From a virus (lineage: Duplodnaviria > Heunggongvirae > Uroviricota > Caudoviricetes): a stretch of 33,074 bases of DNA. This document shows positions 1 through 33,074 of the stretch, piece by piece. The stretch lies in IMG/VR virus record IMGVR_UViG_2737471830_000002; one strand, given 5' to 3'. The notes beneath the pieces are model-generated. The model had not been told where the DNA came from and made no database searches. It worked only from the letters and a program-made list of their open reading frames with translations. The position numbers and the translations under genes were made by a program. Within the stretch, counting starts at the first letter, position 1, and every line of letters begins with the position of its first letter.

Positions 1-1209
1 TTACCCATCAATCACACCGGGTCTGAAATCAAATACATTTGCATCCCATATAGTAAGATGAAATCTACAGTGATTCATCACTCCGGGAGCATGTTCCATA
101 TGAACAATTTTACTCATTTGAGGATGAGGCTGCGATTTTAATCTTATTAGAATGTCTCCAATTCCAGATGATATATTACCTGAAGATGTTGGTAAGCTTG
201 TGTCGCGAAAATGATAGGTTGAGAACCATGAAGATAAGTTTAAATCTAGTGAAGATATAAAGTTTAACTTATTTGTACCAACACCAATGGCATGAGCAAC
301 AGTAAAACCTGTTGAAGATACATCTATTTCATTAAAAATCAAAACTTCTTCATCAATTGAATTGCAATCTATAGAAAAACCATATCCTTCATCCATAACA
401 GGAGATGTAGCAACCTCTTGTTTTACTGCTCCCTGGCGGTTAAAAACATAGAATGGACCAAATTTTGTCTTTTGAGTTAACCTGTCAAGATTTGCTGGCG
501 AGGTATAGTATTTTGTACCTCTAATTGTTAATGCAATACGTGTGTATCCTCCTCCAGGGATATCGACAGTTATCCTCATTCCGTTTCCGATGACATCAGT
601 AAGAACGTTTTTAAATATCAACCCATCTATGTTGCTGCGGATAATGAACTCTACATCAGGGCCAATGTGCAACCGTTCCAGCAGTGAGACATCTATATTA
701 TGTGGTCTAGTAATTAAATACTTCCCTGAATTTACTACAAAAGAACCGTCTTTAAGCATATCATCAAGATAATCACTACACGATATATTACCAGTATTAT
801 CAGCCCCGTAAGATTTTAGATCCCCCCCAATGTATTGATAACCGTATGGAGAATGAAGTTGTTCCTTTAGTTGATCAGGGTCATACTTCAGCACATTCGG
901 AAAATAGAACTGCTGAGAACCGTACGCATCATATACAGCCATAGAATGGCCTTGCACGGTAACGAATTTGGCAATCTGTCCGTTATATACAGGATATCCG
1001 GCAGCGTTAATGATGATTGGCTGTGCAACAGGAACGTGAGAGCCGTCTTCGTTCTCCACATAAACCTGAATCTGGTTTTCAGGATTTACCGGGTCAGTGT
1101 CAATTTTACCGATATAAATTTTGCCATTGGCTACGGCTTTAAAAGAACGCGCCATAGTGAAGAGTTGCGAAGGCATGCTTACCACAACATTTGCGGTGAT
1201 ATCTGACAT
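1..1209 (-). CDS. Tailspike protein, 402 aa, P22-type head-binding N-terminal domain with a divergent short C-terminal domain
   Basis: N-terminus [46 protein letters not shown] closely matches the P22/Sf6/HK620 tailspike N-terminal domain; ATG at 1209 preceded by GGAG; stop codon occupies 1..3. Confidence 0.8.
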
Positions 1210-1225
1210 TTCATTGCTCCAGACG

Positions 1226-1252
1226 AATGATGTGATGCAACCATGATGTGAT
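1226..1252. promoter_or_regulatory. Direct repeat ATGATGTGAT x2 plus ATGCAA/TTGCAT inverted repeat in the divergent tailspike-mnt intergenic region; candidate operator
   Basis: Repeats read directly at 1226..1236 and 1242..1252 between divergently oriented tailspike and mnt starts. Confidence 0.3.
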
Positions 1253-1330
1253 TGCATACCGAAATGGTACTATTGAGTATTTATCCAGTAGGTTACGATG
1301 CCATTCCACCCAACTGGTGAGGCATCAAGG

Positions 1331-1591
1331 ATGTACAGCAAATACGACGAGGCGCAGTTTCACTTGAGACTTCCGCATGAACTCCACGCGAAAATTAAGC
1401 AGCGTGCGAAGATGAATAACAGGTCGCTGAACTCAGAGATAATTGCAGCGATTGAAGAATCATTGGCTAAACAAAGCTCTGCATCAGTTTACATTGACGA
1501 TGCAGAGCGTATGGCAGAACAACAATCTGATATGGTTAAGAAAATTGTCTTTGATACGCTCAAGGAGCTATATAAAAAAGACAGCAACTAA
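1331..1591 (+). CDS. mnt: Mnt-like ribbon-helix-helix repressor (immI-type)
   Basis: C-terminal half DAERMAEQQSDMVKKIVFDTLKELYKK resembles P22 Mnt; RHH-like N-terminus; ATG at 1331 with AAGG upstream; divergent from tailspike as in P22 immI. Confidence 0.7.
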   Translation: MYSKYDEAQFHLRLPHELHAKIKQRAKMNNRSLNSEIIAAIEESLAKQSSASVYIDDAERMAEQQSDMVKKIVFDTLKELYKKDSN

Positions 1592-1680
1592 CCATCCATT
1601 ACGGAGGATTTATGCAAAGAGATATGATGAATATTGCATTCTACATATTTGGTTTTTGCACTTTCCTGGTGTTTGCAAAG

Positions 1681-3678
1681 CTATTCTGACAACGCATCAG
1701 ACTTAGCCCCCTGCGTCAGAGCGTTAATTGCCTTTTGTGCCTGCTGCATTGCTTTCTCAAAGGCTGTTGATCCGCGTGGGGTGTTTGCCATTCGGAGCAT
1801 TGCATTTCTGAATGGTTCGCTCTCATAGGCGCGAGTAAGAAGTCCGTAGCTTACTGCTGCGCCAGTTGTCGCCGGGTTCATTGCCGTCCCATACCCGATA
1901 ATGAACGGGATGGTTTGCTGCCCTGTTGGTGTTGTTACTGCCGCTTTTGCTGCCTGCTGAGTGGACTGAAGGTAATTTTTCAAACCTTTCAGATAAGCAG
2001 CGTCCTGCCCCTTAAATGTGATGCCAGTCTGGCTTTGCAGGATGTTAAGCTGTCGAAGGAACTGGTCAGGGGATCCACCTGATTTCTCCATCGCCTTTCC
2101 AATGATGCCATTGCGCATTTGCGCCCTGCCAACACGACCAACTGAGTTATACAGCGTCTTAATTTCCGATTTGTTCTTGCTGAATAGCATGTTATTGACA
2201 ACTTCCGGCGTCAGATCGCCTTTCATGAGAACATTCTTCAGCCTGGTATTCTTTAGTTTCGCCGCTTCGTCAGCGTAGACGGCATTGGCCTGCTGATATT
2301 TACGGAGAGTATCGTTGCCAAGATTCTGACCAATGGCACCATTGATATCGTCGGTCATTGCCTTGTAAACGCGCTGAATGGCAGCATCGGAACGGTTTGG
2401 TAACACTGGTCGCTCCCCCTTCACGTCCATTCTGAACTGGCTGCGCAGATCGCTTAATTGCTTCAAATCCAGATTTACCGGACCATCAGGACCAGCATTG
2501 CGAACAAGCTCATCACGATAGGACTGAAGTTTTGAAATAGTCTCGTTATCAGCAACCTTACCAAGCTTCTGCAGGTTAGGTATTTCTGTATCAATCTGCT
2601 GAATTGCTCTTGCAGGCTGAATGTTTATTCCCGCCATAGCATTCTGAACCTGCTCCAGTCGATTTCCTGCAGCGCGACGAATTCCTGATGTTTTCGCTTT
2701 AAGGCTGTCAATAACAACCGCTGGATCATACTCACCGAATTTATCAGCAAATCTCTGAACCAACTGGCTTCTCGCTTCCTGTTGCGTTGCTCTCATTCCG
2801 CTTGTGCCAGCCAGGGGGATATTTTCTGCTGTCGTTTGCGCCATTTTTCCGACGCGGGAAGTAGGCTGTAACAGGTCTGTGGTGTGCAGAGGCACTCCTT
2901 CACGCTCTGCAAATCTGATAGTTTGCTGCGCTTCTGGTGCTATCGAACCACGAACACCACGATAAGCAGCACCTAATCCACGTCCGGCAGCGTTAATAGC
3001 ACCGCCAGCCAGCACACCAACGCCTAAATCGGTGGCGAGTGCTTCCGCATCATCTTTCGCACTGTTTGCAGCAAGTGATCCAACTGCGTTTTCTGCGAGA
3101 AGGCGAGTTGCCCCCTGAGCAATTCGACCAGCAAGTGTTGGTGCCTGTGTTGCCGCTCTCTCAACGCCAGCAGGAGTGAGGTAAGGCAATGCTTCAGCAA
3201 ATACCCTTCCCTCTGTCGTTTGTGGAGTCAGCGCGCCTTGCTGAAGGCCAAAGTCCTGCTCTAATCCCTGCGTTGTTACTCGTGGCGCTGGTTGATATGT
3301 ACCATCGCCAATGCCGAGTTTACCGCCAGCCCAAGCCGCCGCGCTTGTTACAGCATCTGCAACTGATGCAGGTATGTTTGCCACGTTCACGCCAGCCTGC
3401 ACCAGTCCGCGACCAGTCTCTTTCACTGCTTCACCAAGATCAGACATAAATCCACTTTGCTGTGGTTGTTGCTGTGCTACTGGTTGCTGTGTATCCACTG
3501 GCTGCACAGATGGCAATGGATAGGCAGCATAGAAAGCTTGCTTAGCCTGCTCTGCATTTTCTCCGGCTTGCGGGGCCACGACTTCATTGAAGTATTGCTC
3601 CTGAGCCTGCGCTTTTTGTTCTGGTGCTAACGCCTGATACTGTGGAGAGGCGATAACATCTTTCCATGCTTTAGCCAT
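1681..3678 (-). CDS. Ejection (injection) protein, P22 gp16 position
   Basis: 665-aa ORF, low-complexity Q/A-rich, last gene of the ejection-protein block by synteny with P22 (16-20-7-14-26-10-4). Confidence 0.6.
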   Translation of the reverse strand: MAKAWKDVIASPQYQALAPEQKAQAQEQYFNEVVAPQAGENAEQAKQAFYAAYPLPSVQPVDTQQPVAQQQPQQSGFMSDLGEAVKETGRGLVQAGVNVANIPASVADAVTSAAAWAGGKLGIGDGTYQPAPRVTTQGLEQDFGLQQGALTPQTTEGRVFAEALPYLTPAGVERAATQAPTLAGRIAQGATRLLAENAVGSLAANSAKDDAEALATDLGVGVLAGGAINAAGRGLGAAYRGVRGSIAPEAQQTIRFAEREGVPLHTTDLLQPTSRVGKMAQTTAENIPLAGTSGMRATQQEARSQLVQRFADKFGEYDPAVVIDSLKAKTSGIRRAAGNRLEQVQNAMAGINIQPARAIQQIDTEIPNLQKLGKVADNETISKLQSYRDELVRNAGPDGPVNLDLKQLSDLRSQFRMDVKGERPVLPNRSDAAIQRVYKAMTDDINGAIGQNLGNDTLRKYQQANAVYADEAAKLKNTRLKNVLMKGDLTPEVVNNMLFSKNKSEIKTLYNSVGRVGRAQMRNGIIGKAMEKSGGSPDQFLRQLNILQSQTGITFKGQDAAYLKGLKNYLQSTQQAAKAAVTTPTGQQTIPFIIGYGTAMNPATTGAAVSYGLLTRAYESEPFRNAMLRMANTPRGSTAFEKAMQQAQKAINALTQGAKSDALSE

Positions 3679-5072
3679 TAATCACCCCATAGTGAAGAAA
3701 AGTTACTGCTGGCTGCTGGCTGTGATACCTGTGCAGGTTGAGATTGCTGCCGCTGAGATTTACCAACATTAACGTTATATTGTTGGTTGTAATTGTTGGT
3801 GTATTCCTGAATCTCACGAATCGACTGCTGCATAGCCTCCGGGCTTGAATAGTCAACCTGCGGCATCCCCTGAAAATACATCTTCGCTTCTGCAACGGTG
3901 TTAATACCACTGGCCCCCATGTCCCTTGCTGCCGCCACACCCTGATTCTGCATTCTGCCCTGAATACGTTGTGCTGAGTTATATAACTGGCGCTGCTCTT
4001 TTCCTGTTAATCGGCTGCGAACATCAGCACCAATTGCCGGGTTACCTGCGCCGCCGGTCATTCCTGTCATGAAATCGAGAGCAGAAGCGTCTGCATTTGC
4101 GATCGCGTCGATATCCTTCTTCATGGCATAGTTTTGTGCTGATGCAGACGATGTTGCAGGCGCTGCGATTGAACTGGCAGGAACGCGAACCATATTCCCC
4201 TCGTTGTCGATGCCTTCGTAGAACGCATTTGCCCCAGCGCCGTGAAGTTTCCCGCCAACCGTTACAGTTCTGCCATCTGATAACTGAACTGTACGCTCAT
4301 CATTCCCAGCGGTTCCTCTTGTTGACGCTCGCTGCATTGCCAAATCCTGCCCGCGTCGCGCAGTAGAAGCAGATAAATCCTGACCGCGCATCGTGATGTT
4401 CTGACCTCGTGCTGTTAGCGCCTCTCCAGCCTGATTGCTGCGGATTGTCTCTGCAAGTTTTCCGCGATCAATCTCACGCCCAACGATTCTGTCTTGCGCC
4501 TGAAAATATTGTTCTGGACCAAGAGCAGCCATTCCAAGGTGATCAACAAACTCTGTGAAACCTTGTGGATTTTGCTGATACATTTTCGCCACATCCAGAG
4601 GGTCTACTCCGGCACGAGTAAGCTCAGATGAGTTGTTCTGCAACCATGACATCATGACTTCTAGAGATGAAGCTGCGAGTCTGACACTTGCTGCCAGTGT
4701 ACCGACAGTGGAACGCTGGTCTTCATCGACAAATTTCATGCCGTTTCTTACAGCGTCAAACTGCTCAGGATACTGTGATGCCAGTTTTCGCATTGCATCG
4801 CGGTCACCAGATGTATATGCATCAGCATAAGCCTGCTGAAACTCTTGCTGTCGCTTCTGCTGATCCATCTGCTTATACATATCCATGACAGATGAAATGC
4901 CCTGCAAAGCCTGCAAGCCAACGTTATTACGTCCTGAACGCTCCATCTCGTTATTCTGTCGAATGTATGCAAGCGTGGCGTCTGCATCACTTGCTCTTGG
5001 AGCGTTGGAGTTCATGCCGCCTAACCCGGCAAGAAGCGCGCCTGAATTACCAGCCTGTTGCCATGTAGCCAA
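3678..5072 (-). CDS. Ejection protein, P22 gp20 position
   Basis: 464-aa ORF; size and synteny; start overlaps the downstream gene stop. Confidence 0.6.
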
Positions 5073-5084
5073 GAGACACCTCCA

Positions 5085-5738
5085 TTAAAACAGTGAACCA
5101 AGAAGGCCGACGCCAGCACCAATTGCTGTACCCCAACCAGGCATGATTGCAGTACCTGCAGCTGCACCTGCCGCAGCTCCACCCAAGGCGCTCTGAAATC
5201 CTGATGGTTTATTCGCATTAGCCGCAGATGCTGCCGCCTGCTGTTGATACAATTGGCTGACGTTGTTGGCATAGTTCTGCCCGGCGTTTGCCTGACCTGT
5301 AAGAGCGCCAAGGCCGATATTTGCCAGATTGTTGTAGTTGTTCATCTGACCTGACAGCCAGTTTTGACCGAGTGTAGGTGCGATTGCTGCTAACTGGTTT
5401 CCTGTTGCTGTAGAGCCTAATCCACCCGTTGCCTCTGCTGCTGCCAGACTCTGGTAACGCGCCTGCCCTGCAAGGTCTTTGTACTGCTGGGAGTTGTAAT
5501 ACTGGTTAAGCGCCTGACCTTGCCCCTGAAGAGAGGAAAGATTCTGCAACTGTGATACGTACTGCTGAGCGAGTGGCGTGAACGGTGCAAGGTTTTGCAT
5601 GTTCGTCTGCCACATTTCACGCTGCAGTTCGATGCCCTTTTCAGTTGCGCGTGCCTGCTCTTTTGCTCCGCTATCACCGCCACCTTTGCAGTACACAGCT
5701 TTGCTGAGGTGCTTATTGGCAATCTGGAAAATTAACAT
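5085..5738 (-). CDS. Ejection protein, P22 gp7 position
   Basis: 217-aa Gly/Ala/Gln-rich ORF; synteny. Confidence 0.6.
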   Translation of the reverse strand: MLIFQIANKHLSKAVYCKGGGDSGAKEQARATEKGIELQREMWQTNMQNLAPFTPLAQQYVSQLQNLSSLQGQGQALNQYYNSQQYKDLAGQARYQSLAAAEATGGLGSTATGNQLAAIAPTLGQNWLSGQMNNYNNLANIGLGALTGQANAGQNYANNVSQLYQQQAAASAANANKPSGFQSALGGAAAGAAAGTAIMPGWGTAIGAGVGLLGSLF

Positions 5739-6195
5739 TCTTTAGCTCCTCGTATTTTGAGCGCGGTAACTGATAAATCGTGATGCCTACAGGCTTTCCA
5801 TTGCTGGTATAAGCATCATCAAGGTGACCAACACGGGTAGCGCCAAGCAAACGGATAATTGCCCGTCCGTATTTCGTTGTGTCAGGAACCATAGTGATGC
5901 TGTTAAGGAATGGTGAGTTTTCGAGAAGCCATTTGCAGAATAATCGATGCCCTTGCAGTGCATATTCACCACGGAATCCGGGGTCGTACACCGCATGGCA
6001 TTCAACAACGCTATGCCAGAAGTGACGCACTTCATGAACTCCAGCCAGCACTAATCCTTCGTAGATGCCGAGGTATACCGCATCAGGCTTGATGTAGTAT
6101 TTATCTCCACTGTCTACGATATTTCCCGTGTTTGCCGGGTTGTTGAGGAATTCTGCAAGCTTCACCGGATTATCGATGAGCTTTATTTCCATCAC
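5713..6195 (-). CDS. P22 gp14-position protein (head completion / DNA stabilization)
   Basis: 160-aa ORF between the gp7-like and tail needle genes; synteny only. Confidence 0.5.
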
Positions 6196-7040
6196 TGCTC
6201 CGCAATGATTTTGATGGTTGTGGCAGTAAACGCCGCACCATTTGACTGAATGGTTAACGTGCTGCCATTTGTGGCAAGAAAGCCGTCTTTATCCACGCTG
6301 AAGAACGTAGCTAACAAGATGTTATCAGTTGTTGTCGCCGAGTTGCGACTGCTTACCAGTGTGTCAGGAACAGAGCCGGAAAAGGTTAGCTGCATTGACC
6401 TGTTGGCGGTTCCGCTGGGCCACGTCCCGACGATCGACAGCTTGAAGAACAAGGTTTTGTTCTCGTTGAACACAACCATCTTGTTGTTAACGGTGTCGAA
6501 GAATGGTGCCAACGTGCCGGATGACGGCGTGAGCGTTTTCAGCAGGCTAACAAGGTTGATCGGCGCTGTCGGGATGGTTACAGATACGCCAGAGTAAACA
6601 ACCTCTGACTTCTTGCGAGTAGTGGCATACTCCAGAGCATCGATGCGCGTTTCATGGTCTGAAACCTGCGATTCCAGCGACTGAACTCTGGTATCAAGCG
6701 ACGCAATATCGCTTTCATTCTTAGCGATTCGCGTTTCATGTTCCTGAAGAGTTAATTCTGCCTGGCTGATTCGCTCCTCATGATTAACAAGCGTTGCTTC
6801 CGCAGCAGAAATTCGCTGCTCATGGTCAGCGAGAATCACATCCTGCTCATCGTTCCTGACTTGTGCGTCATAAGCGCCCTGTCCGGCCTCGTTGGCCTTG
6901 TTAGCCACGTTACCAACATCAGTGCCCTGTGCGATAACGTAAAGCAGATACGACTGCGAGAAGATATTGCGTGGAAGAACTGATGTATCGATCCGCGTAG
7001 CCTGAATGATTACCGGCACATTGAGATTCGAATCCGCCAT
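6192..7040 (-). CDS. Tail needle protein (P22 gp26-like) with extended C-terminal domain
   Basis: N-terminus [43 protein letters not shown]...[16 protein letters not shown] matches P22 gp26; coiled-coil heptads follow; 282 aa. Confidence 0.8.
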
Positions 7041-8458
7041 TACTCAATCCTTATCTGAGCGCCAGACAGAGTGACAGGTGACTTCGTGATAACGCGCAAT
7101 TTGAAGCCGACATTTTTCCTGATGCGCCCGACTCGCTTCCACAAAACACGTTTGTCGTAAACGAACGGTTCATTCTGTTCAATCATCTGCTCACGTCCGT
7201 AATTTATGCCGTCAGTGGTTGCAGAGAGAAAAAGGCGGTCAGCGTACTGAGCAACACCCGTCGATGATTCCACCTCCAGATCAAAGCATCTGGCGTTATC
7301 TGCTTTGAAGAGTGGAGTAAACAGCAGGTGTTCCTGTTGAAGCCCATACTGACTGCTGATATCGAACTGCAATTTCCCGGTCACCGATTCCAGCTTATCG
7401 CCGCACGTTATCTGATTGCCTTCGTAAATGAAGTCGATAGCGCGGTACACATCGTCATACAGGCCTGTTTTCAGCACACACCATTGCGGACCATTGGCGC
7501 TTGAAGATGCGTCGTACACGAGAACATGGCGAGGAAGATGGATAACCAGCAATTCATGAGCATCAAAACGCAGCGATTCCATTACGCCATCAGCCAGTTC
7601 ATCAGCAGTGTAGGAGCGTAGTATTTTCTCAATGCTCGCGCTGGCGATTGGTGATACCTGACCGGAGCCGATGATATATACAGACGGCGCACCTGTTGCC
7701 GGATTGCTGATGAACGCATACGAATCAGCAAACGGCGTTTTGCAGTAAGTCCCGGCAATGCCTTTCTGCACCATCAGCGATGGCTGTGCGACATACAAAG
7801 CAGCACCAACTGTGGTTGCACCAGTCAGGGAGAAATATTCAATCGTCGATGAGCCAAAGCAGACGATGAAGTCTCGCCATGTTCCGATGCCGATGATGCC
7901 GTCAGGCTGTGATTCTGCCCGATATTGTGCGCTGTAGCGGTCAGGATGCGATTCGTCTTCAAGATCAGTGATAAACCATGAATCAGTACCGTCTTTTGAC
8001 CACGCATAACGCCCACGTAAGCGCGTAATGTCACGAACAGAACCTAGCTCATACTGCGTAAATCCACTGTCTGTAGGCCAGTTTGAGACGGTTTTAACCG
8101 TGCCATCATAGCGATACTCGACCAGTTGACCATTAACGCCTACCGCCTGTGATGTCCGACCATGCGCCATTGATACACGACCACTTCCGTCGACGTCACC
8201 GACTTCGCTTTCGCCTTTGTAGAGCTTGCCGCCACACACGCGATAAACAGCACTCTGCGCCATGTTGTACTCGACGCCTCGAGATATACCGTTCACATCA
8301 GAACGTTTGGCAATGCCCGGGAATGAGCGAAGATATCCGCTGCTGTTCAGGATTTCTTTGGGTGTAGCCAACATATTCACTGGCAGATAGTCGATATAGT
8401 CGGCGTTTCGAAAGTCTTTGCCGACACCTTTCATAAGCGGAAGTTGCTGAATCGGCAT
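7040..8458 (-). CDS. Tail hub protein (P22 gp10-like)
   Basis: 472-aa ORF, same length as P22 gp10, between gp26-like and gp4-like genes. Confidence 0.7.
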
Positions 8459-8958
8459 TATTCGCTCCCGTTATCGCAAGGTTCCTTTCGGTGGAAGTAA
8501 TTCCAACCATTCCACTTCGCCAACTGGTTACCACTACCAACAGGCATACGGTTTGGATAATCGGACTTACATTTAGCGGCTTTTGCTCTGTCCATTGCAG
8601 ACAGTTTGACGAGTCGCTCTTTCCCGTATCTGGCAGTGGTTATAAGTTTTGCAGACGCTTCCAGCGCATAATCCGGAGCAATGCGGCAGGCAAGGTTGAA
8701 AATGACGGCATTGATAGCGTTATTTGATAAGCCGTGTTCATCGCCAGGATCTGGAGCGACATCTGCATCAGCGAAAATGTAGCCAACGTTGATACCTGGT
8801 GACGCATCACCGCCAAGCCATTCAGCCATCATCATTTCAAGGTCGTTGACGCCGTCTTCCATAGACTGCGGTTCGACATCGGTTAACGTGGCATTTGATG
8901 CCACACCGAGCTTACGTAATGCCGCAAGGACTAAATCACCCTTCGTTGTCAGGTTCAT
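8458..8958 (-). CDS. Tail accessory protein (P22 gp4-like)
   Basis: Start at [33 protein letters not shown] (ATG at 8958), matching the P22 gp4 N-terminus; the longer ORF-track start with SQ repeats is an upstream extension. Confidence 0.8.
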
Positions 8959-9547
8959 CTGCTGCCGCCTTAGGTTTTCGACCAGGCTTTTTACGCTGTT
9001 TTTCTTCTGGCTCTGGCTCTGGCTCTGGCTCTGGCTCTGCAATAGCCGGACGCAAACTCAGGAGTCGTCCAAGAACATCATTTGCTTCATGACCATCCCA
9101 CTCTTTCCCGAACTCAAGCTCAGTACCTTCAGGAAGGAACTCGATTTCTTCAACAGGTAGGTGATAAGTGATTTCGCCTTCTGGAGTGGTGATACCAGCA
9201 ATGATCCAGCCATCCCACTCTTCACCGTCACTGTGTTTGCGAGACCACCACGAAAGCTCAGCGTAAGCATGCATCAGCGATGAGAAGAGGCGCACTCGGT
9301 GAGCGTAAAGCTCGTTAAAAGTGTGATAACCGTCGGACACTTCGCCCATATCAACTGGGTAAGTTTCACCTCCGCCAACACTGCCAATTTGATCACCAAC
9401 AAGAGGATCATCAGGAACATCGTCAGGGTGCTTATACCAGCCATTTGCTAAGTGCACAGCTACATCATCAGGATCAACGGTTTTCGTTTTCAGCTTGCGT
9501 CCCCAGATTTTGGTATCTCCGCCAGCCTGAAAAATCATTACGCTCAT
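8936..9547 (-). CDS. Hypothetical protein inserted between coat and gp4; C-terminal (EP)5 repeat and Lys/Arg-rich tail
   Basis: 203-aa ORF from ATG at 9547 (GGAGAT RBS) to 8936; no counterpart at this position in P22 as recalled. Confidence 0.5.
9009..9038. repeat. Tandem hexanucleotide repeat (GGCTCT)5 on plus strand, inside a coding region
   Basis: Five perfect tandem copies; encodes [10 protein letters not shown] in the 203-aa ORF frame. Confidence 0.8.
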
Positions 9548-9590
9548 TGGTATCTCCAATAGAAAAGGGAGCCGAAGCTCCCTCTGGTTA

Positions 9591-10886
9591 TCACGCAGTC
9601 TGGTTAGGCAGACCAACACCAATTGCCTCTGGTCGTACAGCACATGCTGAATACCACACAGCAATACGGCACTTGCCAGACAGAGTGTTGATATCACCCT
9701 GCGTTGCGAAGATGCCGTTAACACCAATACCAGGAATGCTGAAGGAGGAAGTTTTCATGCCAGCAAACAGTTCATGGGTTACCGGAATCGGCTGAGACAG
9801 CAGGCGGATTGAGTCATCAGCCCAGAACACGTTAGCGGTGGTTGTTGCCACGTTCAGAACGTTTACCGGAGTGGTATCAGCAAGAGATGTGTTTACATTA
9901 GCGTAAGCCTTCTCTTCTTTTGTCAGTGACGCGTCATCCAGTGCAATCGGTTTCGGCGTGATTTCGATGTGAGTACCATCGATCACACGGGTGATTGAGA
10001 AAGTCGCATCATCAGTAAGCACGTTCTTCGCCATCTGAGACAGGAATTTCACACCAGTGAAGCTGATTTTGTCGCCGCGCTTAAACCCGGTGGTGGAGGA
10101 TACGGTCACCGTTGCAACACGGTTGTCGACGTTCTCCTTGTTACCATCGGTATCAAGGGTGTATTCCTGCGGCTTAAACTTCTGCGCTCCAGTCACAGTT
10201 ACACCAGTAGCGGTTGACTTGGTAACTGCCGGAAGTTTCGGTGAGCGAAGAATTTCATCAAAGCCAGCAATCTGACGCTGAATAGTACCGTTGCGATACG
10301 CTTCTTCAGGAACGCGCCCAAAGATGTCACCATCTACCAGGTTGCGGCCTGCTTTGCGGTAATCGTCAGGGTTCAGGAAGTAACTGATGCCCATATCGCG
10401 GTTTAGCTCACGGGAGAACATCAGGCGCTCTGCATCAGACACAAAATCCCAGCCAGACAGGCCAGTAGATGGACCAATTGCGCGGGTATCGTGAACAACA
10501 AGCGAGCCCATTTCAGTTGCCTGTTTGGCAATCGCTGACTCAATGTTATTCGCCAGTTTTTTGGCGGATGCCTGGATGCGGCGACGGTAAGAACGCTCAT
10601 CACGCAGGTCATCTGCACGAAGCTCGAAGAAATCGTTATCCGGATCACCCATGTTGCATTTCACGGAGAGTTCCAGAATCCCGGTAGCGTTGCCAGTTAA
10701 ATCCCAGCCAGTCTGAGTTGGCGCTTCCTGCTCAACAGGCATCCACACGGTGTTGCTTGAACGTTGCATGGATTCTGCAGGAGGGGTGTATTTTGTCACT
10801 TTGGACGCCATTGGCGTCAAGTTCTGGACGGTTTCGATGATTTCATCCAGAGCATACGTGACCAGTTGACCTTCATTTAATGCCAT
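9591..10886 (-). CDS. Major coat protein (P22 gp5-like)
   Basis: 431 aa; [27 protein letters not shown]...[13 protein letters not shown]...GVGLPNQTA is near-identical along its length to P22 coat. Confidence 0.95.
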
Positions 10887-11797
10887 TATCGAATTCCTTT
10901 ATTCAGTTGCGCCTTGAGCTTACGGTATGTCTCTACATCCCCTTTGTTTGCTGCCGCTTCCATCTGCTTTTCAATCGCAGATATATTTGCAGCAACAGCG
11001 TGTCCCTGAATGGGTTCATCAGGTAGCGGGGCTTCTGAAACAGGTTTGGCTCGAGGCTTGAGAGTTAAACGTTCTGACAGTCGAGTGAGTTCAATCAACG
11101 CGGATTGCCCGTCCATCGCCAGCAACTGGCGTGTTTTCTCAGGATTAGCACCAAGGTGATACATGAGAGCGGCGGATTTCTCCGGGAAGAGGCGCATGAT
11201 GTCGGCACCGACTGCTGGCGGCACCAGTTGCATGAATGCATCCTCTTTCTCCTGATAGTCAGGGATATTGAGCTTTTCCGCTGCGTCGTAGTGCTTACGG
11301 GCTGCCTCGACGTATTGCGCTGATTGCTGGGTGAACTCCTGAGTTTTGCGACCCTGCTCGGCGACAGCCTGGCTTCGTGCGTCCATAGCCTTGATCTGCC
11401 ATTCACTGTTTGCCTGCTGGAAGGCAGCCAGTGCGCGGCTCTGGTCATAGTCGTACTTAGCCAGTGCATCTTCGGAAAGATAATCGTTAGGGTCTGGTTG
11501 TTTTGGTAACTCAGGGTTCACCCGCAGGTGCTCCGGCAATTCTCCACGCTTAACCGCTTCCATCTGCTGCTCAAGCTCACGCTGGCGTTTGCGTTCGATG
11601 CGGCGACGGGCAAATTCAGCATTAGTTGCCGGGTCTTGTTTTGGTTTCTCATCGTCTTTCAGGACAATCTCGAAGCCTTCTTCCTGACCTGCGTTGTCGT
11701 TGGCATTATCGACAACTAAGCCATCAGCAGATGCCGCTGCATGATTGCCGGGCAGGGTTAATTCTTCAGAAGCCTGAATGTCGGTGGTTTGGTCCAT
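10886..11797 (-). CDS. Scaffolding protein (P22 gp8-like)
   Basis: 303 aa, charged/helical, between portal and coat. Confidence 0.8.
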
Positions 11798-11810
11798 GAT
11801 TAACTCTCTC

Positions 11811-13976
11811 TTATTGAGGTGTCTCGGCTACTCCGCCGGAGGGGATTTGAACTTGACGCATAAGATTCGCGAAATCCATGCGTTGTGAATGAGTCTGGTC
11901 TGCATCTTTAAGAAGCAGCTCAGCGTTAGCGCGAGCGTCTTTGCTGCGCTGTTGCTGGAATTGACCTACGAGCTTGAGGTACTCACGCAGTTCTGCCTGC
12001 TTGTCGAGGTCCATATTGTTGAAGATTTCTGCAATCTTCGCGGCGTTGAGTTGGTTTTGGGCTTCAACCTTGGCAGCTTCAACCTGAATCTGCGCCTGTT
12101 GGTTCTCTGCCTTGAGCAATTCAGCCTGACCTTGCAGAAGGATGCCCTGCGCCTGAATTTGCTCTGCTGATGGCTGCTGCGGCTGTTGTTGTGCCTGCTG
12201 CACCATCTCCATCTCTTCAGGTGTTTCTGGTTTCTTCAGCCCCATCATCACCAGTTGCTTGTTCGCGTACTCTCGCATCATCTCGACGCCTTTACCGTCA
12301 AGCAGCGTGAAGTATTGCAGCATCAGCATCTGGAACTCTGGAGTACCTTGCGGAACCTTGGTGAGTAACTCCTGAATCTCTGCGCGGTTCTGTTCCTTCA
12401 TACTCTGGAAGGATGGTCCAACGTCTGTATAGCACTCATAGCGACCGCGAATGTCGTTGAGTGTGACCACATTACCGGACTGGTAATCTACAACTTGCGC
12501 GTAGAGTTGAACGTCTTTCTCGCTACCATCTTCAAGTGTCAGCGTTACATGACGAGGAACATCATAAATATCGTTGACCATTGAGGCATAAATCTCGCCA
12601 TCACGTCGCATTGCGGTAGCCAGGTTATCCTGAAACACGTATGTCTCAAGGTCTGCCCGCATGTTCAGTTGATTGACGGTATCGAAAGCGACCTGACCAT
12701 TTGCCGCCTGCGCATCCACGCCAAGACTAGCCACCTCTTTCACTGCGTTGGTGGCAGCCTCAAGCATGTAAGCGTTGGCTTGCGGCACTTCAGGGTTTTC
12801 CATGTAGGAGATTGGACCAATCGGCAGGTCGTTACCGTTTTCATCGGTCTTGTTCTGCAGATAGTACGGATAGTCATCATTTCCACCGTACATGTATTCG
12901 TAGCCTTCGATTTGCTCAGGGAAGAAGGTCGGTTTCTTCTTCGGTGAACGAGCAACGATATCGGCGTTGAACGACATGATCATGTTACGAAGGCGTTGAC
13001 CGTCTTTCGTCAGCCTTACCACTCCCTCGTAGCACTCCTTGTCACCAGCGAATGACCATTCTCCATACACTGGAACGATTGGGATATGCTCTCCAGCTAT
13101 CTTCTCGCGGTCTTTCAGTATCTGCGTGCAGGTGATGATCGACTTATACACACGCCGACGCTTGACCTTACGCTCTGCTACCTTAATGAATCCACGATTA
13201 GCCAGGTCGTCGATGACGTCTTTGATATCCTGCTGGTAATAGCTGACCGGCTCACCTGTCAGCGGGTCGCGGTAGATGAAGACTTTCTCTTTCTTCTCTT
13301 CGACCTCGTAATACTCAGCGACGTAGACGACATCATTCGATACCCACGGAAACAGCCATGTATCGTTCGGATTCTGGAAAGATGGCAAGGTGTCCGGATC
13401 AATACCGTAATCCTCTGCGAACTCTTTCCAGCCATTGCGCGACAAGGCGTTAATCACCGTGCAGTGCTTAGCGTCGCTCTTATCCATCTGCTTGCTGTTG
13501 GCGTCCCATATGACGTGTGAGCAGGCTTCATGAATTGGCAGGCGTCGAATTACCTGATTGTTGCTTGTTGGATCGTTGTCTTCGTACTGCGTGACCAGAC
13601 GCCATGCACCAACGCCGGACTCTATCTGCTCACGAACGCCAACGTTAACGGCAATTTTTGCCGTGTTATGGCGCATATCAGTACGATACATCCCCATCAA
13701 CACATCGGCTGCATCAGGATTAGCACCGTCTTTTGGTCGGAAGAGAACGTCGATAGGGTTCCGGCGCATCTCTGCGACCAACTTCCTGACCACCGGGCGA
13801 ACAACATCGAATTGTCCGCGATATTGCAGGGTGGTGTAGTTTGATAGCCAGTCATCCCATTGCGACACTCGGCTAAAATACAGGTCATTTGTCGCCTCGG
13901 TTCTGGCTTCATCGCTCGCCATCCAGTCCGCGTCAAACTTACACAGAATGGAATTGAGTCTGTTTTCGTCGGCCAT
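11811..13976 (-). CDS. Portal protein (P22 gp1-like)
   Basis: 721 aa, between terminase and scaffold; C-terminal Q-rich coiled-coil barrel region typical of P22 portal. Confidence 0.85.
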
Positions 13977-15475
13977 TTAAGTTCTCCGTGCGATGGGCCT
14001 GATTGGGGCTGGTATCTTTTTCTCTTTTGGTTTTTTGATGTCCCGCATCATTTTGGCGAAGCGGCGCATCATGTATGCATAGCGAACGGCTGAGAGAACG
14101 TCGTCGTTAAGCTTGACGATTTTCCCGTTTTCATCACGGTGATAGAGGCGGAACTCCTCAAAGAATGGCTCACATGTGTTGAATACTTTGAAGCGACCAT
14201 CAAGCATCATGTCGCGCAATTCAGTGATGCCTGGCTCAACAGCGTTACCGCCATCAGGCCATGTCGCATGCTCCTGCAGCATCATAAAACCAGCATCTGC
14301 ATACTGCCCTTTGAGCTGCTCACCGCCGCCCTTCTCGTGCTGGTTTCCGTCATGAGGCCATGCTGTTGGCACTTTATGCGCCCATGATTTAACAGCTCCC
14401 CATGCCTGAACGGCTGTTTTTTCTTTCGCCTTCCACACGCGTGAAACGTAGATTGTGTCTGCGTCCTTATCCCACCAAAGCTGAACCTGCGCCTGCGGGT
14501 GATCCCATCCGAAATCCATCCCGCCAATTACGTAGAAGTGATCAGGACACTCGAACGGCTGACACTTAATCGTCTCTTCCGGTATCTGGAAGATTCGACC
14601 ACTACCCATCGTAGGAATACCGCGAGCACGCGCCTCTCTCTCATGCTCAGGATAGGATGCGATGATTTGCTCTTTCTGCTCGTCGGTGTAGTGTTCAGCG
14701 TCATAGATGGTCATGTTGACCACTTTCTGAGACTTGCTGGGATTCTTCAGGAACTTGGTAACAACGTCAGACATCCCCATCAGCGGGGTAAACGTCAGAA
14801 TTGAGAATTGACCGTATTTGTTGGTACGGGTAAGGCCTTCGCCATAAATGCTGTATGGTGGTTCTTCGTCAAACCACACGCCGTGGATTGTGTCACCCTG
14901 CCAGCGAGCACGGCCTTGCGAGTATGGTTTGAAGTAGCAGATTGAAATACCATCTTCAACGCCATCAGCCGTGTGATGCTTAACCAGAAGGTGATCAACA
15001 AGGTTCGGAAAGAAAGGAGACTTCTTCCAGCTAATGATGTCTTCTTTCGGTATGGAACCGTAGCCTGGCTCATCATTCTCTTCGATACGACCACACAGGA
15101 TGCGTTGAGTCGTTTTGGTTACAGTCTCGTTTGTCTCGCCACCAATCCAGAAGACAACAGGCTCATAGAAACGCTTACCTTTCCACTCTCCGCCATATTT
15201 ACCATCAGCAGGATATCCTTTTGTTCCCGGATAAGCCCGGTAAGGTGAAACGCGACTTCGGCAGCACCAGTAAATGACTTACCAAGCTGGTTACCAGCCA
15301 TAAAACAGCGCTCTGGATAGTCATGCCCGGCGTCGATGAACTCACGCTGTTTGCTGTATGGCGTAAATTCATATAGCAGGTGTGTGTTCCGGTAGTTATC
15401 TTCTTCTTCGAGTAGCTCGAGCAATTCGATTTGCTCTTCGTCGCTCAGGTTATCAAGAATCGCGTCCAGTTCCAC
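13977..15475 (-). pseudogene. Terminase large subunit (P22 gp2-like) interrupted by a 1-nt frameshift near 15226..15245
   Basis: N-terminal ORF (15119..15475) carries Walker A AGNQLGKS then turns to nonsense and stops; the adjacent frame reads RAYPGTKGYPADGKYGGEWKGKRFYEPVVFWIGGETNETV... continuous with the 13977..14879 C-terminal ORF. Span is 1499 nt, one short of 500 codons. Confidence 0.8.
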
Positions 15476-15947
15476 GGTTGAATAGCTCCTTGATACGAGA
15501 GCGCCGCTTATCGCGATCTCCCTTATCAGGTGTCACGTCTTCAACTTGCGACTGCTCTTTGAGGCCCAAATCACGGGCGATGATGTTAGCGTTGAGAAGG
15601 TCAGCGGCTGCGCCAGAAAATTTCTGGTCGTAGATGATGTCTTCCGCTCGTGATGTGACGTCAGAAAAACCTTCCATTGACCGGAAGGTTCCCCATGTTT
15701 GCCTGGTGATATCAAGGAAGGTACACAATCCTGAAATAGTCATGGCTCGCATCTTAGGGACATTAGCCTTAATTATTTCTCCCTGATATGAAAATACCTT
15801 ACCCTCCCATAGCGGGTTATCATCAGCCCACTCGAAGTATTCACAACAAGCAGCCCACAGCGCCTCAGGCGATTCGAATTTAGGATTTCGCCCATGACTA
15901 CTGCGGGCCTCCCAAAATCGGTTGCCCTTTGGTGCTGCCATATTCAT
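15453..15947 (-). CDS. Terminase small subunit (P22 gp3-like)
   Basis: [38 protein letters not shown] matches P22 gp3; overlaps the large-subunit start. Confidence 0.8.
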
Positions 15948-15948
15948 C

Positions 15949-16140
15949 TCACTTAATTGTCATTTCTGGTCGTTGGCTCTTCATGCTTTCAATCAATGAC
16001 TGCTTCAGCAATTCGAGTGTGCCAATCGCCTCACATACACTGATTTCACCATAATCATGGATGACGCTTTCCAGCCGCTCGTATAGCTCTTGAGTAATTG
16101 GGAATTTCTTCTCCTTACCCAAATTGATTACGCGGCTCAC
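15949..16140 (-). CDS. Hypothetical small protein (63 aa)
   Basis: ORF tightly packed between upstream small ORF and terminase small subunit. Confidence 0.45.
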
Positions 16141-16141
16141 A

Positions 16142-16384
16142 TCATGCTCCGGTAGTGAACAGGTCTAACGCTTCCTTCGATTTACGCACCGCTTCGATAG
16201 TGCGAGATGTGAAGTCTGGATTTGCACCGCCATCGTTGTAGTGCAACTTGAACAATTCCAGTTTCAGCTGGTCAGCCCCAATGAATGCAAACGCTTCCTC
16301 TGCCGCTGAATTGTTCTTAGATAGCAGTCGGTAAATTTCTAACTTGAATTTCTGTTCTTCAGTCATGGGAATAATCTCTGCCAT
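16142..16384 (-). CDS. Hypothetical small protein (80 aa)
   Basis: ORF with a 1-nt gap to the next gene; a GGGATA-N10-TATCCC hairpin plus T-run lies just upstream. Confidence 0.45.
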   Translation of the reverse strand: MAEIIPMTEEQKFKLEIYRLLSKNNSAAEEAFAFIGADQLKLELFKLHYNDGGANPDFTSRTIEAVRKSKEALDLFTTGA

Positions 16385-16641
16385 TGTTGGCTCCGTTTAT
16401 CCGTTAAAAGGGATATCAGTTAAGTTATCCCGTGTAGGGTATAAGCCATTGTCGAGACCACTCATTGAATGGCCTCTGCAATAACCGATGTCTTTCCATC
16501 AGTCCGCCACCACAAAGAATCTTTTTTTGCCATAAGGCTGGAGGTTCATCTTTCAGTGGCTGCCAGTGTTATTTCCCCACTTTCTGGCTTGGGTTGTGTC
16601 GCTGTACTGCCGTAATGCAAGAACTGGATTAACCAGCAGAA

Positions 16642-17172
16642 TCACACCATTCCGGGCAAATACATTTGCACTTCATTTGCCGCTCTCTGACGTGCAACAT
16701 GAAGCAATCTTTTTCGCCCACCAACGCCCCACTTAGCCATTTGGCTTGCGCACTGGCTTATCGCTTTGGTTTCAGTATTGATGATGTGATCGATTCTATT
16801 CAGACGGGACATTGCGCCAACGCCGAGACGGACAACCGTTTTGAAAACTTCATAAACTTCGATTTCAAATTCCGGCTTAATCCATGCTGCATATCTGATT
16901 GCCAGAAGTTCAACACCCCACACACCTGGTTCTGCACCACCTTTGATTATTTTAAGTGGTTGAATTTGTTCCAAAGTGCTTTTTTGCACTTTGGCCTCCA
17001 GTGCTTTTATGAAGCGTTTTATCTGCGCGCTACGCAAAAACTGGCTTGGGCGCTGTTGCTCTGTAGCCTCTCCATTTGCAACTGCTGCTGCATGGAGATC
17101 GTTTAAGTTGTAGCGTCCATCCTCATCAACACGAACGGACACACCATTGACAATAACTGTTGGGTACTTCAT
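16642..17172 (-). CDS. KilA-N domain protein
   Basis: N-terminus VIVNGVSVRVDEDGRYNLNDLHAAA is typical of KilA-N/APSES-type domains; 176 aa. Confidence 0.6.
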   Translation of the reverse strand: MKYPTVIVNGVSVRVDEDGRYNLNDLHAAAVANGEATEQQRPSQFLRSAQIKRFIKALEAKVQKSTLEQIQPLKIIKGGAEPGVWGVELLAIRYAAWIKPEFEIEVYEVFKTVVRLGVGAMSRLNRIDHIINTETKAISQCASQMAKWGVGGRKRLLHVARQRAANEVQMYLPGMV

Positions 17173-17319
17173 CAGTGATTACCTTTTAGTGATGAACCTT
17201 GTCACACAGGATTCCGGCCCACAGAAAGGCACCGATCACCAAACCGGCATCCTCAAGGGTCATCCTGAAAGGTTCTGTGTTCAGAAGTCGCGCGTGTGAA
17301 GCGCGTTTACTGCGGACAT

Positions 17320-17342
17320 AAAAAAGCCCCGCATCGCGAGGC
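17320..17342 (-). terminator. Intrinsic terminator downstream of the lysis cassette
   Basis: Minus-strand RNA GCCUCGC-GAU-GCGGGGC (one G-U pair) followed by UUUUUU, directly after the Rz stop. Confidence 0.5.
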
Positions 17343-17374
17343 TCATTAAATGGACTTTGTGATTTGCAAAAAAA

Positions 17375-17812
17375 TTATTTCAGGCATTGCGTCCTGATGT
17401 ATTCCTGCAGATAGTTAACCTGCGCGGTTATCTTGTCGATTCCACTTCGGAGACGGTAATAATTGAGTTCAGCATCTGCTGTAAGTCCTGGGCTTTCTCC
17501 ATCGCCCATGCTGCTGGCTCCGGTCGTTGACTTTGCACAGGTGGCGGCGACTTGCAGGCGCTTACGACCAGCAGAAACATCAGCACGGAGACTTTCGATA
17601 GTCGCGTTAGCATCAGCAAGCTCCTTTGTGTATCTGGCGTCAAGTTCTGCTACATCACGTTGACGCTTCTGCATGTCAGCGATTGTGGATGTGGCTTTAT
17701 CGCGCTGCTCTTTGTAGGCGATGGCGTTATCACGGTAATGATTAACAGCCCATGACAGGCAGACGATGATGCAGATAACCAGAGCGGAGATAATCGCAGT
17801 TACTCTGCTCAT
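17375..17812 (-). CDS. Rz: Rz i-spanin
   Basis: 145 aa with N-terminal TM segment and coiled coil; follows R; contains an embedded +1-frame lipoprotein ORF. Confidence 0.8.
17428..17613 (-). CDS. Rz1: Rz1 o-spanin lipoprotein, embedded in Rz
   Basis: Signal peptide with lipobox VVSAC followed by a proline-rich segment ([12 protein letters not shown]); entirely within Rz in another frame. Confidence 0.65.
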
Positions 17813-18285
17813 ACCTCAATCTCTCTGACCGTTCCGCCAGCTTCTTTGAATTTTGCAATCAGGCTGTCAGCCTTATGCTCGAACTGACCATAACCAGCCC
17901 CCGGCAGTGAAGCCCAGATATTGCTGCAACGGTCGATTGCCTGACGAATATCACCGCGGTCAATCATCGGTAAAGCGCCACGCTCTTTAATCTGTTGCAA
18001 TGCCACAGCGTCCTGGCTTTTCGGAGAGAAGTCTTTCAGGCCAAGCTGCTTACGATAGGCATCCCACCAACGGGAAAGAAGCTGGTAACGTCCGGCTGCT
18101 GTTGATTTGAGTTTTGGGTTTAGCGTGACAAGTTTGCGAGGGTGATCGGAGTAATCGGTAAATAGCTCTCCGCCTACAATGACGTCATAACCATGATTTC
18201 TGGTTTTCTGACGTCCGTTATCAGTTCCCTCCGACCACGCCAGCATATCGAGGAACGCCTTACGTTGATTATTGATTTCCACCAT
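17809..18285 (-). CDS. R: Endolysin, lambda R-type lytic transglycosylase
   Basis: 158 aa, [39 protein letters not shown]..., near-identical to lambda R. Confidence 0.95.
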
Positions 18286-18592
18286 CTTCTACTCCGGCTT
18301 TTTTAGCAGCGAAGCGTTTGATAAGCGAACCAATCGAGTCAGTACCGATGTAGCCGATGAACACGCTCGTTATATAAGCGAGATTGCTACTTAGTCCGGC
18401 GAAGTCGAGAAGGTCACGAATGAACCAGGCGATAATGGCGCACATCGTTGCGTCGATTACTGTTTTTGTAAACGCACCGCCATTATATCTGCCGCGAAGG
18501 TACGCCATTGCAAACGCAAGGATTGCCCCGATGCCTTGTTCCTTTGCCGCGAGAATGGCGGCTAACAGGTCATGTTTTTCTGGCATCTTCAT
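18269..18592 (-). CDS. S: Holin/antiholin, lambda S-type
   Basis: 107 aa, [39 protein letters not shown]..., with MKM dual-start motif; near-identical to lambda S. Confidence 0.95.
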
Positions 18593-18883
18593 GTCTTACC
18601 CCCAATAAGGGGATTTGCTCTATTTAATTAGGAATAAGGTCGATTACTGATAGAACAAATCCAGGCTACTGTGTTTAGTAATCAGATTTGTTCGTGACCG
18701 ATATGCACGGGCAAAACGGCAGGAGGTTGTTAGCGCAGCCTCTTGCCACCCGCTTTCACGAAGCCAGCCATTACGCTGGTTTTCTTTTATGCAAAGCACA
18801 CCGCACCGTAGCCACAGCGGATAAGGTGATTATTTTTGTCTGTCTGGTATTTGGTTTGATGTGCTTTCAGAAAGGTCGTGATT

Positions 18884-18918
18884 AAAACGCAAAAAGCCCC
18901 GAGCTATTAACTCAGGGC
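18884..18918 (-). terminator. tR'-like intrinsic terminator shortly downstream of pR'
   Basis: Minus-strand hairpin GCCCUGAG-uuaauag-CUCGGGGC followed by UUUUUGCGUUUU, about 30 to 60 nt downstream of the predicted pR' start. Confidence 0.55.
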
Positions 18919-18947
18919 TTTATTTAACGAGTGCATTTATCCATCGT

Positions 18948-18984
18948 TGTGTCAAATTTACCCAACTTTATTCAAAAAGTCAAT
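18948..18984 (-). promoter_or_regulatory. Late promoter pR' with Q-utilization region
   Basis: Minus-strand TTGACT (18984..18979), 18-bp spacer, TAAATT (18960..18955); the stretch TTGACTTTTTGAATAAAGTTGGGTAAATTTGAC closely matches lambda pR'. Confidence 0.6.
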
Positions 18985-19025
18985 ATCATGCCGTAAAGAT
19001 GTTGCCATCCGTGGCAATCATGCCG

Positions 19026-19649
19026 CTAACGTGTGACCGCATTCAAAATATTGTCTGCGATTGACTCTTCCTTGTGGCATTGCACCACCAGAGCGTCATA
19101 CAGCGGCTTAACAGTGCGTGACCAGGTGGGTTGAGTAAGGTTTGGGATTAGCATCGTTACAGCGCGATATGCGGCGCTTGCTGGCATTCTTGAATAGCCG
19201 ACACCTTTGCATCTTCCGCATTCTTTCTCAACAACTCTCCCCCACTGCTCTGTTTTTGCTATATCAACCGCACGACCTGTACCGTGGCAATCTCTGCATC
19301 TTGCGCCCGGCGTCGCGGCACTACGGCAATAATCCGCATAAGCGAATGTTGCGAGTACTTGCAGTACCTTTGCCTTAGTATTTCCTTCGAGCTTTGCCAC
19401 ACCACGGTATTTCCCCGATACCTTGTGTGCAAATTGCATCAGATAGTTGATAGCCTTTTGTTTGTCGTTCTGGCTGAGTTCATGCTTACCGCAGAATGCA
19501 GCCATTCCGAATCCGGCTTGTGATTGCGCCATCCCCATAGCAGCCATCACATCAGTACCGGAAAGAGAGTCAGAAGCCGTAGCCCGTGGTGAGTCGCTCA
19601 TCATCGGGCTTTTTGGCGAATGAAATTTAGCTACGCTTTCGAGTCTCAT
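19026..19649 (-). CDS. Q: Late gene antiterminator Q (lambda-type)
   Basis: 207 aa, MRLESVAKFHSPKSPMMSDSPRATASDSLSG...CRDCHGTGRAVD...CGRCKGVGYS, near-identical to lambda Q. Confidence 0.9.
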   Translation of the reverse strand: MRLESVAKFHSPKSPMMSDSPRATASDSLSGTDVMAAMGMAQSQAGFGMAAFCGKHELSQNDKQKAINYLMQFAHKVSGKYRGVAKLEGNTKAKVLQVLATFAYADYCRSAATPGARCRDCHGTGRAVDIAKTEQWGRVVEKECGRCKGVGYSRMPASAAYRAVTMLIPNLTQPTWSRTVKPLYDALVVQCHKEESIADNILNAVTR

Positions 19650-19834
19650 GGCCTTCCCCTTTTGCCCTGTTTGACCATCAGGACGCCGTTAACTATTACG
19701 TGACGCTCGCCTTTGCTGTCTCGGTTGTACTTGAGCACTGTTCCTCTTGCGCAGGAAAGCATCCTCGCCACTTCGGTCTGATTGCCTCGTGTCTGGATAA
19801 GAAGCTCTGGTATCGTTTGAATTGTGGCGTTCAT
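19646..19834 (-). CDS. ninH: NinH-like protein
   Basis: 62 aa; YGNQTEVARMLSCARGTVLKY...VNGVLMV resembles lambda NinH. Confidence 0.65.
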   Translation of the reverse strand: MNATIQTIPELLIQTRGNQTEVARMLSCARGTVLKYNRDSKGERHVIVNGVLMVKQGKRGRP

Positions 19835-20193
19835 ACGTTCTCCAGTTCGGTGATTTTTATTCCAAGCCTTCCGCCTGGTACTTTCACACCACGAATTACG
19901 CGAATGTCATCGAATTGCTCGTCGTCTTCCGCAAATCCGGCGTGGATAAGGGAGTCGAGTAAACCTTTCAGGATGTTATCGAGGTCGCGGCGGCGGGAGT
20001 CTGGAACGTCTGCGATGACTTTGATGCGGAGTCGTGATTTGGTGAAAATGTCTAACTTAAGTTGGCGGATGATTTGCTGAACGTCTTTTCGGTATTTCTG
20101 GCCTTTATCGCTGATGTAGTATTGGCTTCCCCGTCTTCGCCAGTAGGTATTCACCGATGGCGGGTATGGAAGCACAAACTGATATTCGTTCAT
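19831..20193 (-). CDS. rusA: RusA-family Holliday junction resolvase
   Basis: 120 aa; LPYPPSVN...DSRRRDLDNILKGLLDSL...GGRLGIKITE matches the RusA catalytic core. Confidence 0.8.
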   Translation of the reverse strand: MNEYQFVLPYPPSVNTYWRRRGSQYYISDKGQKYRKDVQQIIRQLKLDIFTKSRLRIKVIADVPDSRRRDLDNILKGLLDSLIHAGFAEDDEQFDDIRVIRGVKVPGGRLGIKITELENV

Positions 20194-20480
20194 GACTTAA
20201 TCTTCCCCTCCTTCAGCAGTATCGCCTGCGTCCTGATCACGCCTTCGAGGTGGTAAAGTCTGGCGTCTTTGTTGTCGAGGTTATGGGTGCGTCGGTCGAT
20301 TTCATCGTGACACGCGCTACAAGCCCATGCGCCGATCAGGTCGTCAGGCTTCATTCCCGTTCCGCAAATTCCAGCCATCCGGTAATGTGCCAGAACTGTA
20401 GTTTCAGGATTGCCATTGCATACGCCGTAAATACGTACCTGGCATTCTCTGCCGCGTGCTTCTTTGCGTAGGTTAGCCAT
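20190..20480 (-). CDS. YbcO-like (DUF1364) protein
   Basis: 96 aa, Cys-rich; lies immediately upstream of rusA as ybcO does in the DLP12 prophage. Confidence 0.55.
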   Translation of the reverse strand: MANLRKEARGRECQVRIYGVCNGNPETTVLAHYRMAGICGTGMKPDDLIGAWACSACHDEIDRRTHNLDNKDARLYHLEGVIRTQAILLKEGKIKS

Positions 20481-21202
20481 TAAGCAGCCTCCCCTGTTAC
20501 TTTCAGCATTCCGTTATCGAGAAGCTTTCTGGTCAGCCACTGTTGACCACGCCCGGTGATTTTTGTGGTGAACGATATCTGTATTCCGTGATTTGTGTTG
20601 ACCGCTGTTTCTTTCACTGTGAAATAGCCGCGATCCATATATTCCTGCATTGGCACATTGCGCCGGGAACCTGAAGCAATAAGGATTTTGTGATCGCGCA
20701 TCCATGCAAACAGTTTGTTTGGACCAATACCAACAACCTTTGCATAGTTTCCAATCAAAATTCCGCTGGCCTCGCCAACGCGATCGGCAAACTCAACTTT
20801 AGGTGCGGCAATTGCGAGCTGGTTTTCCAGTTGCATTTTCTGCTCAGCAAGATCAGCAGCAAGGCGCAACGCTTCTGGTAGCGTTTTGGGGATATTAACC
20901 GCAGTTTCTTCAAGCTCTCGCCAACGGTCAACAAGACGAGCGGTGAATTCCGGCGACAACTGGGCAACAACGACAATACTGTCTCGCTTACCTTGTTCGC
21001 CTTCGAAGACGTAATGCTCGTACTGAACATTGAACCCTAAGTTATTGATTCTTTCGAAAACCTCAATTTGAGGAAGCCGGATAACACCATTTTTAGCCAG
21101 CGTTTCGATGGTACGCTTCACATTGTCATGACGCTTACCAACCAACTCAGCGATTTCAATGCTTGTCATTTTGATGGCATTGCCATTTATTAACTCATTC
21201 AT
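20480..21202 (-). CDS. Rha/Roi-like phage regulatory protein with antirepressor (KilA-C/ANT) C-terminal domain
   Basis: 240 aa; N-terminal HTH-like segment MTSIEIAELVGKRHDNVKRTIETLAK; located in the nin region where roi sits in HK022/HK97. Confidence 0.6.
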   Translation of the reverse strand: MNELINGNAIKMTSIEIAELVGKRHDNVKRTIETLAKNGVIRLPQIEVFERINNLGFNVQYEHYVFEGEQGKRDSIVVVAQLSPEFTARLVDRWRELEETAVNIPKTLPEALRLAADLAEQKMQLENQLAIAAPKVEFADRVGEASGILIGNYAKVVGIGPNKLFAWMRDHKILIASGSRRNVPMQEYMDRGYFTVKETAVNTNHGIQISFTTKITGRGQQWLTRKLLDNGMLKVTGEAA

Positions 21203-21365
21203 CGTCTTCTTCCTCGTACATTGAGCTATTCGGATCGCTCATCAGTTCTGCGCAGCAGTGCTCACACACGTGAACTTCCAGCACATGCAGCTTCTGACCG
21301 CAGTTAGCGCACGTTAAAGCCCGCTCGACGCTTTCTTGTTCGTAACTTCGATTTGGGTCAATCAC
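21195..21365 (-). CDS. ninF: NinF-like zinc-ribbon protein
   Basis: [35 protein letters not shown] with CxxC...CxxCC; likely GTG start at 21365 overlapping the ninE stop (ORF track extends to 21407). Confidence 0.6.
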
Positions 21366-21544
21366 CTTGTATTCCTCGCACGATGTCTTAGCCACCGGAT
21401 ATCCCACAGGTGAGCCGTGTAGTTGAAGGTTTTTACGTCAGATTCTTTTGGGATTGGCTTGCGTTTATTTCTGGAGCGTTTCGTTGGAAGGTATTTGCAG
21501 TTTTCGCAGATGATGTCGGTGATACTTCGTCACTGTCGTCTCAT
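21362..21544 (-). pseudogene. ninE: ninE-like gene with in-frame TGA at codon 5
   Basis: ATG at 21544 overlaps the ninB stop (ATGA); reads MRRQ, TGA at 21532..21530, then 55 sense codons ([55 protein letters not shown]) ending in a stop overlapping ninF. Confidence 0.55.
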
Positions 21545-21981
21545 GCCGCCCTGTCTCCCCATCGCGCTTTCCATTCGAGAGCCAGTCGCGCTTCGTCTGA
21601 CCACTTAACGCCACGCTCTGTACCGAATGCCTGTATAAGCTCTAATAGCTCCGCAAATTCGCTTACCCGCATCCTGCTGGTTGACTGGCCTATTACCACA
21701 AAGCCATTCCCGGCAAGGTTAGGAACAACGTCCTGCTGCTTTAATGCTGCGGTAAACACACACTTCCAGCTTTCTGCATCCAGCCAGCGACCATGCCATT
21801 CAACCTGACGAGAGACGTCACCAAGGCAAGCCCAAAGCTTCCGATTCTGGTCTAAGCTGCGGTTGCGCTCCTGAATGATCACTACGATTGGCTTGGTTGG
21901 GTCTGGAAGGATTTGCTGTACTGCGTGAATAGCGTTTTGCTGATGTGCTGGAGATCGAATTTCAAAGGTTAGTTTTTTCAT
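21541..21981 (-). CDS. ninB: NinB (Orf-family recombination mediator)
   Basis: MKKLTFEIRSPAHQQNAIHAVQQILPDPTKPIVV... near-identical to lambda NinB; ATG at 21981. Confidence 0.85.
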   Translation of the reverse strand: MKKLTFEIRSPAHQQNAIHAVQQILPDPTKPIVVIIQERNRSLDQNRKLWACLGDVSRQVEWHGRWLDAESWKCVFTAALKQQDVVPNLAGNGFVVIGQSTSRMRVSEFAELLELIQAFGTERGVKWSDEARLALEWKARWGDRAA

Positions 21982-21997
21982 GACTTCCCTCTCCCCC

Positions 21998-22028
21998 AAA
22001 TAAAAAGGCCTGCGATTACCAGCAGGCC
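21998..22028 (-). terminator. tR2-like intrinsic terminator between helicase and ninB
   Basis: Minus-strand hairpin AGGCCTGC-tggtaatc-GCAGGCCT followed by TTTTTATTT. Confidence 0.6.
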
Positions 22029-22054
22029 TGTTATTAGCTCAGTGATGTAGATGG

Positions 22055-23431
22055 TCATACGTCAGCCCCTTGTGCATATCGTCTGCCACGTGCAGCAGGT
22101 GCATTTGATGCTGTGCAAATCTGTCTGGCTTCATCCTGGTCACATGCAACAAAGTGTCCGTTGCAGAACCGCTGGTAAACCGTACCAAGTGAGCCAAAAC
22201 GGTTTTTCGTCACGATGATTTCAGCAAATGGCGCGGCGCTACTGTTCTCGTCATATACCGCTTCCCGATAGAGCATGATGATTGAGTCTGCGTCCTGCTC
22301 AATGCTTCCTGAATCACGCAAATCTGCGTTTGTCGGGCGTTTGTTTGGTCGCTTCTCAACATCGCGCGAAAGCTGACTCAGGGAGATAACAGGCGTTTTC
22401 AGGTCTTTCGCCATCGCCTTCAGGCTTCCGGAGATGTGAGCAATTGCAAGGTCGTTGCGGTCTGCTTTCGGCTTCTCAATCAGGCCAAGATAATCCGCCA
22501 TGATGAGTGACAGGTTTGGATTTTCCTGTTTGTGCCGTTCTGCGATTGAGCGTATTTCTTCGACCGATAACCGCGAGGCATCGACTACCCATACATCCAA
22601 ATCCGCAAGCTGACTCATGCCGTTAGCAACACGTGCCCAGCCTTCGTCATCCATCGATGCAGGATTTCGCAGTACGCTAACAGACATCCTCCCGGCGTTG
22701 GCAATGCTTCGCTCTGCAATCTGCAATGCGCTCATTTCCATTGAGAAAATCAATACCCCGCGCCGGACGTCAGAACCAGGAATAACGCGGCTTGCCGCAC
22801 CTTCGGCAATCTTCAGCGCCAGTTCGGTTTTCCCCATACCAGGACGAGCAGCGATTATCACCAGGTCTTCCGCGTTCATCCCTCCGGTGATGGCATCAAG
22901 TTCTTCGATTCCGGTCTTCAGGGTATCTGACTCTTCTCCGTTCCTCAGACGCCTGTCAAGCGTGTCAGTGTAGTCAGTAATGATTTCCCCTAACCGTACA
23001 GGTTTAACCTCGTCACGGGGCTTTCTGATGGCTGAGAGACGCTTTACAAGCTCATCCATCGCCTGACTCGATGCGTCGATGGTTCCGCTCTGAATTGGTT
23101 CACGCATTTCATCCATGATTTCCAGCACCAGACGGCGGTGATAGTTATCCGCGACCATTCCGGCATATCCCTTCAGGTTTGCGGCACTCGGGCAGTTTTT
23201 GCTGGTCATCAGGATTGACGTGAAATGCTCCTCTCCGCACGCCTCGGCAACCATCAGCGCATCGATTAGGTTTCTGTTTCTCGCCTGCTTGCGGATAACC
23301 TCGAAGGCTTTCCGGTAGAGTGGAATTGAAAACGCTTCCGGATCCAGCGTTGCCAGAACGTCACTGGCGGTTGGAGTTAATCCACCAATCAGCAGGCCAC
23401 CGATAACGCTCGCTTCGATATCCTGTCTCAT
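22055..23431 (-). CDS. Replicative DNA helicase, DnaB family (P22 gp12-like)
   Basis: 458 aa; Walker A ARPGMGKT; DnaB-like C-terminal RecA fold motifs. Confidence 0.85.
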
Positions 23432-24249
23432 GCAATCCCCCTGTCTGCAAACTTCCCTTCCCGAACTCCCGTTAACGAGTCTTCCCTCAGCAGGTAATCA
23501 AAATCAGCCGTCCAGCCCGTGTCGTTGTCTCCGAAGTAAAACGGCTTGGCCTGATGCACAAACGCCCTGACATACGCTCTGAAACCGTCCACGTTTGGCG
23601 TTTTCAGTTGCGGGATGATTTTCTTCAGGCGGCGTTTGCGTTTCTCGTTGACCGCAACAGCGTGTGGCAGTCTGTCACCGACTTCGGTGTTGTAGGCGTT
23701 CAGGAAGGATTCGTAGTCGATTCGTTCTGCCTTGCGACGTTCAGGTTTAACCTGCCCATCGCCGCCCCCGTTAGGGGGTAAGGGGGTATTTGTATTTATT
23801 GTCTTTTGTATATTGTCTTTTGTGTTTAGCTGACTTGGCTTATACCCATTAGCTGACTTGGCTAATGTTTTATTAGCTGTTTTAGCTAATGTTAAGCTGT
23901 CCTGGCTAATCCACTGCGAAACCACCTTGTTCACTCCGATTTTCACGCCATCAGCAATGAGGAATTTACGCTCAATAAGCTGGCGCTTGGCAGCGCAAAC
24001 ATGAGTGTGATGAATACCTGTCATGGCTGCTATCTGCGTGTTTGTGAGTCGATCCATCGGCTTATTGAATCCGTATGTCTTGCGCATGATAGCGAGCATC
24101 ACCTTCAACTGCCGGACGGTTAAATCAGCCATCAGCAGACTGTCGGTAATCTCGTTAGCAACGCGCATGAAACCATCTTCGGTATCTGCCACGCGATGCT
24201 CCACGACCTCCAGTTGAGGCCTGTAATCAGCTAACTTAACGACGCCCAT
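23428..24249 (-). CDS. Replication initiation protein (P22 gp18 / lambda O-like)
   Basis: 273 aa; N-terminal HTH region; ori iterons embedded mid-gene; precedes the helicase with ATGA overlap. Confidence 0.75.
23770..23910. repeat. Putative replication origin: iterons plus AT-rich stretch inside the initiator gene
   Basis: Direct repeats TTAGCTGACTTGGCT x2, TTGTCTTTTGT x2, GGGGGTA x2, GGCTAAT x2 and an AT-rich run. Confidence 0.5.
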
Positions 24250-24397
24250 GTTTCACTCCTGCTTTGGCTAGTCTGTAAACACCAACAAGGCGCTCTGCGA
24301 ACGCCATGTTATTTGCTGCGGCTACCACTAATCCCTCAGGTGAATCAGGGTGTCGAATCTCTTCTTTTTCCTGGTATTTCTTACGACGTTTTGTCAT
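24227..24397 (-). CDS. Hypothetical small basic protein (56 aa) between C1 and the initiator
   Basis: ATG at 24397 with AGGAG RBS; MTKRRKKYQEKEE...; stop overlaps the gp18 start. Shorter than the ORF-track cutoff. Confidence 0.4.
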
Positions 24398-24431
24398 AAT
24401 TACTCCTGTGGATTGATCCAGTCTTTCTACA

Positions 24432-24710
24432 TCAGGCCTCGAAGAATTCGCCGTTCTTCGGGGCTTTTTCTTTTGTCAGCATTCTGGCTACTTTCTTAGC
24501 CAGTTCCGCCAACTCCTCGTCTTCAACACCCCATTCAAGAACAGCCAGAAGCATTCCCATTTTTGGGATGAAGCTGTCTTTCCATCGCGAAATTTGCGAT
24601 TCATTAATCCCTAACGCGTCGGCAACCTTTCGCTGACCACGTACAGCAATTCGATTCAGGATGTTGCTTGTAATTGCATTCGCTTTCTTGCGAGTACTTG
24701 TAAGTTCCAT
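24432..24710 (-). CDS. CII-type transcriptional activator (P22 C1-like)
   Basis: MELTSTRKKANAITSNILNRIAVRGQRKVADALGINESQISRWK...LAVLEWGV matches the lambda CII / P22 C1 family; ATG at 24710 with AAGGA RBS. Confidence 0.75.
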   Translation of the reverse strand: MELTSTRKKANAITSNILNRIAVRGQRKVADALGINESQISRWKDSFIPKMGMLLAVLEWGVEDEELAELAKKVARMLTKEKAPKNGEFFEA

Positions 24711-24724
24711 ATGTAAGTATTTCC

Positions 24725-24761
24725 TTAACAAATAAGAAGTTATGCGCATCAACTTATGCGC
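24725..24761 (-). terminator. tR1-like hairpin between nutR and the cII-like gene
   Basis: Minus-strand GCGCAT-AAGTTG-ATGCGC followed by a U-containing tail; position corresponds to lambda tR1. Confidence 0.35.
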
Positions 24762-24768
24762 GTTGTAT

Positions 24769-24812
24769 TCCCGCATTTCGGCGGGAATGAGGACCATGAC
24801 TGTTAAAGAGCG
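24769..24812 (-). promoter_or_regulatory. nutR (boxA CGCTCTTTAACA and boxB hairpin)
   Basis: Minus-strand CGCTCTTTAACA (24812..24801) then TCCCGCCGAAATGCGGGA (24786..24769); the same boxA/boxB pair recurs at nutL. Confidence 0.6.
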
Positions 24813-24818
24813 GTGTTA

Positions 24819-25013
24819 CTATTTGTTTTTCTTGTTGCTTGGGAAAGGACGAACTTCCTCTCCAATCACACTGCCATCAGGCTTTACCGTAACCATGATG
24901 TTACGGCCTGCCAGAATGGCCTTGCTGATAGCGCACTGGATTACACCAAAGTCACTGGCTGCTTTAGCCTGTCCATGGATTTTGGCGTAATCGGCAAGTG
25001 TCATTCGAATCAT
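24819..25013 (-). CDS. cro: Cro repressor (lambda-type fold)
   Basis: [62 protein letters not shown] aligns along its length with lambda Cro; ATG at 25013 after GGAGAG. Confidence 0.8.
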
Positions 25014-25042
25014 ATGCACTCTCCGTTATTAACCATGAACAA

Positions 25043-25112
25043 AGAATACTACAGGTATTCAAAGCAATCAATACTCAGGGTATTTTTAGTTTAAGTACCT
25101 TAGCTATTAGAA
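25043..25112. promoter_or_regulatory. OR operators with divergent pR and pRM
   Basis: AATACTACAGGTATT (25045..25059) and AATACTCAGGGTATT (25070..25084); minus-strand pR -35 TTGATT and -10 TATTCT overlap them; plus-strand TAGAAT (25107..25112) lies 7 nt before the cI ATG, implying a leaderless cI mRNA. Confidence 0.6.
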
Positions 25113-25119
25113 TTAAGCT

Positions 25120-25836
25120 ATGGAAAATAAAAAATCACTGACGACAGAACAGCTCGAAGACGCTAAGCGGCTTAAGGCTTTGTATGAGTCAAAAAAGAAA
25201 GAATTGGGAATAACCCAATACTCAATTGCTGATGAACTGGGTATCACCCAAGGAGCGGTAGGGCATTATCTTAATGGCAGAAACGCGCTAAACGTTGAGG
25301 TTGCATCTGGTTTTGCACGATTGTTGCAAGTCTCAATTGCTGATTTTAGCCAGTCAATTGCTGCCAAGGTTGCAGAACAGGCAGAAAGCCTTAAGAGCGA
25401 TGCCAACGTAAGGTATGCAGGGGAATACAGAGCAGGAAAGAGGTATCCGGTGTTAAGCAGTATCCAGGCTGGCTCGTGGTGTGAAGCATGCGAACCATAC
25501 ACCATTAAAGACATAGATGTTTGGCTTGAGTCTGACGCGCATATTCAAGGTAATGCGTTCTGGCTTAAAGTGGAAGGTGATTCAATGACGGCACCGGTTG
25601 GGTTAAGCATTCCAGAGGGAACATTCGTTCTTTTCGATACCGGAAGGGAGGCGATCAACGGCAGCTTGGTCATAGCAAAACTTTCTGACTCTAACGAAGC
25701 AACATTCAAGAAGCTGATAATCGACGGCGGAAATAAATACCTCAAGGGACTTAATCCTGCATGGCCTCTCGTGCCAATCAATGGAAACTGCAAGATTATA
25801 GGCGTTGCAATTGAGACAAAACTAAGGCTGGTTTGA
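25120..25836 (+). CDS. cI: CI repressor (HTH N-domain plus S24 LexA-like autopeptidase C-domain)
   Basis: 238 aa; LTTEQLEDAKRLKALYESKKKELGITQ...AFWLKVEGDSMTAP...FKKLI parallels lambda CI including the cleavage-domain motifs. Confidence 0.9.
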   Translation: MENKKSLTTEQLEDAKRLKALYESKKKELGITQYSIADELGITQGAVGHYLNGRNALNVEVASGFARLLQVSIADFSQSIAAKVAEQAESLKSDANVRYAGEYRAGKRYPVLSSIQAGSWCEACEPYTIKDIDVWLESDAHIQGNAFWLKVEGDSMTAPVGLSIPEGTFVLFDTGREAINGSLVIAKLSDSNEATFKKLIIDGGNKYLKGLNPAWPLVPINGNCKIIGVAIETKLRLV

Positions 25837-25853
25837 TCACGCAAGGGGCGATT

Positions 25854-26222
25854 ATGGTTGGAACCGCTATAGCAAGCTTTTTTGGGATGTTGGCAATCTC
25901 GACAATTTACGGCTTAGCGCATGCTTTTATTGCGAAATCTCTATCAGAAAAAATAAGCCAGGCTTGGGCGCATAGATCAGCTCGTTTCATGATTCTGGTG
26001 ATCATAGCAATACAAGGGATATCTGCATTTATCCTCTATGGTTCAAGCTTATACCTGTTGTATCAAGGCGCGACATTTACGCCTTACACCAGTGATTACG
26101 GAACGCTATACGATGGTAGTGAAGACATCTCTATGGCTTGGATCGTCTTTGGTTTATCTATGGCCGTGTCTGTTGTAGCAGACATCATTAAGGTAATTCT
26201 CGTCTTAACCTTCGCTGACTAA
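25854..26222 (+). CDS. Small integral membrane protein co-transcribed with cI; candidate superinfection-exclusion/abortive-infection factor
   Basis: 122 aa from ATG at 25854 (AAGGGG RBS), 18 nt after the cI stop; three or four predicted TM segments; no similarity recognised. Confidence 0.55.
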   Translation: MVGTAIASFFGMLAISTIYGLAHAFIAKSLSEKISQAWAHRSARFMILVIIAIQGISAFILYGSSLYLLYQGATFTPYTSDYGTLYDGSEDISMAWIVFGLSMAVSVVADIIKVILVLTFAD

Positions 26223-26309
26223 CCCATAATCCCGGCAGCAATAGCTATCGGGATCCACTTCACATATCCCGCATAAAAAAACACTGAACAAGAAGACACC
26301 GAAAAAATA

Positions 26310-26396
26310 AATATCCTTTGTATTCATTTGCTTATCATTATTTCACCAAAAATAAATACCTTGGGTATTTACACAATAGAATACCTACAGTATTCT
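26310..26396 (+). promoter_or_regulatory. OL operators and pL
   Basis: AATATCCTTTGTATT (26310..26324), AATACCTTGGGTATT (26355..26369), AATACCTACAGTATT (26380..26394); -35 TTTACA (26368..26373), 17-bp spacer, -10 TATTCT (26391..26396). Confidence 0.6.
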
Positions 26397-26441
26397 TTAG
26401 CCATCAGCAGGACGCTGGAAGCCAAACGGAACAGATTGGCA

Positions 26442-26483
26442 GGCTCTTTAACATTGATGGGATTGTCCCGCCGAAATGCGGGA
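26442..26483 (+). promoter_or_regulatory. nutL (boxA and boxB)
   Basis: GGCTCTTTAACA (26442..26453) and TCCCGCCGAAATGCGGGA (26466..26483), identical boxB to nutR, upstream of N. Confidence 0.6.
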
Positions 26484-26590
26484 ACCAAAGAGTAGTTGGC
26501 TTTGGGGTGACGTGAAGTGCAGCTGCACGACGGCAACCGGAAGATAAGCACCCGGAGCGTCACCGCCAAAGTCAATCATCGGAGGTCAAC

Positions 26591-26896
26591 ATGACAGTAG
26601 TCATTACTTATCTGGCTGACGATAACGCCAGAAATCGCCGCAGAGCACGCAGACAGGCTCAACGTGAACAGGCAATGCAAGAACAGCGATTGGCACGAAA
26701 AATTGCGCTAAAGCTCTCTGGTTGCGTCAGAGCAGATAAAGCAGCATCACTCGGAAGCCTTCGCTGCAAGAAGGCAGAAGAAGTCGAGAGTAAACAGAAC
26801 CATATTTACTACCGCAAGCCACGCAGTGAAATGGGTGTGACCTGTTCAGGCCGCCAGAAGCAACGCGGAAAATCAATTCCAGCTTATTACGATTGA
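26591..26896 (+). CDS. N: N-type transcription antiterminator
   Basis: Arginine-rich motif NARNRRRARRQAQREQ at the N-terminus; C-terminus ...KPRSEMGVTCSGRQKQRGKSIP parallels lambda N; GGAGG RBS. Confidence 0.8.
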   Translation: MTVVITYLADDNARNRRRARRQAQREQAMQEQRLARKIALKLSGCVRADKAASLGSLRCKKAEEVESKQNHIYYRKPRSEMGVTCSGRQKQRGKSIPAYYD

Positions 26897-26904
26897 GGTG
26901 AGAT

Positions 26905-27156
26905 ATGGAATTTCATGAAAGTGCGATTTGTGATTTTCGCGCTAACGCAAATTCAGTAAAACCACAGCCAATTGCAGTTCTTTTTAAAACAATGGGTGCG
27001 TGGGCTGTTTTATGCTTCGCCGCTGACGACACTGACGCAAGAATGGCAATAGGCCAAGAGATGGAGATGGACCCGACAAACGATGAATTCATAATTTATG
27101 GCGCTCCATCTAATTACTTACTTGATACCTGCAACATTTACAACAAGGCTGCCTGA
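26905..27156 (+). CDS. Hypothetical protein (83 aa) at the ral-equivalent position
   Basis: ORF directly after N with GAGGTGAG RBS; followed by an intrinsic terminator. Confidence 0.45.
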   Translation: MEFHESAICDFRANANSVKPQPIAVLFKTMGAWAVLCFAADDTDARMAIGQEMEMDPTNDEFIIYGAPSNYLLDTCNIYNKAA

Positions 27157-27175
27157 TGGTGGCCTTTATTTTTGG
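27145..27175 (+). terminator. Intrinsic terminator (tL1-like)
   Basis: AAGGCUGCC-UGAU-GGUGGCCUU stem-loop followed by UAUUUUUGG. Confidence 0.5.
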
Positions 27176-27202
27176 CATAAACAACAGAATAAACACTGCA
27201 CT

Positions 27203-27230
27203 GTGTATTCATTCCAACGAGTGAATACAC
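27203..27230. repeat. Perfect 9-bp inverted repeat GTGTATTCA-N10-TGAATACAC
   Basis: Read directly; lies between two intrinsic terminators in an intergenic region. Confidence 0.6.
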
Positions 27231-27292
27231 GGAGCAATGTCGCTCGTAACTAAACAGGAGCCGACTTGTTCTGATTATTGGAAATCTTCTTT

Positions 27293-27320
27293 GCCCTCTA
27301 ATGTGAGGGCGATTTTTTAT
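27293..27320 (+). terminator. Intrinsic terminator
   Basis: GCCCTC-TAATGT-GAGGGC followed by GATTTTTTAT. Confidence 0.6.
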
Positions 27321-27338
27321 CTGTGAGGATATGAACAG

Positions 27339-27707
27339 ATGTCAAACATCAAAAAATACATCATTGATTACGACTGGAAAGCATCAATAGAAATTGAAAT
27401 CGACCATGACGTAATGACAGAGGAAAAACTTCACCAGATTAATAATTTCTGGTCAGACTCTGAATACCGACTCAATAAACACGGCTCTGTATTAAATGCT
27501 GTATTAATCATGCTGGCACAACATGCTCTGCTTATAACAATTTCAAAAGACCTAAATGCATATGGTGTTGTTTGTGAGTTCGACTGGGATGATGGAAATG
27601 GTCAGGAAGGATGGCCTCCAATGGATGGTAGTGAAGGAATAAGAATTACCGATATCGACACATCTGGAATATTTGATTCAGATGATATGACTATCAAAGC
27701 CGCCTGA
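27339..27707 (+). CDS. Hypothetical acidic protein (122 aa), candidate anti-defence factor
   Basis: ORF with GAGGA RBS, bracketed upstream by two terminators; Asp/Glu-rich (for example DWDDGNGQEGW, ITDIDTSGIFDSDDM); no recognised family. Confidence 0.55.
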   Translation: MSNIKKYIIDYDWKASIEIEIDHDVMTEEKLHQINNFWSDSEYRLNKHGSVLNAVLIMLAQHALLITISKDLNAYGVVCEFDWDDGNGQEGWPPMDGSEGIRITDIDTSGIFDSDDMTIKAA

Positions 27708-27782
27708 GCGCGGCTTTACCGCATACCAATAATGCTTCACGAGAGGCATTTTCATTATGCAATCAAATATAAGGAGTTACCC

Positions 27783-27917
27783 ATGATGCACTTTCAGCTC
27801 GCGGGTAGCGGCGTCATGTCCGCTTTCTACCCGCACGAATCTGAATTATCACGCCGAGTTAAACAATTAATCAGAGCAGCAAAGAAACAACTGGAGGCGT
27901 TATGCGCAATGAAATAG
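27783..27917 (+). CDS. cIII: CIII-like protein (FtsH inhibitor family)
   Basis: 44 aa from ATG at 27783 (AAGGAG RBS); HFQLAGSGVMSAFYPHESELSRRVKQLIRAAKK parallels the lambda CIII central helix. Confidence 0.5.
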   Translation: MMHFQLAGSGVMSAFYPHESELSRRVKQLIRAAKKQLEALCAMK

Positions 27918-28054
27918 CCATTAATCACCAGATGCTTCGTGCTGCACAGAACAAAGCAGTAATAGCCAGATTTATTGGTGATTCAAAAATGTGGCTTGAA
28001 GCAAATAAAGCGATGAAATCAGCTATCAACCTTCCGTGGTATCGCAGGAAATGA
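27902..28054 (+). CDS. kil: Kil-like small protein
   Basis: 50 aa; start overlaps the cIII-like stop, GGAGG RBS; VIARFIGDSKMWLEANKAMKSAI resembles the lambda Kil core as recalled. Confidence 0.4.
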   Translation: MRNEIAINHQMLRAAQNKAVIARFIGDSKMWLEANKAMKSAINLPWYRRK

Positions 28055-28129
28055 GTTTTACAGATAACTGGTCAGACGAAGAATTCATTCGTCAGATGAA
28101 AGATTTAATCGGTAACGAAGGAGATATTC

Positions 28130-28300
28130 ATGTCACTTGCAACCACAGTGAAGGAGAGCAAGTTACAGAGACGCATGTACACGCAGAAAGCTCTCTGGTA
28201 TCGCCATAATGGTGACCGCGAAGGAATGCGGGTATGCCTTAATTTGTCCCGAGTCGAAGTATTAAATCAGCGTTATTTCCTTGGGCCGTGTCCATTCTGA
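28130..28300 (+). CDS. Hypothetical small protein (56 aa); alternative overlapping ORF at 28051..28209
   Basis: ATG at 28130 with AAGGAG RBS, ends 8 nt before the annealase start; which of the two overlapping frames is expressed cannot be decided from sequence alone. Confidence 0.3.
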   Translation: MSLATTVKESKLQRRMYTQKALWYRHNGDREGMRVCLNLSRVEVLNQRYFLGPCPF

Positions 28301-28308
28301 GGTGAATT

Positions 28309-29016
28309 ATGGATTTGAACAAATTCGATGAGCCATTCAGCCCTGAAGATATCGAATGGCGAATACAGCAAAGCGGTAAAACACGCGATGGCAAGGTGTG
28401 GGCTATGGTGCTGGCTTATGTCACGAACCGGGCAATCATGAAACGCCTGGACGATGTTTGCGGCAAAGCAGGATGGCGCAATGAATACCGCGATATTCCC
28501 AACAACGGCGGAGTTGAATGCGGCATATCAATCAAGATTGATTCCGAATGGGTAACCAAATGGGATGCTGCTGAAAACACGCAGGTAGAAGCCGTCAAAG
28601 GTGGTCGTTCCGGTGCAATGAAGCGCGCTGCCGTTCAGTGGGGAATCGGTCGGTATCTGTATAACCTTGAGGAAGGTTTCGCACAAACATCTCTCGATAA
28701 AAAGCAGGGGTGGCACAGGGCAAAACTGAAGGATGGAACAGGATTTTACTGGCTCCCTCCATCGCTGCCGGGATGGGCAATCCCAGCATCAGATAACAAA
28801 CCATCACCAGAAAATACCAACCAGAAATCTCCATCGGTTGACTGCGAACAAATCCTGAAAGACTTCAGCGATTATGCGTCAACAGAAACTGACAAGAAAA
28901 AACTCATCGAGCGTTATCAGCGTGACTGGCAATTAATGGCTGGCAACGAGGAGGCGCAGGCTAAATGCGTTCAGGTAATGAACATCAGAGTTAACGAACT
29001 AAAACAGGCGGCATAA
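28309..29016 (+). CDS. Rad52-family single-strand annealing protein (Sak-like recombinase)
   Basis: 235 aa; GGRSGAMKRAAVQWGIGRYLYNL resembles the Rad52 N-domain signature; immediately precedes ssb. Confidence 0.6.
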   Translation: MDLNKFDEPFSPEDIEWRIQQSGKTRDGKVWAMVLAYVTNRAIMKRLDDVCGKAGWRNEYRDIPNNGGVECGISIKIDSEWVTKWDAAENTQVEAVKGGRSGAMKRAAVQWGIGRYLYNLEEGFAQTSLDKKQGWHRAKLKDGTGFYWLPPSLPGWAIPASDNKPSPENTNQKSPSVDCEQILKDFSDYASTETDKKKLIERYQRDWQLMAGNEEAQAKCVQVMNIRVNELKQAA

Positions 29017-29523
29017 ATGGCAAGCAGAGGCGTAAATAAGGTGATTATCCTTGGTCGGGTAGGACAAGACCCGGAAGTTCGATACTCACCATCAGGAACA
29101 GCGTTCGCTAACCTGACAATAGCCACGTCAGAACAATGGCGAGATAAAAATACTGGCGAGCAAAAGGAATTGACTGAATGGCATCGTGTTGCTGTATCCG
29201 GGAAACTGGCTGAGGTCGTGGGGCAGTATGTGAAAAAAGGTGATCAGATTTATTTCGAGGGAATGCTGAGAACCAGAAAGTGGAAAGACCAGTCAGGGCA
29301 AGACCGTTACACAACCGAGGTTCATGTCGGAATTAATGGCGTGATGCAAATGCTTGGCGGCATTGGCGACAGCAAACAACAAGCAGCCAGCAAGCAATCA
29401 CAGAAGCCACAGCAGCAATCATCACCAGCACAACACAACGAACCTCCGATGGATTTTGACGACGATATACCCTTTGCACCAGTAACTCTCCCCTTCCCTC
29501 GTCACGCTATTCACGCAATTTAA
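29017..29523 (+). CDS. ssb: Single-stranded DNA-binding protein with C-terminal extension
   Basis: OB-fold N-terminus [44 protein letters not shown]...; acidic tip [11 protein letters not shown] is followed by [15 protein letters not shown] before the stop. Confidence 0.9.
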
Positions 29524-29536
29524 TCAGGAGAAAATC

Positions 29537-29833
29537 ATGCCAGCGCCTCTGTATGGTGCGGATGACCCGCGCCGCTGTTCCGGCAATTCCATATCGGAGG
29601 TGCTGGATAAATTCAGAAAAAACTACGACCTGATAATGTCGCTACCGCAGGAAACGAAAGAGGAAAAGGAATTTCGCCATTGTATATGGCTTGCAGAGAA
29701 AGAAGAACGCGAGCGAATTTACCAGACATCAATCCGACCATTCCGCAAAGCCACATATACCCACTTCCCTGAATATATCGACCCGCGCCTGCGTAATTAC
29801 CGCTCACGCTATGGCGCTATCAGTAATGACTGA
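29537..29833 (+). CDS. Hypothetical protein (98 aa)
   Basis: ORF with GGAG RBS following ssb. Confidence 0.45.
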
Positions 29834-29843
29834 GGAATTTACC

Positions 29844-30008
29844 ATGAGAGGACTTGCATACAATCCCGGCATTCTTCCGGCAGAAATGATTATTCGCCAA
29901 CGCGTAAAGCCAATGCCATCGAGAGAGGAATTGCTTAAGAGAAATAGTTTCGGTTCTGTTAATGACAACAAATATCTGAATGCGATGTGGCGGAGTGGGA
30001 AGAAATGA
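29844..30008 (+). CDS. Hypothetical small protein (54 aa)
   Basis: ATG at 29844 with GAGGAA RBS; stop overlaps the next gene start (ATGA). Confidence 0.4.
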
Positions 30009-30775
30009 AACAAATGTCACTAATTGAGATGGATGGATTTCTGAAAGGTAAATGCATCCCACGAGATTTAAAGGTTAACGAAACAAACGCTGAATATCTT
30101 GTCCGTAAGTTCGGTGAACTTGAATCAAAACTCAACGAGCAGCGTGAGTATTACGAGGGCGTTATCTCGGATGGGAGTAAGCGTATTGCTGAACTGGAGA
30201 AAAGCGAAGAGCAACTCATCAACGAGCGTGACCATGCTGAGTATGCTTTAGCTGATATGTATTTTGCAGCAACCGGGAACAGGCCGGAATGGAGTAACTG
30301 TTTCAGTTTTTCAGATGCAGTAGATGCCGTAGTTGACAGAATTGCTGATTTAGAAGCTAAACAGCCATCGCCAGTAGTACCGGAAGAAAAACCAATGCCT
30401 AATCCTCTTAGCATGTACGCGGTTGATGCTGTTGCCGCTATTGCAGAGGTGAGAGGCTGGAATGCCTGCCGCGCCGCCATGCTTCATGGTGCCGAACCTG
30501 TAAGCCAAACTTACAAGTTGAACGAGCTATCTGGCAACTCTCCGGTAACTCCGGATAGTTGGATAAGCTGTAGTGAGCGAATGCCGGACGATAAACAGTA
30601 TGTTTGGTTTTTTGGGGAGTCTCGCGGATTTGCTGGACGCGATACCTTCGAAGGGTATTACGATTGGTCGAGAAACAAATGGTGGGCAGTAACTGACATT
30701 GGAGAAGAACCTGCATCAAAAGTAACCCACTGGATGCCGCTGCCAGAACCGCCGTGGGAGGTTAACCGTGGCTAA
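30005..30775 (+). CDS. DUF551-like prophage protein
   Basis: C-terminal region [18 protein letters not shown]...WWAV...[10 protein letters not shown] resembles the DUF551 signature common in enterobacterial prophages. Confidence 0.55.
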
Positions 30776-30875
30776 CCTGCAACTTGCCGTCAAAGGTGAA
30801 TAACAATCCTCGCACTCGCGGGGATTTCTTTTATCTGAACTCGTTACGGCGGGTTTTGTTTTATGGAGATGATAA

Positions 30876-31043
30876 ATGCACTTCCGAGTCACAGGTGAAT
30901 GGAATGGAGAACCATTCAACAGAGTTATCGAAGCAGAGAACATCAACGACTGCTATGACCACTGGATGATATGGGCGCAGATAGCACATGCAGACGTAAC
31001 CAATATTCGAATTGAAGAACTGAAAGAACACCAAGCCGCCTGA
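30876..31043 (+). CDS. Hypothetical small protein (55 aa)
   Basis: ATG at 30876 after GGAGATGATAA; a terminator hairpin overlaps its stop. Confidence 0.35.
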   Translation: MHFRVTGEWNGEPFNRVIEAENINDCYDHWMIWAQIAHADVTNIRIEELKEHQAA

Positions 31044-31056
31044 TGGCGGTTTTTTA
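31033..31056 (+). terminator. Intrinsic terminator
   Basis: AAGCCGCC-TGAT-GGCGGTTT followed by TTTTTATT. Confidence 0.5.
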
Positions 31057-31065
31057 TTGCCTGAT

Positions 31066-31082
31066 TTGCAGGTTCGATTCCC
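31066..31082 (+). other. tRNA T-arm-like fragment (TTGCAGGTTCGATTCC) upstream of the excisionase gene
   Basis: Matches the T-loop consensus GGTTCGATTCC and, as recalled, the argW T-arm, but is not part of a foldable full tRNA. Confidence 0.4.
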
Positions 31083-31100
31083 TATTCGGAGATAGCACTC

Positions 31101-31301
31101 ATGCAACACGAACTACAGCCTGATTCACTGGTTGATTTGAAATTCATCATGGCTGATACTGGCTTTGGTAAAACCTTCATCTACGACCGGATTAAGTCCG
31201 GCGACCTGCCAAAAGCCAAAGTTATCCACGGGCGAGCAAGATGGTTATATCGTGACCATTGTGAATTCAAAAATAAGCTCTTAAGCCGCGCTAATGGGTA
31301 A
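31101..31301 (+). CDS. torI: Excisionase / recombination directionality factor, AlpA/TorI family
   Basis: 66 aa, MQHELQPDSLVDLKFIMADTGFGKTFIYDRIKSGDLPKAKVIHGRARWLYRDHCEFKNKLL; winged-helix AlpA-type; matches E. coli TorI as recalled. Confidence 0.75.
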   Translation: MQHELQPDSLVDLKFIMADTGFGKTFIYDRIKSGDLPKAKVIHGRARWLYRDHCEFKNKLLSRANG

Positions 31302-31374
31302 AATAGCGGGTAAAATATTTTTCACATCTAAAAAATACCATTCCAATCAATCCCCTGCCGCTTCAAGTAGATGT

Positions 31375-31389
31375 CTGCAGGGGACACCA
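31375..31389 (+). other. Attachment-site core: tRNA 3'-end fragment CTGCAGGGGACACCA (likely argW-derived)
   Basis: Acceptor-stem 3' strand plus discriminator plus CCA with no upstream tRNA body; phage genes to the left, host-like sequence to the right. Confidence 0.55.
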
Positions 31390-31549
31390 GATACCCTTCA
31401 AACGAAATCTACCTTCACTCCGTAAAAGATGGGTTTGGCAGCATGCCCTATATCTACTCATTTTTACTGCAACAGGTTGAAATCTCAGCACTGTCAGAAA
31501 GCGTTGATGACTAAACAGCCCTGGGCCGGGCGATGTAACCATCACACAG

Positions 31550-31748
31550 AATCCTGATAGCGAAATATGGCGTGACTCGATACTTCACTCCGCAATGCAT
31601 TCCTTGATGAATTCGCATGCCCGTGATACACGGGACAGGTCGCTGAATGACGACAATGTCCTGGAAATCAGCGAACCGCGTATCCGGAGTACATTTGAGC
31701 GACTGTACCAGAACATGAATGAGGCGTTTGGATTAGGTGATTATTAGC
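31550..31748 (+). other. Open frame without convincing start; possible gene remnant in the host flank
   Basis: About 66 sense codons ending ...RLYQNMNEAFGLGDY then stop; not identified. Confidence 0.2.
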
Positions 31749-31826
31749 AGGGCTAAGCATTTTAGTATTATTATTTTCCGGTTGAGGGATATGGAGATAT
31801 CGACAACAACCGGAAAAAGTTTACGT

Positions 31827-33074
31827 CTATATTGCTGAAGGTACAGGCGTTTCCATCACTATTTGCTCGCGTTTTTTACTCAGGAAGAAAATGCCAAATA
31901 GCAACATCATGCAGACAATACCCGAAATTGCGAAGAAAACTGTCTGGTAGCCTGCGTGGTCAAAGAGTATCCCAGTCGGCGTTGAAAGCAGCACAATCCC
32001 AAGCGAACTGGCAATTTGAAAACCAATCAGAAAGATCGTCGACGACAGGCGCTTATCAAAGTTTGCCACGCTGTATTTGAAGACGGATATGACACAAAGT
32101 GGAACCTCAATGGCATGTAACAGCTTCACTAATGAAATAATCCAGGGGTTAACGAACAGCGCGCAGGAAAGGATACGCAACGCCATAATCACAACACCGA
32201 TAAGTAATGCATTTTTTGGCCCTACCCGATTCACAAAGAACGGAATAATCGCCATGCACAGCGCTTCGAGTACCACCTGGAATGAGTTGAGATAACCATA
32301 CAGGCGCGTTCCTACATCGTGTGATTCGAATAAACCTGCATAAAAGACAGGAAAAAGTTGTTGATCAAAAATGTTATAGAAAGACCACGTCCCAACAATA
32401 AATATGACGAAAACCCAGAAGTTTCGATCCTTGAAAACTGCGATAAAATCCTCTTTTTTTACCCCTCCCGCATCCGCCGCTACGCACTGGTGATCCTTAT
32501 CTTTAAAACACATGTTGATCATCATAAATACAGCGCCAAATAGCGAGACCAACCAGAAGTTGATATGGGGACTGATACTAAAAAATATGCCGGCAAAGAA
32601 CGCGCCAATAGCATAGCCAAAAGATCCCCAGGCGCGCGCTGTTCCATATTCGAAATGAAAATTTCGCGCCATTTTTTCGGTGAAGCTGTCAAGCAAACCG
32701 CATCCCGCCAGATACCCCAGGCCAAAAAAGAGCGCCCCCAGAATTAGACCTACAGAAAAATTGCTTTGCAGTAACGGTTCATAAACGTAAATCATAAACG
32801 GTCCGGTCAAGACCAGGATAAAACTCATACACCAGATGAGCGGTTTCTTCAGACCGAGTTTATCCTGAACGATGCCGTAGAACATCATAAATAGAATGCT
32901 GGTAAACTGGTTGACCGAATAAAGTGTACCTAATTCCGTCCCTGTCAACCCTAGATGTCCTTTCAGCCAAATAGCGTATAACGACCACCACAGCGACCAG
33001 GAAATAAAAAAGAGAAATGAGTAACTGGATGCAAAACGATAGTACGCATTTCTGAATGGAATATTCAGTGCCAT
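31827..33074 (-). CDS. cscB: LacY-family oligosaccharide:H+ symporter, probably sucrose permease CscB
   Basis: 415 aa, 12-TM MFS; aligns along its length with LacY; the start codon is the last three bases of the window. Confidence 0.8.
   Translation of the reverse strand: MALNIPFRNAYYRFASSYSFLFFISWSLWWSLYAIWLKGHLGLTGTELGTLYSVNQFTSILFMMFYGIVQDKLGLKKPLIWCMSFILVLTGPFMIYVYEPLLQSNFSVGLILGALFFGLGYLAGCGLLDSFTEKMARNFHFEYGTARAWGSFGYAIGAFFAGIFFSISPHINFWLVSLFGAVFMMINMCFKDKDHQCVAADAGGVKKEDFIAVFKDRNFWVFVIFIVGTWSFYNIFDQQLFPVFYAGLFESHDVGTRLYGYLNSFQVVLEALCMAIIPFFVNRVGPKNALLIGVVIMALRILSCALFVNPWIISLVKLLHAIEVPLCVISVFKYSVANFDKRLSSTIFLIGFQIASSLGIVLLSTPTGILFDHAGYQTVFFAISGIVCMMLLFGIFFLSKKREQIVMETPVPSAI

Follow-up and report, generated by a model that had tools for sequence, protein, structure and literature searches.

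Positions 1226-1610 of the window (the whole 33,074-nucleotide stretch of Caudoviricetes DNA analysed here) would form a functional, self-regulating repressor-operator cassette with a lone Mnt, expressed from the prophage and located between the gp16-like and tailspike genes of a P22-like E. coli prophage. From the sequence, we give this reading about an even chance. The boundaries of the cassette were set against Sf6, whose tailspike and gp16 flanks are 80% and 91% identical across the junction, with no mnt. P22-like genomes have been known to contain lone mnt genes for more than 15 years, and the published comments stop at "another function or a remnant". The window and its relatives show strong purifying selection, a matched operator with diversified specificity, and a link to the tailspike junction despite a full antirepressor module elsewhere. 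These findings turn an annotation puzzle into a testable question, namely the role played at the final late-operon junction by a repressor that binds beside its own gene. Experiments can now build on a defined operator, a defined promoter, and a set of natural specificity swaps. The practical gains are modest, consisting of a better mnt annotation and a candidate small membrane peptide.

Mnt and its predicted operator

The mnt gene (1331-1591, + strand) encodes an 86-residue protein of the Mnt repressor family, which is defined by P22 Mnt (Pfam PF03869 and PF11423). The initial annotation recognised a lone Mnt homologue between gp16 and the tailspike, and this is borne out by 49% identity to P22 Mnt and by both Pfam domains, with Arc matching residues 7-49 (7.5e-15) and Repressor_Mnt matching residues 57-82 (3.4e-14). 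Among PDB structures, the protein matches 1MNT over residues 6-79 (3.4e-19) and 1QEY, the Mnt tetramerisation domain (1.7e-8). The layout consists of a ribbon-helix-helix DNA-binding domain at approximately residues 1-50 and a C-terminal tetramerisation helix at approximately residues 56-84. A complete Mnt-type repressor, whose ribbon-helix-helix dimers would assemble into a tetramer through the C-terminal helix, is strongly supported at the sequence level. The Pfam matches to HicB and FitA reflect generic ribbon-helix-helix similarity. When the six-frame translation of the window was searched with a profile from ten ribbon-helix-helix proteins, mnt was the only ribbon-helix-helix ORF.

Two lines of evidence support a start codon at 1331, namely the P22 Mnt alignment and indels that break the reading frame in the leaders of relatives. 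The ATG at 1298, which is the mnt start in the Sf101 record, was rejected, since the leader indels break its frame in relatives and the -10 element overlaps 1298. In existing records, mnt is missing from the annotation of IME10 and appears in Sf101 (RefSeq) as a "partition protein ATPase" with a 97-aa start, and genomic copies at NCBI are labelled "Arc family DNA-binding protein".

Over codons 1-47, dN/dS is 0.04-0.07 against VSe13, JEP4, Serratia, and other relatives, with synonymous sites saturated, indicating strong purifying selection on the DNA-binding domain. Judged in this way, the window mnt is not decaying. The phage L genome authors raised the possibility that the mnt-like gene of that phage is a remnant (PMC8022706), and a single relative (Citrobacter, L092) carries an mnt pseudogene, with its operator also mutated (GGTA to AGTA). 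However, that mnt is a decaying and functionless leftover of immI is very improbable. In addition to the low dN/dS across genera, only one of the examined loci lacks an intact ORF, conservation extends to both the operator and the -10 element, and the arrangement persists across phages of Escherichia, Shigella, Salmonella, Serratia, Buttiauxella, and Proteus.

The predicted mnt promoter (1273-1299, + strand) is composed of a -35 TTGAGT (1273-1278), a 15-bp spacer, and a -10 TACGAT (1294-1299), and was assigned by positional homology to the annotated P22 Pmnt (TTGAGA-17-TATCAT). It is the top sigma-70 matrix match of the intergenic region, with a modest score of 7.2, and the TACGAT -10 is invariant among 70 distinct upstream sequences. 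Most other subtypes have a 17-bp spacer, whereas the 15-bp spacer of the window is poor. This spacer and the modest score count against our main reading. We also considered a different promoter for mnt, one whose spacer would contain the operator. Such a promoter scores 11.5 in the Buttiauxella subgroup (TTGATA-17-TATTGT) but only 5.8 in the window subtype (TTGCAT-17-GAGTAT), where it is not conserved, and we rejected it as not general.

A leader palindrome, GATGCC-N18-GGCATC (1297-1326), overlaps the -10 element and the mnt leader. It is conserved in the lone-mnt loci of classes 2 and 3 (defined below) and absent from P22 and epsilon34. As a minus-strand RNA it folds at -14.9 kcal/mol (z -2.1). 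An mnt mRNA hairpin at this place is doubtful because the 5' arm overlaps the -10 element and so lies upstream of the predicted transcript start.

The predicted Mnt operator is a palindrome at 1255-1271 (CATACC GAAAT GGTACT, with the core TACC-N5-GGTA at 1257-1269). It lies 1 bp upstream of the mnt -35 element, just as O_mnt is placed with respect to the ATTGAG -35 in P22, and its centre precedes the predicted start of the mnt transcript by approximately 43 bp. The ATTG(A/T) -35 beside it is conserved. We distinguished three classes in which the recognition strand and the operator are paired: HFNFRMP with GGTCCACCGTGGACC in class 1, QFNLRLP with AGACCACNGTGGTCT in class 2, and QFHLRLP with TACC-N5-GGTA in class 3. 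In natural domain swaps, the operator type is predicted by the N-terminal domain and not by the C-terminal domain. The TACC-N5-GGTA core is kept in 160 of the 167 class-3 loci, with the central 5 bp variable, as a single copy approximately 75 bp before the mnt ATG; no second class-3 operator recurs within 3 kb in the 167 loci. Its position, its co-variation with the recognition strand, the domain swaps, and this conservation strongly support the 1255-1271 palindrome as the predicted cognate operator of the window Mnt.

The recognition strand of the window Mnt is A-Q-F-H-L-R-L-P. The base-contacting residues of P22 Mnt are reportedly Arg2, His6, Asn8, and Arg10, from published mutagenesis. In the alignment, these positions are occupied by Tyr5, Gln9, His11, and Arg13 in the window Mnt, so that three of the four differ (Arg2 to Tyr5, His6 to Gln9, and Asn8 to His11) and only Arg13 is retained. 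The changes in the contact residues point to a different specificity and not to a lost function. The core motif TACC-N5-GGTA also occurs at 9864 in the coat gene and at 12473 in the portal gene, giving three sites in the window versus 0.18 expected. If these two sites are real, the Mnt regulon would exceed the one proposed here. The coat and portal sequences of Sf6 are unrelated to those of the window, so Sf6 offers no comparison for these two matches.

The tailspike leader and the region downstream of mnt

On the minus strand, the tailspike gene (1-1209) covers the N-terminal head-binding domain and the first portion of the receptor-binding region before the window edge cuts it. The protein matches Pfam Head_binding (1.1e-67) and is 71% identical to residues 1-124 of P22 gp9. 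Its start codon is at 1207-1209, preceded by a GGAG ribosome-binding site at 1218-1221 (complement); an in-frame ATG at 1257 is unsupported as a start by the gp9 alignment. The intergenic region between the tailspike and mnt starts (1210-1330) is 121 bp long, and the distance from the mnt stop at 1591 to the gp16-like stop at 1681 is 89 bp, in agreement with the 120 and 90 bp given in the initial annotation. The latter interval contains a small ORF and is thus not empty.

The two direct repeats and the ATGCAA/TTGCAT inverted repeat noted earlier are present in 1210-1330. The direct repeat, ATGATGTGAT, occurs at 1227-1236 and 1243-1252, with three matches in the window versus 0.19 expected. The exact 10-nt repeat is private to the window, and the commonest variant among relatives (42 loci) has ATGATATGAT as the first copy. 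The conserved part of these repeats is the inverted repeat and not the direct repeat. With ATGCAA/TTGCAT as its core and the direct repeat overlapping it, the inverted repeat (I2, arms 1235-1243 and 1249-1257) forms a predicted tailspike-leader hairpin on the minus strand (1235-1257), which has a 9-bp stem and a 5-nt loop and is located approximately 25 nt upstream of the tailspike AUG. Over 13 distinct variants, 96.6% of cells are paired; one change is compensatory (G-C to U-A), and five are one-sided with pairing kept as G-U or A-U on the minus strand. These pairing statistics are weak, as 22 of 500 shuffles did equally well, and the folding energy is unremarkable (z -0.8). ST64T/VSe13-type leaders contain analogous hairpins, as does Sf6, a phage lacking mnt. 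We rejected the repeats as the Mnt site because the direct repeat is private to the window and the inverted repeat behaves like a tailspike-leader hairpin, with a counterpart in the mnt-free Sf6. A regulatory site in the intergenic region, as suggested by the initial annotation, is predicted, but it is the adjacent palindrome at 1255-1271 instead of the repeats.

Mnt may repress a vestige of Pant directed at the tailspike, in which case the tailspike would be silent in lysogens and expressed in a burst early in infection. A possible effect of Mnt/Arc on transcription entering the tailspike gene was suggested by Villafane et al. (2008; PMC2629481). Placed between mnt and the tailspike, the operator is approximately 50 bp from the tailspike start, where in P22 a Pant-type transcript would begin, and in about 95% of loci this type of Mnt is next to the tailspike regardless of the other genes there. 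Recognisable remnants of Pant are ATGGCA at -35 and TAAATA at -10. However, the best tailspike-directed sigma-70 matrix score is 4.2, the chance level for a 121-bp region, compared with 15.8 for P22 Pant, and the window holds no strong Pant overlapping Pmnt and facing away from mnt. A consensus promoter scan of the window also gave no tailspike-directed promoter, and above-chance matrix hits toward the tailspike are likewise absent in VSe13, ST64T, and Gally. The candidate hexamers vary among subtypes and lack key -10 positions, and relatives freely exchange the sequence left of the operator. With matrix scores at chance and hexamers that are not conserved, we rejected the vestige as a working promoter. 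The earlier proposal that Mnt regulates a tailspike promoter is thus left with no recognisable sigma-70 promoter, and we consider a tailspike-directed function of this kind unlikely.

On the other side of mnt, the gp16-like DNA-ejection protein gene (1681-3678, - strand) is the last late gene before the cassette. Its product is 34% identical to P22 gp16 over 582 residues (E 1e-75), and the gene has 95-96% nucleotide identity to Sf6 gene 13. Between the two genes we found an unannotated 25-codon ORF (MQRDMMNIAFYIFGFCTFLVFAKLF; 1612-1689, + strand), which begins 20 nt after mnt behind a GGAGGA ribosome-binding site (1603-1608) and shares 9 nt with the end of the gp16-like gene. Of 36 distinct variants, 35 keep the ORF intact, among them Sf6, Gally, and VSe13 with different upstream contexts, and its variable sites by codon position are 15/7/17. 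Neither Pfam nor PHROG gives a match for it, and terminator prediction found none separating it from mnt. By its sequence, it is probably a small membrane peptide co-transcribed with mnt. A type II toxin-antitoxin pair was considered and rejected, as the only downstream ORF is this hydrophobic peptide, which has no family match and is present without mnt in Sf6.

The cassette may be an expression unit for downstream cargo, here the 25-codon membrane peptide, with Mnt as a mere autoregulator. The close spacing, the strong ribosome-binding site, and the lack of a predicted terminator are consistent with this, and so are the lipoprotein genes directly after mnt in Proteus phage Brookers and a Buttiauxella prophage, and P22 orf59a, which follows mnt ahead of the mnt terminator. 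However, Sf6 carries the small ORF without mnt, and in Gally and VSe13 it follows other genes. In JEP4-like, VSe13, and Gally loci, the next gene is convergent and mnt has no downstream gene on its own strand, so cargo is not the general role of the cassette. We regard cargo expression as the main purpose of the unit to be quite improbable.

A further hairpin lies inside mnt (1476-1508, - strand; inverted repeat I1) with perfect 10-bp arms. It folds at -23.7 kcal/mol on the plus strand (z -5.8) and at -18 kcal/mol on the minus strand (z -3.5), where UUUGUUU follows it. By its sequence, it looks like a terminator for transcripts coming from gp16. The hairpin is confined to the mnt subtype of the window and is disrupted in the nearest outgroup, L088.

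Distribution of the cassette and possible clients of Mnt

In the window, immI is represented by mnt alone, which lies between the homologues of gene 16 and gene 9 and is transcribed against the late operon. Using tblastn, we found no homologue of P22 arc, ant, sieA, or orf59a in the window, which confirms the absence of arc, sieA, and a P22-type ant near mnt. The arc-ant junction, which encodes sar, is missing as well, and the window has no Rfam match and no tRNA genes. The initial annotation held that arc/ant homologues elsewhere in the prophage would speak against it. One weak case exists, an antirepressor-family protein in the nin region (20480-21202) with Pfam Rha and ANT/KilAC domains and a match to phrog_63 "anti-repressor Ant" (3.5e-99). 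It is the only ANT-domain protein of the window, its similarity to P22 Ant is marginal (tblastn E 0.044), and no Mnt-type operator is nearby, so a P22-type ant under Mnt control was not found. In E. coli ST12468, a close relative, the DNA beyond the tailspike edge of the window carries genes for an acyltransferase and, beside tRNA-Arg, for IntS, and both arc and ant are missing from it.

Class-3 Mnt adjoins the tailspike in about 95% of approximately 250 relatives (IMG/VR loci), and the arrangement of the window recurs in 135 of 5426 complete E. coli genomes. In 45-50 relatives, the class-3 mnt and its operator are beside the tailspike and a complete antirepressor module, with a second Mnt-like repressor, Arc, and Bro/Rha/KilA/Ant, is on the other side. 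Because of the tailspike adjacency and this coexistence, the tailspike-proximal Mnt cassette is, on comparative sequence grounds, not simply a leftover of an arc-ant deletion. The earlier statement that only mnt remains of mnt-arc-ant is thus too simple.

We propose that, in the lysogen, Mnt would be made from its own weak promoter and would bind the single site centred near -43. In P22, bound Mnt favours Pmnt. By analogy with P22, the bound protein would set its own level, with stimulation or homeostasis expected over shut-off. The mnt transcript would probably include the 25-codon membrane-peptide ORF. The tailspike gene, having no recognisable promoter of its own, would be expressed by Q-antiterminated late transcription running antisense through the cassette, which would place the bound tetramer at the boundary of prophage-expressed and late transcription. 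We expect a further client, since a repressor of itself alone has no obvious selective value. The real client may be either this boundary or an incoming phage with the same operator, and we do not choose between the two.

The second of these leads to the idea, also raised in the initial annotation, that Mnt is a trans-acting immunity factor, supplied by the resident prophage, that shuts off an antirepressor promoter, or another promoter, with the same operator on an incoming related phage. Three co-varying repressor/operator specificities under strong purifying selection are typical of immunity systems, and antirepressor-like gene fragments beside a class-3 operator in two loci (L152 and L078) suggest that such phages existed. 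However, a class-3 operator is never found before an intact arc/ant, neither in the 167 class-3 loci nor in a wider set of approximately 250 IMG/VR loci, the phage database, and GTDB genomes. Where antirepressor modules occur in the same phages, they are equipped with Mnt-like and Arc-like repressors of their own and lack a class-3 operator. The recognition residues and the operator differ from those of P22, so a P22-type Pant should not be the target. Immunity against ant-carrying phages as first formulated is not supported, and its broader form seems to us doubtful.

Returning to the self-regulating cassette, a wider view is that the tailspike-proximal Mnt would be no immI relic but a distinct and kept regulator with at least two specificities, which would control the tailspike boundary or act on rival phages. 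In the lineage of the window, it would also drive the 25-residue membrane peptide, possibly a new superinfection-exclusion factor. The peptide is a candidate for exclusion because it occupies the position of P22 sieA and is linked to the ejection-protein allele. We offer this extended view as a long shot.

Comparison with known systems

The layout is common and already described, as mnt-only "ant morons" of P22-like phages were reported in 2008 and 2020 (Villafane et al. 2008, PMC2629481; Zaworski et al. 2020, PMC8022706). In the literature searched, the function of a lone Mnt has received descriptive remarks only.

P22 Mnt and the window Mnt have the two-domain architecture in common, and their C-terminal tetramerisation helices are nearly identical. 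P22 immI comprises mnt, Pmnt-Omnt-Pant, arc, sar, and ant. There, mnt likewise runs against the late operon in the interval from gene 16 to gene 9, and a 17-bp palindromic operator lies 1 bp from the TTGAG-type -35 of the mnt promoter, as in the window. The operator itself is different (GTCCAC-N-GTGGAC in P22 and TACC-N5-GGTA in the window). Unlike P22, the window has no recognisable Pant, arc, ant, sieA, or orf59a, and the divergent neighbour of mnt is the tailspike gene itself.

The mnt-only regions of ST64T, ST104, phage L, SE1, and ST160 are more similar in layout. Their lone mnt is separated by 121-135 bp from the start of the divergent tailspike gene, and they have no arc or ant, with the same promoter layout and the same GATGCC...GGCATC leader palindrome as the window. 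Their recognition strand (QFNLRLP) and operator (AGACCACGGTGGTCT) are both unlike those of the window, and these Salmonella phages have one extra gene between mnt and gene 16, whereas the window has only the 25-codon ORF.

JEP4-like phages have the same class-3 N-terminal domain, operator, promoter, and tailspike-adjacent position as the window. Their interval from mnt to gene 16 adds a further Mnt-like repressor, an Arc-like one, and Bro, Rha, KilA, or Ant genes, convergent with mnt, none of which is present in the window. In Sf101, the tailspike-mnt junction and mnt are 98.4% identical to the window; the match ends with mnt, and a different ejection-protein gene comes next. IME10 carries the same cassette in the same context, with 97% nucleotide identity over window positions 1150-1750. 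E. coli prophages at argW, of the IntS/TorI type, are a known setting with the same arrangement as the window.

The lone mnt gene and its prophage

The window contains the greater part of a P22-like prophage (Lederbergvirus), whose late operon is on the minus strand. The tailspike gene (Pfam Head_binding, 1.1e-67) runs on the minus strand from 1209 down to 1, where the window edge cuts it. A 121-bp intergenic region separates it from mnt (1331-1591, plus strand), and another 89 bp lie between mnt and the gp16-like ejection-protein gene (1681-3678, minus strand). The right end of the prophage (30700-33074) lacks an integrase and contains a DUF551 gene, a TorI-type excisionase (~31101-31301) and a host oligosaccharide MFS transporter of the LacY family (31827-33074, 415 aa). 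The DNA past the tailspike lies outside the window, and the close relative E. coli ST12468 served as a guide there: beyond its tailspike are an acyltransferase and IntS, adjacent to tRNA-Arg. Based on this layout and the right-end genes, the window is a common IntS/TorI-type prophage at argW. A KilA-N domain protein (16642-17172, minus strand; Pfam 7.2e-18; phrog_129 'transcriptional regulator') is encoded between the lysis and terminase genes.

The 86-aa mnt product carries both Pfam Mnt signatures (Arc, 7.5e-15; Repressor_Mnt, 3.4e-14), matches the solved pieces of P22 Mnt (1MNT, 3.4e-19; 1QEY, 1.7e-8) and is 49% identical to P22 Mnt. Judged by both domains and a predicted operator, the protein is a member of the Mnt family with changed specificity residues. 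Comparing the first 47 codons of mnt in the window with those of VSe13, JEP4, Serratia and further relatives gave dN/dS values of 0.04-0.07, with synonymous sites near saturation. This ratio indicates that the gene is not decaying, making a functionless remnant highly improbable. In RefSeq, mnt is labelled 'partition protein ATPase' in phages Sf101 (NC_027398), P22 (NC_002371) and epsilon34 (NC_011976); the Sf101 gene is annotated with a 97-aa start overlapping the promoter, and the mnt region of IME10 (NC_019501) carries no annotation whatever.

The initial annotation described a lone mnt, its distances to both neighbors and the intergenic repeats, all of which we located. It also claimed the absence of arc, ant and sieA. 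P22 arc, ant, sieA and orf59a gave no credible tblastn match in the 33 kb, a ten-protein ribbon-helix-helix profile run on the six-frame translation of the window matched mnt alone, and Rfam gave no match in the window. The absence of arc and sieA was thereby borne out. For ant it held only for the P22 gene, since the nin region encodes an antirepressor-family protein with Rha and ANT/KilAC domains (20480-21202, minus strand; phrog_63 'anti-repressor Ant', 3.5e-99). This gene is embedded in the early right operon, and no Mnt-type operator was found near it.

Predicted operator and specificity classes

We aligned the mnt upstream regions of the window, IME10, Sf101, VSe13, JEP4, Gally, ST160, ST64T, Brookers, epsilon34 and P22 with genomic loci from Escherichia, Buttiauxella, Serratia and Citrobacter. 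In every aligned sequence, a palindrome occupies the annotated P22 Mnt operator position, directly 5' of a conserved ATTG(A/T) -35 element. Its sequence covaries with the Mnt recognition strand, which defines three classes. Class 1 (P22, epsilon34) combines HFNFRMP with the operator GGTCCACCGTGGACC, and class 2 (ST64T, ST160, Gally, Brookers) combines QFNLRLP/T with AGACCAC(G/T)GTGGTCT. Class 3, to which the window belongs, combines QFHLRLP/T/S with (C/A)ATACC-N5-GGTAC; the predicted operator of the window is CATACCGAAATGGTACT at 1255-1271.

Natural recombinants of the N- and C-terminal Mnt domains provided a two-by-two test of operator type. Two relative loci (L166, L168) with a class-2 N-terminal domain and a VSe13-type C-terminal domain have a class-2 operator, as does Gally. 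VSe13, with a class-3 N-terminal domain, has a class-3 operator, and so does locus L150, which joins a class-3 N-terminal domain to a Gally-type C-terminal domain. The TACC and GGTA arms are near-invariant among 70 distinct class-3 upstream sequences, and the central five bases are variable. The motif is single and lies ~75 bp 5' of the mnt ATG in 160 of 167 class-3 loci, among which no second site recurs within 3 kb. The sole class-3 mnt pseudogene seen, in Citrobacter sp. (L092, mnt at 4001), has a stop at codon 5, and its operator is mutated too, from GGTA to AGTA (TACCGAAATAGTA), as if protein and site had decayed together. The covariation, domain recombinants, arm conservation, single site and joint mutation are strong comparative evidence that Mnt and the palindrome form a working repressor-operator pair.

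The operator core TACC-N5-GGTA also occurs exactly in the coat gene (9864-9876, TACCGGAGTGGTA) and the portal gene (12473-12485, TACCGGACTGGTA), giving three copies in the window against 0.18 expected; the coat and portal copies differ at one base. The coat and portal sequences of Sf6 are unrelated to those of the window.

Promoters, leader elements and the tailspike junction

The predicted Pmnt of the window, identified through its homology to the P22 Pmnt annotation (TTGAGA-17-TATCAT), consists of TTGAGT (1273-1278) and TACGAT (1294-1299). The TACGAT -10 shows no variation across the 70 distinct class-3 upstream sequences. The window subtype has a 15-bp spacer, against 17 bp in most of the other subtypes. 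This Pmnt homologue is the top sigma-70 weight matrix match in the intergenic region (7.2), and likewise in VSe13, ST64T and Gally; in Brookers and the Buttiauxella locus, the top score goes to another pair of mnt-sense hexamers. The matrix gave 15.8 for Pant and 12.3 for Pmnt in P22 and epsilon34. Toward the tailspike, the best scores in the window, VSe13, ST64T and Gally were ~4-6, the chance level for such a length, and a separate promoter scan of the window also found none in this direction. The old Pant positions read ATGGCA and TAAATA in the window and are not conserved among subtypes. From the chance-level scores and unconserved hexamers, we conclude that Pant has been lost and that no recognizable sigma-70 promoter faces the tailspike. 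The earlier proposal that Mnt may regulate a tailspike promoter thus lacks a recognizable target, and Mnt control of a cryptic one is unlikely.

Relative to the predicted mnt start near 1306, the operator is centred (1263) at about -43. An operator centred near -43 is the geometry in which P22 Mnt favours Pmnt. By this analogy, stimulation or homeostasis of its own promoter would be expected from Mnt rather than shut-off.

The tailspike head-binding start lies 103-140 bp 5' of mnt and divergent from it in ~154 of 176 loci, and 80 further loci agreed with this pattern. The exceptions mostly carry insertions, a homing-endonuclease gene being one example. In L054, L089 and L113, the gene between tailspike and mnt is homing-endonuclease-like (~180 aa; HNH/AP2-type motifs, by eye from the translation), and a short piece of the former tailspike 5' end (ATGTCAGATATCACC...) persists beside the operator. 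In 45-50 IMG/VR loci and phage JEP4, class-3 mnt and its operator adjoin the tailspike, and mnt has a complete antirepressor module on its 3' side. The module comprises a second Mnt-like repressor, an Arc-like repressor in divergent orientation to it, and then Bro, Rha, KilA or Ant genes. It is therefore the tailspike junction, and not an antirepressor, with which class-3 Mnt is linked. Antirepressor-like gene fragments beside the class-3 operator in L152 and L078 make a former mnt/ant pairing possible, but not as the present state. The Sf6 flanks are 80% (tailspike) and 91% (gp16) identical across the junction without mnt, which places the cassette boundaries at ~1226-1610. The initial view that only mnt remains from immI is too simple; its observation was confirmed and its interpretation partly supported, but the locus is no simple deletion remnant and has no recognizable tailspike promoter.

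The repeat ATGATGTGAT occurs at 1227 and 1243. The exact direct repeat is private to the window, and the commonest variant among relatives has ATGATATGAT as the first copy. The ATGCAA/TTGCAT pair forms the central part of an inverted repeat of 9 nt. A tailspike-leader hairpin (1235-1257) shows pairing-preserving changes among 13 distinct variants, with 96.6% of cells paired, one compensatory change and several one-sided changes that preserve pairing solely in minus-strand RNA, though its statistics and folding energy are weak. Different hairpins lie at an equal distance from the tailspike AUG in ST64T/VSe13-type leaders and in Sf6, which makes this a tailspike-leader feature independent of Mnt. 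The palindrome GATGCC-N18-GGCATC (1297-1326) overlaps the mnt -10 and leader; it is common to the lone-mnt loci of classes 2 and 3 and missing from P22 and epsilon34, with apparent compensatory changes of its inner stem in the Buttiauxella and ST64T types. Within mnt, a perfect 10-bp inverted repeat (1476-1508; z -5.8 on the plus and -3.5 on the minus strand) is followed on the minus strand by UUUGUUU (T-run 1469-1475). It looks like an intrinsic terminator for transcripts coming from gp16, is limited to the mnt subtype of the window and is disrupted in L088, the nearest outgroup.

The 89 bp after mnt hold an unannotated 25-codon ORF (MQRDMMNIAFYIFGFCTFLVFAKLF; 1612-1689, plus strand) preceded by a GGAGGA ribosome-binding site; its end shares 9 nt with the gp16-like stop. 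Of 36 distinct variants, 35 keep the ORF intact, among them Gally, VSe13 and Sf6, which lacks mnt, and its second codon positions vary least. The ORF may encode a small membrane peptide that the prophage produces, and in the window it probably shares a transcript with mnt. That the cassette serves as a driver for downstream cargo seems quite doubtful.

The comparisons establish a complete Mnt-type repressor with a matched, predicted operator beside its own promoter, the loss of Pant, arc and ant, and conservation. In a lysogen, an Mnt tetramer would bind 1255-1271 and set its own synthesis, and the mnt transcript would continue into the 25-codon ORF. Tailspike expression would come from antiterminated late transcription running through the cassette in antisense. 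We give about even chances to the reading that the cassette is self-contained and autoregulatory and acts as a boundary element.

Abundance and relation to known mnt regions

IME10 carries the same 600 bp at 97% identity, and Sf101 matches at 98.4% up to the mnt end, followed by a different ejection-protein gene. Among complete E. coli genomes, 610 of 5426 match part of the arrangement and 135 of 5426 match at least 80% of it; in IMG/VR, ~230 contigs encode a relative. The lone-mnt arrangement is not rare. Another conceivable role of Mnt, trans-acting immunity to phages that carry the same operator, we regard as unlikely.

'Ant morons' with mnt alone have been described in ST64T, ST104 and Para1, and the region was called highly variable (PMC2629481). 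The window locus belongs to this published class of mnt-only regions, within which it exemplifies a specificity type for which we found no description. The 25-codon ORF holds the place that sieA has in P22. The locus is no P22-type immI region, because ant, arc and Pant were tested for and are absent.

Follow-up and report, generated by a model that had tools for sequence, protein, structure and literature searches.

The gene that lies between the coat gene and gene 4 of P22-like phages has been annotated since the genome papers of P22, ST64T, L and ε34, and Pfam already has a family for its middle domain. The described relatives include: (i) the Salmonella gene 6 family (ε34 gp6, g341c gp6, ST64T orf-186, L Orf186, ST104 ORF54, SE1 orf56 and the BTP1 homolog), all members of which are 186 residues long, overlap the start of gene 4 and consist of an N-domain, a WDGH domain and a basic tail, (ii) short forms of 65-88 residues (phrog_1175), which include P22 orf69, the proteins of E. 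coli IME10, APC_JM3.2, Dewey, Louie and HZ41, and those of many Enterobacterales prophages, and (iii) WDGH proteins (PF25311) of unrelated Listeria, Bacillus, Streptococcus, Staphylococcus, Lactococcus, Klebsiella and Erwinia phages, which share the same 98-residue domain with its invariant Asp, His, Arg and Tyr (tblastn identity of 30-78%) but are stand-alone or fused to Tad2-like, crAss001_48, Lar, DUF551 or exonuclease domains and have neither the P22-type N-domain nor the (EP)n-basic tail. The ε34 genome paper describes the P22 copy of gene 6 as 'partly deleted', notes that the length of gene 6 differs, and regards the P22 homolog as non-essential (PMC2629481). No role is assigned to gene 6/orf186 in that paper or in PMC8022706 ('function unknown' for phage L orf186).

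The open reading frame (ORF) under study is carried by a 33,074-nucleotide stretch of Caudoviricetes DNA (IMG/VR record IMGVR_UViG_2737471830_000002; hereafter, the window). Identity and architecture mark it almost certainly as the E. coli P22-like prophage copy of a conserved, dispensable late gene (ε34 gene 6, L/ST64T orf186, ST104 orf54, P22 orf69), and none of the tests run on its identity contradicts membership in this gene 6/orf186/orf69 group. The features of the locus are as follows.

8458..8958, minus strand: gp4 homolog, head-tail adaptor, 166 aa (tblastn across loci; P22 gene 4 is also 166 aa)
8936..9547, minus strand: complete ORF of 203 aa plus TGA, start ATG 9547-9545 (translation)
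8936..8972, minus strand: dual-use 3' end of the ORF, with the gp4 Shine-Dalgarno TAAGG at 8972-8968 and the gp4 ATG at 8958-8956 (sequence)
8969..9001, minus strand: basic patch, 6 Lys/Arg per 11 residues (read from sequence)
9006..9039, minus strand: perfect hexamer array (Tandem Repeats Finder: period 6, 5.7 copies, 100% matches, score 68)
9053..9346, minus strand: WDGH domain, aa 68-165, 98 aa, the optional middle module (Pfam PF25311, E=1.5e-39; pLDDT 93-98)
9350..9415, minus strand: disordered acidic linker, aa 45-66 (pLDDT <50 at residues 52-59; length differs among homologs)
9416..9547, minus strand: N-terminal mini-domain, aa 1-44, beta-hairpin plus helix with a G..GW..HP signature (pLDDT 90-98; phrog_1175)
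9553..9557, minus strand: Shine-Dalgarno GGAGA, 5 nt 5' of the ATG at 9547 (read from sequence)
9561..9583, minus strand: hairpin GGGAGC-UUCG-GCUCCC and U-rich run, between the coat stop and the ORF start
9591..10886, minus strand: P22-type coat protein gene, 431 aa, the upstream neighbor, stop TGA at 9593-9591 (ORF list)

The order coat, ORF, gp4, which in the window lies on one strand within the virion-assembly gene cluster, is found with the overlap in 80/80 related IMG/VR viral loci and also in P22 and ε34. The coat and gp4 homologs carry the RefSeq names 'P22 phage major capsid protein family protein' and 'packaged DNA stabilization gp4 family protein', respectively. Matches by tblastn lie at the same genome position in ε34, g341c, ST64T, L, ST104, SE1 and BTP1, with ~62% identity over aa 1-165 to ST64T orf-186, phage L Orf186, ε34 gene 6 and ST104 orf54, while alleles 95-100% identical to the ORF of the window occur in E. 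coli prophages. In P22, the slot between coat and gene 4 is filled by orf69 (NP_059631; NC_002371 6135-6344). This gene also overlaps gene 4, and its product can be aligned with the N-domain and tail of the window protein but has no WDGH domain. The initial annotation had taken the ORF for an extra gene inserted in the operon at a place where P22 has none; neither statement survives, as P22 holds a homolog and the slot is conserved across the 80 loci, with only the middle domain being optional. The window allele differs from the Salmonella gene 6 family in having (EP)5 and a longer acidic linker, whereas the Salmonella alleles have one EP and no repeat tract. Compared to the short forms, the slot, ribosome-binding site and hairpin context are the same, the N-domain is homologous, and (EP)n, a basic patch and an acidic tail overlapping gene 4 are present in both (over the last ~100 nt, the short forms of E. 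coli phages and the window hardly differ); the short forms differ in having no WDGH domain and no long linker.

Reading frame and protein modules

The ORF is a genuine protein-coding gene. The 203 codons are intact and preceded by GGAGA 5 nt from the ATG, which bears out the description of a real ORF with a good ribosome-binding site in the initial annotation, and TGGAGA also precedes the start in Dewey, APC_JM3.2 and P22 orf69. A homology search, which had been suggested as a check, returns a full-length match to phrog_3769 (E=1.8e-99, residues 1-201 of 203 and profile positions 1-186 of 186), a match of aa 1-44 to the short-form family phrog_1175 (E=3e-14) and the Pfam WDGH domain, for which the score is 134.7 bits (cut-off 27) over model positions 1-97 of 97. 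The AlphaFold2 model of the protein has a mean pLDDT of 87. Estimates of dN/dS are 0.04-0.05 for the WDGH domain, 0.1-0.3 for the N-domain and 0.2-1.1 for the acidic linker, the last being near neutral. Scans of the 203-residue protein with NCBIfam and PADLOC profiles give zero matches, a PDB sequence search with the family profile gives chance matches only (E ~0.5), no solved structures resembling the AlphaFold2 model were found, and a Foldseek search of the model against BFVD recovers other WDGH proteins only.

Mechanical ORF listing extends the frame to a TTG at 9727, within the coat gene; the start is set at 9547 because the N-terminus of the homologs is conserved. The hairpin between the coat stop and this start corresponds to the 'putative stem_loop' annotated after gene 5 of P22, and the 61-nt segment that contains it folds at -20.3 kcal/mol (z = -2.5). 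A simple terminator scan made no call at the hairpin, though it folds stably, and a scan of positions 8400-10000 detects no promoter-like or terminator-like sites belonging to the ORF itself.

Four parts make up the protein: the N-terminal mini-domain comes first, then the WDGH domain in those members that have it, then the (EP)n tract as a spacer prone to slippage, and last a basic patch that leads into an acidic C-terminus. The N-domain is the constant module of the family and is kept in the short forms, including P22 orf69. Its residues G9, G36, W37 and P41 are invariant and H40 nearly so in a family alignment that reaches down to 27% identity, and the window protein has the signature. The WDGH domain follows the pattern SDGYH...Y-H-R...W-DGH...R, in which D72, G73, H75, Y81, H83, R84, D151, G152, H153 and R161 are invariant in the alignment and all present in the window protein; the same invariant pattern is seen across 141 diverse representatives. 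In the window protein, WDGH is the only domain that Pfam finds, the Tad2/DUF2829 and Acb2/Tad1 profiles being unmatched.

The basic patch is found in nearly all family members, long and short, and the C-terminal tail is modelled as extended and non-globular. An AT-hook was considered and rejected as a feature of the family: the window reads K-K-P-G-R-K-P-K and not the core R-G-R-P, canonical RGRP occurs in few homologs (P0032, P0044, L088), and 13 of 43 long forms are devoid of any Gly-containing basic motif. Similarly, the idea of a carrier with swappable cargo was set aside, as the best 120 matches to an N-domain profile are all short forms of <=82 residues. The N-domains of the short forms are nearest to various WDGH-bearing lineages (52-64% identity, vs ~30% to the window). 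Thus, the WDGH domain has been lost or gained more than once, or the modules recombine.

The hexamer tract

The initial annotation described an in-frame (GAGCCA)5 that encodes (EP)5 ahead of a Lys/Arg-rich tail, and this is what Tandem Repeats Finder and translation recover: (GAGCCA)5 at 9037-9008 is read in the frame of the ORF as (EP)5. For a perfect hexamer array of 34 nt, chance occurrence in 33 kb is far from expected. The predicted length-variable alleles also exist, as a comparison of copy number finds E. coli alleles with 1, 2, 3, 4 or 5 units. The number of EP units is 1-5 in near-identical E. coli alleles and 0-8 across the family, always in frame and with intact ORFs, and two pairs of alleles that are identical outside the tract differ by a single EP unit. 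Short forms likewise carry (EP)1-5, and in the Salmonella clade there is a single EP and a constant length of 186 aa in 46 loci.

Replication slippage would be the source of the change in copy number. Since a gain or loss of GAGCCA stays in frame, the spacer length shifts by 2 aa per step and no on/off switch results; a phase-variable contingency locus is rejected on the same grounds, i.e., the unit is 6 nt and all alleles of 1-5 units keep an intact ORF. The (EP)n polymorphism is ordinary slippage-driven variation of a disordered spacer, with no switching capacity. In composition, the tract resembles the (Glu-Pro)n-(Lys-Pro)m spacers of TonB type and the EP procyclin of trypanosomes, in which an (EP)n run is likewise followed by a Lys/Pro-rich basic stretch. 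The likeness is compositional only, as the window repeat is much shorter, has no membrane or periplasmic context and falls below the family threshold (Pfam Trypan_PARP, E=0.051, 14 bits vs a cut-off of 100).

Overlap with gp4

The ORF and gp4 overlap by 23 nt (8936-8958), in keeping with the overlap at the gp4 start that the initial annotation reported, and the gp4 Shine-Dalgarno sits in the 'PKA' codons of the ORF. An overlap of 17 or 23 nt is found in 80/80 loci, and CCTAAGGCGG is conserved 5' of P22 gene 4. From the conserved overlap and the CCTAAGGCGG in common with P22, it is proposed that ribosomes ending the ORF would deliver or unmask gp4 initiation. On these sequence features, the odds that the ORF is translationally coupled to gp4 are judged to be even; gp4 has a Shine-Dalgarno of its own, which counts against a need for coupling. 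If real, coupling would account for the constant retention of the ORF across the gap.

Candidate roles and annotation of the locus

The explanation that best fits the locus overall, with a probability of about 0.6 as a blend over its parts, is that of a conserved, dispensable gene with putative coupling to gp4 and a possible part in counter-defense or host modulation. Its product would be an accessory factor that is soluble, appears late in infection and stays out of the virion. The WDGH domain, with its invariant His, Asp, Arg and Tyr residues, may be the effector, either binding a ligand or acting as a catalyst, while the N-domain and basic tail would tether a partner or nucleic acid. The window protein is probably not a virion protein. 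Compared to P22 virions, those of ε34 show a new ~15 kDa Dec band and size differences in gp13 and the tailspike but no ~21 kDa band, though ε34 encodes the 186-residue form (PMC2629481); a low-copy virion or internal protein could have escaped these gels. The gene is a very widespread late gene, under strong purifying selection, of one of the best-studied phage groups.

Counter-defense, taken as a claim of its own for the window protein, is tentative, and the balance lies against it. The WDGH family comprises 3555 representatives at 50% clustering, and the WDGH genes of unrelated phages are usually in early, accessory and otherwise non-homologous positions. In distant relatives, WDGH is fused to Tad2-like, Acb2/Tad1-hairpin, Lar and crAss001_48 domains, with fusions to anti-defense domains in only 5 of 141 representatives; the fusions to Tad2-like, Acb2/Tad1 and Lar are a weak hint of counter-defense and a cheap, testable lead. 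The early or accessory location of stand-alone WDGH genes and the many polar residues that are invariant in the domain point the same way. A literature search on the WDGH domain and PF25311 returned nothing relevant. The known anti-defense sponges are generally early genes, whereas the ORF is in the late operon; the timing, thus, speaks against a classical early counter-defense role. A more elaborate form of the same idea, of low probability, is that WDGH is a counter-defense module not yet characterized (e.g., one that binds or hydrolyzes an immune signal derived from a nucleotide) on a late-operon carrier of N-domain, (EP)n spacer and basic tail, which would perhaps be co-packaged or DNA-tethered to act as soon as the next infection begins, while hexamer slippage would tune the length of the spacer.

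Among the rival explanations, a helper of DNA packaging or head completion, analogous to λ gpFI, is improbable. In such a role, the partner of the N-domain would be the procapsid, portal or gp4, and that of the basic tail would be DNA. λ gpFI is likewise small and made late, with a flexible acidic linker that connects its folded domains, and it is also dispensable under some conditions. Its gene follows the one for the major capsid protein and precedes the first one for head completion, so that λ E, FI and FII parallel the coat, ORF and gp4 of the window; this analogy is positional only. The ORF also lies with the head genes in the late operon, and its constant modules, in which a flexible spacer separates a small folded domain from a basic patch, are in line with such a helper. 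By contrast, alignment of the window protein to λ gpFI by hhalign yields a probability of 0.4% and no fold similarity was detected between the two; on both sequence and fold, homology to λ gpFI is thus rejected. The packaging and head completion of P22 have been reconstituted genetically without orf69. A helper would further leave the WDGH domain unexplained, which is also encoded in non-structural regions of unrelated phages, and P22 orf69 is non-essential in the laboratory (PMC2629481).

Quite improbable is a low-copy internal or ejected virion protein, held on the packaged DNA by its basic tail, with a WDGH domain that acts at once in the next host, e.g., against a defense system. The ORF shares the late operon with the ejection protein genes, the basic patch follows a spacer, WDGH is fused to anti-defense domains elsewhere, and an ejected protein would square a counter-defense role with late timing. 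However, the composition of the P22 virion is well characterized and is not known to include orf69. A ~21 kDa band is not among the differences reported between ε34 and P22 virions (PMC2629481). A DNA tether is further disfavored by the missing R-G-R-P core in the window and by the occurrence of any G-R/K motif in just 30 of the 43 long forms.

There is a similarly slim chance that the protein product is of little weight, the ORF being kept mainly as a translational bridge from the post-coat hairpin to the gp4 start. WDGH would then be a passenger, whether selfish or neutral, and the repeat of EP units neutral junk. Such a bridge would suit the invariant overlap with the gp4 start in 80/80 loci, the position of the gp4 Shine-Dalgarno inside the ORF, the almost neutral evolution of the linker, and the finding that the middle of the ORF is deletable, which P22 and the short forms of E. 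coli phages illustrate. It is at odds with the strong purifying selection on the WDGH domain and the N-domain, with N-domain residues that stay invariant down to 27% identity, and with a basic patch that is conserved 5' of the nucleotides required for gp4 initiation.

A capsid decoration protein or a classical moron (i.e., an inserted, self-contained gene with its own promoter and terminator that is expressed from the prophage) is very unlikely: the ORF adjoins the coat gene, is preceded by a hairpin and is missing as a long form from P22, but the only new band of ε34 virions compared to P22 is Dec, which is encoded elsewhere, no promoter-like site was found in 8400-10000, and the ORF overlaps gp4 in a slot that is filled in all relatives including P22. 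The initial annotation had offered moron, decoration or accessory protein as alternatives. Of these, accessory protein is a fair description; decoration is unlikely, given that no ~21 kDa band is reported for ε34, and a moron in the strict sense is not supported, as the scan finds no promoter-like or terminator-like site of its own and the ORF is fused by overlap to gp4.

The finding on the ORF is correct but ordinary, and its value is mostly one of correction and clean-up. Automated annotation is poor at this locus: PGAP clips the 5' end of the gene or marks pseudogene fragments, and in some phage records gp4 is drawn across the repeat. Counts that compare the gene among genomes on the basis of annotation will, thus, be wrong.

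Identity and annotation of the gene between coat and gp4

The ORF between the coat gene and gp4 is a real, long-annotated and non-essential gene with a Pfam-curated domain, and is already known. The locus is arranged as follows:

9593-9591 (-), TGA stop codon of the P22-type coat gene, from the sequence
9583-9561 (-), hairpin GGGAGC-UUCG-GCUCCC, then UUUUCU; fold of -20.3 kcal/mol, z = -2.5
9557-9553 (-), GGAGA, from the sequence
8936-9547 (-), ORF of 203 codons by translation, ATG at 9547, TGA at 8938-8936
8958 (-), ATG of the gp4 homologue (166 aa, the length of P22 gp4), which shares 23 nt with the ORF

The initial annotation read the ORF, its repeat and the gp4 overlap correctly in every particular; the observation is confirmed, and its interpretation is partly supported. 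Its statement that P22 has no gene at this place is wrong, since orf69 (6135-6344) is annotated in the P22 RefSeq record, where it is preceded by the 'putative stem_loop' that follows gene 5 and overlaps gene 4 at its other end. A longer TTG-started version (8936..9727), from a mechanical ORF listing, is rejected, as the TTG at 9727 falls within the coat gene and every homologue starts at the ATG.

Pfam WDGH (PF25311) matches residues 68-165 (E = 1.5e-39, 134.7 bits, cut-off 27 bits), while PHROG 3769 matches the full-length protein (1.8e-99) and phrog_1175 covers its first 44 residues. By tblastn of GenBank phages, homologues are found in ε34 and g341c (gene 6 in both), ST64T (orf-186), phage L (Orf186), ST104 (ORF54), SE1 (orf56) and BTP1, all at the same genomic position and with ~62% identity over residues 1-165. 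The ε34 genome paper reports that lengths vary among the gene 6 homologues, that the P22 copy has an internal deletion and that it is non-essential in P22 (PMC2629481), and phage L orf186 is described as 'detailed function unknown' (PMC8022706). Many database entries share 99-100% identity with the window allele: its cluster, P0001, has 1929 member sequences, and locus L013 is a 100% match. Locus L064 (IMGVR_UViG_2563366556_000003) carries a Salmonella-type allele of 59% identity, at coordinates that differ from those of the window.

The coat gene lies upstream and gp4 downstream in 80 of 80 IMG/VR loci encoding relatives (56-100% identical). All 80 also share an overlap of 17 or 23 nt between the ORF and the start of gp4. 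The sequence CCTAAGGCGG just before the gp4 ATG is common to the window and P22, and provides a TAAGG Shine-Dalgarno within the 'P-K-A' codons of the ORF. We infer that gp4 translation is probably coupled to termination of the ORF.

The GC-rich, stable UUCG-loop hairpin with its U-rich tail (9561-9583, minus strand) is directly 3' of the coat stop codon and is not called by a simple terminator scan. Its P22 counterpart is the 'putative stem_loop' after gene 5, noted in that record as 'similar in location to stem-loops in HK97 and lambda'. The hairpin may be an mRNA stabiliser or an attenuator, determining how strongly coat is expressed relative to the genes downstream.

Automated annotation of the coat-gp4 gap is inconsistent. 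In RefSeq E. coli chromosomes (loci L008-L012), PGAP starts the gene at internal Met67 or Met92 or reports 'incomplete' pseudogene pieces, yet the full ORF is intact. The record of E. coli phage Dewey (L001) omits the short ORF and gives gp4 197 aa by an upstream extension that runs through the repeat, read there as (QS)n; the same spurious TTG-started extension (194 aa) occurs in the window at 8458-9042 (-).

Length variation of the EP tract

Tandem Repeats Finder detects a single perfect period-6 array in the region (9006-9039, 5.7 copies, 100% matches), which is in frame as (GAGCCA)5 and encodes (EP)5. The length-variable alleles anticipated from this repeat are borne out across E. coli loci, which carry 1-5 units. 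In complete E. coli genomes, matches span 612, 606, 600, 594 and 588 nt, with 5, 4, 3, 2 and 1 GAGCCA units (one locus fetched per span) and an intact ORF in each, and 25 E. coli-type IMG/VR loci again have 1-5 units. Two pairs of alleles, L009 (3 units) with L023 (2) and L012 (5) with L015 (4), are identical outside the tract; thus, copy number changes faster than point substitution. Phase variation is rejected, as the hexamer unit keeps the reading frame at every copy number, and the tract is instead a spacer-length polymorphism. In the Salmonella clade there is only one EP, and 46 of 46 loci encode 186 aa, as expected if slippage requires at least two units. In the wider family the tract is 0-8 EP, with (EQ)n or (GT)n in occasional members; short forms of the protein also carry (EP)1-5.

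The WDGH domain and candidate functions

The AlphaFold2 model of the protein (mean pLDDT 87, input alignment of 80 sequences) predicts a β-hairpin and helix (residues 3-34), disorder (45-66), an α+β WDGH domain (67-165) and an extended C-terminal tail. Against alleles 60-85% identical, dN/dS (Nei-Gojobori) is 0.04-0.05 for the WDGH domain, 0.1-0.3 for the N-terminal mini-domain, 0.12-0.5 for the tail and 0.2-1.1 for the acidic linker.

P22 orf69 and the short ORFs (84-88 aa) of E. coli phages Dewey and APC_JM3.2 align with the window protein over its first ~45 residues and its tail, and lack the WDGH domain (alignment A2). The N-terminal domain of P22 orf69 is 52-59% identical to protein representatives P0036, P0034 and P0035 and that of APC_JM3.2 is 57-64% identical to P0046, P0049 and P0043, while each is only ~30% identical to the window. 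Since the two short-form lineages are thus closest to different WDGH-bearing lineages, either loss or gain of the WDGH domain occurred at least twice, or the modules recombine. An N-domain profile search returned 415 proteins, of which the best 120 are all short forms (<=82 aa) with no sign of alternative 'cargo' domains.

The remaining interest of the locus is the uncharacterised WDGH domain. The family is large and mostly confined to phages (3555 representatives at 50% clustering, E <= 1e-3), and a search for a solved structural relative found none. Its invariant or near-invariant polar residues (D72, H75, E79, Y81, H83, R84, H105, D107, Y128, H129, D151, H153 and R161) are unusually dense, which points to a putative ligand-binding or catalytic site. 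In unrelated phages, stand-alone WDGH genes occur in the early/accessory regions of Staphylococcus phiSP119-1 (adjoining dUTPase and methylase) and Erwinia phage Stean, and in Streptococcus IPP66 the domain is encoded in a gap between head genes. The domain is also found inside multidomain proteins of unrelated phages. Among 141 diverse representatives, Pfam-recognisable partners are crAss001_48 (6), Lar restriction alleviation (3), DUF551 (2) and, once each, Acb2/Tad1 hairpin, Tad2-like, RNase T-type exonuclease, YodL and zinc ribbons. The Tad2-like domain is anti-Thoeris. A Serratia protein with the order Tad2-like-WDGH-crAss001_48 was separately confirmed, and fusions in Serratia and metagenomic proteins are represented by P0098, P0105, P0074 and P0080 (alignment A4). 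Such fusions offer a clue to what this uncharacterised family of phage domains does.

By a weak guilt by fusion, these partners suggest counter-defence or host modulation. The ORF product is tentatively proposed (probability about 0.25-0.3) to be a soluble accessory protein made late, with WDGH as its effector and probably a role in counter-defence. A place in the late operon fits poorly with a role early in infection, unless particles carry the protein over; an ejected internal protein is itself a rival reading, and so is a mere translational bridge. A packaging helper with gpFI-like function is another, conceivable by positional analogy to λ gpFI, while homology to gpFI is rejected (hhalign probability 0.4%, no fold match). 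Two roles suggested in the initial annotation are unlikely: a decoration protein, as ε34 compared to P22 virions has a new ~15 kDa Dec band and size differences in gp13 and tailspike with no ~21 kDa band (PMC2629481), and a classical moron, as a scan of 8400-10000 gave neither promoter-like nor terminator-like sites and the ORF is fused to gp4 by overlap. An AT-hook in the tail is rejected, as the R-G-R-P core is absent from the window protein and most homologues, and only a basic patch is general.

Other features of the window

Directly downstream of the gene 10 homologue, the ORF at the P22 gene 26 (tail needle) position (6192-7040, minus strand) encodes 282 aa compared to 233 aa in P22, and its C-terminal tip domain is presumably different or extended. 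AT-rich tandem arrays lie in the prophage's early region at 23789-23893 (periods 7, 12, 14 and 24) and 25319-25363 (period 21); they might serve as origin iterons or as repeats of the operator type.

Follow-up and report, generated by a model that had tools for sequence, protein, structure and literature searches.

Analysis of the window (the whole stretch of DNA studied here, 33,074 nt, located on a 270-kb E. coli contig) revealed the gene order terS-terL-portal. The middle gene of this cluster, terL, is a close homolog of the large terminase gene of P22 (gp2) and, judged by its reading frames, a pseudogene (Table 1). Searching the Pfam profiles showed Terminase_6N to be split between two open reading frames (ORFs), with profile positions 1 to 25 in an ORF of 118 aa and positions 101 to 214 in an ORF of 300 aa, and the second ORF also carries Terminase_6C (PF17289) (E = 1e-28). 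The intact TerL of a sister prophage matched the P22 gp2 nuclease domain structure 4DKW with residues 289 to 497 (E = 8e-127) and the P22 TerL N-terminal peptide in 6VI1 with residues 1 to 33. P22 gp2 consists of 499 aa, with the ATPase domain at residues 38 to 284 and the nuclease domain at residues 313 to 482 (PMC11728703). Comparison with these domain limits places a break at codon 81 just past the P-loop and therefore within the ATPase fold.

Table 1. Features of the window relevant to terL and to the state of the prophage (coordinates are those of the window)
Feature	Coordinates	Strand	Basis or remark
Tailspike gene, truncated	1..1209	-	402 aa versus 618-aa homolog
portal (P22 gp1 family), intact, directly downstream of terL	11811..13976	-	Homology
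terL (P22 gp2-type large terminase), predicted pseudogene, complete	13977..15475	-	1499 nt versus 1500 nt in intact homologs
terL remainder in the shifted frame, residues 82 to 499	13977..15233	-	Rest of ATPase fold and RNaseH-like nuclease domain
N-terminal fragment ORF, 118 aa	15119..15475	-	80 native and 38 out-of-frame residues, TAA
1-nt deletion site, G absent (CCGGGC[G]TTATCC)	15234..15235	-	Alignment with homologs and a sister prophage
terS (small terminase, gp3 family), intact, overlaps terL start	15453..15947	-	100% identity over 162 aa; PF16677 GP3_package
torI-type excisionase, right prophage end (KplE1/HK620-type recombination module)	31101..31301	+	Homologous-region annotation; 66-aa gene in sister L042
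Host cscB (LacY-family sucrose permease)	31827..33074	-	PF01306, E = 3e-193; annotated cscB / oligosaccharide MFS transporter

The locus shares several properties with P22 gp2. The intact sister copy likewise has 499 aa, the terS-terL-portal synteny is the same, and both an ATPase domain with the Walker A motif and an RNaseH-like nuclease domain are present in the window gene. Unlike gp2, the window copy lacks one nucleotide in codon 81, so that no such protein is encoded; no uninterrupted frame of about 499 codons, as expected of a functional terminase, connects the two domains. The intact P22-like relatives IME10, HZ41, and Dewey and the EC3 and GB089 prophages show 97 to 98% terL DNA identity to the window and a collinear late operon, but their terL has 1500 nt. 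Relative to them, the window is a mosaic with other ejection-protein, needle, replication, and tailspike modules.

The first-pass annotation of this stretch had described terL as split by a 1-nt frameshift, with a Walker A-containing frame that ends in nonsense and a following frame that carries the terminase sequence into the 300-aa ORF. Both the frames and the arithmetic (1499 versus 1500 nt) were reproduced. In a tblastn search with the intact 499-aa TerL of the EC3 prophage as the query, two HSPs were obtained on the window. Residues 1 to 80 corresponded to positions 15475..15236 in frame -2 (98.75% identity), and residues 82 to 499 corresponded to positions 15233..13980 in frame -1 (99.3% identity). 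Because both halves match TerL with about 99% identity (E = 0), the split is not a chance pattern. Translation in three frames revealed that frame 0 is open from the GTG start annotated in the homologs (VELDAIL...), passes the Walker A motif GNQLGKS, and reads ...AGNQLGKSFTGAAEVAFHLTG before the break; after ...AFHLTG it continues out of frame until the TAA stop at 15121..15119. The following frame reads ...YPGTKGYPADGKYGG..., contains ...YPGTKGYPADGKYGGEWKGKRFYEPVVFWIGGETNE..., and is uninterrupted until the stop at 13977.

Alignment to intact P22-like terminase genes, the check that the first-pass annotation had proposed, identified a single missing G. In the DNA alignment with three homologs of 1500 nt, including those of phage Dewey and E. 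coli GB089, the G is absent at alignment column 242 (CCGGGC-TTATCC versus CCGGGCGTTATCC). An otherwise identical sister prophage pins the loss between window positions 15235 and 15234, which is inside the interval of 15226..15245 and the sequence context given originally. In the GenBank record, in which the JUCY01000001.1 coordinate equals the window coordinate plus 14, the site corresponds to positions 15248/15249. Loss of the G changes codon 81 from CGT (Arg) to CTT and shifts the frame from there. The lost G stood between C and T, outside any homopolymer.

The native part of the 118-aa fragment comprises the N-terminal hairpin region and the Walker A motif (residues 61 to 67). This product is without the rest of the ATPase fold, from the Walker B-like VWFDEE onward, and without the whole RNaseH-like headful nuclease domain; VWFDEE sits in the shifted remainder of terL. 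Only 13977..14879 (300 aa, GTG start) of this remainder can be called as an ORF. The earliest in-frame ATG, GTG, or TTG past the shift is the GTG at 14879, which corresponds to residue 198, and residues 82 to 197 can therefore not be made in the right frame. Any restart product from 14879 would be without the Walker A motif. In the GenBank annotation, the 118-aa half is listed as hypothetical protein PU31_00075 (KHI47521.1) and the 300-aa half as "terminase" (KHI47520.1). A single frameshifted pseudogene would be the correct annotation for both.

The exact 118-aa product was found on two contigs, JUCY01000001.1 of the E. coli assembly GCA_000797775.1 (100% identity to the window over 12.4 kb) and a contig of the Logan assembly of SRR2239604 (100% identity over 8.3 kb); SRR2239604 may be the read set behind the GenBank assembly, in which case the two assemblies are not biologically independent. 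Judged by its length, the Logan contig of SRR2239604 (17.5 kb) is unbroken from window position 17463 to 24 nt past window position 1, and the Logan contigs of sister isolates reach the same 24 nt past this position. Sister isolates were found by anchoring on rarer prophage proteins (gp7-like and DnaB-like); the DUF2560 protein was unsuitable as an anchor because it is too widespread (4394 blocks). Four sister loci were aligned with the window: GCA_046223515.1 (L040; 15,738 nt aligned, 0 mismatches, 1 gap), the 4.88-Mb contig of GCA_014105875.1 (L039; 15,738 nt, 1 mismatch, 1 gap), Logan SRR8606462 (L043; 15,359 nt, 0 mismatches, 1 gap), and Logan SRR23498928 (L042; 21,020 nt, 1 mismatch, 1 gap). 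All four carry an intact 499-aa terL. In L040 and L039, the gap was mapped to the terL G at window position 15234/15235, and L042 and L043 show one gap each. No indel other than the terL G was seen between the window and the sister prophages over about 33 kb. Since the sisters have an intact terL and only 0 or 1 further differences, the deletion is private and very recent. Within this nearly clonal set, as aligned here, it is private to one strain (plus one run).

The rest of the prophage is well preserved. In the tblastn comparison, all other genes that have an EC3 prophage homolog were full length, each in a single frame. These genes include those for the ejection proteins, gp10, gp4, coat, scaffold, portal, and terS as well as the lysis cassette, Q, the nin genes, cII, cro, cI, erf, ssb, and others. 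Full-length genes are retained for repressor, replication, lysis, capsid, portal, and ejection functions. The host gene cscB adjoins the torI end, and the element is therefore integrated in the chromosome. Deletion of the integrase gene was considered and rejected: in related genomes with this module, intS is located next to tRNA-Arg at the opposite prophage end, beyond the tailspike and off the contig, and in this strain the integrase, like the distal side of the tailspike, is on other contigs. The window stops exactly at an ORF boundary on either side (stop codon, 1..3; start codon, 33072..33074); gene coordinates were evidently used to cut it, and only 14 nt separate its left end from the end of the contig. 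A KilA-N domain gene (176 aa; 16642..17172, minus strand) is positioned between the lysis cassette and DUF2560/terS. Related prophages carry Rha/ANT, gp49-like, T5orf172, or HNH genes in the same slot, which looks like a variable moron slot by its position.

Apart from terL, a lesion was identified in the tailspike gene. The truncated product matches residues 1 to 402 of the 618-residue homolog and keeps the head-binding domain and part of the receptor-binding domain. An ORF of 418 aa called at this site had no exact match, and the actual product begins at the second Met and has 402 aa. In sister L039, an IS3-family transposase gene is located directly at the truncation point, and tailspike residues 395 to 618 resume behind it. 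The IS3-family element of this sister (about 1.18 kb, within 14530..17583 of the L039 locus) lies exactly at the truncation point. It is rare in complete E. coli genomes, in which the best match has 84.6% identity and two genomes cover most of it. The sequence GGTAA at window positions 1 to 5 had been considered as the left end of IS1; the longer sister contigs, with different sequence and the IS3-family transposase, ruled this out. Repetition of the IS3-family element is presumably the reason why the draft contig breaks off 14 nt beyond window position 1. The same 402-aa tailspike was found on 14 contigs from several samples. Judged by this distribution, the tailspike lesion is the older one and common to the whole lineage, and the terL lesion is newer and private. 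Since the tailspike is truncated lineage-wide, the prophage was probably noninfectious before terL was hit.

To place the terL lesion within the phage family, homologs in public genomes were surveyed. All phage-collection matches listed with full query coverage span 1500 nt. In a spread sample of 60 matches from complete E. coli genomes, the net length of terL was intact in 57; the other 3 were two partial gene copies, whose neighboring features suggest deletion remnants, and one weak partial match. Several independent lesions were found in other public assemblies by comparing contigs with an identical 300-aa C-terminal ORF and one contig recovered via the portal protein. Codons 181, 193, and 360 were found as nonsense codons, 1-nt insertions were found at terL nt 206 and at nt 468, and an internal deletion as well as 5' deletions were also seen. 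The terL of one further genome, no107, annotated as "frameshifted," has a 1-nt deletion at nt 168. A search with the 118-aa fragment revealed further out-of-frame N-terminal fragments, some of which switch frame near residues 32, 73, 74, and 78, whereas a number of others switch after K86. At least five distinct 118-aa TerL N-terminal fragments from other assemblies switch right after K86 (P0002, P0003, P0004, P0006, P0007, P0032), which corresponds to a 1-nt loss in the CAAAAGG tract at the window equivalent of 15223..15217, 12 to 18 nt downstream of the present deletion. This cluster could represent a small slippage hot spot or a recurrent homopolymer sequencing error. In this family, terL pseudogenes of every type are scattered, and in this comparison the present site is not singled out.

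Taken together, a genuine and very recent loss of function is very probable, caused in one E. coli strain (GCA_000797775.1) by the loss of one G from terL codon 81 of its P22-like (Lederbergvirus-type) prophage. In P22, TerL translocates DNA into procapsids and cuts the concatemer. By analogy with P22 biology, induction without TerL would yield empty procapsids without packaged DNA, and generalized transduction would not occur. The truncation of the tailspike at residue 402 of 618 in the whole clonal lineage was the earlier lesion. Once it was present, infectivity would no longer have been selectable, and the terL frameshift would be a second hit and the next step of neutral decay. The element combines chromosomal integration with inactivation of essential virion genes (terL and tailspike), as in defective prophages. 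The first-pass annotation had read the locus as a likely packaging-defective prophage; the terL frameshift supports this reading, and the tailspike truncation, which it had missed, adds a second lesion.

The window element resembles the argW defective prophages KplE1/CPS-53 and the HK620/Sf6-type module in the torI-type excisionase at one end, and, like KplE1/CPS-53, it is a chromosomal prophage with lost virion functions. Only a small remnant is left of KplE1, whereas the genome of the window element is nearly complete, with only two lesions identified in it. Pseudogenization of terL is a routine, well-known phenomenon, and the case has little significance beyond annotation. Its broken terL marks the prophage as unable to package DNA, and it should be left out when active phages or generalized transducers of this strain are tallied. 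With its sisters, it offers a clean, datable case of stepwise decay, with the tailspike truncated first, terL frameshifted next, and further deletions in other members of the clone.

A sequencing or consensus error, in which terL of the strain really has 1500 nt and the missing G is an artifact of the draft assembly, was the alternative named in the first-pass annotation. It has been weakened and is now unlikely, with a small part of the probability left to it. The deletion is confined to a single 2014-era draft assembly and a single run, and the G is present in all sisters with an otherwise identical prophage, a pattern that an isolated consensus error would also produce. Moreover, GCA_046223515.1, with its intact terL and a contig of 270,261 versus 270,078 nt, could be the same or a nearly identical strain. 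On the other side, the independent k-mer assembly by Logan of SRR2239604 contains the same deletion on its unbroken contig, and the allele therefore dominates in the reads of this run. The lack of any other indel relative to the sisters indicates that the assembly is not indel-prone, and this result and the nonhomopolymer site together make a sequencing artifact unlikely. Recoding would leave the mutation real and its effect partial: -1 slippage past the deletion would still give full-length TerL, and packaging would be reduced rather than abolished. The required shift is indeed -1, and A_AAG, which is mildly shift-prone in E. coli, occurs 11 nt past the deletion, in the correct register and ahead of the frame-0 stop. 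Single-tRNA slippage on CAA_AAG (15223..15218) is the candidate event and would produce a 499-aa TerL that differs only at residues 81 to 85 (RYPGT to LIREQ). However, no X_XXY_YYZ heptamer is present from the deletion to the stop, the predicted folding of the 86 nt downstream is not better than that of shuffled sequences (z = 0.08), and the homologs and sister prophages have one uninterrupted ORF, i.e., the two-frame layout is not conserved. Unstimulated slippage would yield a percent level at most of a protein with five substituted residues beside the P-loop, and recoding is thus considered extremely unlikely. Programmed frameshifting was rejected because of the missing heptamer, the missing stimulatory structure, and the single-frame length of 57 of the 60 homologs. 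The programmed -1 frameshifts of lambda G/GT and dnaX are similar to the window terL in using two overlapping frames for one protein; unlike them, the window terL is without a slippery heptamer, stimulatory structure, and conservation, which points to a mutation and not to a recoding signal. It is very unlikely that the lesion is leaky or still active in a broader sense, either through -1 slippage at CAA_AAG or through interference of a stable 118-aa fragment, with its N-terminal hairpin and P-loop, with the terminase of a superinfecting P22-like phage; if it were, the broken terL would still affect packaging or phage exclusion.

Selection for the loss of TerL, e.g., with packaging stopped and lysis or lysogenic-conversion functions kept, has an almost negligible probability. 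The intact regulatory, lysis, and capsid genes agree with such a scenario, as do the gtrA/gtrB-type O-antigen modification genes beside the integrase in L039, a possible reason for the host to keep the element, and the several unrelated assemblies with terL frameshifts close by, after K86. In contrast, the lesion is present in only one strain of the clone, and the lesions in other prophages are scattered over terL and belong to every type, as neutral decay predicts. The cluster after K86 coincides with the longest homopolymer of the stretch (CAAAAGG), and the clustering at 90% identity by which its proteins were found lets through only shifts close to this site. The preferred explanation is a recent, genuine loss of terL function in a prophage whose tailspike was already truncated.

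Some further features were seen in other members of the clone. In L039, positions 17688..20654 contain genes for a GtrA-like protein, a GT2 glycosyltransferase (gtrB-like), and a 367-aa protein between the tailspike and the integrase. Its gene content suggests a cassette for O-antigen modification (serotype conversion), which could account for the host keeping a defective prophage. Some contigs with the 402-aa tailspike product have further internal deletions. Logan SRR27242403 (L022) is without about 2403..4604 and 5832..7103 of the window, and its contig contains a 395-aa gene in which the gp20-type (Inj_translocase) and gp16 Pfam domains occur together. Logan SRR26893037 (L025) is without about 3570..6900 of the window, and a gene at the edge of this locus combines LacY and gp10 Pfam domains. 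From these deletions it follows that several decay stages of one prophage have been sampled in the public data.

Follow-up and report, generated by a model that had tools for sequence, protein, structure and literature searches.

A probable P22-like lysis-to-packaging junction with a conserved non-coding spacer and a candidate RNA hairpin

The rha - orf25 - pid - orf80 - orf59c - gene 3 region of phage P22 (NC_002371 39575-41724) fills the interval from gene 15 (Rz) to gene 3, and related arrangements are found in HK620 (hkbK - hkbL - hkbM - hkbN; NC_002730 18129-19657) and in Sf6 (genes 65-68). One of the P22 genes, pid, has been described as a moron (PMC3573128). P22 carrying the deletion delta(orf25-orf80) is viable (PMC11016777), and orf80 is dispensable in P22 with no phenotype reported (bioRxiv 10.1101/2023.08.15.553423; PMC11016777). 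Our literature search on DUF2560, the family to which the orf80 product belongs, and on orf80 and orf59c themselves returned nothing beyond such statements of dispensability.

The window analysed here, a 33,074-nt stretch of a Caudoviricetes virus (IMG/VR record IMGVR_UViG_2737471830_000002), contains the same place in its late region, where all late genes lie on the minus strand. Rz (17812..17375, Pfam Phage_lysis/Rz) is upstream and the small terminase gene (15947..15453, Pfam GP3_package) downstream, so that the lysis and terminase flanks named in the preliminary description are borne out by Pfam. Between them, co-oriented with the late operon, are a 176-aa KilA-N ORF (16642..17172), a 257-bp non-coding gap (16385..16641), an 80-aa DUF2560 ORF (16142..16384) and a 63-aa ORF with a GTG start (15949..16140) that begins 1 nt past the stop of the 80-aa ORF; the three ORFs, the gap and the GGGATA-N10-TATCCC repeat inside the gap are all where they had been placed. 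Roughly 2,800 E. coli genomes have a match, and 36 of the E. coli genomes examined share the same four-part arrangement with about 94-96% identity; annotated homologues of the region's genes are present in UPF_BP1, P6, HK620, P22, CUS-3 and Sf6. We conclude that the interval is probably a standard mosaic lysis-to-packaging junction of a P22-like (Lederbergvirus-type) prophage late operon, made of four independent pieces. The gene set at 15949-17172 is already known: it is the hkbK/orf80/orf59c neighbourhood familiar from P22-like phages, still uncharacterised and found in enterobacterial genomes by the thousand, and as a gene set it holds nothing new.

Direct comparison with the named phages shows both the shared frame and the exchanged parts. 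The 80- and 63-aa ORFs have their direct homologues in P22 orf80 and orf59c, in a block of 86% DNA identity; P22 has Rha (Phage_pRha + ORF11CD3) where the window has a KilA-N protein, and it carries an antisense pid cassette that the window lacks. HK620 and Sf6 have the same gene order as the window, with hkbM and gp67 as the DUF2560 genes and hkbN and gp68 as members of the 63-aa family, and the HK620 spacer is 98% identical to that of the window, the counterpart of the gap lying at 18881-19233 in HK620. Sf6 has no KilA-N gene, and its gene 66 (PF13876) sits inside the sequence corresponding to the gap. As a separate observation, high identity among lambdoid phages may reflect recent exchange rather than selection.

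The KilA-N assignment made earlier for the 176-aa protein held up in Pfam (PF04383, E 7.2e-18, 64.8 bits against a cut-off of 23.8, aa 9-113), and the protein also matches phrog_129, 'transcriptional regulator', at E 4.5e-60. HK620 HkbK is a KilA-N protein too, but BLASTP finds it only 26% identical to the window protein (174 aa, E 2e-16). The C-terminus gives no match to ORF11CD3 (PF10549) or any other Pfam model at E <= 0.1, and in pairwise BLASTP it is weakly similar to the ORF11CD3 region of HkbK (E 1e-4, 26% identity over 54 aa); on these alignments, we read the protein as an N-terminal KilA-N DNA-binding domain followed by a C-terminal region that is weakly ORF11CD3-like. The gene's slot after Rz is that of P22 rha, whose classical phenotype concerns growth on IHF-deficient hosts, and of HK620 hkbK; across phages it is occupied by fusions of a KilA-N or Phage_pRha head with an ORF11CD3 or P63C tail. 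The first of the four pieces would be a 'Bro-network' DNA-binding protein, one of several interchangeable occupants of the post-Rz slot. It resembles other such proteins in joining a KilA-N head to a short C-terminal module, in a slot that hosts alternative head and tail combinations; unlike the named two-domain types, its C-terminal module reaches no Pfam model.

The 80- and 63-aa ORFs, previously listed as small unknowns, are real and conserved members of uncharacterised families. The 80-aa protein matches DUF2560 (PF10834) over the full profile (1-72 of 72; E 5.5e-37, 126.3 bits, cut-off 25) and is the homologue of P22 Orf80, HK620 HkbM and Sf6 gp67. Its AlphaFold model has four predicted helices (pLDDT 77). 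Of the loci in which a P22-like small terminase lies downstream, 58/58 contain DUF2560, which indicates that it acts as a near-core gene; this third piece accompanies each P22-like small terminase sampled, and it deserves a closer look, as it tags along with the P22-like small terminase whatever the terminase type, despite being dispensable in the laboratory.

The 63-aa protein, homologue of P22 Orf59c (92.5% identity to orf59c), HK620 HkbN and Sf6 gp68, matches phrog_3546, the P22 Orf59c/HK620 HkbN family, which likewise lies upstream of the small terminase, over its full length (E 1.7e-38). Structure prediction, proposed in the preliminary description for the three proteins along with HMM searches, gave this one a predicted ribbon-helix-helix (RHH; strand-helix-helix) fold; the model of the 80-aa protein had no structural match (all E > 1). 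In comparison with the Arc/MetJ/CopG ribbon-helix-helix proteins, the 63-aa model has an extra N-terminal strand and is without a match at the level of sequence: neither the single sequence nor profiles found an RHH Pfam family or PDB chain, and profiles that included 60 distant family members, recovered by an exhaustive HMM search, again matched no RHH family in PDB or Pfam. We looked for relatives of one distant member in viral contigs and found none. A packaging-specific role for the family was considered and rejected, on the single case that the sole distant homologue in an isolated phage sits in the nin region. The fourth piece would be an optional small ribbon-helix-helix protein, found in 19/58 of the loci with a P22-like small terminase, all of which carry DUF2560. 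The predicted fold offers a testable DNA-binding hypothesis for the P22 orf59c family, which has stayed unannotated since the P22 genome was finished.

The interval had been called a moron hot spot and the three ORFs one accessory cluster. The first of these claims agrees with the work of Cenens et al. and with our survey of 136 loci, where many alternative gene contents appear on either side of the spacer; the second does not agree with the same survey, in which the three genes assort independently. Presence/absence polymorphism, as expected of morons, is seen for the KilA-N and 63-aa genes and not for DUF2560 (58/58). An own promoter and terminator are missing from all three ORFs by consensus scan: promoter-like sites number 4 against 4.3 expected by chance, none of them upstream of the three ORFs, and the scan found no terminator after them. 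A terminator-like hairpin was found instead just downstream of Rz and before the KilA-N gene (17324..17344, minus strand; outside the interval first described), with a 9-bp stem, 6 G-C pairs and a U run, and its position implies that the cluster can be reached from the late promoter only by antiterminated polymerase. We infer from this layout that all four pieces are most likely transcribed only within the Q-antiterminated late transcript.

It is distinctly unlikely that the three ORFs form a genuine moron-type system (anti-phage, host-modulating or toxin-antitoxin), expressed from the prophage to the benefit of the lysogen. The site is indeed a published moron locus through pid (PMC3573128), the prophage abortive-infection protein BstA has a KilA-N head as well (PMC8585504), and the 80- and 63-aa ORFs lie only 1 nt apart. 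The G+C of the cluster, 44-46% against about 50% in the neighbours, is slightly under that of its flanks, and slightly lower G+C is the usual signature of accessory DNA. Against this, none of the three proteins matched PADLOC-DB, which includes KilA-N proteins such as BstA, at E <= 0.1, and searches of NCBIfam and PDB sequences gave no match either. Nor do the promoter scan and the late-operon orientation of the ORFs fit prophage expression; in most loci surveyed, Rha-type genes or nothing at all stand in place of the KilA-N gene, and orf80 can be lost from P22 without a reported phenotype, as cited above. A type II toxin-antitoxin pair of DUF2560 and the RHH protein was rejected on co-occurrence, which is not obligate: the RHH gene accompanies DUF2560 in only 19/58 loci, and a toxin would not survive without its antitoxin. 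At the same time, the HMM searches yielded KilA-N, DUF2560 and phrog_3546 and no match to a characterised housekeeping phage protein for any of the three ORFs.

The 257-bp gap, described before as otherwise unexplained apart from its short hairpin, proved to be a widely shared and constrained non-coding element. It is matched in 200 phage records, HK022-type siphoviruses among them, and in many of these no annotated feature lies beneath the match. Across 39 loci, the spacer differs pairwise by 0-4% per 25-nt bin and DUF2560 third codon positions in the same loci by 9.8%, an excess of about 2-5 times over the greater part of the spacer. The sample for this comparison was drawn by an exact 24-nt anchor inside the downstream part of the spacer (module B, below), so that hairpin 2 and the sequence between the two hairpins could not vary in it. 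Folding of the whole spacer gave z -3.7 in the late sense and z -0.9 in the antisense. That the spacer is neutral DNA which looks conserved through recent lambdoid exchange, with all of its hairpins due to chance, seems very unlikely to us. Lambdoid phages do share many blocks at >95% identity, and one 6-bp repeat in the gap is at chance level, but such a history does not account for the faster change of the neighbour's third codon positions or for a hairpin with z -5.35 whose pairing is kept across diverged variants.

The spacer has two modules. Module A is a 127-nt non-coding block (16487..16613, minus strand; 0-4% pairwise difference per 25-nt bin) common to P22/BTP1, where it follows directly after the rha stop (92.6% identity between P22 and the window), and to HK620, CUS-3, Sf6 and the siphovirus HK022. 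Module B (16396..16486, minus strand) consists of hairpin 1, a spacer, hairpin 2 and GGAUAAA; its 3' half is diverged in P22. Mosaic junctions lie at both edges of module B, and architectures vary freely on either side. Sf6 gene 66 is inserted at the joint of the two modules, 16486/16487. Aligned by hand, the pid cassette of P22 begins directly after GGATAAA, at 16396/16395, and so do the divergent genes that lie downstream in other phages; from BLAST alone, the P22 break falls somewhere in 16398-16426. On these alignments, the gap is the uninterrupted (empty) form of the site that bears pid in P22 and gene 66 in Sf6, and the second piece is this conserved two-module spacer in its empty form.

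It is extremely unlikely that the gap hides a small protein gene, be it a P22 orf25-like gene, the 21-28 aa ORF of module A or an antisense pid-like gene. P22 has orf25 annotated at the homologous place and pid antisense, and plus-strand ORFs of 48-55 aa exist in the gap. However, variants of module A with A5, A6 or A7 runs at 16522-16528 and with ATG->ATA changes break both the module A ORF and every plus-strand ORF that crosses 16522-16528, which rules out a coding reading of module A; the A7 run, like a TerL frameshift at 15230-15240, may be a sequencing error. The same run-length and start-codon variants go against a P22-style orf25, whose frame here has 16 codons and lies inside the hairpins, and tblastn with Pid found no match in the window even at E <= 10, so that a pid-like gene was discarded as well.

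We also searched for known elements. No Rfam family matched anywhere in the window at the gathering threshold. At E <= 10 in 15900-17450, the sole late-strand match inside the gap was Proteo-phage-1, at 16.8 bits with a cut-off of 42, and the other three matches in that range were equally far under their thresholds. A full-text search with three diagnostic spacer oligonucleotides returned only unrelated primer matches. To our knowledge, and by eye, the spacer does not fit the consensus of an ERIC-like repeat, a DnaA box, an IHF site or an HK022 put-like antiterminator RNA. When genome contigs were scanned with the pattern GAYAATGGCTTATACC, which has 15 specified bases, most matches were chance ones in unrelated phyla and about six were real.

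A tentative alternative is that the spacer serves chiefly at the level of DNA, as a linker or boundary and a joint for homologous recombination between the lysis, accessory and packaging modules, with the hairpins incidental or secondary. The mosaic breakpoints do coincide with the module edges (16613/16614, 16486/16487 and 16396/16395), the block links three terminase types, as well as HNH/cos packaging modules, with upstream genes of at least five kinds, and the Sf6 record bears 'boundary sequence' features elsewhere, such as bsq7. At the same time, recombination anchors need identity and not structure, and a linker does not predict the compensatory stem changes, the invariant internal loop or the excess of G.U over A.C (61 against <=15) described below. 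A linker is compatible with a function in RNA and does not exclude one. On our main reading, too, the conserved block offers anchor points for homologous recombination, which would explain the clustering of mosaic junctions and moron insertions there.

Hairpin 2 (16406..16431, minus strand) is the repeat noticed at the outset, with GGGATA at 16410-16415, TATCCC at 16426-16431 and a 10-nt spacer between them; in the late sense it reads GGGAUA-ACUUAACUGA-UAUCCC, followed by UUUU, with dG -8.3. The repeat is present as had been claimed, but on its own it is not significant, and the stronger hairpin at 16444-16486 had been missed. Of 2000 shuffles of the gap, 37% contained one or more perfect inverted repeats of 6 bp with a loop of 3-12 nt, so as a bare pattern hairpin 2 is at chance level and is meaningful only through its conservation. 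About 130 independent contigs carry GGGATA-N10-TATCCC unchanged, P22 retains GGATA-N10-TATCC around a loop of unrelated sequence, and two variants of the 3' arm (CCC->CCU) preserve a G.U pair.

Lying between the moron slot and the packaging genes, and with UUUU after its late-sense stem, hairpin 2 invites comparison with a terminator. We consider it unlikely that hairpin 2 and its U run, perhaps aided by hairpin 1, form a weak intrinsic terminator or insulator that Q-modified polymerase ignores, and just as unlikely that such a device would block read-through, in the prophage state, from accessory-gene promoters into the terminase genes. Most contigs keep the UUUU, while three have AACAAG or CACAAG instead. 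The 6-bp stem, 10-nt loop, four U and dG of -8.3 fall outside the criteria of our intrinsic terminator scan, which did not call hairpin 2, and do not amount to the G+C-rich stem, short loop and U tract of >=5 that mark such terminators; hairpin 1 is without a U tract, and the pattern of hairpin 2 alone is expected by chance.

Hairpin 1 is a two-tier stem-loop of 43 nt (16444..16486, minus strand), which reads in the late sense GGUUAUUG-CA-GAGGCCAUUC-AAU-GAGUGGUCUC-GA-CAAUGGCU. Its folding energy is -23.0 kcal/mol (z -5.35), compared with -10.2 for the opposite strand. The CA/GA internal loop is invariant and both stems covary: 96% of the cells are paired, against 31-52% with a slid partner, and five pairs show compensatory double changes. 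None of 500 shuffles reached the covariation score, in a control that ignores relatedness; the variants fall into only three or four lineages, which means that the compensatory changes represent few independent events. A manual count gave 61 G.U cells against at most 15 possible wobbles on the other strand, and a covariance model (R1) scores 65.7 bits at hairpin 1. Taken together, the compensatory changes and the strand bias in G.U suggest that the late transcript carries an RNA element here.

From these features, and by analogy with known processing sites, we infer that the function of the spacer most likely lies in RNA, where the 43-nt hairpin 1 and its copies may serve between cistrons of the late mRNA as a structure for processing, perhaps of the RNase III type, or for 3' stabilisation. 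A bolder proposal, which we put forward only as a possibility, is that the spacer is an undescribed and widespread cis-acting RNA element of lambdoid late operons, shared by P22-like podoviruses and HK022/HK97-like siphoviruses. Its unit, no less tentatively, would be CCAUUACA-stem-loop-stem-GAUAAUGG with the invariant CA/GA loop, bracketing an almost invariant 127-nt core. If so, the packaging genes would have their expression set at this element, through processing, stabilisation or the binding of a protein, and the element would also mark the cassette boundaries where morons such as pid and gene 66 come and go. A functional spacer would be relevant to the processing of long late transcripts in phages, and would help explain why moron insertions and mosaic joints are concentrated at this place.

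The closest likeness is to the RNase III intercistronic hairpins of T7 and to lambda sib, with which hairpin 1 shares a stem of about 18 bp broken by a small conserved internal loop and a place between cistrons of a long phage transcript. With about 18 bp and a 2x2 internal loop, the helix of hairpin 1 is rather short for an RNase III substrate. Its short helix and lack of sequence similarity set it apart from the T7 and lambda sites, and the resemblance is in the possible mode of action only. As in those systems, hairpin 1 is repeated after several genes: in related phages, copies lie 1-10 nt past the stop codons of other accessory genes, and a second copy is found directly after the stop codon of hkbL or Sf6 gp65 in 16 of the 39 loci, HK620 having such a second copy along with its extra hkbL gene.

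The late genes of this P22-like (Lederbergvirus-type) prophage or phage lie on the - strand, in the order Q-like antiterminator (19649..19026), holin (18592..18269), endolysin (18285..17809), Rz (17812..17375), a 176-aa ORF (17172..16642), an 80-aa ORF (16384..16142), a 63-aa ORF (16140..15949) and small terminase (15947..15453), with large terminase and portal beyond. A gap of 257 bp (16641..16385) separates the 176-aa and 80-aa ORFs. The coordinates and ORF lengths in the preliminary description, and the GGGATA-N10-TATCCC repeat it placed in the gap (16410-16415 and 16426-16431), are all correct in the sequence; its interpretation held in part, as the gap is a conserved spacer and the three ORFs do not behave as a single cassette. 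The G+C content of the cluster is 44-46%, slightly below that of its neighbours (about 50%). A 25-codon hydrophobic candidate ORF (MTLEDAGLVIGAFLWAGILCDKVHH; 17186-17263, - strand) lies between Rz and the 176-aa gene, where Salmonella phage UPF_BP1 has an annotated 54-aa ORF. The large terminase gene (P22 gp2 homologue; 13977-15475, - strand) is split by one frameshift at 15230-15240, so that residues 1-80 (15475..15236) and 82-497 (15233..13986) are read in different frames, the second part without an internal stop; the split reflects a sequencing error or else a prophage that is defective.

In the 176-aa protein, aa 9-113 form a KilA-N domain (Pfam E 7.2e-18; also phrog_129), from which we infer that the protein may bind DNA. 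Its C-terminal 55 residues matched no Pfam model; they align weakly (E 1e-4) with the ORF11CD3 domain of HK620 HkbK, to which the whole protein is 26% identical (E 2e-16). HkbK occupies the same slot and joins KilA-N to ORF11CD3; other occupants are P22 Rha and CUS-3 gp24 (Phage_pRha + ORF11CD3) and HK022 gp73 (KilA-N + P63C). Slot genes in relatives share the build of the 176-aa protein, with a head and a tail domain, and it is therefore the positional equivalent of P22 rha. Domain mixing of this sort is what PMC10111431 lists as the domain-swapping 'Bro network'.

The 80-aa ORF encodes a full-length DUF2560 protein (E 5.5e-37), of the family that takes in P22 Orf80, HK620 HkbM and Sf6 gp67. 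Its AlphaFold model has four helices (pLDDT 77), and Foldseek found no structural relative of it. Many database DUF2560 entries are 102-129 aa long, compared with 80 aa here; their N-terminal extensions would be translated from the 3' block of the spacer (module B, below), and therefore their start codons are probably miscalled. The RHH fold predicted for the orf59c family of the 63-aa protein is new, and we treat it as a lead, not a result. A homologue of the 63-aa protein (43% identity) occurs in Providencia phage PSTCR7lys (3004-3177), where its nin-region gene is flanked by the replicative helicase and Q and is not next to a terminase; this single case indicates that the family is not tied to the packaging genes.

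Do these three ORFs make up one accessory cluster, as had been proposed? To 129 IMG/VR contigs retrieved with a 24-nt spacer anchor we added the annotated phages and a small number of genome contigs, and in the resulting 136 loci a panel of 19 proteins served to identify the neighbouring genes. Downstream of the spacer, 58 loci have a P22-like small terminase, three types of which are represented; all 58 have DUF2560, only 19 have the 63-aa gene, and a few have other small genes in the interval. Upstream, 42 of the 105 loci with enough sequence have no panel gene, and the remainder have genes of the Rha or KilA-N type, accompanied in some cases by hkbL and in some by a member of the Sf6 gene-66 family (PF13876). 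These differing contents on either side of the spacer mean that the three ORFs assort independently, which speaks against a single functional cassette and, given 19/58 against 58/58, especially against the 80-aa and 63-aa ORFs being a toxin-antitoxin pair. The three ORFs are there as described, and it is their union into one cluster that finds no support: DUF2560 accompanies the packaging genes almost as a core gene would, and the KilA-N and RHH (63-aa) genes are optional. None of the three proteins matched defence-system models, NCBIfam models or, by sequence, solved structures.

Rz is followed directly by a strong intrinsic-terminator-like hairpin (17344..17324, - strand; 9-bp stem, then a T run), which precedes the KilA-N gene. 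A scan of 15400-18700 gave no more promoter-like sites than chance predicts (4, against 4.3 expected), and none of them is upstream of the three ORFs. The simplest reading is that the cluster would be expressed as part of the antiterminated late transcript, its three genes being presumptive late-operon passengers. P22 orf25 and orf80 are dispensable for lysogeny and lytic growth (bioRxiv 10.1101/2023.08.15.553423), and viable phage are still obtained from an orf25-orf80 deletion (PMC11016777). Nothing about this gene set is unusual, and it was known before.

The gap, which the preliminary description left otherwise unexplained, turned out to be a conserved spacer and an empty moron site. It is common to 200 phage records, with 96-98% identity in HK620, CUS-3 and N7 and in the siphoviruses HK022, HK140, mEp235 and HK446, and most of the best-matching records have no annotated feature under the match; parts of a 1.5-kb query (15900-17400) matched in 2,806 of 5,426 complete E. 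coli genomes. Sequence comparison divides it, in late sense, into module A (16613..16487) and module B (16486..16396). Module A follows the rha stop in P22 and the KilA-N stop in the window and precedes gene 66 in Sf6; module B is also found without it, in Stx2 phages such as 1717. Mosaic breakpoints coincide with the module edges. Gene 66 is inserted at 16486/16487 in Sf6 and E. coli STEC383, and BLAST locates the P22 break between 16398 and 16426. By manual alignment, P22 retains a diverged 3' half of module B, and its pid cassette (terminator, gene and promoter, all antisense) separates GGATAAA from the orf80 ribosome-binding site, at a position equivalent to 16396/16395 in the window. Cenens et al. 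(2013; PMC3573128) had identified a moron locus at this position, with PS34 among the phages in which it is empty. The window belongs to the empty-site phages as well; tblastn with Pid gave no match within it. A role as a DNA-level recombination linker fits the breakpoint pattern and is compatible with a role in RNA.

Module A is non-coding, because an A run within it (16522-16528) is 5, 6 or 7 long depending on the contig and the one plausible start codon of the module reads ATA in HK022 and other phages. The window has 7 A (late sense) and almost all relatives have 6, with A5 and A7 also seen in IMG/VR contigs; the window's run could alternatively be a sequencing artefact.

In 39 loci that carry both modules and DUF2560 on one contiguous stretch, pairs of sequences differ on average by 0-4.4% per 25-nt bin of modules A and B, compared with 9.8% at third and 2.1% at second codon positions of the adjacent DUF2560 gene, so the gap is more conserved than neighbouring synonymous sites. 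Its late-sense strand folds more stably than all 200 shuffles (z -3.7), whereas the opposite strand does no better than shuffles (z -0.9). The main structural feature is a 43-nt two-tier stem-loop, hairpin 1 (16486..16444, late sense), in which a CA/GA internal loop separates a lower stem of 8 bp from an upper stem of 10 bp capped by an AAU loop (dG -23.0 kcal/mol, z -5.35; reverse complement -10.2). We compared 21 distinct variants, which fall in three or four lineages only and hence represent few independent events. Standard pairs fill 96% of pair cells, a share that drops to 31-52% if the 3' side is shifted by 1-3 columns; five pairs have changed on both sides (e.g. GAG...CUC versus AAA...UUU), and the CA/GA loop is invariant. 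The covariation score was reached by none of 500 shuffles, a control that ignores the relatedness of the variants. Moreover, by our own count from the per-pair table there are 61 G.U cells against at most 15 possible opposite-strand wobbles, an excess that points to selection on hairpin 1 as late-sense RNA. This covarying hairpin has no Rfam family and is new; it too is a lead, not a result.

R1, a covariance model built from hairpin 1, finds one copy in the window (65.7 bits); 16 of 39 related loci have a second, always on the late strand, upstream of module A and 1-10 nt past the stop codon of the upstream gene (hkbL, Sf6 gp65 or another). The whole HK620 genome has only two copies (18882-17 and 19132-74), and its carefully annotated record lists no feature at either. 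Copies in other loci include those at 1171-1212 of the Sf6 locus and 8751-8791 of another contig (locus coordinates). In one contig there is a third copy, whose lower stem is the same but whose upper stem differs completely. The two-tier hairpin is thus a small repeat family. A weak R1 match in the early region of the window (27916-27967, - strand; 16.4 bits; E about 0.03, the model being only roughly calibrated) is probably due to chance.

In hairpin 2, the GGGATA-N10-TATCCC repeat, the 5' arm could not vary in the sample, since the 24-nt anchor fixed that part of module B, and the 3' arm shows only two CCC->CCU changes, both keeping a G.U pair. P22 keeps GGATA-N10-TATCC with an unrelated loop, and a bare 6-bp repeat of this kind is present in 37% of shuffles by chance. 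The annotated P22 'orf25' (NC_002371 40329-40406) begins within the 3' arm of hairpin 1 and extends across hairpin 2; in the window this frame is only 16 codons long, and orf25 is probably not a gene. The hairpins described here probably act on late mRNA, as intercistronic processing or 3'-stabilising structures; their likeness to the RNase III sites of T7 and lambda sib is one of anatomy only. Hairpin 2 could possibly be a weak terminator or insulator, a role for which its anatomy is poor. The 3' half of module B (16396-16443, late sense) also contains four GGGATAA/TTATCCC-like heptads in alternating orientation, TTATACCC-N5-GGGATAA-N8-ATATCCC-N7-GGATAAA; P22 has non-alignable sequence at this position with the same motifs kept, and the heptads could serve in alternative RNA pairings or form an operator for a protein.

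Follow-up and report, generated by a model that had tools for sequence, protein, structure and literature searches.

A short-leader late-gene switch and lysis module in a probable P22-like Escherichia coli prophage

The window is the whole 33,074-nucleotide stretch of Caudoviricetes virus DNA that was analysed. Its positions 17375–19649, together with the flanking DNA considered here, carry the following features, given with the evidence for each.

19026..19649, minus strand: Q late-gene antiterminator, 207 aa, type 1 (lambda/P22 gp23 class); protein identity and Pfam PF03589
18955..18983, minus strand: late promoter pR′, TTGACT-17-TAAATT; promoter scan and alignment with lambda and P22
18943..18948, minus strand: predicted start (+1 = 18948) and AACGAT (+1 to +6), the pause-inducing element of qut; lambda homology
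18889..18948, minus strand: predicted constitutive short leader RNA of about 57–60 nt; fold of a 65-nt stretch and the P22 counterpart at 37887–37945
18884..18921, minus strand: intrinsic terminator tR′ (t late), with the hairpin at 18921..18893 followed by UUUUUGCGUUUU to 18884; terminator scan and fold
18764..18883, minus strand: HK97/Sf101-type leader block (+66 to +185); segment identities
18593..18763, minus strand: lambda-type 5′ untranslated region of S, with a stem-loop just upstream of the S start; alignment
18269..18592, minus strand: S holin/antiholin, two start codons (18592 for S107, 18586 for S105); lambda identity and PF05106
17809..18285, minus strand: R, lambda-type endolysin (transglycosylase); lambda identity and structure match
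17375..17812, minus strand: Rz i-spanin, 145 aa; PF03245 and identities
17428..17613, minus strand: Rz1 o-spanin lipoprotein, 61 aa, lying within Rz in its +1 frame; PF06085
17324..17344, minus strand: intrinsic terminator within the late operon, following Rz; terminator scan
16642..17172, minus strand: KilA-N gene directly after Rz; no match with P22 Rha
15453..15947, minus strand: small terminase subunit of the P22 gene 3 type, opening the P22-like module; 82% aa identity to P22 gp3 and PF16677

Q, pR′, tR′, S, R, Rz, and Rz1 thus all share one strand. Q is identical to lambda Q at 206 of 207 residues and matches PF03589 with E=1.3e-57, and the product of P22 gene 23 (gp23) is 97.6% identical to the same protein. 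Lambda Q can reportedly stand in for P22 gp23 and vice versa (PMC8022706), and for both reasons Q is not diagnostic of a lambda origin. NinH directly abuts Q in the window; in HK97, HK022, and HK544, NinI lies upstream of Q.

Downstream of Q, the −35 hexamer TTGACT, the 17-nt spacer, and the −10 hexamer TAAATT align base for base with lambda pR′, with two mismatches in the spacer, and the segment from −35 to −1 is 97% identical to the P late promoter annotated in P22. In lambda, the pR′ spacer is the location of the Q-binding element. The AACGAT at +1 to +6 is the same as in lambda at the homologous position, and +1 is therefore placed by homology at 18948; elements of this −10-like type act as σ70-dependent pause inducers within qut (PMC5001585). 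The short allele carries GGA at +7 to +9, where lambda has GGG, and A at +17, where lambda has G; judging from mutational data on phage 82 (PMC5001585), these differences could weaken the pause. The sequence components of a type-1 Q module are all present: a Q of that class, the σ70 promoter pR′ just downstream of Q with the spacer that holds the Q-binding element, a −10-like pause element, and an intrinsic terminator before the first late gene.

The tR′ hairpin has a folding energy of −19.1 kcal/mol (z = −5.2), and 0 of 200 shuffled sequences fold as well. The whole 65-nt leader stretch folds at −23.3 kcal/mol (z = −4.6), with a predicted layout of a 5′ hairpin (+1 to +23), an A/U-rich linker, and the terminator hairpin. 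With both RNA ends placed by homology and prediction, the leader would end at around +57 to +60, as against 194 nt in lambda. The promoter-to-terminator unit is 95%–100% identical between the window and P22: +1 to +23 is 100% identical, and the terminator segment is 95% identical to a P22 terminator annotated as antiterminated by gp23. The curated P22 record BK000583 places PR′ at 37852–37880, the 5′ nucleotide of the late RNA at 37887, and "t late or tR'; antiterminated by gene 23 protein" at 37917–37945 (+31 to +59), giving a 59-nt leader.

The original prediction had put a terminator at 18884..18918, tens of nucleotides from the pR′ start, and this is essentially correct, the hairpin at 18921..18893 lying about 30–60 nt from it; likewise, its short transcript of about 60 nt in place of lambda's ~194 nt agrees with the leader of about 57–60 nt predicted here from homology. 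Its view of a promoter-proximal tR′ as a departure from the norm must be given up, given the P22 annotation and the frequency of the short form (see below): the seemingly "unusually close" terminator is the one annotated in phage P22 and is present in hundreds of related phages.

Among 18 distinct leader variants, the hairpin showed no double-sided changes, and these sequences are too alike for covariation to be informative; support for the hairpin therefore comes from thermodynamics, conservation, and the P22 annotation. No known Rfam family covers the leader, and a permissive search of positions 16000–21000 gave only two sub-threshold chance hits. The literature searched yielded no account of a short leader in HK022/HK97, and searches for BTP1/P22 small RNAs were likewise unproductive. 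A 65-aa open reading frame on the plus strand (18688..18885) overlaps the leader and terminator and is probably spurious, the open frame being its sole support; both Sf101 and a record labelled DH5alpha list it as hypothetical.

Between the terminator and S, the window and lambda part company. Homology to lambda stops at around +23 (18926, equivalent to lambda 44609), and the leader matches lambda 6S RNA neither in body sequence, nor in length, nor in its tR′ hairpin. Window positions 18925–18764 (162 bp) stand in place of an unrelated lambda segment, 44610–45014 (405 bp), which contains the 6S RNA body, lambda tR′, orf-64, and the LPR2 probe site (the probe sequence was taken from the supplement of bioRxiv 10.1101/2024.10.31.621285, and its position in lambda was set by eye). 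The short leader differs from lambda only by lambda's longer unrelated insert, running from around +24 to a point 171 bp upstream of S. The block at 18764..18883 is 96%–99% identical to HK544 and Sf101, 71% identical to P22, and unrelated to lambda. The 171 bp immediately upstream of S are again lambda-like (98.2% identity, compared with 72% to P22).

The lysis genes continue this pattern. S is identical to lambda S at 106 of 107 residues and 89.6% identical to P22 gp13, with the Met-Lys-Met dual start retained. R is identical to lambda R at 156 of 158 residues and matches the lambda lysozyme structure (PDB 1AM7, E=2.6e-105); P22 has the unrelated lysozyme gp19 in this place, and gp19 gave no tblastn match in the window. 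Rz changes allegiance along its length: the 5′ third is lambda-like and the remainder is of the P22 gene 15 type, so that the protein as a whole is 57% identical to lambda Rz and 89% identical to P22 gp15. The distal Rz/Rz1 DNA is 93% identical to the P22 gene 15 type, as against 45% for lambda, and Rz1 is 95% identical to P22 Rz1; the motif LLVVSAC in the Rz1 frame translation is taken as the lipoprotein signal. The cassette is thus of the lambda type in its components—a dual-start class I holin, the lambda transglycosylase, and an embedded spanin pair—though its Rz/Rz1 allele is of the P22 type. The site in HK544 that is homologous to 17324..17344 is annotated as a rho-independent terminator.

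Beyond the lysis genes, tblastn recovers P22 genes 3, 2, 1, 8, 5, 4, 10, 26, 7, 20, and 16 and the N-terminus of 9 in P22 order, at 33%–92% amino acid identity; gene 14 is the sole member of the series 3-2-1-8-5-4-10-26-14-7-20-16-9 for which tblastn found no match. The tailspike (gene 9) is conserved only in its N-terminal 124 aa. The closest DNA matches of this downstream region are the Lederbergvirus phages IME10 and Louie (~95%). The gene for the terminase large subunit (TerL) carries a 1-bp deletion at about 15235 and is frameshifted; on this basis, the prophage copy may be defective, in which case the switch would no longer matter. The closest prophages in complete E. coli genomes show ~96.6%–96.9% identity over 90%–92% of 12 kb, with an exact match in none.

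On the model of lambda and P22 biology, these elements would be expected to provide promoter activity, a pause, defined RNA ends, and Q-dependent read-through. The promoter pR′ would fire constitutively, and RNA polymerase that has retained σ70 would pause at around +16/+17 as σ70 rebinds the −10-like AACGAT at +1 to +6; a σ70-dependent pause mechanism of this kind has been described (PMC5001585). Without Q, the polymerase would resume and terminate at the hairpin and U-tract (+28 to +58), releasing a leader of about 57–60 nt. Q produced from the early-right operon would instead bind its site in the promoter spacer and load onto the paused polymerase, rendering it resistant to termination. Read-through of tR′ and of the post-Rz terminator would then permit transcription of S, R, and Rz/Rz1, followed by the P22-type head and tail genes. 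In phages 21, phi80, 82, and P22, the late promoters are reported to yield short RNAs that are regulated by antitermination (PMC7547250).

The short form is widespread. Exactly this short pR′–tR′ unit is present at 69 of 124 sampled pR′ loci of the lambda Q type, a frequency close to that of the lambda 6S form among such loci, and the short-leader block occurs in 262 of 5,426 complete E. coli genomes. The unit from +1 to +58 is nearly invariant, and the sequences beyond it are swapped between phages: it precedes at least five unrelated downstream sequences, with divergence starting right after the U-tract, which indicates that promoter and terminator move together as one module. A record labelled DH5alpha, considered as a possible phi80 late region, was rejected as such, as the locus belongs to a P22-like prophage with the same nin–Q–lysis–terminase layout and is not evidently phi80.

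How, then, did this region arise? Two stretches align with lambda DNA: window 19655–18926 with lambda 43879–44609 (95.8% identity) and window 18763–17564 with lambda 45015–46235 (93.4%), separated by the unrelated 18925–18764. The original prediction, which proposed alignment with lambda and P22 as its check, envisaged a lambda late-regulatory and lysis cassette grafted onto a P22-like module, with a clear mosaic junction after Rz. On such an account, the cassette would have recombined as one unit, and the short tR′ would be a derived peculiarity of the hybrid. Its observation that Q, S, and R are near-identical to lambda was borne out (all three proteins are at least 98.7% identical), as was the lambda-like character of the sequence just upstream of S, and the late structural genes are indeed P22-like. 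The identities of the individual segments, however, contradict a single graft: promoter, leader, and terminator are 95%–100% identical to P22, as against 74%–91% or unrelated for lambda, and the distal Rz/Rz1 is likewise of the P22 type. The region is a mosaic, but similarity to lambda ends inside Rz, at around 17564, rather than after it, and only around 18763–17700 (S and R, with the 171 bp that precede S and the opening third of Rz) is, by these alignments, lambda-like rather than P22-like. Both this Q (97.6%) and this short tR′ also occur in P22 itself. Nor is the patchwork peculiar to this prophage, since the siphoviruses HK97, HK022, and HK544 have it too; over the full 2,275 bp, identity is 96.6%–97.5% in HK544, HK022, HK97, and Sf101 and 93.6% in epsilon34. 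Carriers of the patchwork include both siphoviruses and P22-like podoviruses. Recombination of the cassette as one unit is thus very unlikely. The related claim that everything downstream of Rz is P22-like holds for the order of the morphogenesis genes, but the KilA-N gene directly after Rz has no match with P22 Rha. Positions 17375–19649 are very probably an ordinary late-gene switch with its lysis genes, in an E. coli prophage of the P22-like (Lederbergvirus) kind.

Two further readings concern the short RNA and its terminator. In lysogens, the pR′ leader might serve as a trans-acting, possibly Hfq-bound small RNA in the manner of StxS (PMC7547250) or of the proposal made for lambda 6S RNA; Hfq dependence has been reported for the lambda small RNAs 6S and LPR2 (bioRxiv 10.1101/2024.10.31.621285). 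The constitutive promoter, the A/U-rich linker (UAAAUAAA) directly 5′ of the terminator hairpin, and the U tail can be read as typical of Hfq-binding small RNAs, and +1 to +58 has stayed near-invariant despite the swapped downstream sequences. That conservation is explained equally well by retention of qut, pause, and terminator; moreover, the U tail runs for just 5 nt before GCG, Rfam contains no match, and an inverted hairpin loop is tolerated in Sf101. A small-RNA role for the leader is therefore unlikely, and it is similarly doubtful that the ~58-nt leader of P22, HK97, HK022, and hundreds of E. coli prophages would constitute a functional lysogen small RNA, a second and unrelated counterpart of 6S and StxS. 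Any role of the short RNA beyond termination is putative, suggested by sequence features. The alternative that the proximal hairpin is a weak or bidirectional terminator, mainly insulating against antisense transcription, with the real late-gene terminator further downstream, is most improbable. The hairpin is near-palindromic, its plus-strand fold (−13.5 kcal/mol) is followed by UUUAUUU, it is found in inverted orientation in Sf101, and there are two other sites to consider: a plus-strand terminator-like site at 18760–18783 and, ~150 nt upstream of S, a lambda-like hairpin that carries GUUUUG. The late-direction hairpin is nevertheless the stronger of the two (−19.1 versus −13.5 kcal/mol) and has the better U-tract; the inverted orientation occurs in only 1 of 18 distinct short-leader sequences (67 loci), that of Sf101 itself; and P22 curators place t late at the proximal site. 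The hairpin ~150 nt upstream of S was rejected as the real tR′, as it has a 4-U tail only and, in the alignments inspected, arm mismatches in the window, HK544, and Sf101. In Sf101, the inversion lowers late-direction stability from −19.1 to −13.0 kcal/mol, and such a loop flip of a palindromic terminator could tune basal leakage of the lysis genes.

The late switch and lysis module is an ordinary one and already known: the allele is common to P22, HK97, HK022, Sf101, and epsilon34. Its discovery value is accordingly small, this being a textbook lambdoid late switch whose allele has been annotated in P22 and sequenced many times. The analysis does correct a lambda-centred assumption, in that phages of the lambda Q type carry either of two leader alleles at roughly equal frequency, the 194-nt 6S form and the 59-nt P22-type form. 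The Hfq-associated 6S and LPR2 RNAs both fall in the segment missing here, and hence their proposed functions would be dispensable or replaced in many related phages. Many GenBank records also leave tR′ unannotated or overlay dubious reading frames on it; in the three that were opened (HK544, epsilon34, and Sf101), either PR′/qut or nothing is marked, and tR′ is marked in none.

Of the known systems, P22 resembles the window in Q/gp23 (97.6%), the promoter (97%), +1 to +23 (100%), the terminator (95%) and its equal distance from the start, Rz (89%), Rz1 (95%), and morphogenesis gene order. It differs in that S and the sequence upstream of S are lambda-type in the window (89% and 72% to P22), in the +66 to +185 block (71%), in having rha where the window has the KilA-N gene, and in host, which is E. 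coli for the window and not Salmonella. HK97, HK022, HK544, the mEp phages, Sf101, IME10, and epsilon34 share the Q–S–R–Rz cassette and the patchwork of lambda and P22 segments, although the siphoviruses HK97, HK022, and HK544 differ in their head and tail genes. Lambda shares Q, the pR′/qut core, AACGAT, the S and R genes, the 171 bp leading up to S, and the initial third of Rz at 92%–99%, and the control logic is presumably the same; its 194-nt leader, however, ends at a different and larger hairpin (−26.9 kcal/mol), the window is without the 6S RNA body, orf-64, and LPR2 region, and lambda Rz/Rz1 is distally unrelated. StxS, the pR′–tR′ RNA of Stx phages, is likewise a short RNA that lysogens make constitutively when the late transcript terminates early, but it belongs with another Q type and arises as a 258-nt primary transcript processed by RNase E to 74 nt (PMC7547250); sequence similarity to the window leader is not to be expected. 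StxS has been shown to bind Hfq and to activate RpoS (PMC7547250), whereas the window leader is a candidate by its sequence features.

Q, S, and R of the cassette encode proteins near-identical to those of lambda (206/207, 106/107, and 156/158 aa, respectively), as the original prediction had held, and R matches lambda lysozyme (PDB 1AM7, E=2.6e-105). Identity to lambda falls to ~57% for Rz. Among P22 proteins, gp23, likewise 207 aa in the curated record BK000583, shares 97.6% identity with window Q, gp15 89% with Rz, and P22 Rz1 95% with Rz1. Lambda Q and P22 gp23 are reportedly interchangeable (PMC8022706). The genes and signals are as follows.

19649..19026, minus: Q (ORF listing and translation; Pfam PF03589)
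18983..18955, minus: pR' promoter, TTGACT-17-TAAATT (promoter scan)
18921..18893, minus: tR' terminator hairpin, then UUUUUGCGUUUU (terminator scan)
18592..18269, minus: S (ORF listing and translation; PF05106)
18285..17809, minus: R (ORF listing and translation; PDB 1AM7 match)
17812..17375, minus: Rz (ORF listing and translation; PF03245)
17613..17428, minus: Rz1, nested within Rz (ORF listing and translation; PF06085)
17344..17324, minus: strong intrinsic terminator directly after Rz (terminator scan; homologous HK544 site annotated as a terminator)
17172..16642, minus: KilA-N domain gene (Pfam)

At the DNA level, window 19655-18926 corresponds to lambda 43879-44609 (95.8%) and window 18763-17564 to lambda 45015-46235 (93.4%); between them, the window carries 162 bp unrelated to the 405 bp found in lambda (44610-45014). 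The 171 bp upstream of S are lambda-like, as predicted. Lambda-like and P22-like segments are both present, but the similarity to lambda ends within Rz and not, as had been proposed, after it. Nor is the region a single lambda cassette: promoter, leader, terminator, and distal Rz are of P22 type, and the lambda-like portion missing from P22 is restricted to ~18763-17700. The observation behind the original prediction is confirmed and its interpretation partly supported.

Identity to the window by segment (lambda; P22; HK544)
Q: 96.8%; 95.4%; 97.6%
pR' (-35..-1): 91%; 97%; 97%
+1..+23: 83%; 100%; 100%
+24..+65: unrelated; 95%; 100%
+66..+185: unrelated; 71%; 96%
171 bp before S: 98%; 72%; 98%
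S: 99%; 89%; 100%
R: 96.5%; unrelated; 97%
Rz 5' third: 95%; 80%; 97%
Rz 3' part: 45%; 94%; 97%

The start of Q (19649) is directly overlapped by NinH (19646-19834, minus), and the NinI phosphatase (present in lambda and HK544) and NinZ (present in P22) are both missing next to Q. The module boundary is sharp, with similarity to lambda, P22, HK544, epsilon34, and Sf101 starting in every case within 10 bp of the Q start codon.

The window and lambda pR' promoters align base for base with two spacer mismatches, and both are followed at +1..+6 by AACGAT, the -10-like pause element; +1 was therefore placed by homology at 18948. Together with the positions of promoter, hairpin, and U-tract, this yields a predicted RNA of ~57-60 nt, in keeping with the promoter-proximal tR' and ~60-nt leader originally proposed. 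The tR' hairpin folds at -19.1 kcal/mol (z = -5.2; none of 200 shuffles as stable) and the entire leader at -23.3 kcal/mol (z = -4.6). By homology to lambda and P22, pR' would be constitutive, and sigma70 rebinding AACGAT would pause polymerase at ~+16/17, a mechanism described in PMC5001585. Without Q, transcripts would terminate at the hairpin (~+58); Q loaded at the pause would permit read-through of tR' and later terminators, extending transcription to the lysis and morphogenesis genes. The short distance between pause and terminator is compatible with the scheme, because Q loading would precede synthesis of the hairpin; going by its curated annotation, P22 operates in the same manner. An independent function of the short RNA, comparable to StxS (PMC7547250), is unlikely. 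Rfam has no family for the short leader. Its 18 distinct variants, lacking compensatory changes, are uninformative as to covariation.

In the Sf101 record (L004), the 29 bp of the terminator hairpin (2229-2257) are exactly those of window 18893-18921 in reverse complement, a flip of loop and arm inside a near-palindrome. Read in the late direction, a U·G pair becomes a C·A mismatch and stability drops from -19.1 to -13.0 kcal/mol; only Sf101's own sequence, 1 of 18 distinct short leaders (67 loci), is inverted. Antisense to the late leader lie a terminator-like hairpin with a T-run (18760-18783, plus) and a 65-aa ORF overlapping the leader (18688-18885, plus), whose homologues in Sf101 and a DH5alpha-labelled record are "hypothetical"; no functional evidence was found for either. 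Upstream of S, a lambda-like hairpin GGCAGGAGGT...ACCTCCTGCC-GUUUUG (window 18700-18745, minus; lambda ~45030-45075) is mismatched at two arm positions in the window, with other mismatches in HK544 and Sf101, and looks unconstrained as a terminator.

The full 2,275 bp are matched at full coverage in HK544, ECP1, mEp234, Sf101, Gally, HK022, and HK97 (96.6-97.5%), and at 93.6% in epsilon34 and g341c; in all, coverage reaches 80% or more in 54 phage records. As the cassette occurs in both lambda-like siphoviruses and P22-like podoviruses, it is a freely exchanged module. PR' and qut are marked in the HK544 and epsilon34 records, with tR' unmarked, and none of these is marked in Sf101. An exact pattern of the Q-lambda-type pR'/qut core was sought in viral contigs (120 listed) and reference loci, a sample and not a census; among the matches listed (124 sites including reference loci), 69 carry the short P22-type leader and 55 the lambda 6S type. 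In the window, +1 and the S start codon are 356 nt apart, the modal spacing among the short forms sampled. At least five unrelated sequence classes start directly after the U-tract of the short terminator in the sampled loci, some returning to lambda-like post-tR' sequence; hence promoter, leader, and terminator act as a single conserved unit, whose 3' edge marks a recombination boundary. In a set of 5,426 complete E. coli genomes, the short-type block is present in 262 and the lambda-type block in 218 (coverage at least 80%). The short-leader late switch is a known, widespread module and of low interest. One record labelled E. coli DH5alpha (NZ_CP026085.1, 1453244-1461428) holds a P22-like prophage laid out as in the window (NinF, KilAC, DUF1364, RusA, NinH, Q, S, R, terminase), unexpected in DH5alpha, which suggests a mislabelled strain or an acquired prophage.

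Elsewhere in the window, P22 proteins 3, 2, 1, 8, 5, 4, 10, 26, 7, 20, and 16, plus protein 9 in its N-terminal domain, are matched in P22 order (33-92% identity). DNA similarity is highest to IME10 and Louie, both Lederbergvirus phages (~95%), and the early region has the nin/replication mosaic usual in lambdoid phages. The interval from Rz to gene 3 contains an intrinsic terminator, the KilA-N gene, and small conserved ORFs. The terminator (17344..17324) is inside the late operon, upstream of the packaging genes, and is presumably passed by Q-modified polymerase. The KilA-N gene occupies a variable slot between lysis genes and terminase, with short conserved flanks (16615-16325), and this looks like a moron-type replaceable slot. 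The gene shows no DNA similarity to its KilA-domain counterpart in that position in HK544, and P22 Rha has no match in the window. The terminase large-subunit gene (~15476..13977, minus) has a 1-bp deletion at 15230-15240 when compared with IME10 and P22 (loss of the G after ACCGGGC), which shifts the frame past ~codon 80 and splits TerL over two frames, reflecting either a defective prophage or a sequencing error.

Compared with lambda, the window lacks a segment (44610-45014) containing most of 6S RNA, lambda tR', orf-64, and, as placed by eye, the northern probe site for LPR2, a recently reported small RNA (probe sequence from the supplement to bioRxiv 10.1101/2024.10.31.621285). The short allele also differs from lambda in GGA for GGG at +7..+9 and A for G at +17, changes that might shorten the pause, by analogy with phage 82 mutational data (PMC5001585). 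In P22, the arrangement is the same: BK000583 has "P late or P R'" (37852-37880), the 5' nucleotide of the late RNA (37887), and "t late or t R'; antiterminated by gene 23 protein" (37917-37945), giving a 59-nt leader. A short late RNA from P22 was reported in earlier work, as cited in PMC7547250. The P22 promoter-to-terminator sequence is approximately that of the window, the main difference being the hairpin loop; this annotation and the segment identities thus show the short leader to be the native P22 state.

Follow-up and report, generated by a model that had tools for sequence, protein, structure and literature searches.

The roi gene of a P22-like phage contains, within its own coding sequence, a candidate operator for the Rha-type domain of its product

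The window, that is, the whole stretch of DNA that was analysed (33,074 nucleotides), corresponds overall to a phage or prophage of P22-like (Lederbergvirus) type, with HZ41 and IME10 as close relatives. Its nin operon has the gene order P, ninB, ninF, roi, ybcO, rusA, ninH, Q, in which RusA, NinH and Q were assigned using the gene order shared with HK620. The gene roi thus lies between the replication gene P (DnaB-type) and the antiterminator gene Q, which is the Roi-type position, and a PR'-like promoter is found past Q. The roi gene of the window, taken from the ORF list and the sequence, starts with an ATG preceded by GAGGA; its start overlaps the stop of ninF by 8 nt (ATGAATGA), and its TAA stop and the ATG that starts the following gene share one base. 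The junctions with both neighbours are an instance of tight operon packing, which is typical of nin genes. The tR2-like intrinsic terminator upstream of ninB, found at the place equivalent to the annotated tR2 of HK620, puts roi in the predicted N-dependent delayed-early PR transcript. The coordinates of all features are collected in Table 1.

Table 1. Features of the roi locus and related elements of the window (positions in nucleotides of the whole stretch).
Feature	Position	Strand	Basis or remark
roi CDS	20480-21202	-	240 aa, with stop codon included; ORF list and sequence
N-terminal Rha-type winged-helix DNA-binding domain, aa 12-99	20906-21169	-	Pfam PF09669 and AF2
C-terminal ANT/KilAC domain, aa 126-228	20519-20827	-	Pfam PF03374
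Long inter-domain helix, aa 108-141	20780-20881	-	AF2, low confidence
Variable "specificity cassette", aa 22-63, recognition helix and wing	21014-21139	-	Alignments, allele tables
Codons of predicted recognition helix, aa 25-37, HDNVKRTIETLAK	21092-21130	-	AF2; co-variation with dyad core
25-bp dyad in roi, candidate Roi operator	21055-21079	.	Palindrome, compensatory changes, frozen synonymous sites
IHF consensus AATCAATAACTTA (WATCAANNNNTTR)	21038-21050	-	Consensus match; encodes I-N-N-L
ninF, upstream gene	21195-21407	-	Pfam NinF; ORF coordinates
ybcO/DUF1364, downstream gene	20190-20480	-	Pfam YbcO, 150 bits
tR2-like intrinsic terminator, upstream of ninB	22006-22029	-	Terminator scan
PR'-like promoter, past Q	18983-18955		
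Tailspike gene	1-1257		
Mnt-like gene	1298-1591		

Judged by its sequence, the ORF is roi, an already known delayed-early nin-region gene of lambdoid phages. At the DNA level it is 97.5-98.8% identical to the roi genes of HK620, Gally/LF82 and many Stx phages, all of which carry the same allele (allele A, see below) in the same ninF-roi-ybcO/ninG context. To HK620 roi (AF335538), whose product is annotated as "DNA-binding protein Roi", the nucleotide identity is 97.9%. HK022 Roi (241 aa) is 88% identical to the protein of the window over 240/241 aa (E 2e-157), and its gene also lies between the replication genes and Q. Of 5426 complete E. coli genomes, 1040 carry the gene, as do 219 phage records. 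The gene is annotated as "DNA-binding protein Roi" in HK620, Stx phage 86, P27, PA28 and others, and automatic pipelines label the same gene "anti-repressor Ant". The original prediction of a 240-aa, Rha/Roi-like ORF in the nin region is therefore correct in position (ORF list, NinF and YbcO neighbours, HK620 gene order) and in name (identities to HK620 roi and HK022 Roi given above).

The two-part architecture that had been predicted, a DNA-binding-like N-terminus followed by a KilA-C-type C-terminus, was recovered by domain search, in which both Pfam families exceeded their cut-offs: PF09669 (Phage_pRha) matches aa 12-99 with 35.4 bits (gathering cut-off 29.9), and PF03374 (ANT, or KilAC) matches aa 126-228 with 112.5 bits (E 1.6e-32, cut-off 25.3). 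Weak helix-turn-helix matches (HTH_Crp_2 and HTH_20) are also found over aa 10-47, and the profile PHROG_63, named "anti-repressor Ant", matches Roi with an E value of 3.5e-99. The NCBIfam Rha family TIGR02681 was matched over aa 12-36 alone, below its threshold (17.7 versus 45.95 bits). With a pRha N-terminus and a C-terminal KilAC domain, Roi has the architecture that defines AriS-like proteins. A search of PDB sequences with Roi gave no match at E values up to 10, and no defence-system match was obtained with PADLOC.

The structure of Roi was predicted with AF2 using an alignment of 128 diverse sequences (mean pLDDT 73.6, about 80-89 within both domains). In the predicted N-terminus, a strand (aa 11-13) is followed by two helices (aa 14-21 and 25-37) and two wing strands (aa 45-52 and 58-67), so that aa 14-37 form a helix-turn-helix and aa 45-67 a beta-hairpin wing. 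The long helix that connects the two domains is, in this model, a possible dimerisation element.

Comparison of the roi genes of the window and of HK022 showed that their differences are confined to nt 63-190 (aa 22-63), the remainder being about 99% identical; at the protein level, the first 21 aa are near-identical and aa 64-240 about 98% identical. When 120 close homologues and about 200 loci were examined, at least 8 alleles of this segment were found in roi genes that are otherwise about 95-99% identical. The variable segment can be equated with the recognition helix and wing, given the position of the helix-turn-helix and of the wing in the AF2 model, and is called here the specificity cassette. 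The KilAC half is nearly invariant among roi alleles, and therefore cannot be what sets specificity.

Immediately 3' of the codons of the recognition helix, at a helix-to-dyad distance of about 40 nt, roi contains a dyad whose core, CCTCAAaTTGAGG, is an exact palindrome at positions 21061-21073 centred on 21067, which is nt 136 of roi. Each cassette allele has its own palindrome centred on this same nucleotide, with a sequence that differs from allele to allele: CCTCAAaTTGAGG in the window and HK620, CTGCAtTGCAG in HK022, CCCCCAaTGGTGG in allele B, CCTGCAtTGCAGG in allele C, CCGCCAaTGGCTG in allele E and CCCCCAaTGGGGG in allele G. The predicted recognition helix changes along with the core (KRHDNVKRTIETL in the window Roi against SRHSNVKVSIDRL in HK022 Roi), and with the cassette, the helix and the dyad core all different, the DNA specificities of the two proteins are probably different too. 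Between the window Roi and allele B, residues 27, 30 and 31 of the helix differ (N, R and T in the window, K, Q and S in allele B). Around the core, a weaker symmetry reaches 12 bp on each side. Allele F has a degenerate inner core, with 3 of 6 pairs formed, and its outer arms do pair.

The strength of this symmetry was evaluated by comparison with slid partners, with other centres and with shuffles. For 6-bp arms, 90.9% of the cells pair, whereas slid controls reach 26-42%, and changes on both sides occur in three pairs; the centre at nt 136 is the top outlier among 1107 combinations of centre and spacer (0.90, versus a mean of 0.26 and a standard deviation of 0.12). For 12-bp arms (15 distinct sequences), changes on both sides are found for 9 of the 12 pairs, and the observed value was reached by none of 500 shuffles on any of five measures. 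A search of the window for a second copy of the dyad gave one match with 2 mismatches (24207-24219), which is the chance level (0.97 expected), and this search of the window provided no evidence of an action of Roi at OR, OL or PR'. Another palindrome, TTTTCGAAAA, located between the dyad and the IHF site, was considered and rejected, being restricted to alleles A, B and C and not conserved. The half-site geometry of the dyad is unusual, in that the arms of the 13-bp core meet at a single central base.

The analysis was extended to distant homologues using the Acinetobacter phage phiAC-1 homologue as a query, which yielded 120 diverse proteins and 80 diverse viral loci. The proteins are 52-62% identical to the query, except for the three closest, and 27-45% identical to the Roi of the window (alignment A6); the viral loci encode proteins 45-61% identical to that of phiAC-1, and 79 of them were scored for the dyad. 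The position homologous to nt 136 of roi was defined by counting two codons on from the conserved Pro44 and taking the first base of that codon. At this position, the 10+1+10 dyad is the best of the whole gene in 71 of the 79 loci (46 of 53 distinct sequences), against a chance expectation of about 1.3% per gene. The dyad is likewise present at this position in phiAC-1 itself, Aeromonas phage 51, a Vibrio prophage and gp112 of ICP1, where it is again the best of the gene. A clear dyad was not seen at the homologous position in P22 rha or in the Jersey-type homologue of phage Ent3, and the dyad is thus not general to all proteins with a Rha domain.

Across these homologues, the core of the dyad follows the sequence of the helix. 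The helix of the window, KRHDNV(K/L)RTIE, is associated with the core CCTCAA/TTGAGG, and this correspondence holds in proteins about 40% identical overall; SRHD(K/H)VK(Q/R)S goes with CCCCCA/TGGGGG, SRHDSVKRT with CCACCA/TGGTGG, SRH(D/S)DVKRS with CCGCCA/TGGCGG, and the helices SRHDNVKTS, SRPDNVKIS and SRHSNVKVS with CTGC(A/G)/TGCAG. In four helix groups, the share of the commonest codon is at least 90% in the codons of the dyad only, and equally conserved codons of the helix are not fixed; these near-fixed synonymous codons show selection on the nucleic acid itself. The helix and the dyad, about 40 nt apart, are inherited as one block, and the correlation between them is partly due to linkage, which the synonymous-site test addresses only in part.

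The IHF consensus of roi is located 10 bp from the core of the dyad and is one of just 2 matches in the 33-kb window. It is kept in HK022 roi, together with the dyad at the same nucleotide, and in P22 rha, but it accompanies the dyad in just 2 of the 53 distant homologues, and is thus specific to the enterobacterial roi/rha group. The Rha proteins of P22 and phi80 have the N-terminal Phage_pRha domain in common with Roi, and P22 rha also has the KRH..V helix motif and an EKINNLG segment whose codons form the consensus AATCAATAACTTA, as in roi. Unlike Roi, P22 Rha has no KilAC domain, and its gene lies in the late region past the lysis genes.

HK022 Roi was reportedly studied experimentally by Clerget and Boccard in 1996 (J Bacteriol 178:4077). 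In that work, Roi is said to be a helix-turn-helix protein with a binding site within its own gene, close to an IHF site, to which its binding is stabilised by IHF; it is also said to inhibit lytic growth in IHF mutants, and its C-terminal half reportedly resembles P1 Ant1 and KilA. The reading of the dyad as an operator agrees with this reported Roi site within roi, beside an IHF site. The same phenotype is attributed to Rha, whose products are described as inhibitory in IHF mutants in the title of Henthorn & Friedman 1995.

Taken together, the observations on roi and its homologues point to Roi as a putative site-specific DNA-binding protein with its own gene as target, and the dyad is probably the operator of Roi's own N-terminal domain. 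The original prediction had left the target of the protein unspecified; this can now be narrowed, the best candidate for its DNA target being the dyad inside roi itself. In the explanation that we favour, and which we believe on balance to hold as a whole, roi combines a self-targeted operator, a limit on its expression and a KilAC effector directed at the host. Roi, probably dimeric, would bind the dyad of about 25 bp in its own coding sequence through the N-terminal recognition helix; helix and dyad would move together as a mosaic cassette of about 130 bp, each allele recognising its own gene. A complex of Roi and IHF would limit roi expression, by acting as a roadblock, for instance, or through auto-repression, and limited expression would keep the dose of KilAC low. 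Loss of IHF would then lead to excess or mislocalised Roi. That the complex limits roi expression, and that the excess of Roi upon loss of IHF is harmful, is proposed tentatively and with some doubt; such an excess would explain the inhibition of lytic growth by Roi or Rha in IHF mutants.

The KilAC domain, in the same explanation, would be an effector whose target is a host function (for characterised relatives, SOS/RecA or cell division) and not the phage's own CI, encoded at 25120-25836. For AriS of Listeria, the KilAC domain is by itself enough to inhibit the SOS response, with RecA as the probable point of action (PMC9043618), and E. coli cells that express just the KilA-type C-terminus of phi11 Gp07 stop growing and form filaments (PMC5944126). 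By analogy, the KilAC domain of Roi might likewise be directed at the host, although we consider this step somewhat unlikely. Both the autoregulation of Roi and the target of its KilAC domain are transposed from distant relatives (32% identity to A118 gp42).

Other explanations concern the nature of the dyad and the part that a Roi-IHF complex would play. Rather than an operator, the dyad could be an mRNA hairpin, a DNA cruciform or a recombination hotspot marking a mosaic boundary, which is considered highly improbable. The 70-nt region of alleles G and E does fold significantly better than shuffled sequences (z of -4.0 and -2.1, respectively), and RNA and DNA symmetry are not separable by covariation alone. 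However, 5 of the 7 alleles fold no better than shuffles, and an RNA loop is impossible with a 1-nt centre. Among the mismatches of the dyad, G.T pairs (35) are not favoured over A.C pairs (49), which are not rarer. Pairing as a function of the distance from the centre is strong at 2-6 and 9-11 and weak at 7-8, and this bipartite pattern favours a double-stranded DNA site with two presumed contacts per half-site. A hairpin that acts independently of its sequence would moreover have no need of a core that tracks the residues of the helix across proteins about 40% identical. The RNA hairpin was consequently set aside as the main explanation on the basis of the folding of 5 of 7 alleles and of the mismatch counts, and a DNA site is favoured over a sense-strand RNA hairpin given the bipartite pairing, the numbers of A.C and G.T mismatches and the unremarkable RNA folding. 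If the dyad is a Roi operator, the complex might still serve another purpose than the control of roi, namely as a timer of late genes: a Roi-IHF roadblock within roi would block transcription from PR, or antisense transcription from the Q region, and thereby set the level of Q. It is true that roi is located upstream of Q in one operon, and that in Gally, a close relative, antisense transcripts begin at Q and reach up to roi (PMC9928086). Against such a timer, which appears improbable, the dyad is kept where the downstream genes differ (in ICP1, for example, nrdD follows), and Stx phages tolerate the insertion of IS629 into roi (PMC4587872). Natural disruptions or deletions of roi were also found at two loci, L141 and L190, the former being a roi-ybcO fusion. 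Going by these insertions and natural losses, roi appears dispensable.

The remaining alternatives concern the C-terminal domain. According to the original prediction, proteins of this kind can modulate lysogeny or interfere with heteroimmune phages, and this one might partly substitute for the missing ant gene. The absence of ant is real: between the tailspike gene and gene 16, immI of the window contains the Mnt-like gene alone, and neither arc nor ant was found there, as in HK620 and Gally, where a mnt-like repressor gene is kept and ant is gone; in P22, by comparison, ant is controlled by Mnt, Arc and the sar antisense RNA. Roi could then be a true antirepressor, whose KilAC domain binds and inactivates CI-type repressors, its own or those of heteroimmune prophages, and replaces the lost immI Ant. 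Besides the loss of ant from a window that retains mnt, the names given by Pfam and PHROG ("antirepressor") and the presence of the same domain in P1 Ant1 (PMC9043618) agree with this reading, which is nevertheless quite improbable. Neither P22_AR_N nor P22_AR_C was detected in Roi (Pfam search, E values up to 1), and Roi is thus unrelated to P22 Ant, with which its sole likeness is the annotation label "antirepressor", the folds and families (pRha/KilAC versus P22_AR_N/P22_AR_C) being different. Stx-type loci have a dedicated antirepressor gene (ORF6N and P22_AR_C) immediately upstream of roi (PMC3430580). The gene is also present in HK022, full-length relatives with both Rha and KilAC domains are found in the virulent phage ICP1, and HK620, which likewise has only immI remnants and no ant, has a Roi described just as a DNA-binding protein. 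Being located beyond the tR2-like terminator, roi is moreover expected to be expressed after repression has been lifted. According to the AriS paper, the exact function of the KilAC and AntA/B domains is itself still unclear (PMC9043618). A role in CI repression, or as a partial replacement of ant, thus finds no support in the Stx-type loci, in the occurrence of roi in HK022, HK620 and ICP1 or in the domain content of the protein. A dual regulator similar to AriS, one that tunes phage genes through its N-terminus and dampens the host SOS response, probably via RecA, through its KilAC domain, is less improbable but still unlikely. AriS/A118 gp42 of Listeria comK phages is, like Roi, a regulator of two domains, of which the C-terminal one is KilAC, and its family includes N-termini of AntA/B, Bro-N or pRha type, the combination of pRha and KilAC being listed (PMC9043618); the KilAC domain of Roi is 32% identical to that of A118 gp42 over 117 aa (E 2e-16), an identity that does not guarantee the same target. 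The N-terminus of AriS is however of AntA/AntB type and that of Roi of pRha type, the host of AriS is Gram-positive, and the effect of AriS was shown in Listeria by over-expression, SOS transcription being unchanged at native levels (PMC9043618). A role similar to that of AriS is compatible with the self-targeted operator favoured here, for which it would supply the identity of the effector step.

As a gene call, roi is nothing new, its annotation in HK022, HK620 and Stx phages going back over 20 years. To our knowledge, however, the cassette of helix and operator has not previously been described family-wide. With confidence just short of even, we propose that Rha-KilAC (Roi-family) genes are self-targeting modules, in which a cassette of about 130 bp comprises the helix, the wing and the cognate 25-bp operator and either gates the dose of a host-directed KilAC effector or tethers it to the phage genome; the "antirepressor" label would then be largely a misnomer. 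The label "anti-repressor Ant", applied to a protein that roughly a fifth of complete E. coli genomes and many Stx phages encode, invites wrong inferences about the control of lysogeny. If these genes are self-targeting modules, specificity and target would travel jointly by recombination, and the correspondences between helix residues and bases would span E. coli prophages, Acinetobacter phages and the virulent Vibrio phage ICP1. The helix-dyad cassettes would represent naturally occurring pairs of a protein and its matching operator, with which the Roi/Rha-IHF phenotype and the function of KilAC become testable, and which may serve as orthogonal winged-helix/operator pairs. Within allele A, most genes encode Ser (TCC) at codon 50, whereas the roi of the window encodes Phe50 (TTC), owing to a T in place of C at nt 146, by which one outer pair of the dyad is lost.

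The putative Roi operator, a palindrome lying within roi itself, was compared with the corresponding positions of other Roi-like genes. The gp112 gene of the virulent Vibrio phage ICP1, which encodes a Roi-like protein, has its top intragenic dyad, AAACTTACCCCA G TGGGGGAAGTTA, at precisely the position homologous to the roi dyad, with nrdD downstream of it. The rha gene of P22 has the peptide EKINNLG in common with roi, and its codons for this peptide give, as in roi, the IHF consensus AATCAATAACTTA; no clear dyad was found at the homologous position of P22 rha, the best one nearby matching at 8 of 10 positions with a spacer of 2-4 nt.

Codon 50 of the window's roi is TTC (Phe50), whereas most genes of allele A (the HK620-type version of the specificity cassette) carry TCC (Ser) at this position (window position 21057, roi nt 146). 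This change costs the dyad one outer pair (CGG...CCG becomes CGG...TCG), and the variant is common to only about 7 of about 100 allele-A loci. A two-mismatch relative of the dyad core was also located elsewhere in the window (CCTCCAGTTGAGG), at chance level (0.97 expected).

Natural lesions of roi were observed in two viral contigs: in one (L141), an in-frame fusion joins codon 22 to ybcO, with the loss of almost all of the gene; in the other (L190), roi is broken off after codon 24 and followed by stop codons. Both lesions are consistent with roi being dispensable. Longer Roi versions are also found in databases (P0001 and P0002, 304 aa; P0006 and P0007, 294 aa), of which two are N-terminally extended and two match NinB (PF05772) together with KilAC; these may be fusions or gene-calling artefacts.

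In Stx-type prophage loci, ninF is replaced by an antirepressor gene directly upstream of roi, so that a single operon encodes both Ant and Roi. The position occupied by rha in P22 is held in the window by a gene encoding a KilA-N domain protein, so that KilA-N and KilAC are carried by separate proteins in this phage. In macrophages, antisense transcripts from Q reaching up to roi were reported for the close relative Gally (PMC9928086); the corresponding region of the window is 19026-21202.

The Mnt-like repressor gene stands alone in the interval between the tailspike and gene 16 of the window, where neither arc nor ant is present, and is an orphan immI remnant. A 40-fold rise of mnt in macrophages was reported for Gally (PMC9928086). 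The receptor-binding part of the tailspike-like ORF is short, and the first base of the window falls exactly at the stop codon of this ORF.

Coordinates of the features compared (window unless a comparison locus is named)
Feature	Coordinates	Strand	Remarks
Tailspike-like ORF	1-1257	-	418 aa only; P22-type head-binding domain, aa 17-129
Mnt-like repressor gene	1298-1591	+	Arc-like RHH domain and Mnt C-terminal domain
KilA-N domain protein	16642-17172	-	176 aa; between lysis genes and small terminase
CCTCCAGTTGAGG site	24207-24219	+	5' end of O-like replication gene
Antirepressor gene, Stx-type prophage loci	L084 1746-2426; L085 1722-2426		ORF6N and P22_AR_C
P22 rha	L292 39575-40180		
ICP1 gp112	L295 280-1074

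Follow-up and report, generated by a model that had tools for sequence, protein, structure and literature searches.

The stretch of DNA analysed here (the window, 33,074 nucleotides) is an integrated P22-like prophage, with the phages HZ41, IME10, Dewey and CurroJimenez as its nearest phage relatives. Its right end (31827-33074, minus strand) is the host gene cscB, which encodes a sucrose/oligosaccharide MFS transporter and thus places the prophage beside the csc locus of an E. coli-type chromosome. In the related locus L226 (positions 1-1605), a PfkB-family kinase gene lies beyond cscB. A search of the whole window with ARAGORN gave no tRNA genes. The early-right operon occupies the minus strand in the order replication initiator, DnaB-type helicase, ninB, ninE, ninF, a Rha/KilAC gene, a YbcO-family nuclease gene, and the genes for RusA, NinH and Q.

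Within this small, basic gene of the early-right (nin) operon, ninE, lies the lesion considered here. The ninE frame (21362..21544, minus strand) is recognized by translation and by its Pfam match, and comprises 61 codons, including two stops. It starts as ATG AGA CGA CAG TGA CGA AGT and is preceded by GGC GGC. The first stop is the opal codon 5 (TGA, 21530..21532, minus strand), which derives from CGA (Arg5) by a C>T change of the coding strand at 21532. With the C behind it the stop signal reads UGA-C, and 55 sense codons come after the TGA. By this opal codon the gene is a pseudogene or a hypomorph. A sequence-only reading had already described the in-frame TGA and the run of sense codons behind it, and both its coordinates and its description are correct.

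The gene is tightly packed between two intact neighbours. Upstream, ninB (21541..21981, minus strand; 146 amino acids; Pfam NinB PF05772, 181.6 bits) encodes an orf-family recombination mediator. Its TGA stop (21543..21541) and the ninE ATG (21544..21542) have in common the sequence ATGA at 21544..21541. Downstream, ninF (21195..21365, minus strand; 56 amino acids; Pfam NinF PF05810, 47.5 bits) overlaps ninE in a GTGA at 21362..21365, formed by the ninE stop TGA (21364..21362) and a ninF GTG (21365..21363) whose assignment as start follows the lambda layout. Both overlaps, from which the same reading had deduced translational coupling, are thus present. This architecture is that described for nin regions, in which gene content varies between lambdoid phages and ATGA overlaps are typical (PMC8022706). 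Within the 3' part of ninE, 7 nt ahead of the ninF GTG, there is a Shine-Dalgarno-like GAGGA motif (21373..21377, minus strand), through which initiation at ninF would be possible even when ninE is not translated. Directly after ninF comes the antirepressor-like gene with Rha and KilAC (ANT) domains (20480-21202, minus strand; 240 amino acids). In lambda ninF is followed by ninG, whereas in the window it is followed by the Rha/KilAC (ANT) gene, then the YbcO-family nuclease gene and the RusA gene. This replacement of ninG shows that the nin region is mosaic.

With codon 5 read as Trp, the window product matches Pfam NinE (PF05322) over profile positions 1-57 of 58 with 142.1 bits, for a cut-off of 25. 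It therefore falls in the NinE family by its profile, and in the nin region by its synteny with ninB and ninF. Lambda NinE (NP_040637, PF05322) belongs to the same family, has the same place upstream of ninF in the early-right operon, and is 92% identical at the protein level to the window product with Arg5 restored. The two genes differ in their 5' parts: lambda ninE begins with GTG and has Ala at codon 2, whereas window ninE begins with ATG and has Arg at that codon. Their surroundings differ as well, since lambda ninE comes after ninD, whereas in the window and in phage 21 it comes directly after ninB. A further difference is at codon 5, which is CGA in lambda and phage 21 but TGA in the window. 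Compared with the ninE genes of phage 21 (OL657228) and phi458, this C>T of codon 5 is the sole change, 182 of 183 nucleotides being identical to phage 21. Likewise, over 165 nt, window ninE is the commonest CGA haplotype (27 copies), the T of codon 5 apart. Because of the Pfam match and the one-base difference from phage 21 and phi458, the TGA is a specific lesion in a recognizable gene and not part of a chance open reading frame. The proposal of a nonsense mutation is hereby borne out. A functional NinE member has an uninterrupted frame of ~58-60 codons; here the frame is broken by the TGA, with no in-frame restart, so that window ninE is classed as a pseudogene or hypomorphic allele.

An inherited but rare allele

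A trivial origin of the T would be an error of sequencing or assembly, the source genome truly having CGA at codon 5. The window assembly may indeed contain errors, as its large terminase gene lacks 1 bp that is present in sister assemblies. These sister assemblies were reached through the adjoining helicase protein, used as an exact-match handle and carried by 23 contigs. Of the five loci returned by the helicase search, four reach ninE, and in each of them codon 5 is TGA. They come from the Logan assemblies SRR23498928, SRR8606462 and ERR12510478 and from the NCBI assembly GCA_012547115.1 (loci L226, L227, L228 and L229), that is from different runs and projects, and around codon 5 they are 99.9-100% identical to the window. 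The T is also found on other haplotypes, in one metagenome contig and one IMG/VR contig. Since the same T occurs in four independent assemblies of one prophage lineage, the TGA is inherited and not an artefact. Resequencing, which had been suggested as a check, is answered by these assemblies, and an error at this position is extremely unlikely.

In the recombinant locus from GCA_012547115.1 (L229; AASSGD010000088.1, 2762-2944), identity to the window extends from the part upstream of ninE over most of the gene, up to a mosaic breakpoint within the last few ninE codons. The downstream module differs and encodes a 133-amino acid ORF, NinF, NinG, a NinI-type phosphatase and another type of Q. 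The TGA was carried across the exchange, so the allele is old enough to have taken part in mosaic exchange.

In the three other sister loci, 339 nt between ninB and the Rha/ANT gene are left empty by the gene calls (L226:11891-12230, L227:5901-6240, L228:5911-6250). Both the interrupted ninE and the intact 56-amino acid ninF are uncalled there, which shows how annotation can overlook small nin genes.

Among homologues, codon 5 is nearly always CGA. A scan of IMG/VR in which codon 5 was left free gave 113 copies, 112 with CGA and one with TGA. A larger survey of 182 ninE copies in the same database, anchored in mid-gene and so not conditioned on the 5' end, gave CGA in 178, TGA in two, CGG in one and ATA in one; in the ATA copy the 5' end is displaced by a 1-bp deletion. 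A query of 57 nt with the T at its centre matched 1,370 places in 868 complete E. coli genomes; none of these matches was exact, and the best of them all had exactly one mismatch. In species-representative genomes with the ninE 5' motif the codon is CGA in four of four, but this collection contains one genome per species and thus says little on allele frequency. Lambda ninE has CGA (Arg), as do ~99% of homologues. The dominance of CGA in lambda, phage 21, IMG/VR and representative genomes, together with the lack of an exact T-bearing match in complete E. coli genomes, indicates that TGA is a derived, rare state, and the prediction of CGA as the ancestral codon agrees with lambda and with 112 of the 113 IMG/VR copies. 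The sequence-only reading had taken a TGA shared by homologous genes as a sign against mutation. Such sharing does exist, as a rare minority on two other haplotypes (L022 and L115), but TGA is not the normal state. Its presence on these haplotypes indicates that the allele is real and possibly recurrent. Elsewhere, ninE is conserved and under purifying selection, with a crude pN/pS of ~0.27 over 87 haplotypes.

The terminase lesion and the state of the nin region

The stop and the missing ninC and ninD genes had also been read together as signs that the nin region is decaying, as it would throughout a degrading prophage. Such decay would be in line with a second lesion in the window's own prophage, in the gene of the large terminase TerL (P22 gp2-like, 499 amino acids in relatives; 13977-15475, minus strand). 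A 1-bp deletion near 15235 (GGGCGTTAT -> GGGCTTAT), not located in a homopolymer, shifts the frame at about codon 81, while the remaining 418 amino acids are 100% identical to HZ41. This lesion, due either to a defective prophage copy or to an assembly error, suggests that the window copy is probably defective, and sporadic ninE pseudogenes do occur in prophages. A protein-level screen of the window against HZ41 revealed no lesion besides this TerL frameshift and the ninE stop. Only the window has the frameshift; the sister loci L226 and L227 combine an intact 499-amino acid TerL with the ninE TGA. The ninE stop therefore predates the TerL lesion and is unconnected with it.

The nin region itself is in good condition. 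A cryptic prophage would have several disrupted or deleted genes in this region; here ninE alone is affected, and the other ORFs (ninB, ninF, Rha/ANT, YbcO, RusA, NinH and Q) are intact. There is no room for ninC and ninD between ninB and ninE, where lambda has both genes. The same direct junction through ATGA is nevertheless the normal arrangement of the viable phages 21, HK022, HK542, 2B8 and phi458, and the junction without ninC and ninD is found in at least 775 complete E. coli genomes. Hence the lack of the two genes represents a common mosaic form and is no sign of decay. With TGA-bearing sister prophages that have a complete gene set, TerL included, a general decay of the nin region loses its footing and is a most improbable cause of the stop.

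Predicted translation at the opal codon

Ribosomes starting at the ATGA junction of ninB and ninE would stop after four codons (MRRQ). Beyond codon 5 the frame has no in-frame ATG, GTG or TTG for a restart and no ORF of at least 30 amino acids, so that a truncated NinE is not expected to be made. Near-cognate read-through of UGA by tRNA-Trp would then be the sole route to full-length NinE, and its product, NinE R5W, would reach a few per cent at most. In wild-type K-12, UGA is read through at ~2% at 37 C and ~4% at 25 C, owing to competition of Trp-tRNA with RF2 (PMC10570021), and TGA is described as leaky with insertion of Trp (PMC7918605). Given termination after four codons, the lack of a restart and a leakiness of the generic kind, the allele is presumably null or strongly hypomorphic.

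Special signals for read-through were sought after the UGA. No SECIS-like or stimulatory hairpin is present: the minimum free energy is -10.5 kcal/mol (z = +0.55), and 143 of 200 shuffled sequences fold at least as well. The inverted repeat GUGA-cgaagua-UCAC (4-bp stem, 7-nt loop; 21516-21533, minus strand), perfect only with the C>T change, is too weak for folding. Programmed recoding, by selenocysteine insertion or read-through, would go along with a stop conserved among homologues, where the codon is CGA in 112 of 113 and 178 of 182 copies. Lacking both conservation and structure, the ninE TGA is not a programmed recoding site.

A less demanding proposal is a selected leaky stop, in which UGA-C would throttle NinE to a few per cent by Trp read-through while NinE R5W is still functional. 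UGA-C is reportedly the weakest stop signal of E. coli, a result attributed to Poole, Brown and Tate (1995), whose paper is among the references of PMC9841425. The TGA allele has survived one recombination event or more (L229), and in the window lineage the ninE codons downstream of the TGA are unchanged. The absence of further change in these 55 codons is what a recent mutation would show, but ongoing constraint on a product of read-through would leave the same picture; prokaryotic genes with an in-frame stop and retained constraint have been suggested to be frequent (PMC7918605). With the leaky UGAs of enterobacteria, where Trp is inserted at a few per cent, the window shares UGA-C and the type of host (PMC10570021, PMC7918605). 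It departs from such systems in that the stop is not conserved and no stimulatory element follows, and read-through of this order is a property of any UGA nonsense mutation. The prevalence of CGA in ~99% of homologues also speaks against a selected leaky stop. So does the TGA allele of L022, an IMG/VR contig, which has other changes as well; among them is R23L, which does not occur in the NinE variants tabulated in the 113-copy scan and fits relaxed constraint. Moreover, unrelated lesions destroy other ninE alleles, so plain loss is evidently tolerated. Taken together, selection for a leaky stop is very improbable.

Probable tolerance of the loss and possible recurrence of the stop

The best explanation, and a very probable one, is that a single C>T transition has turned CGA (Arg5) into an opal stop and thereby left a non-essential gene with an ordinary allele of the loss-of-function or hypomorphic kind. 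Plaque formation does not require the nin region, ninE included, and antitermination of early lambdoid transcription past ninE is established lambda biology (PMC10695390). In a CRISPRi study of lambda, ninE was not amenable to targeting and is cited as non-essential. In a lambda interactome paper, NinE is listed as of unknown function, with a single low-confidence two-hybrid match to tail protein U. By analogy with lambda nin deletions, loss of NinE would thus be tolerated: the region would be dispensable, ninF would rely on its own GAGGA, and antitermination should prevent nonsense polarity on Q. Polarity on Q is indeed not expected because early transcription is antiterminated in lambdoid phages. 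Such an allele is nothing new in kind.

Other ninE genes have been hit by unrelated lesions. In IMG/VR, C13* (TGC to TGA, L192), W51* (TGG to TAG, L130) and a 1-bp deletion just past the start (L129) are found, and E34* (L234) occurs in Shimwellia pseudoproteus (NZ_WBXP01000045.1). These sporadic pseudogenes of a prophage accessory gene are, like the window allele, point lesions in a dispensable gene that is passively carried in lysogens. Most simply read, all these lesions are sporadic knockouts of a dispensable gene in lysogens, and the window provides one more case of lambdoid nin accessory genes being dispensable and inactivated in this manner.

Unlike these singleton lesions, the window TGA is found on several haplotypes and in several isolates. 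The haplotypes with TGA form at least three groups, namely the window with L229, L022, and L115, a metagenome contig with a different gene upstream of ninE. For each of them, CGA alleles lie nearer than the remaining TGA groups do. This implies either independent C>T events or short-patch recombination; more broadly, the three groups hint at recurrence, spread by recombination or selection over a single neutral accident.

Recurrent or positively selected loss of NinE would make codon 5 a mutational hotspot, or loss advantageous to the phage or the lysogen, for instance by removal of a toxic product or of a trigger of host defence, and the same knockout would then arise or spread time and again. 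It would account for the occurrence of TGA in three groups that differ in mosaic context and have a CGA allele as their nearest neighbour. IMG/VR scans for the corresponding C>T nonsense changes gave no copy at codons 3, 4 or 6, against one at codon 5, but counts of 1 versus 0, 0 and 0 are too small to weigh. It is conceivable, as a speculation, that the change was templated by a quasi-palindrome, for the T completes a perfect 4-bp GTGA..TCAC inverted repeat. The metagenome scan, however, was aimed at codon 5 only and its sampling is biased toward codon-5 TGA. Two or three coincident events among ~8 transition-to-stop sites are not significant (P ~0.06-0.3, by our own estimate). Near-identical lambdoid nin regions could also pass one allele from background to background by short-patch recombination, and the allele is missing from the 868 complete E. 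coli genomes with the ninB-ninE junction. Recurrent or selected loss is thus unlikely. An opal codon that is recurrent or selected in the wider sense, through a hotspot or through a benefit of either losing or throttling NinE for the prophage or the lysogen, is likewise doubtful, and quite improbable as an alternative to a neutral accident. If it were true, it would offer the first handle on NinE function. A rare stop on several backgrounds, if confirmed by a large population survey, could hint at selection on the conserved NinE.

With the ordinary loss-of-function or hypomorphic allele as the preferred explanation, the locus is to be annotated either as a pseudogene of ninE or as an allele with possible read-through at a low level. 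Typical enterobacterial lambdoid ninE is also present on contigs of metagenome-assembled genomes labelled Segatella copri (L232) and Cellvibrionaceae (L233), which are probably mis-binned phage or prophage contigs.

Follow-up and report, generated by a model that had tools for sequence, protein, structure and literature searches.

The locus considered here, positions 25,043 to 26,396 of the 33,074-nucleotide stretch of viral DNA that we analyzed (hereafter the window), raises the question of which specificity it carries and whether the short dyads around its cI gene are the sites of CI and Cro. An earlier note on this DNA described operator-like AATAC-N5-GTATT sites and a leaderless cI, and regarded the region as probably a distinct immunity group. 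In the present study, comparison with known phages assigned the region to the HK620 type. The features of the region are listed in Table 1.

Table 1. Features of the immunity region (positions in the window)
Feature	Position	Strand	Description
nutR	24767..24812	-	boxA and boxB hairpin CCCGCCGAAATGCGGG; identical to the HK620 nutR feature
cro	24819..25013	-	64 aa; lambda-Cro fold family; recognition helix QCAISK
pR	25043..25071	-	-35 TTGATT 25071-25066, 17-nt spacer, -10 TATTCT 25048-25043; manual reading
OR1	25044..25060		GAATACTACAGGTATTC; perfect half-sites; covers pR spacer and -10
OR2	25069..25085		CAATACTCAGGGTATTT; perfect half-sites; overlaps pR -35, abuts pRM -35
OR3	25093..25109		AAGTACCTTAGCTATTA; one mismatch per half; overlaps pRM -10 by 2 nt
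pRM -10 TAGAAT	25108..25113	+	6 nt (TAAGCT) separate it from the cI ATG at 25120
cI	25120..25836	+	238 aa; HTH N-terminal domain and S24 autocleavage domain
hkaS-like gene	25854..26222	+	small membrane protein; in the place of rex in lambda; hkaS in HK620/HK630
Candidate distal third left operator	26309..26325		AAATATCCTTTGTATTC; one mismatch; 45 bp from OL2; ambiguous
Equivalent of HK620 GenBank OL3	26332..26348		TTATCATTATTTCACCA; unsupported as an operator of the AATAC-N5-GTATT motif
OL2	26354..26370		AAATACCTTGGGTATTT; perfect half-sites; overlaps pL -35
pL	26368..26396	+	-35 TTTACA 26368-26373, 17-nt spacer, -10 TATTCT 26391-26396
OL1	26379..26395		GAATACCTACAGTATTC; perfect half-sites; covers pL spacer and -10
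nutL	26442..26483	+	identical to the HK620 nutL feature
N antiterminator	26591..26896	+	first gene of the pL operon

Genes, operators and immunity type

The cI and cro genes diverge and are 106 bp apart, an arrangement typical of the lambdoid CI/Cro immunity switch. The Cro protein belongs to the Pfam family Cro (PF09048, E-value 3.6e-26), matches lambda Cro in the PDB, and is identical to lambda Cro at 38 of 64 residues (59%). CI matches the lambda repressor structure 3bdn with an E-value of 2.9e-52, as well as Pfam HTH_3 and Peptidase_S24, and 47 of the 92 residues of its N-terminal domain (51%) are those of lambda CI. The motif QAG at residues 116-118 aligns with the lambda cleavage site A111-G112, and the serine of GDSM and the lysine of FKKL are conserved; thus, CI appears to have the determinants of self-cleavage. 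The hkaS-like protein gave no significant match in Pfam. The arginine-rich N terminus of N is that of HK620 N, whereas the sequence diverges after about residue 56.

The exact motif occurs four times in the 33-kb window (at 25045, 25070, 26355 and 26380), against a mean of 0.01 in shuffled windows, none of 100 of which reached four. These sites form two pairs with a spacing of 25 bp, one (OR1/OR2) in the cro-cI gap and the other (OL2/OL1) upstream of N. With up to one mismatch there are five sites (0.71 expected), the fifth being at 26310 (AATATCCTTTGTATT). Allowing two mismatches adds OR3 at 25094 (AGTACCTTAGCTATT), although the 20 matches found at this threshold, where 11.85 are expected, are mostly background. 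The actual unit of the operator is a 17-bp dyad such as that of OR1, of the form nAATAC-N5-GTATTn; an inverted-repeat finder with a seed of 6 did not report the 5+5 operator dyads themselves. The sites described in the earlier note are thus real. Their position was given there as flanking cI and cro, which holds for cI but not for cro: the flanked pair is cI and hkaS, with OR on the side toward cro and OL on the downstream side.

The overlap of the sites with the -35 and -10 elements of pR and pL, also claimed earlier, was seen at OR1/OR2 and OL1/OL2. The promoter scan called only pL in this region (9 of 12 matches), in agreement with the pL annotation of HK620; its -35 shares 3 bp with OL2 and its -10 shares 5 bp with OL1. 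The relation of pR to OR2 and OR1 is the same as that of pL to OL2 and OL1, and the pR feature of HK620 maps onto positions 25036-25071 of the window, coinciding with pR as read here. The scan called neither pR nor pRM (each with 8 of 12 matches to the sigma-70 consensus), so these were assigned by reading the sequence, together with conservation and the HK620 annotation. A weak candidate for the pRM -35, TTTAGT, is found at 25085-25090. Thus, an OR of three similar dyads overlaps pR and pRM, and the OL sites lie at pL upstream of N.

Between positions 24700 and 26600, the window is 98.9-99.1% identical in nucleotide sequence to HK620, mEpX2, HK630 and HK140. OR1, OR2, OR3 and OL2 are base for base those annotated in the HK620 record AF335538, from whose GenBank features the HK620 operator assignments were taken; Cro is identical at 64 of 64 residues, CI differs by one residue outside the helix-turn-helix (A66T), and the layout of pR, pL, nutL and nutR is the same. 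The record annotates OR1-3, OL1-3, pR and pL, but not pRM. Apart from N, the differences are the outer flanking base of OL1 (G at 26379, A in HK620), the backbone, a P22-like mosaic that is not that of HK620 and has its nearest relatives in HZ41 and IME10, and the third left operator, which we tentatively read at 26309-26325 instead of at the equivalent of the GenBank OL3. Since Cro, the DNA-binding residues of CI and, but for the flanking base of OL1, the operators are the same, the immunity region is, as judged from its sequence, of the HK620 type, which is already known and whose operators have been annotated since 2001. The HK620 immunity region is reportedly the work of Clark, Inwood, Cloutier and Dhillon (2001, J Mol Biol 311:657, AF335538).

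The same region is carried by mEpX2, HK630, HK140, HF4s, HZ41, phi296/phi367 and some Stx2c phages. At least 16 phage records contain it, as do 146 (about 2.7%) of the 5426 complete E. coli genomes. The suggestion of a distinct group is right in that the operators are unlike those of lambda, 434 and P22. That difference is what speaks for a previously unrecognised group; with a region 98.9% identical to that of HK620, an identical Cro, a CI one residue apart and operators already present in AF335538 and in so many phage records and genomes, such a group is hardly worth entertaining. In our literature search, we found no experimental work on the binding of HK620 CI or Cro or on mEpX2 immunity, and no paper that we found gave binding, footprint or transcription-start results for CI or Cro of the window.

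The region is an ordinary one, the lysis/lysogeny control of a temperate E. coli phage with real and well-conserved repressor sites, and the main value of the analysis is a correct annotation, with little beyond it. The HK620 immunity module has been exchanged among P22-like, HK97-like, lambda-like and Stx-type phages. With the operator nAATAC-N5-GTATTn known, homoimmunity and superinfection exclusion between prophages become predictable, and the repressor/operator pair, lambda-like yet orthogonal, could be of use in synthetic circuits.

Conservation of the sites and the proposed switch

The earlier note had held that its reading would fail if the half-sites were not conserved in relatives; about 30 diverged lineages, with CI N-terminal domains 55-70% identical, keep them. 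Among 33 such lineages, which are phylogenetically non-independent, half-sites are found at -65 to -69, -41 to -44 and -18 to -20 from the cI ATG, the exception being L017, which is without a recognisable OR2. Twenty-two of the lineages stem from genomes of Lelliottia, Siccibacter, Enterobacter, Tatumella, Lonsdalea, Serratia, Pantoea, Providencia, Proteus, Yersinia, Pectobacterium, Scandinavium, Kluyvera and Microbulbifer. The information content of OR1 is 2.0 bits at every AATAC/GTATT position except one (1.8 bits) and 0.3-1.2 bits in the centre, where the five base pairs vary; OR3 is imperfect in all 33 lineages listed. All of these lineages keep Q-G-A-V/I-G/A-H-Y in the CI helix (QGAVGHYLNGR in the window), and Cro of the lambda fold, wherever it was found, keeps Q-x-A-I-S-K/Q. 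By comparison, among 55 loci without a homologous CI N-terminal domain, an exact site was present in one, and at OR in none.

When the search was started from the motif, 80 of 120 IMG/VR loci with paired motifs encoded a CI helix of the QGAVGHYLNGR type within 3.5 kb. The other 40 had no such helix within this distance; in many of them the motif sits near the end of the stretch. About a dozen of the 40 were inspected, and these adjoin unrelated regulators and have constrained centres. Within the HK620 type itself, about 60 near-identical copies were compared, the heterogeneous stretch after 26486 being left out. Polymorphic positions amounted to 1 of 40 in the strong half-sites, 8 of 20 in the centres and 51 of 309 in other non-coding DNA (Fisher p = 0.0004 and p = 0.017).

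The conservation, the depletion of polymorphism and the invariant helices support the view that these sites behave as CI/Cro operators, and the locus is very probably a lambda-type switch of CI and Cro with the immunity type of HK620. It might instead be supposed that the dyads are kept for a role in the promoters or in the structure of the AT-rich intergenic DNA and not for the binding of CI and Cro. Indeed, GTATTC overlaps the -10 TATTCT of both pR and pL, so part of the half-site conservation could be promoter-derived, and the right half of OR3 overlaps the pRM -10. However, half-sites outside the promoters (that of OR2 at 25080-25084 and the outer half of OL2) are equally invariant, the same 5+5 dyad recurs at six places, and its central 5 bp are free to vary. 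Furthermore, the motif tracks the CI recognition helix and not the promoter or the C-terminal domain, and the published residue-to-base rules of Cro fit (PMC6649833). Together these points leave the promoter-feature explanation very improbable.

In the proposed switch, CI dimers through the QGAVGHYLNGR helix and Cro dimers through the QCAISK helix would recognise the 17-bp dyads. O1 of each high-affinity pair (OR1+OR2 and OL1+OL2) would cover the spacer and -10, and O2 the -35; since the pairs cover pR and pL, bound CI would shut off transcription of cro and N. From OR2, centred at -43 from the cI start, CI would activate the weak pRM, whereas the degenerate OR3, at -19 and overlapping the pRM -10, suggests negative autoregulation at high CI and repression of cI by Cro. 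CI would be inactivated by RecA-stimulated autocleavage, as the Ala-Gly site and the Ser/Lys dyad are kept. What the analysis shows is the sites, their statistics and conservation, their co-variation with the recognition helices and the identity with HK620, whereas binding by CI and Cro, activation from OR2, the leaderless start and SOS induction are inferred.

The pRM transcript would be a leaderless cI mRNA, as in lambda, whose cI has been cited as leaderless (PMC4488713). The earlier note had placed a TAGAAT -10 seven nucleotides before the cI ATG, and the A of the ATG is in fact the seventh base after the hexamer; TAGAAT-TAAGCT-ATG is in the same register as TAGATT-TAACGT-ATG of lambda. 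In 30 of 30 diverged lineages, a TAnnAT hexamer stands 5-7 nt before the cI ATG, though the intervening bases differ. No Shine-Dalgarno-like tetramer occurs in the 20 nt before the cI ATG of the window, whereas cro has a canonical GGAG at 25024-25021. Such tetramers precede cI in five of the 30 lineages, where they lie inside OR3 or the -10 hexamer; those of the two Proteus loci among them (L015 and L016), AGGA at a distance of 7 nt from the ATG, could be used by a transcript with a leader. The ATG is the true start, because the N terminus of CI aligns residue by residue with the arm of lambda CI. From the lambda register, the conserved -10 placed for a start at the A of AUG and the lack of a Shine-Dalgarno sequence, it is a sound prediction that the cI mRNA is leaderless, with transcription starting at or next to that A. 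Our literature search found nothing specific on leaderless cI in lambdoid phages.

One could also imagine a start farther upstream, or that TAGAAT is not the -10, so that the cI mRNA has a leader. In favour of this, TTTAGT makes a poor -35, pRM was not called by the scan, and transcripts from pRE on the cII side carry a leader and must also translate cI. These points are set against the register shared with lambda pRM, for which a leaderless start is established, the constant placement of TAnnAT and the difference between cI and cro in the Shine-Dalgarno sequence, and we regard a leadered cI mRNA from this promoter as unlikely.

The third left operator

The OL3 annotated in HK620 fits the motif poorly: by our own count, 3 of 10 half-site positions of its equivalent in the window agree, and 4 of its 17 positions are polymorphic among near-identical copies. 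The fifth site of the motif search, centred 45 bp from OL2, is possibly a better candidate, though an ambiguous one. Sister lineages carry a third left site 21 bp from OL2 instead. The third left operator of HK620-type phages may be the distal -45 site, situated on the junction element CAAAAAATAAAT, and not the GenBank OL3.

The left half of the distal site belongs to this element, which lambda and other immunity types have as well. The site could be no CI operator but only the by-product of a junction or 'tIMM' element, CAAAAAATAAATAYCYTT, that is conserved in many lambdoid phages between OL and the cI operon. The left operators of the HK620 immunity type would then number only two, or some other site would be the third. 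Several observations are in line with this explanation: the string that contains the left half AATAT recurs in lambda, upstream of OL3, and at 10 of the 55 loci with a non-homologous CI N-terminal domain, relatives with the -21 site keep AAAAATAAATTCCCTT without the right half-site, the 45-bp spacing of centres is unlike the 20 bp of lambda, and the HK620 record marks the stretch as a terminator. However, no stable hairpin was predicted for the RNA here (-1.7 kcal/mol, z +1.1), which argues against 'tIMM' being an intrinsic terminator. A minus-strand open reading frame (26327-26205, 40 aa) was also considered as the cause of the conservation and rejected, as it spans only 8 codons in L027.

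Against this explanation stands the right half of the site. Three diverged lineages (the group of the window, L008 and L027, the latter two also carrying the -45 site) have it as a perfect GTATT and five more have it in part, whereas neither other immunity types nor the group with the -21 site have it at this place. Since the right half at -45 is missing where the -21 site is present, the lineages carry either one or the other. Among 60 haplotypes, the half-sites are without polymorphism, and one polymorphic position lies in the centre. Weighing these points, we give the junction by-product nearly an even chance.

The pairing of AATAC-N5-GTATT with the QGAVGHYLNGR helix, which is shared by prophages in over a dozen genera of Enterobacterales and in Microbulbifer, and by four phage genera in E. 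coli, may represent a single specificity class. If so, repressors only 40-70% identical in the DNA-binding domain may cross-repress each other's prophages. The joint reading, in which the distal site is the third left operator of the HK620 type and the pairing is one specificity class, is a tentative one that we hold at somewhat below even.

Comparison with lambda and other operator classes

The operators of the window, as the earlier note stated, differ from those of lambda. Both phages have 17-bp dyads with an odd central base pair and divergent cI and cro genes; the centres of OR3, OR2 and OR1 are at -19, -43 and -68 from the cI ATG here and at -19, -42 and -66 in lambda, and OR3 overlaps the pRM -10 by 2 nt, followed by 6 nt and the ATG. 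The half-site bases A2, A5 and C6 are kept, as are the residues that contact them, Gln44, Asn55 and Lys4 of CI and Gln27, Ala29 and Lys32 of Cro, and also Asn52 of CI. In contrast, the half-site is nAATAC and not TATCAC, with changes at positions 1, 3 and 4, and the proteins differ by Ser45Gly, Gly46Ala and Ala49His in CI and by Tyr26Ile, Ser28Cys and Asn31Ser in Cro; the changes at positions 3 and 4 coincide with those of CI residues 45 and 49 and Cro residues 28 and 31. Furthermore, adjacent OR sites are 25 and 24 bp apart (24 and 23 bp in lambda), a third left site lies 45 bp away, if there is one (20 bp in lambda), and the hkaS-like gene stands where lambda has rexA and rexB. The operators of 434 and P22 differ from those of the window more than those of lambda do.

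The data set behind the 'evolutionary code' of Cro is said to be that of Hall, Lefevre and Cordes (2005) and Hall et al. (2011). The code associates Gln-H1 with A2, Ala-H3 with A5 and Lys-H6 with C6 (PMC6649833). For a Cro of the QCAISK type it predicts A2, A5 and C6, all of which are found in nAATAC; thus, Cro of the window and its half-site obey all three rules, and the comparative set is a natural case obeying the published recognition rules.

The AATAC-N5-GTATT motif is not unique to repressors of the QGAVGHYLNGR type. Other lambdoid operator classes, such as that of epsilon34, for which the consensus WTACRAWWTGTAT has been proposed (PMC2629481), have the core ATAC-N5-GTAT in common with the HK620 type, so some of them satisfy the pattern as well. 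However, the repressors beside these operators are unrelated in the N-terminal domain or recognition helix, and the operator centres are constrained, for example AATACAAATCGTATT and TATACATTTTGTATT, whereas the centre of the HK620-type operator varies freely.

Operator sites and immunity type

The exact pattern AATAC-N5-GTATT occurs four times in the 33-kb window (25045, 25070, 26355 and 26380), against a mean of 0.01 in dinucleotide shuffles. These perfect sites form two pairs with a centre spacing of 25 bp, and the complete operator unit spans 17 bp with dyad symmetry, as in GAATACTACAGGTATTC. At up to one mismatch there were five sites against 0.71 expected, the sole addition being that at 26310; at up to two mismatches there were 20 against 11.85, mostly background, and OR3 (25094) was among the additions. 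Operator-like sites near cI that overlap promoters, as described in the earlier note, were thus confirmed at both pL and pR. They had been placed around cI and cro; they do flank cI, but not cro, and the genes flanked are cI and hkaS.

Features of the immunity region, in window positions
Feature	Position	Strand	Remarks
cro	24819-25013	-	64 aa
pR	-35 25071-25066; -10 25048-25043	-	TTGATT, 17 nt, TATTCT; related to OR2/OR1 as pL to OL2/OL1
OR1	25044-25060		base-identical to the HK620 feature mapped onto the window
OR2	25069-25085		base-identical, likewise
OR3	25093-25109		base-identical, likewise
pRM -10	25108-25113		TAGAAT, then 6 nt, then cI ATG
cI	25120-25836	+	238 aa; divergent pair with cro
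hkaS-like gene	25854-26222		small membrane protein; after cI
tIMM of HK620	26305-26335
Candidate fifth site	26309-26325		AAATATCCTTTGTATTC; 1 mismatch
OL3 of HK620	26332-26348		TTATCATTATTTCACCA
OL2	26354-26370		base-identical, likewise
pL	26368-26396		TTTACA, 17 nt, TATTCT (promoter scan); -35 overlaps OL2 by 3 bp, -10 overlaps OL1 by 5 bp
OL1	26379-26395		one flanking base differs from HK620
N-like gene	26591-26896		after the small membrane-protein gene

Positions 24700-26600 share 98.9-99.1% identity with the corresponding stretch of HK620, mEpX2, HK630, HK140, HF4s, HZ41 and phi296/phi367, in each case the immunity region; for vB_EcoP-611R6 and two Stx2c phages the identity is 98.6%, across 96-97% of the length. 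The HK620 record (AF335538) annotates OR1-3, OL1-3, pR, pL, pRE, tIMM, nutL and nutR, and leaves pRM without annotation. Cro has no differences from HK620 Cro, and CI has one residue changed, outside the helix-turn-helix. Because the region, operators, Cro and CI match annotated HK620, the distinct immunity group proposed from the sequence is real but already known: this is the already described HK620 immunity region. New here are only two refinements of the annotation (pRM with a predicted leaderless cI, and the placement of OL3) and the breadth of the specificity class.

Four phage genera carry the module (Lederbergvirus, Shamshuipovirus, Lambdavirus and Traversvirus), as do 146 of 5426 complete E. 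coli genomes; besides P22-like phages, its hosts include HK97-like, lambda-like and Stx-type ones. Outside this region the window has a mosaic backbone of P22-like (Lederbergvirus-type) character, nearest to HZ41 and IME10, with 96-97% identity to both over about 60% of the length of 1-24000. The N protein, 11 aa longer than that of HK620, is the same as HK620 N (locus L001, 3391-3663) for about 56 residues, including the arginine-rich motif, and then diverges completely, which indicates a recombination junction inside N.

The third left operator

The annotated OL3 of HK620 matches the consensus at 3 of 10 half-site positions (manual count), and 4 of its 17 positions are polymorphic. The dyad covered by tIMM, likely the fifth site of the earlier note, is a much better operator-like match, and its half-sites show no polymorphism among near-identical copies. 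A site at the same position, -45 relative to OL2, exists in two diverged loci (L008, one mismatch; L027, none), and other lineages have their third left site at -21 instead. RNA of the tIMM stretch gave no hairpin folding (-1.7 kcal/mol, z +1.1). The left half of the dyad lies inside a shared element, CAAAAAATAAAT, which lambda also has ahead of its OL3 and which recurs at 10 of the 55 loci with a non-homologous CI N-terminal domain, and therefore half of the match comes free. Of the five sites first proposed, four are exact, and for the fifth the chances of its being a functional operator appear about even.

Several further observations concern this interval. The string CAAAAAATAAAT(A/T)YCYTT, at 26300-26330 between the last cI-operon gene and OL, where the HK620 record puts tIMM, is conserved in lambda (upstream of OL3), the HK620 type and several unrelated immunity types (loci L025, L048, L052, L055, L057 and L072). 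It may mark the junction of two modules (a "boundary sequence") or act as a terminator of non-canonical form. Just 3' of the hkaS stop codon, an inverted repeat with 11-bp arms (ATCCCGGCAGC / GCTATCGGGAT; 26229-26254) that no T-run follows may mark where the cI-hkaS transcript really ends or is processed. A 65-aa "hypothetical protein" in the HK630 and phi296 records (26318-26515, plus strand) overlies OL2, OL1, pL and nutL; it is almost certainly not a real gene.

Half-sites in copies and relatives

Among about 60 near-identical copies, 1 of 40 strong half-site positions segregates, against 8 of 20 central positions (Fisher test, p = 0.0004) and 51 of 309 other non-coding positions (p = 0.017), the copies being phylogenetically non-independent. 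This is the pattern that would be expected of protein-contacted half-sites with a non-contacted centre.

From species-representative genomes and IMG/VR, 160 loci encoding CI relatives were retrieved, and those with a homologous CI N-terminal domain comprised 33 distinct diverged lineages (domain identity about 55-70%; Microbulbifer about 40%). Twenty-two came from genomes (Lelliottia, Siccibacter, Enterobacter, Tatumella, Lonsdalea, Serratia, Pantoea, Providencia, Proteus, Yersinia, Pectobacterium, Scandinavium, Kluyvera and Microbulbifer), and the others were IMG/VR contigs. As to the conservation in relatives raised in the earlier note, the half-sites were kept in the 33 lineages, with dyad centres at -65 to -69, -41 to -44 and -18 to -20 from the cI ATG, except that one locus (L017) has no recognisable OR2. 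A left pair 24-25 bp apart was also present wherever the left operator region fell within the retrieved sequence. In OR1, the information content is 2.0 bits at all AATAC/GTATT positions except one (1.8), against 0.3-1.2 in the central five. None of the 33 lineages has a perfect OR3 (1-3 mismatches). In most of them the defect is confined to position 6 of the half nearer cro, and the half overlapping the pRM -10 is intact, as would suit an autoregulatory site that is deliberately weak.

All relatives with the homologous domain retain QGAVGHYLNGR as the CI recognition helix (rare variants G/A, V/I and L/M), and the lambda-fold Cro proteins of these relatives, with identity down to 22/64, retain Q-x-A-I-S-K/Q, where x is C, T or M. 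Among the 55 loci without the homologous domain, most of which share the C-terminal domain, an exact site occurs at a single locus, and at OR there are no exact sites. In lambda Cro, the second recognition-helix position (H2, Ser28) contacts base pairs 4-5. Here H2 is Cys, Thr or Met despite identical half-sites, and therefore may add little to specificity in this operator class. In three Microbulbifer prophages (marine gammaproteobacterial; about 40% domain identity; L061, L063 and L064), the CI helix ITQGAVGHYLNGR and operators of the form AATACC-N-GGTATT are kept, and the product of the gene on the cro side is another kind of HTH protein (LGVTQG..) instead of a lambda-fold Cro.

In the reverse direction, the paired motif alone recovered 120 IMG/VR loci, and in 80 of them the CI helix is encoded no more than 3.5 kb away. 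For many of the remaining 40, the motif is near the end of the available stretch, so that an adjoining cI could be missing from it; about a dozen of the 40 were inspected, and these represent other operator classes, with constrained centres, beside unrelated regulators. A second operator class combines the same ATAC...GTAT core with constrained centres TATACATTTTGTATT and AATACAAATCGTATT (L020-L024, L031, L062, L066, L171, L200, L248, L278 and others); its neighbours are repressors whose N-terminal domain is unrelated, and small conserved ORFs (MQTTQ..CPVYLHPAAA..). The class is similar to the operator consensus proposed for epsilon34, WTACRAWWTGTAT (PMC2629481). A search by pattern only would mix the two immunity classes.

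Probable leaderless cI and comparison with lambda

Lambda cI is the textbook leaderless case and is cited as such (PMC4488713). The window shares its cI-proximal register (TATCCCTTGCGGTGA-TAGATT-TAACGT-ATG in lambda, AAGTACCTTAGCTAT-TAGAAT-TAAGCT-ATG here), and the -10 reported 7 nt before the cI ATG was found as described. In 30 of 30 diverged lineages the ATG is preceded, at a distance of 5-7 nt, by a TAnnAT hexamer, with differing spacer bases. No Shine-Dalgarno-like tetramer occurs in the 20 nt before the window cI ATG; five of the 30 lineages do have such tetramers, located within OR3 or the -10 hexamer, and those of the two Proteus loci among them (L015/L016; AGGA 7 nt before the ATG) could serve a leadered transcript. 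A canonical GGAG precedes cro. We infer, as the earlier note did, a leaderless cI mRNA, which the lambda-like register, the hexamer and the lack of a Shine-Dalgarno sequence support well.

Lambda operator coordinates and sequences were taken directly from the lambda record. CI aligns with lambda repressor over its whole length (E 2.9e-52; 47/92 identical in the N-terminal domain), and Cro, which also matches Pfam Cro, is identical to lambda Cro at 38/64 positions. Operators are 17 bp in both, and OR3, OR2 and OR1 are centred at -19, -42 and -66 in lambda and -19, -43 and -68 here. Relative to lambda TATCAC, the half-site nAATAC is changed at positions 1, 3 and 4, and A2, A5 and C6 are common. 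In the 1LMB and 6CRO complexes the conserved bases are contacted by CI Gln44, Asn55 and Lys4 and by Cro Gln27 and Lys32, all retained here; the residues that read positions 3-4 are changed (CI Ser45Gly, Ala49His; Cro Ser28Cys, Asn31Ser). The QAG cleavage site of CI is conserved, as is its Ser/Lys dyad. Cro and the half-site obey all three published Cro rules, in which Gln-H1 pairs with A2, Ala-H3 with A5 and Lys-H6 with C6 (PMC6649833). The feature is real and its first interpretation essentially right; judged from these sequence comparisons, the mechanism would be the lambda paradigm with an altered half-site.

Follow-up and report, generated by a model that had tools for sequence, protein, structure and literature searches.

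The open reading frame at 25854-26222 of the window (by which we mean the entire 33,074-nt stretch of DNA analysed here) is hkaS, a real and already annotated gene of coliphage HK620 (AF335538, protein AAK28867) that was deposited in 2001 with the product "unknown", and it lies in a locus of a well-known type. The gene encodes a protein of 122 aa that is predicted to cross the inner membrane three times, and from its arrangement behind the repressor gene cI we infer that it closes the repressor operon as the second of two genes. By analogy with other genes at this position, HkaS may be an accessory protein of the lysogen, whose most likely job would be the exclusion of heterotypic phages at the inner membrane. 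We place the probability of this reading at about 0.45, the defence role of hkaS being argued from position and analogy only.

A 1.7-kb region of the window is 98.6% identical to the DNA of phage HK620, and the encoded protein shares 97.5% identity with HK620 HkaS. Moreover, it matches the PHROG 6534 family (function listed as unknown) over its full length, with an E-value of 2.9e-79 and residues 1-122 aligned to a 122-position profile. The initial annotation had recognised no similarity for this protein, a view that these matches overturn; the remote homology search that it had proposed recovered PHROG 6534 and HK620, and no relatives beyond the HkaS family. Specifically, a word-indexed search of 5.8 billion proteins returned 12 clusters, all of them inside the HkaS family, and a profile search of 1.84 billion representative proteins yielded one representative and one fragment only. 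HkaS had no match in NCBIfam or among plasmids, no fold relative in PDB or BFVD, and no matching family in PADLOC-DB 2.0.0 at E <= 10. A hit to Pfam Cation_ATPase_C (E 0.0011, 19 bits) fell under the 27.3-bit cut-off and was put down to the composition of transmembrane (TM) helices.

The gene is also present in phages HK630, HK140, mEpX2, HF4s, HZ41, phi296, phi367 and 611R6 and in two Stx2c-converting phages, with 92-99% protein identity, and its carriers differ in virion type (P22-like phages, lambda-like siphoviruses and Stx2c phages). Among 5426 complete E. coli genomes, 146 (~2.7%) carry hkaS, at 147 places and always under the name "hypothetical protein"; the HK620-type cI is likewise found in 146 genomes, at 147 places. 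At least 1000 E. coli and Salmonella contigs encode exactly this HkaS protein sequence, and more distant homologues (50-83% identity) were found in prophages of Salmonella, Enterobacter, Hafnia and Buttiauxella, as well as in metagenomes. The family is tiny and confined to Enterobacterales. In the window, in HK620, and in the loci of the Salmonella, Hafnia, Buttiauxella and metagenomic homologues, the gene directly follows an HK620-type cI and precedes OL/pL and N. A literature search for hkaS together with HK620 found no paper, an unrestricted search for "hkas" returned only unrelated papers, and papers on mEpX2, SieA and gene co-transfer do not discuss hkaS.

The region around cI and hkaS is a lambdoid immunity region, whose features are as follows:

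25044..25109, no strand: OR1-OR3 operators with the divergent promoters pR and pRM; 17-bp palindromes of type GAATACnnnnnGTATTC, with coordinates transferred from HK620 and read in the sequence
25108-25113: candidate pRM -10 sequence TAGAAT, 7 nt 5' of the cI ATG
25120..25836, plus strand: cI repressor of the HK620 immunity type, 238 aa (HTH_3 and Peptidase_S24; 99.6% identity to HK620 cI), first gene of the lysogenic (pRM/pRE) transcription unit
25834-25836, plus strand: cI stop codon TGA
25837..25853, plus strand: cI-hkaS spacer of 17 nt, holding the Shine-Dalgarno sequence AAGGGG (25843-25848) 5 nt 5' of the ATG
25854..26222, plus strand: hkaS, 122 aa, ATG start, predicted three-TM inner-membrane protein
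26229..26254, plus strand: stem-loop (minimum-free-energy fold) about 7 nt past the hkaS stop, lacking a U-run
26309..26325, no strand: operator-like palindrome AAATATCCTTTGTATTC at the right edge of the cargo slot; part of tIMM in the HK620 record
26354..26396, plus strand: OL2 (26354-26370) and OL1 (26379-26395), after the HK620 annotation
26368-26396, plus strand: pL, a sigma-70 promoter (TTTACA-17-TATTCT) found by promoter scan and directed away from hkaS
26591..26896, plus strand: N antiterminator (PHROG 271, E 2.6e-35; HK620 annotation), first gene of the early-left operon, which bounds the immunity region

On the far side of cI, the minus strand carries cro, cII, O and a gene for a DnaB-type helicase, and the complete window represents a P22-like phage or prophage, nearest to HZ41 and IME10. 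In HK620, the neighbours of hkaS are cI and then the terminator tIMM, OL1-3, pL, nutL and N; cI, OL/pL and N are identical neighbours in the window. The initial annotation was right that hkaS starts on the same strand 18 nt past the cI stop, the two being separated by the 17-nt spacer, and that it occupies the site of lambda rexA/rexB, between the cI stop and OL/pL and N. Rfam and tRNA scans of the window returned no matches.

The operator-like palindrome at 26309-26325 is kept in the loci of the Salmonella, Hafnia and metagenomic homologues (L002, L006 and L008). The equivalent of the OL3 of the HK620 record, 26332-26348 (ttatcattatttcacca), is a poor palindrome, and the one at 26309-26325 is far better; judging from the sequence, the HK620 record may have the third operator in the wrong place. 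Right past hkaS, the hexamers ATCCCG (26231-36), CGGGAT (26251-56) and ATCCCG (26268-73) could form two mutually exclusive hairpins, and they are followed by an A-run, not a U-run. At the edge of the window, a 415-aa open reading frame on the minus strand (31827-33074), assigned to PHROG 17800 (unknown function) and having no PADLOC match, opposes the early-left operon. Reverse-oriented genes near this operon are often independently expressed morons.

A scan of the cI-hkaS junction detected no promoter-like and no terminator-like site, and every homologue has a gap of 17-20 nt with a Shine-Dalgarno sequence between the two genes. In all five sequence types folded by minimum free energy (5/5), a stable hairpin stands 8-25 nt past the hkaS stop, its sequence differing from type to type; that of the Buttiauxella locus has a U-run and so the form of a canonical terminator. 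The stem-loop at 26229-26254 is thus probably the 3' end, or a stabiliser, of the cI-hkaS transcript. Since no promoter-like or terminator-like site splits cI from hkaS, the gap is 17-20 nt throughout, a hairpin lies at the 3' side and pL is directed away, hkaS would be the last gene of the repressor operon. The position of the pRM -10 sequence would yield a leaderless cI mRNA, as in lambda. From this gene arrangement, and by analogy, hkaS would be made in the lysogen from pRM and during establishment of lysogeny from pRE, and would not be expressed in lytic growth. For comparison, transcription of bstA starts at the cI promoter in 17 conditions (PMC7067206), and co-transcription of hex with the repressor was shown by RT-PCR (PMC3564112).

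We give next to no weight to the reading that the frame at 25854-26222 arose by chance or is a remnant in decay, the true feature being the untranslated 3' end of the cI transcript. It would fit the lack of a known domain and of homologues beyond a very small family. However, the homologues keep a length of 121-122 aa and invariant motifs across seven sequence types, down to 50% identity, four types other than that of the window show 50-83% identity, and hkaS is under purifying selection, with a dN/dS of 0.14-0.22 (Nei-Gojobori). Its dS equals that of cI (0.69 vs 0.74 for the window-Hafnia pair). Furthermore, the gene is intact in all 80 sampled IMG/VR loci of the E. coli type, which comprise 33 DNA alleles and 18 protein alleles and hold no nonsense or frameshift mutation. 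The Shine-Dalgarno sequence AAGGGG(G) is kept, with a spacer of 17-19 nt, in 79 IMG/VR loci, and the divergent homologues have AAGGA in the cI-hkaS spacer. Finally, AlphaFold2 returned a confident model of the protein (pLDDT 89.6 and pTM 0.76, from an alignment of eight sequences only). Sequence conservation thus effectively refutes the chance-frame explanation.

Other frames in the vicinity were rejected. A 129-aa reading of hkaS from a TTG start (25833) is not conserved, an in-frame TAA lying directly 5' of the ATG in L002. A 40-aa hydrophobic frame on the minus strand, 26205..26327 (MNTKDIYFFGVFLFSVFLCGICE...), has its ATG within the operator-like site and closes after 3-10 codons in L006 and L002. 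This frame is convergent with hkaS, overlaps its end and looks like a small toxin; it was judged spurious.

Kyte-Doolittle hydropathy places hydrophobic stretches of HkaS at residues ~3-27, 45-70 and 94-121, and the AlphaFold2 model contains helices at 2-38 (with a kink at residue 30), 41-73 and 89-121, together with a small beta-hairpin at 78-86. The initial annotation had foreseen a 122-aa protein with three or four TM segments; the length and the three segments are borne out, and neither the hydropathy profile nor the model contains a fourth. In all seven sequence types, loop 1 (28-44) has a net charge of +3 to +5 and loop 2 (73-93) of -1 to -4. By the positive-inside rule, the N terminus and loop 2 are predicted to be periplasmic, and loop 1 and the C terminus cytoplasmic. 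The topology prediction suggested earlier for this protein therefore gives three TM segments, with the N terminus out and the C terminus in. Loop 2 is acidic and aromatic and includes the beta-hairpin, and the C-terminal tail is hydrophobic, with a net charge of -1.

The best-kept blocks of the protein are K-I-S/T-Q-A-W-x-H-R-x-A-R-F (33-45) and, at the C terminus, D110-x-x-K113-x-I-L-V-L-T-F-A-D. Within these, D110 and K113 in TM3 and the terminal ILVLTFAD are invariant, as is Q54. Variation is greatest in the inner half of TM1, in the outer half of TM2 and in the periplasmic loop. An arms-race asymmetry between the periplasm-proximal and cytoplasm-proximal halves was not significant (mean column identity 0.54 vs 0.61, p = 0.22).

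Compared with known systems, hkaS has in common with lambda rexA/rexB the position between the cI stop and OL and the same expected expression from pRM. RexB is a small polytopic inner-membrane protein with four TM segments. It differs from HkaS in length (144 vs 122 aa, the latter with three TM segments), and no sequence relation was found between them: hhalign gave a probability of 0.6%, and HkaS matched no RexB family in Pfam or PADLOC. Moreover, hkaS has no RexA-like partner, being the single open reading frame between cI and OL, and tblastn with RexA and RexB against the window returned no match. Class I holins cross the membrane three times, with the N terminus out and the C terminus in, and their C-terminal tail is typically charged. 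HkaS resembles those of this class (lambda S, P22 gp13) in its topology as predicted from hydropathy and loop charges. However, the holin genes lie in the late lysis cassette beside the endolysin, whereas hkaS lies in the immunity region and encodes a hydrophobic tail, and no homology was found (hhalign probability of 0.3% against the P22 holin gp13').

These comparisons bear on the possibility, which we consider improbable, that HkaS is a stand-alone, membrane-permeabilising effector of abortive infection. It would be a RexB- or holin-like channel, closed in the lysogen and opened by the membrane disturbance that an infecting phage causes (e.g. holin insertion or injection-associated depolarisation), and the cell would die before phage release. 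The slot is that of RexA and RexB, RexA itself following a 76%-identical cI in one related locus (L012); the predicted topology is that of class I holins; and the invariant D110, K113 and Q54, inside hydrophobic helices, would suit oligomerisation or the polar lining of a pore. On the other hand, hhalign probabilities stay below 1% against both lambda RexB and the P22 holin, no RexA-like sensor gene accompanies the one open reading frame of the slot, and the tail is hydrophobic, with a net charge of -1 and none of the charged character of holin tails. Additionally, HkaS would be translated from a good Shine-Dalgarno sequence in a constitutively active repressor operon, which argues that it is not very toxic.

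The exclusion reading has a parallel in P22 SieA, a superinfection exclusion protein that blocks DNA injection (PMC10883804). SieA and HkaS are both small prophage products of the inner membrane that stand alone, and three TM helices are predicted in each (for SieA, PMC10883804). SieA differs in having 162-164 aa, its own promoter and a gene that adjoins the ejection-protein genes, whereas hkaS is in the cI operon. The cytoplasmic SieA motif FxRYPxEAxxFNK (PMC10883804) is absent from HkaS, and hhalign gave a probability of 0.3% for the pair. BstA of BTP1, Stk of 933W and Hex of 434 are, like HkaS, products of single accessory genes that follow cI and use the repressor promoter (PMC8585504, PMC7067206, PMC3564112), but they are unrelated in sequence to HkaS, which is a predicted integral membrane protein, and the Hex homologues seem to carry a signal peptide. 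None of sieA, sieB and rexAB was found in the window, and the interval after N (26897-27730) holds no sieB/hkaP-like gene; hkaS is therefore the only candidate exclusion gene seen in the window. The interval 1258-1680, flanked by gene 16 (1681-3678) and the tailspike gene (1-1257), contains no sieA, only a homologue of Mnt (1298-1591; 49% identity to P22 Mnt).

The slot downstream of cI was surveyed in 80 loci that encode relatives of the window's cI (40-76% identity), with one genome per species. The HkaS HMM matched a single one of them (L036, from an uncultured Buttiauxella), the other 79 carrying other cargo. In L036, cI ends at 3154 and hkaS (3175-3540) is followed by the canonical terminator; its repressor combines an unrelated N-terminal HTH domain (18% identity) with an HK620-type C-terminal domain (83% identity). 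Read from its sequence, this locus appears as the product of recombination between the repressor domains, with the C-terminal domain and the cargo kept together. The cargo of the other loci includes the following:

L012 (Siccibacter): RexA, following a 76%-identical cI
L015 and L050: BstA, in the slot after cI relatives
Slot after cI relatives: PDC-M63A/DUF6932; PDC-M03A (HipA-like)
Slot after cI relatives: capP/M78 peptidase; RmrA/SocA-Panacea protein; NYN protein
L064:3109-3513, L065:3133-3537 and L073:3109-3513: homologues of 434 Hex, 135 aa
L016 3220-3372 and L048 3189-3347: peptides of ~50 aa with one or two TM segments
L081 2991-3356: a 122-aa three-TM protein with a zinc ribbon
L014 3332-4111: a DUF1275 membrane protein, five TM segments by a crude hydropathy count

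Among the 43 cargo open reading frames of at least 95 aa, at least 12 match known or candidate defence families of PADLOC at E <= 1e-5, namely RexA, BstA (twice), PDC-S42 (twice), PDC-M63A (twice), PDC-M03A, PDC-M53A, PDC-S43, capP and RmrA, the PDC families being candidates only; ~70% of the slot cargo is without a defence-family match. This supports the expectation that other phages carry exclusion genes at this position. The remaining cargo includes many unknowns. The membrane proteins of L016, L048, L081 and L014 are mutually unrelated, and small membrane proteins are a recurrent type of cargo in the slot. Repressors whose C-terminal domain is 81-85% identical to that of the window are accompanied by hkaS in L002 and L036 and by different cargo in L011-L013 and L028. 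Moreover, the similarity between related cI loci reaches the last residues of cI and ends at the stop codon, and in P22 the slot is empty, with 39 bp between c2 and OL. Related repressors with swapped or absent cargo, and homology that ends at the cI stop, thus define an exchangeable cargo site, which is rich in anti-phage genes. The interval between cI and N is known as a mosaic accessory site that houses rexAB, bstA, stk and hex, genes that each use the promoter of the repressor (PMC8585504, PMC7067206, PMC3564112), and its use for anti-phage cargo has already been described in a passage of PMC8585504 that cites Degnan 2007.

The Hex homologues of L064, L065 and L073 are 51% identical to the published "sHex" fragment (E 4e-19) and start with what is, by eye, a typical signal peptide (...AASA|QCWVVSNLHGYGAM). 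The published fragment starts at E43 (ECWIVTNLHGYGAM), which coincides exactly with the signal-peptidase site predicted here. Export of Hex is therefore probable, and a direct action of the protein on RecA-mediated repressor cleavage (PMC3564112) would not sit easily with it.

HkaS changes faster than the repressor beside it. Between sequence types, dN is 4-5 times higher in hkaS than in cI (0.094 vs 0.022, 0.33 vs 0.083 and 0.41 vs 0.074). Within the E. coli type, codons with synonymous-only polymorphism make up 13% of the codons of hkaS and cI alike, whereas nonsynonymous polymorphic codons are six times commoner in hkaS (15/122) than in cI (5/238); the ratio of nonsynonymous to synonymous-only codons is 15/16 in hkaS vs 5/30 in cI (Fisher p = 0.003). 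The changes in HkaS within this type are all conservative. The fast change of the protein fits diversifying pressure and looser constraint on TM helices equally.

A role other than defence, the chief rival reading though one that we regard as somewhat unlikely, would make HkaS a lysogen-expressed membrane protein acting in induction or repressor stability, envelope physiology, transport, stress tolerance or lysogenic conversion, the last being the province of lambda genes such as bor and lom. The equal counts of hkaS and cI among E. coli genomes (146 genomes and 147 places each) fit such a role, as does the fact that hkaS stays with the C-terminal domain of cI in L036 though the N-terminal DNA-binding domain has been swapped. 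It would also agree with the predicted cytoplasm-facing orientation of the best-kept blocks (the loop 1 motif and ILVLTFAD) and with the lack of any defence-family match for HkaS. Furthermore, position and expression logic are those of 434 hex, the deletion of which is reported to raise spontaneous induction 30-fold (PMC3564112). However, cI proteins with an equally similar C-terminal domain (81-85%) work with other cargo or none, which argues that cI is independent of HkaS, and the identifiable cargo of the slot is mostly defence-related. Three TM segments joined by loops of ~20 residues would, moreover, offer little surface to a cytoplasmic repressor or to RecA.

Returning to exclusion at the inner membrane as the preferred reading, hkaS would belong to the HK620-type immunity module as an accessory ("moron") gene and would share its transcripts with cI, which start at pRM in the lysogen and at pRE when lysogeny is established. 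HkaS would be translated from its own Shine-Dalgarno sequence and inserted in the inner membrane as a three-helix bundle, presenting the N terminus and the acidic, aromatic beta-hairpin loop to the periplasm and the conserved basic loop and C-terminal tail to the cytoplasm. There, protection of the lysogen against heteroimmune phages would be its most likely task. P22 SieA, HK97 gp15 and T4 Imm act via DNA entry or membrane-inserted phage proteins, and HkaS may interfere with either in the same manner. We favour interference at the level of the membrane over a sensor-triggered abortive system because HkaS is almost devoid of a soluble domain and has no partner gene. More tentatively, HkaS may found a new stand-alone family of three-TM anti-phage proteins which, with no sensor or partner and expressed from the repressor promoter, would act against heteroimmune phages by jamming the DNA-entry conduit or by opening as a channel upon membrane disturbance.

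The defence-rich slot, the fast change of the protein, as in arms-race genes, and a window in which sieA, sieB and rexAB were not found speak for exclusion. Against it, HkaS has no PADLOC, Pfam or NCBIfam match and no relation to RexB, SieA or class I holins, ~70% of the cargo in the slot lacks a defence match, and the faster change could reflect the laxity of TM helices. In addition, 434 hex is reported to stabilise lysogeny and not only to exclude phages (PMC3564112), and hkaS, being carried with the immunity module across virion types, would not be tuned to one injection machinery. On balance, HkaS is a reasonable exclusion candidate and an unsurprising one.

The interval between the repressor gene and pL is among the most strongly expressed sites of lambdoid prophages, and it has yielded RexAB, BstA, Stk and Hex. 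In spite of its presence in ~2.7% of complete E. coli genomes and in Stx2c-converting phages, hkaS has remained "hypothetical" for 25 years. When the slot after a single cI family is scanned, known defence genes turn up at a high rate, and the remaining cargo of this slot is therefore a ready list of candidates. Should HkaS prove active against phages, it would represent a new family among the accessory genes of the repressor operon, themselves a known kind. As an exclusion factor, it would be a very small membrane protein that is easy to manipulate, joining the few such factors that consist of a single gene, with relevance to phage therapy and to the typing of E. coli lysogens. If it does not exclude phages, HkaS would still be a conserved membrane protein of lysogens, where its expression is predicted, with a possible role in host physiology or prophage stability.
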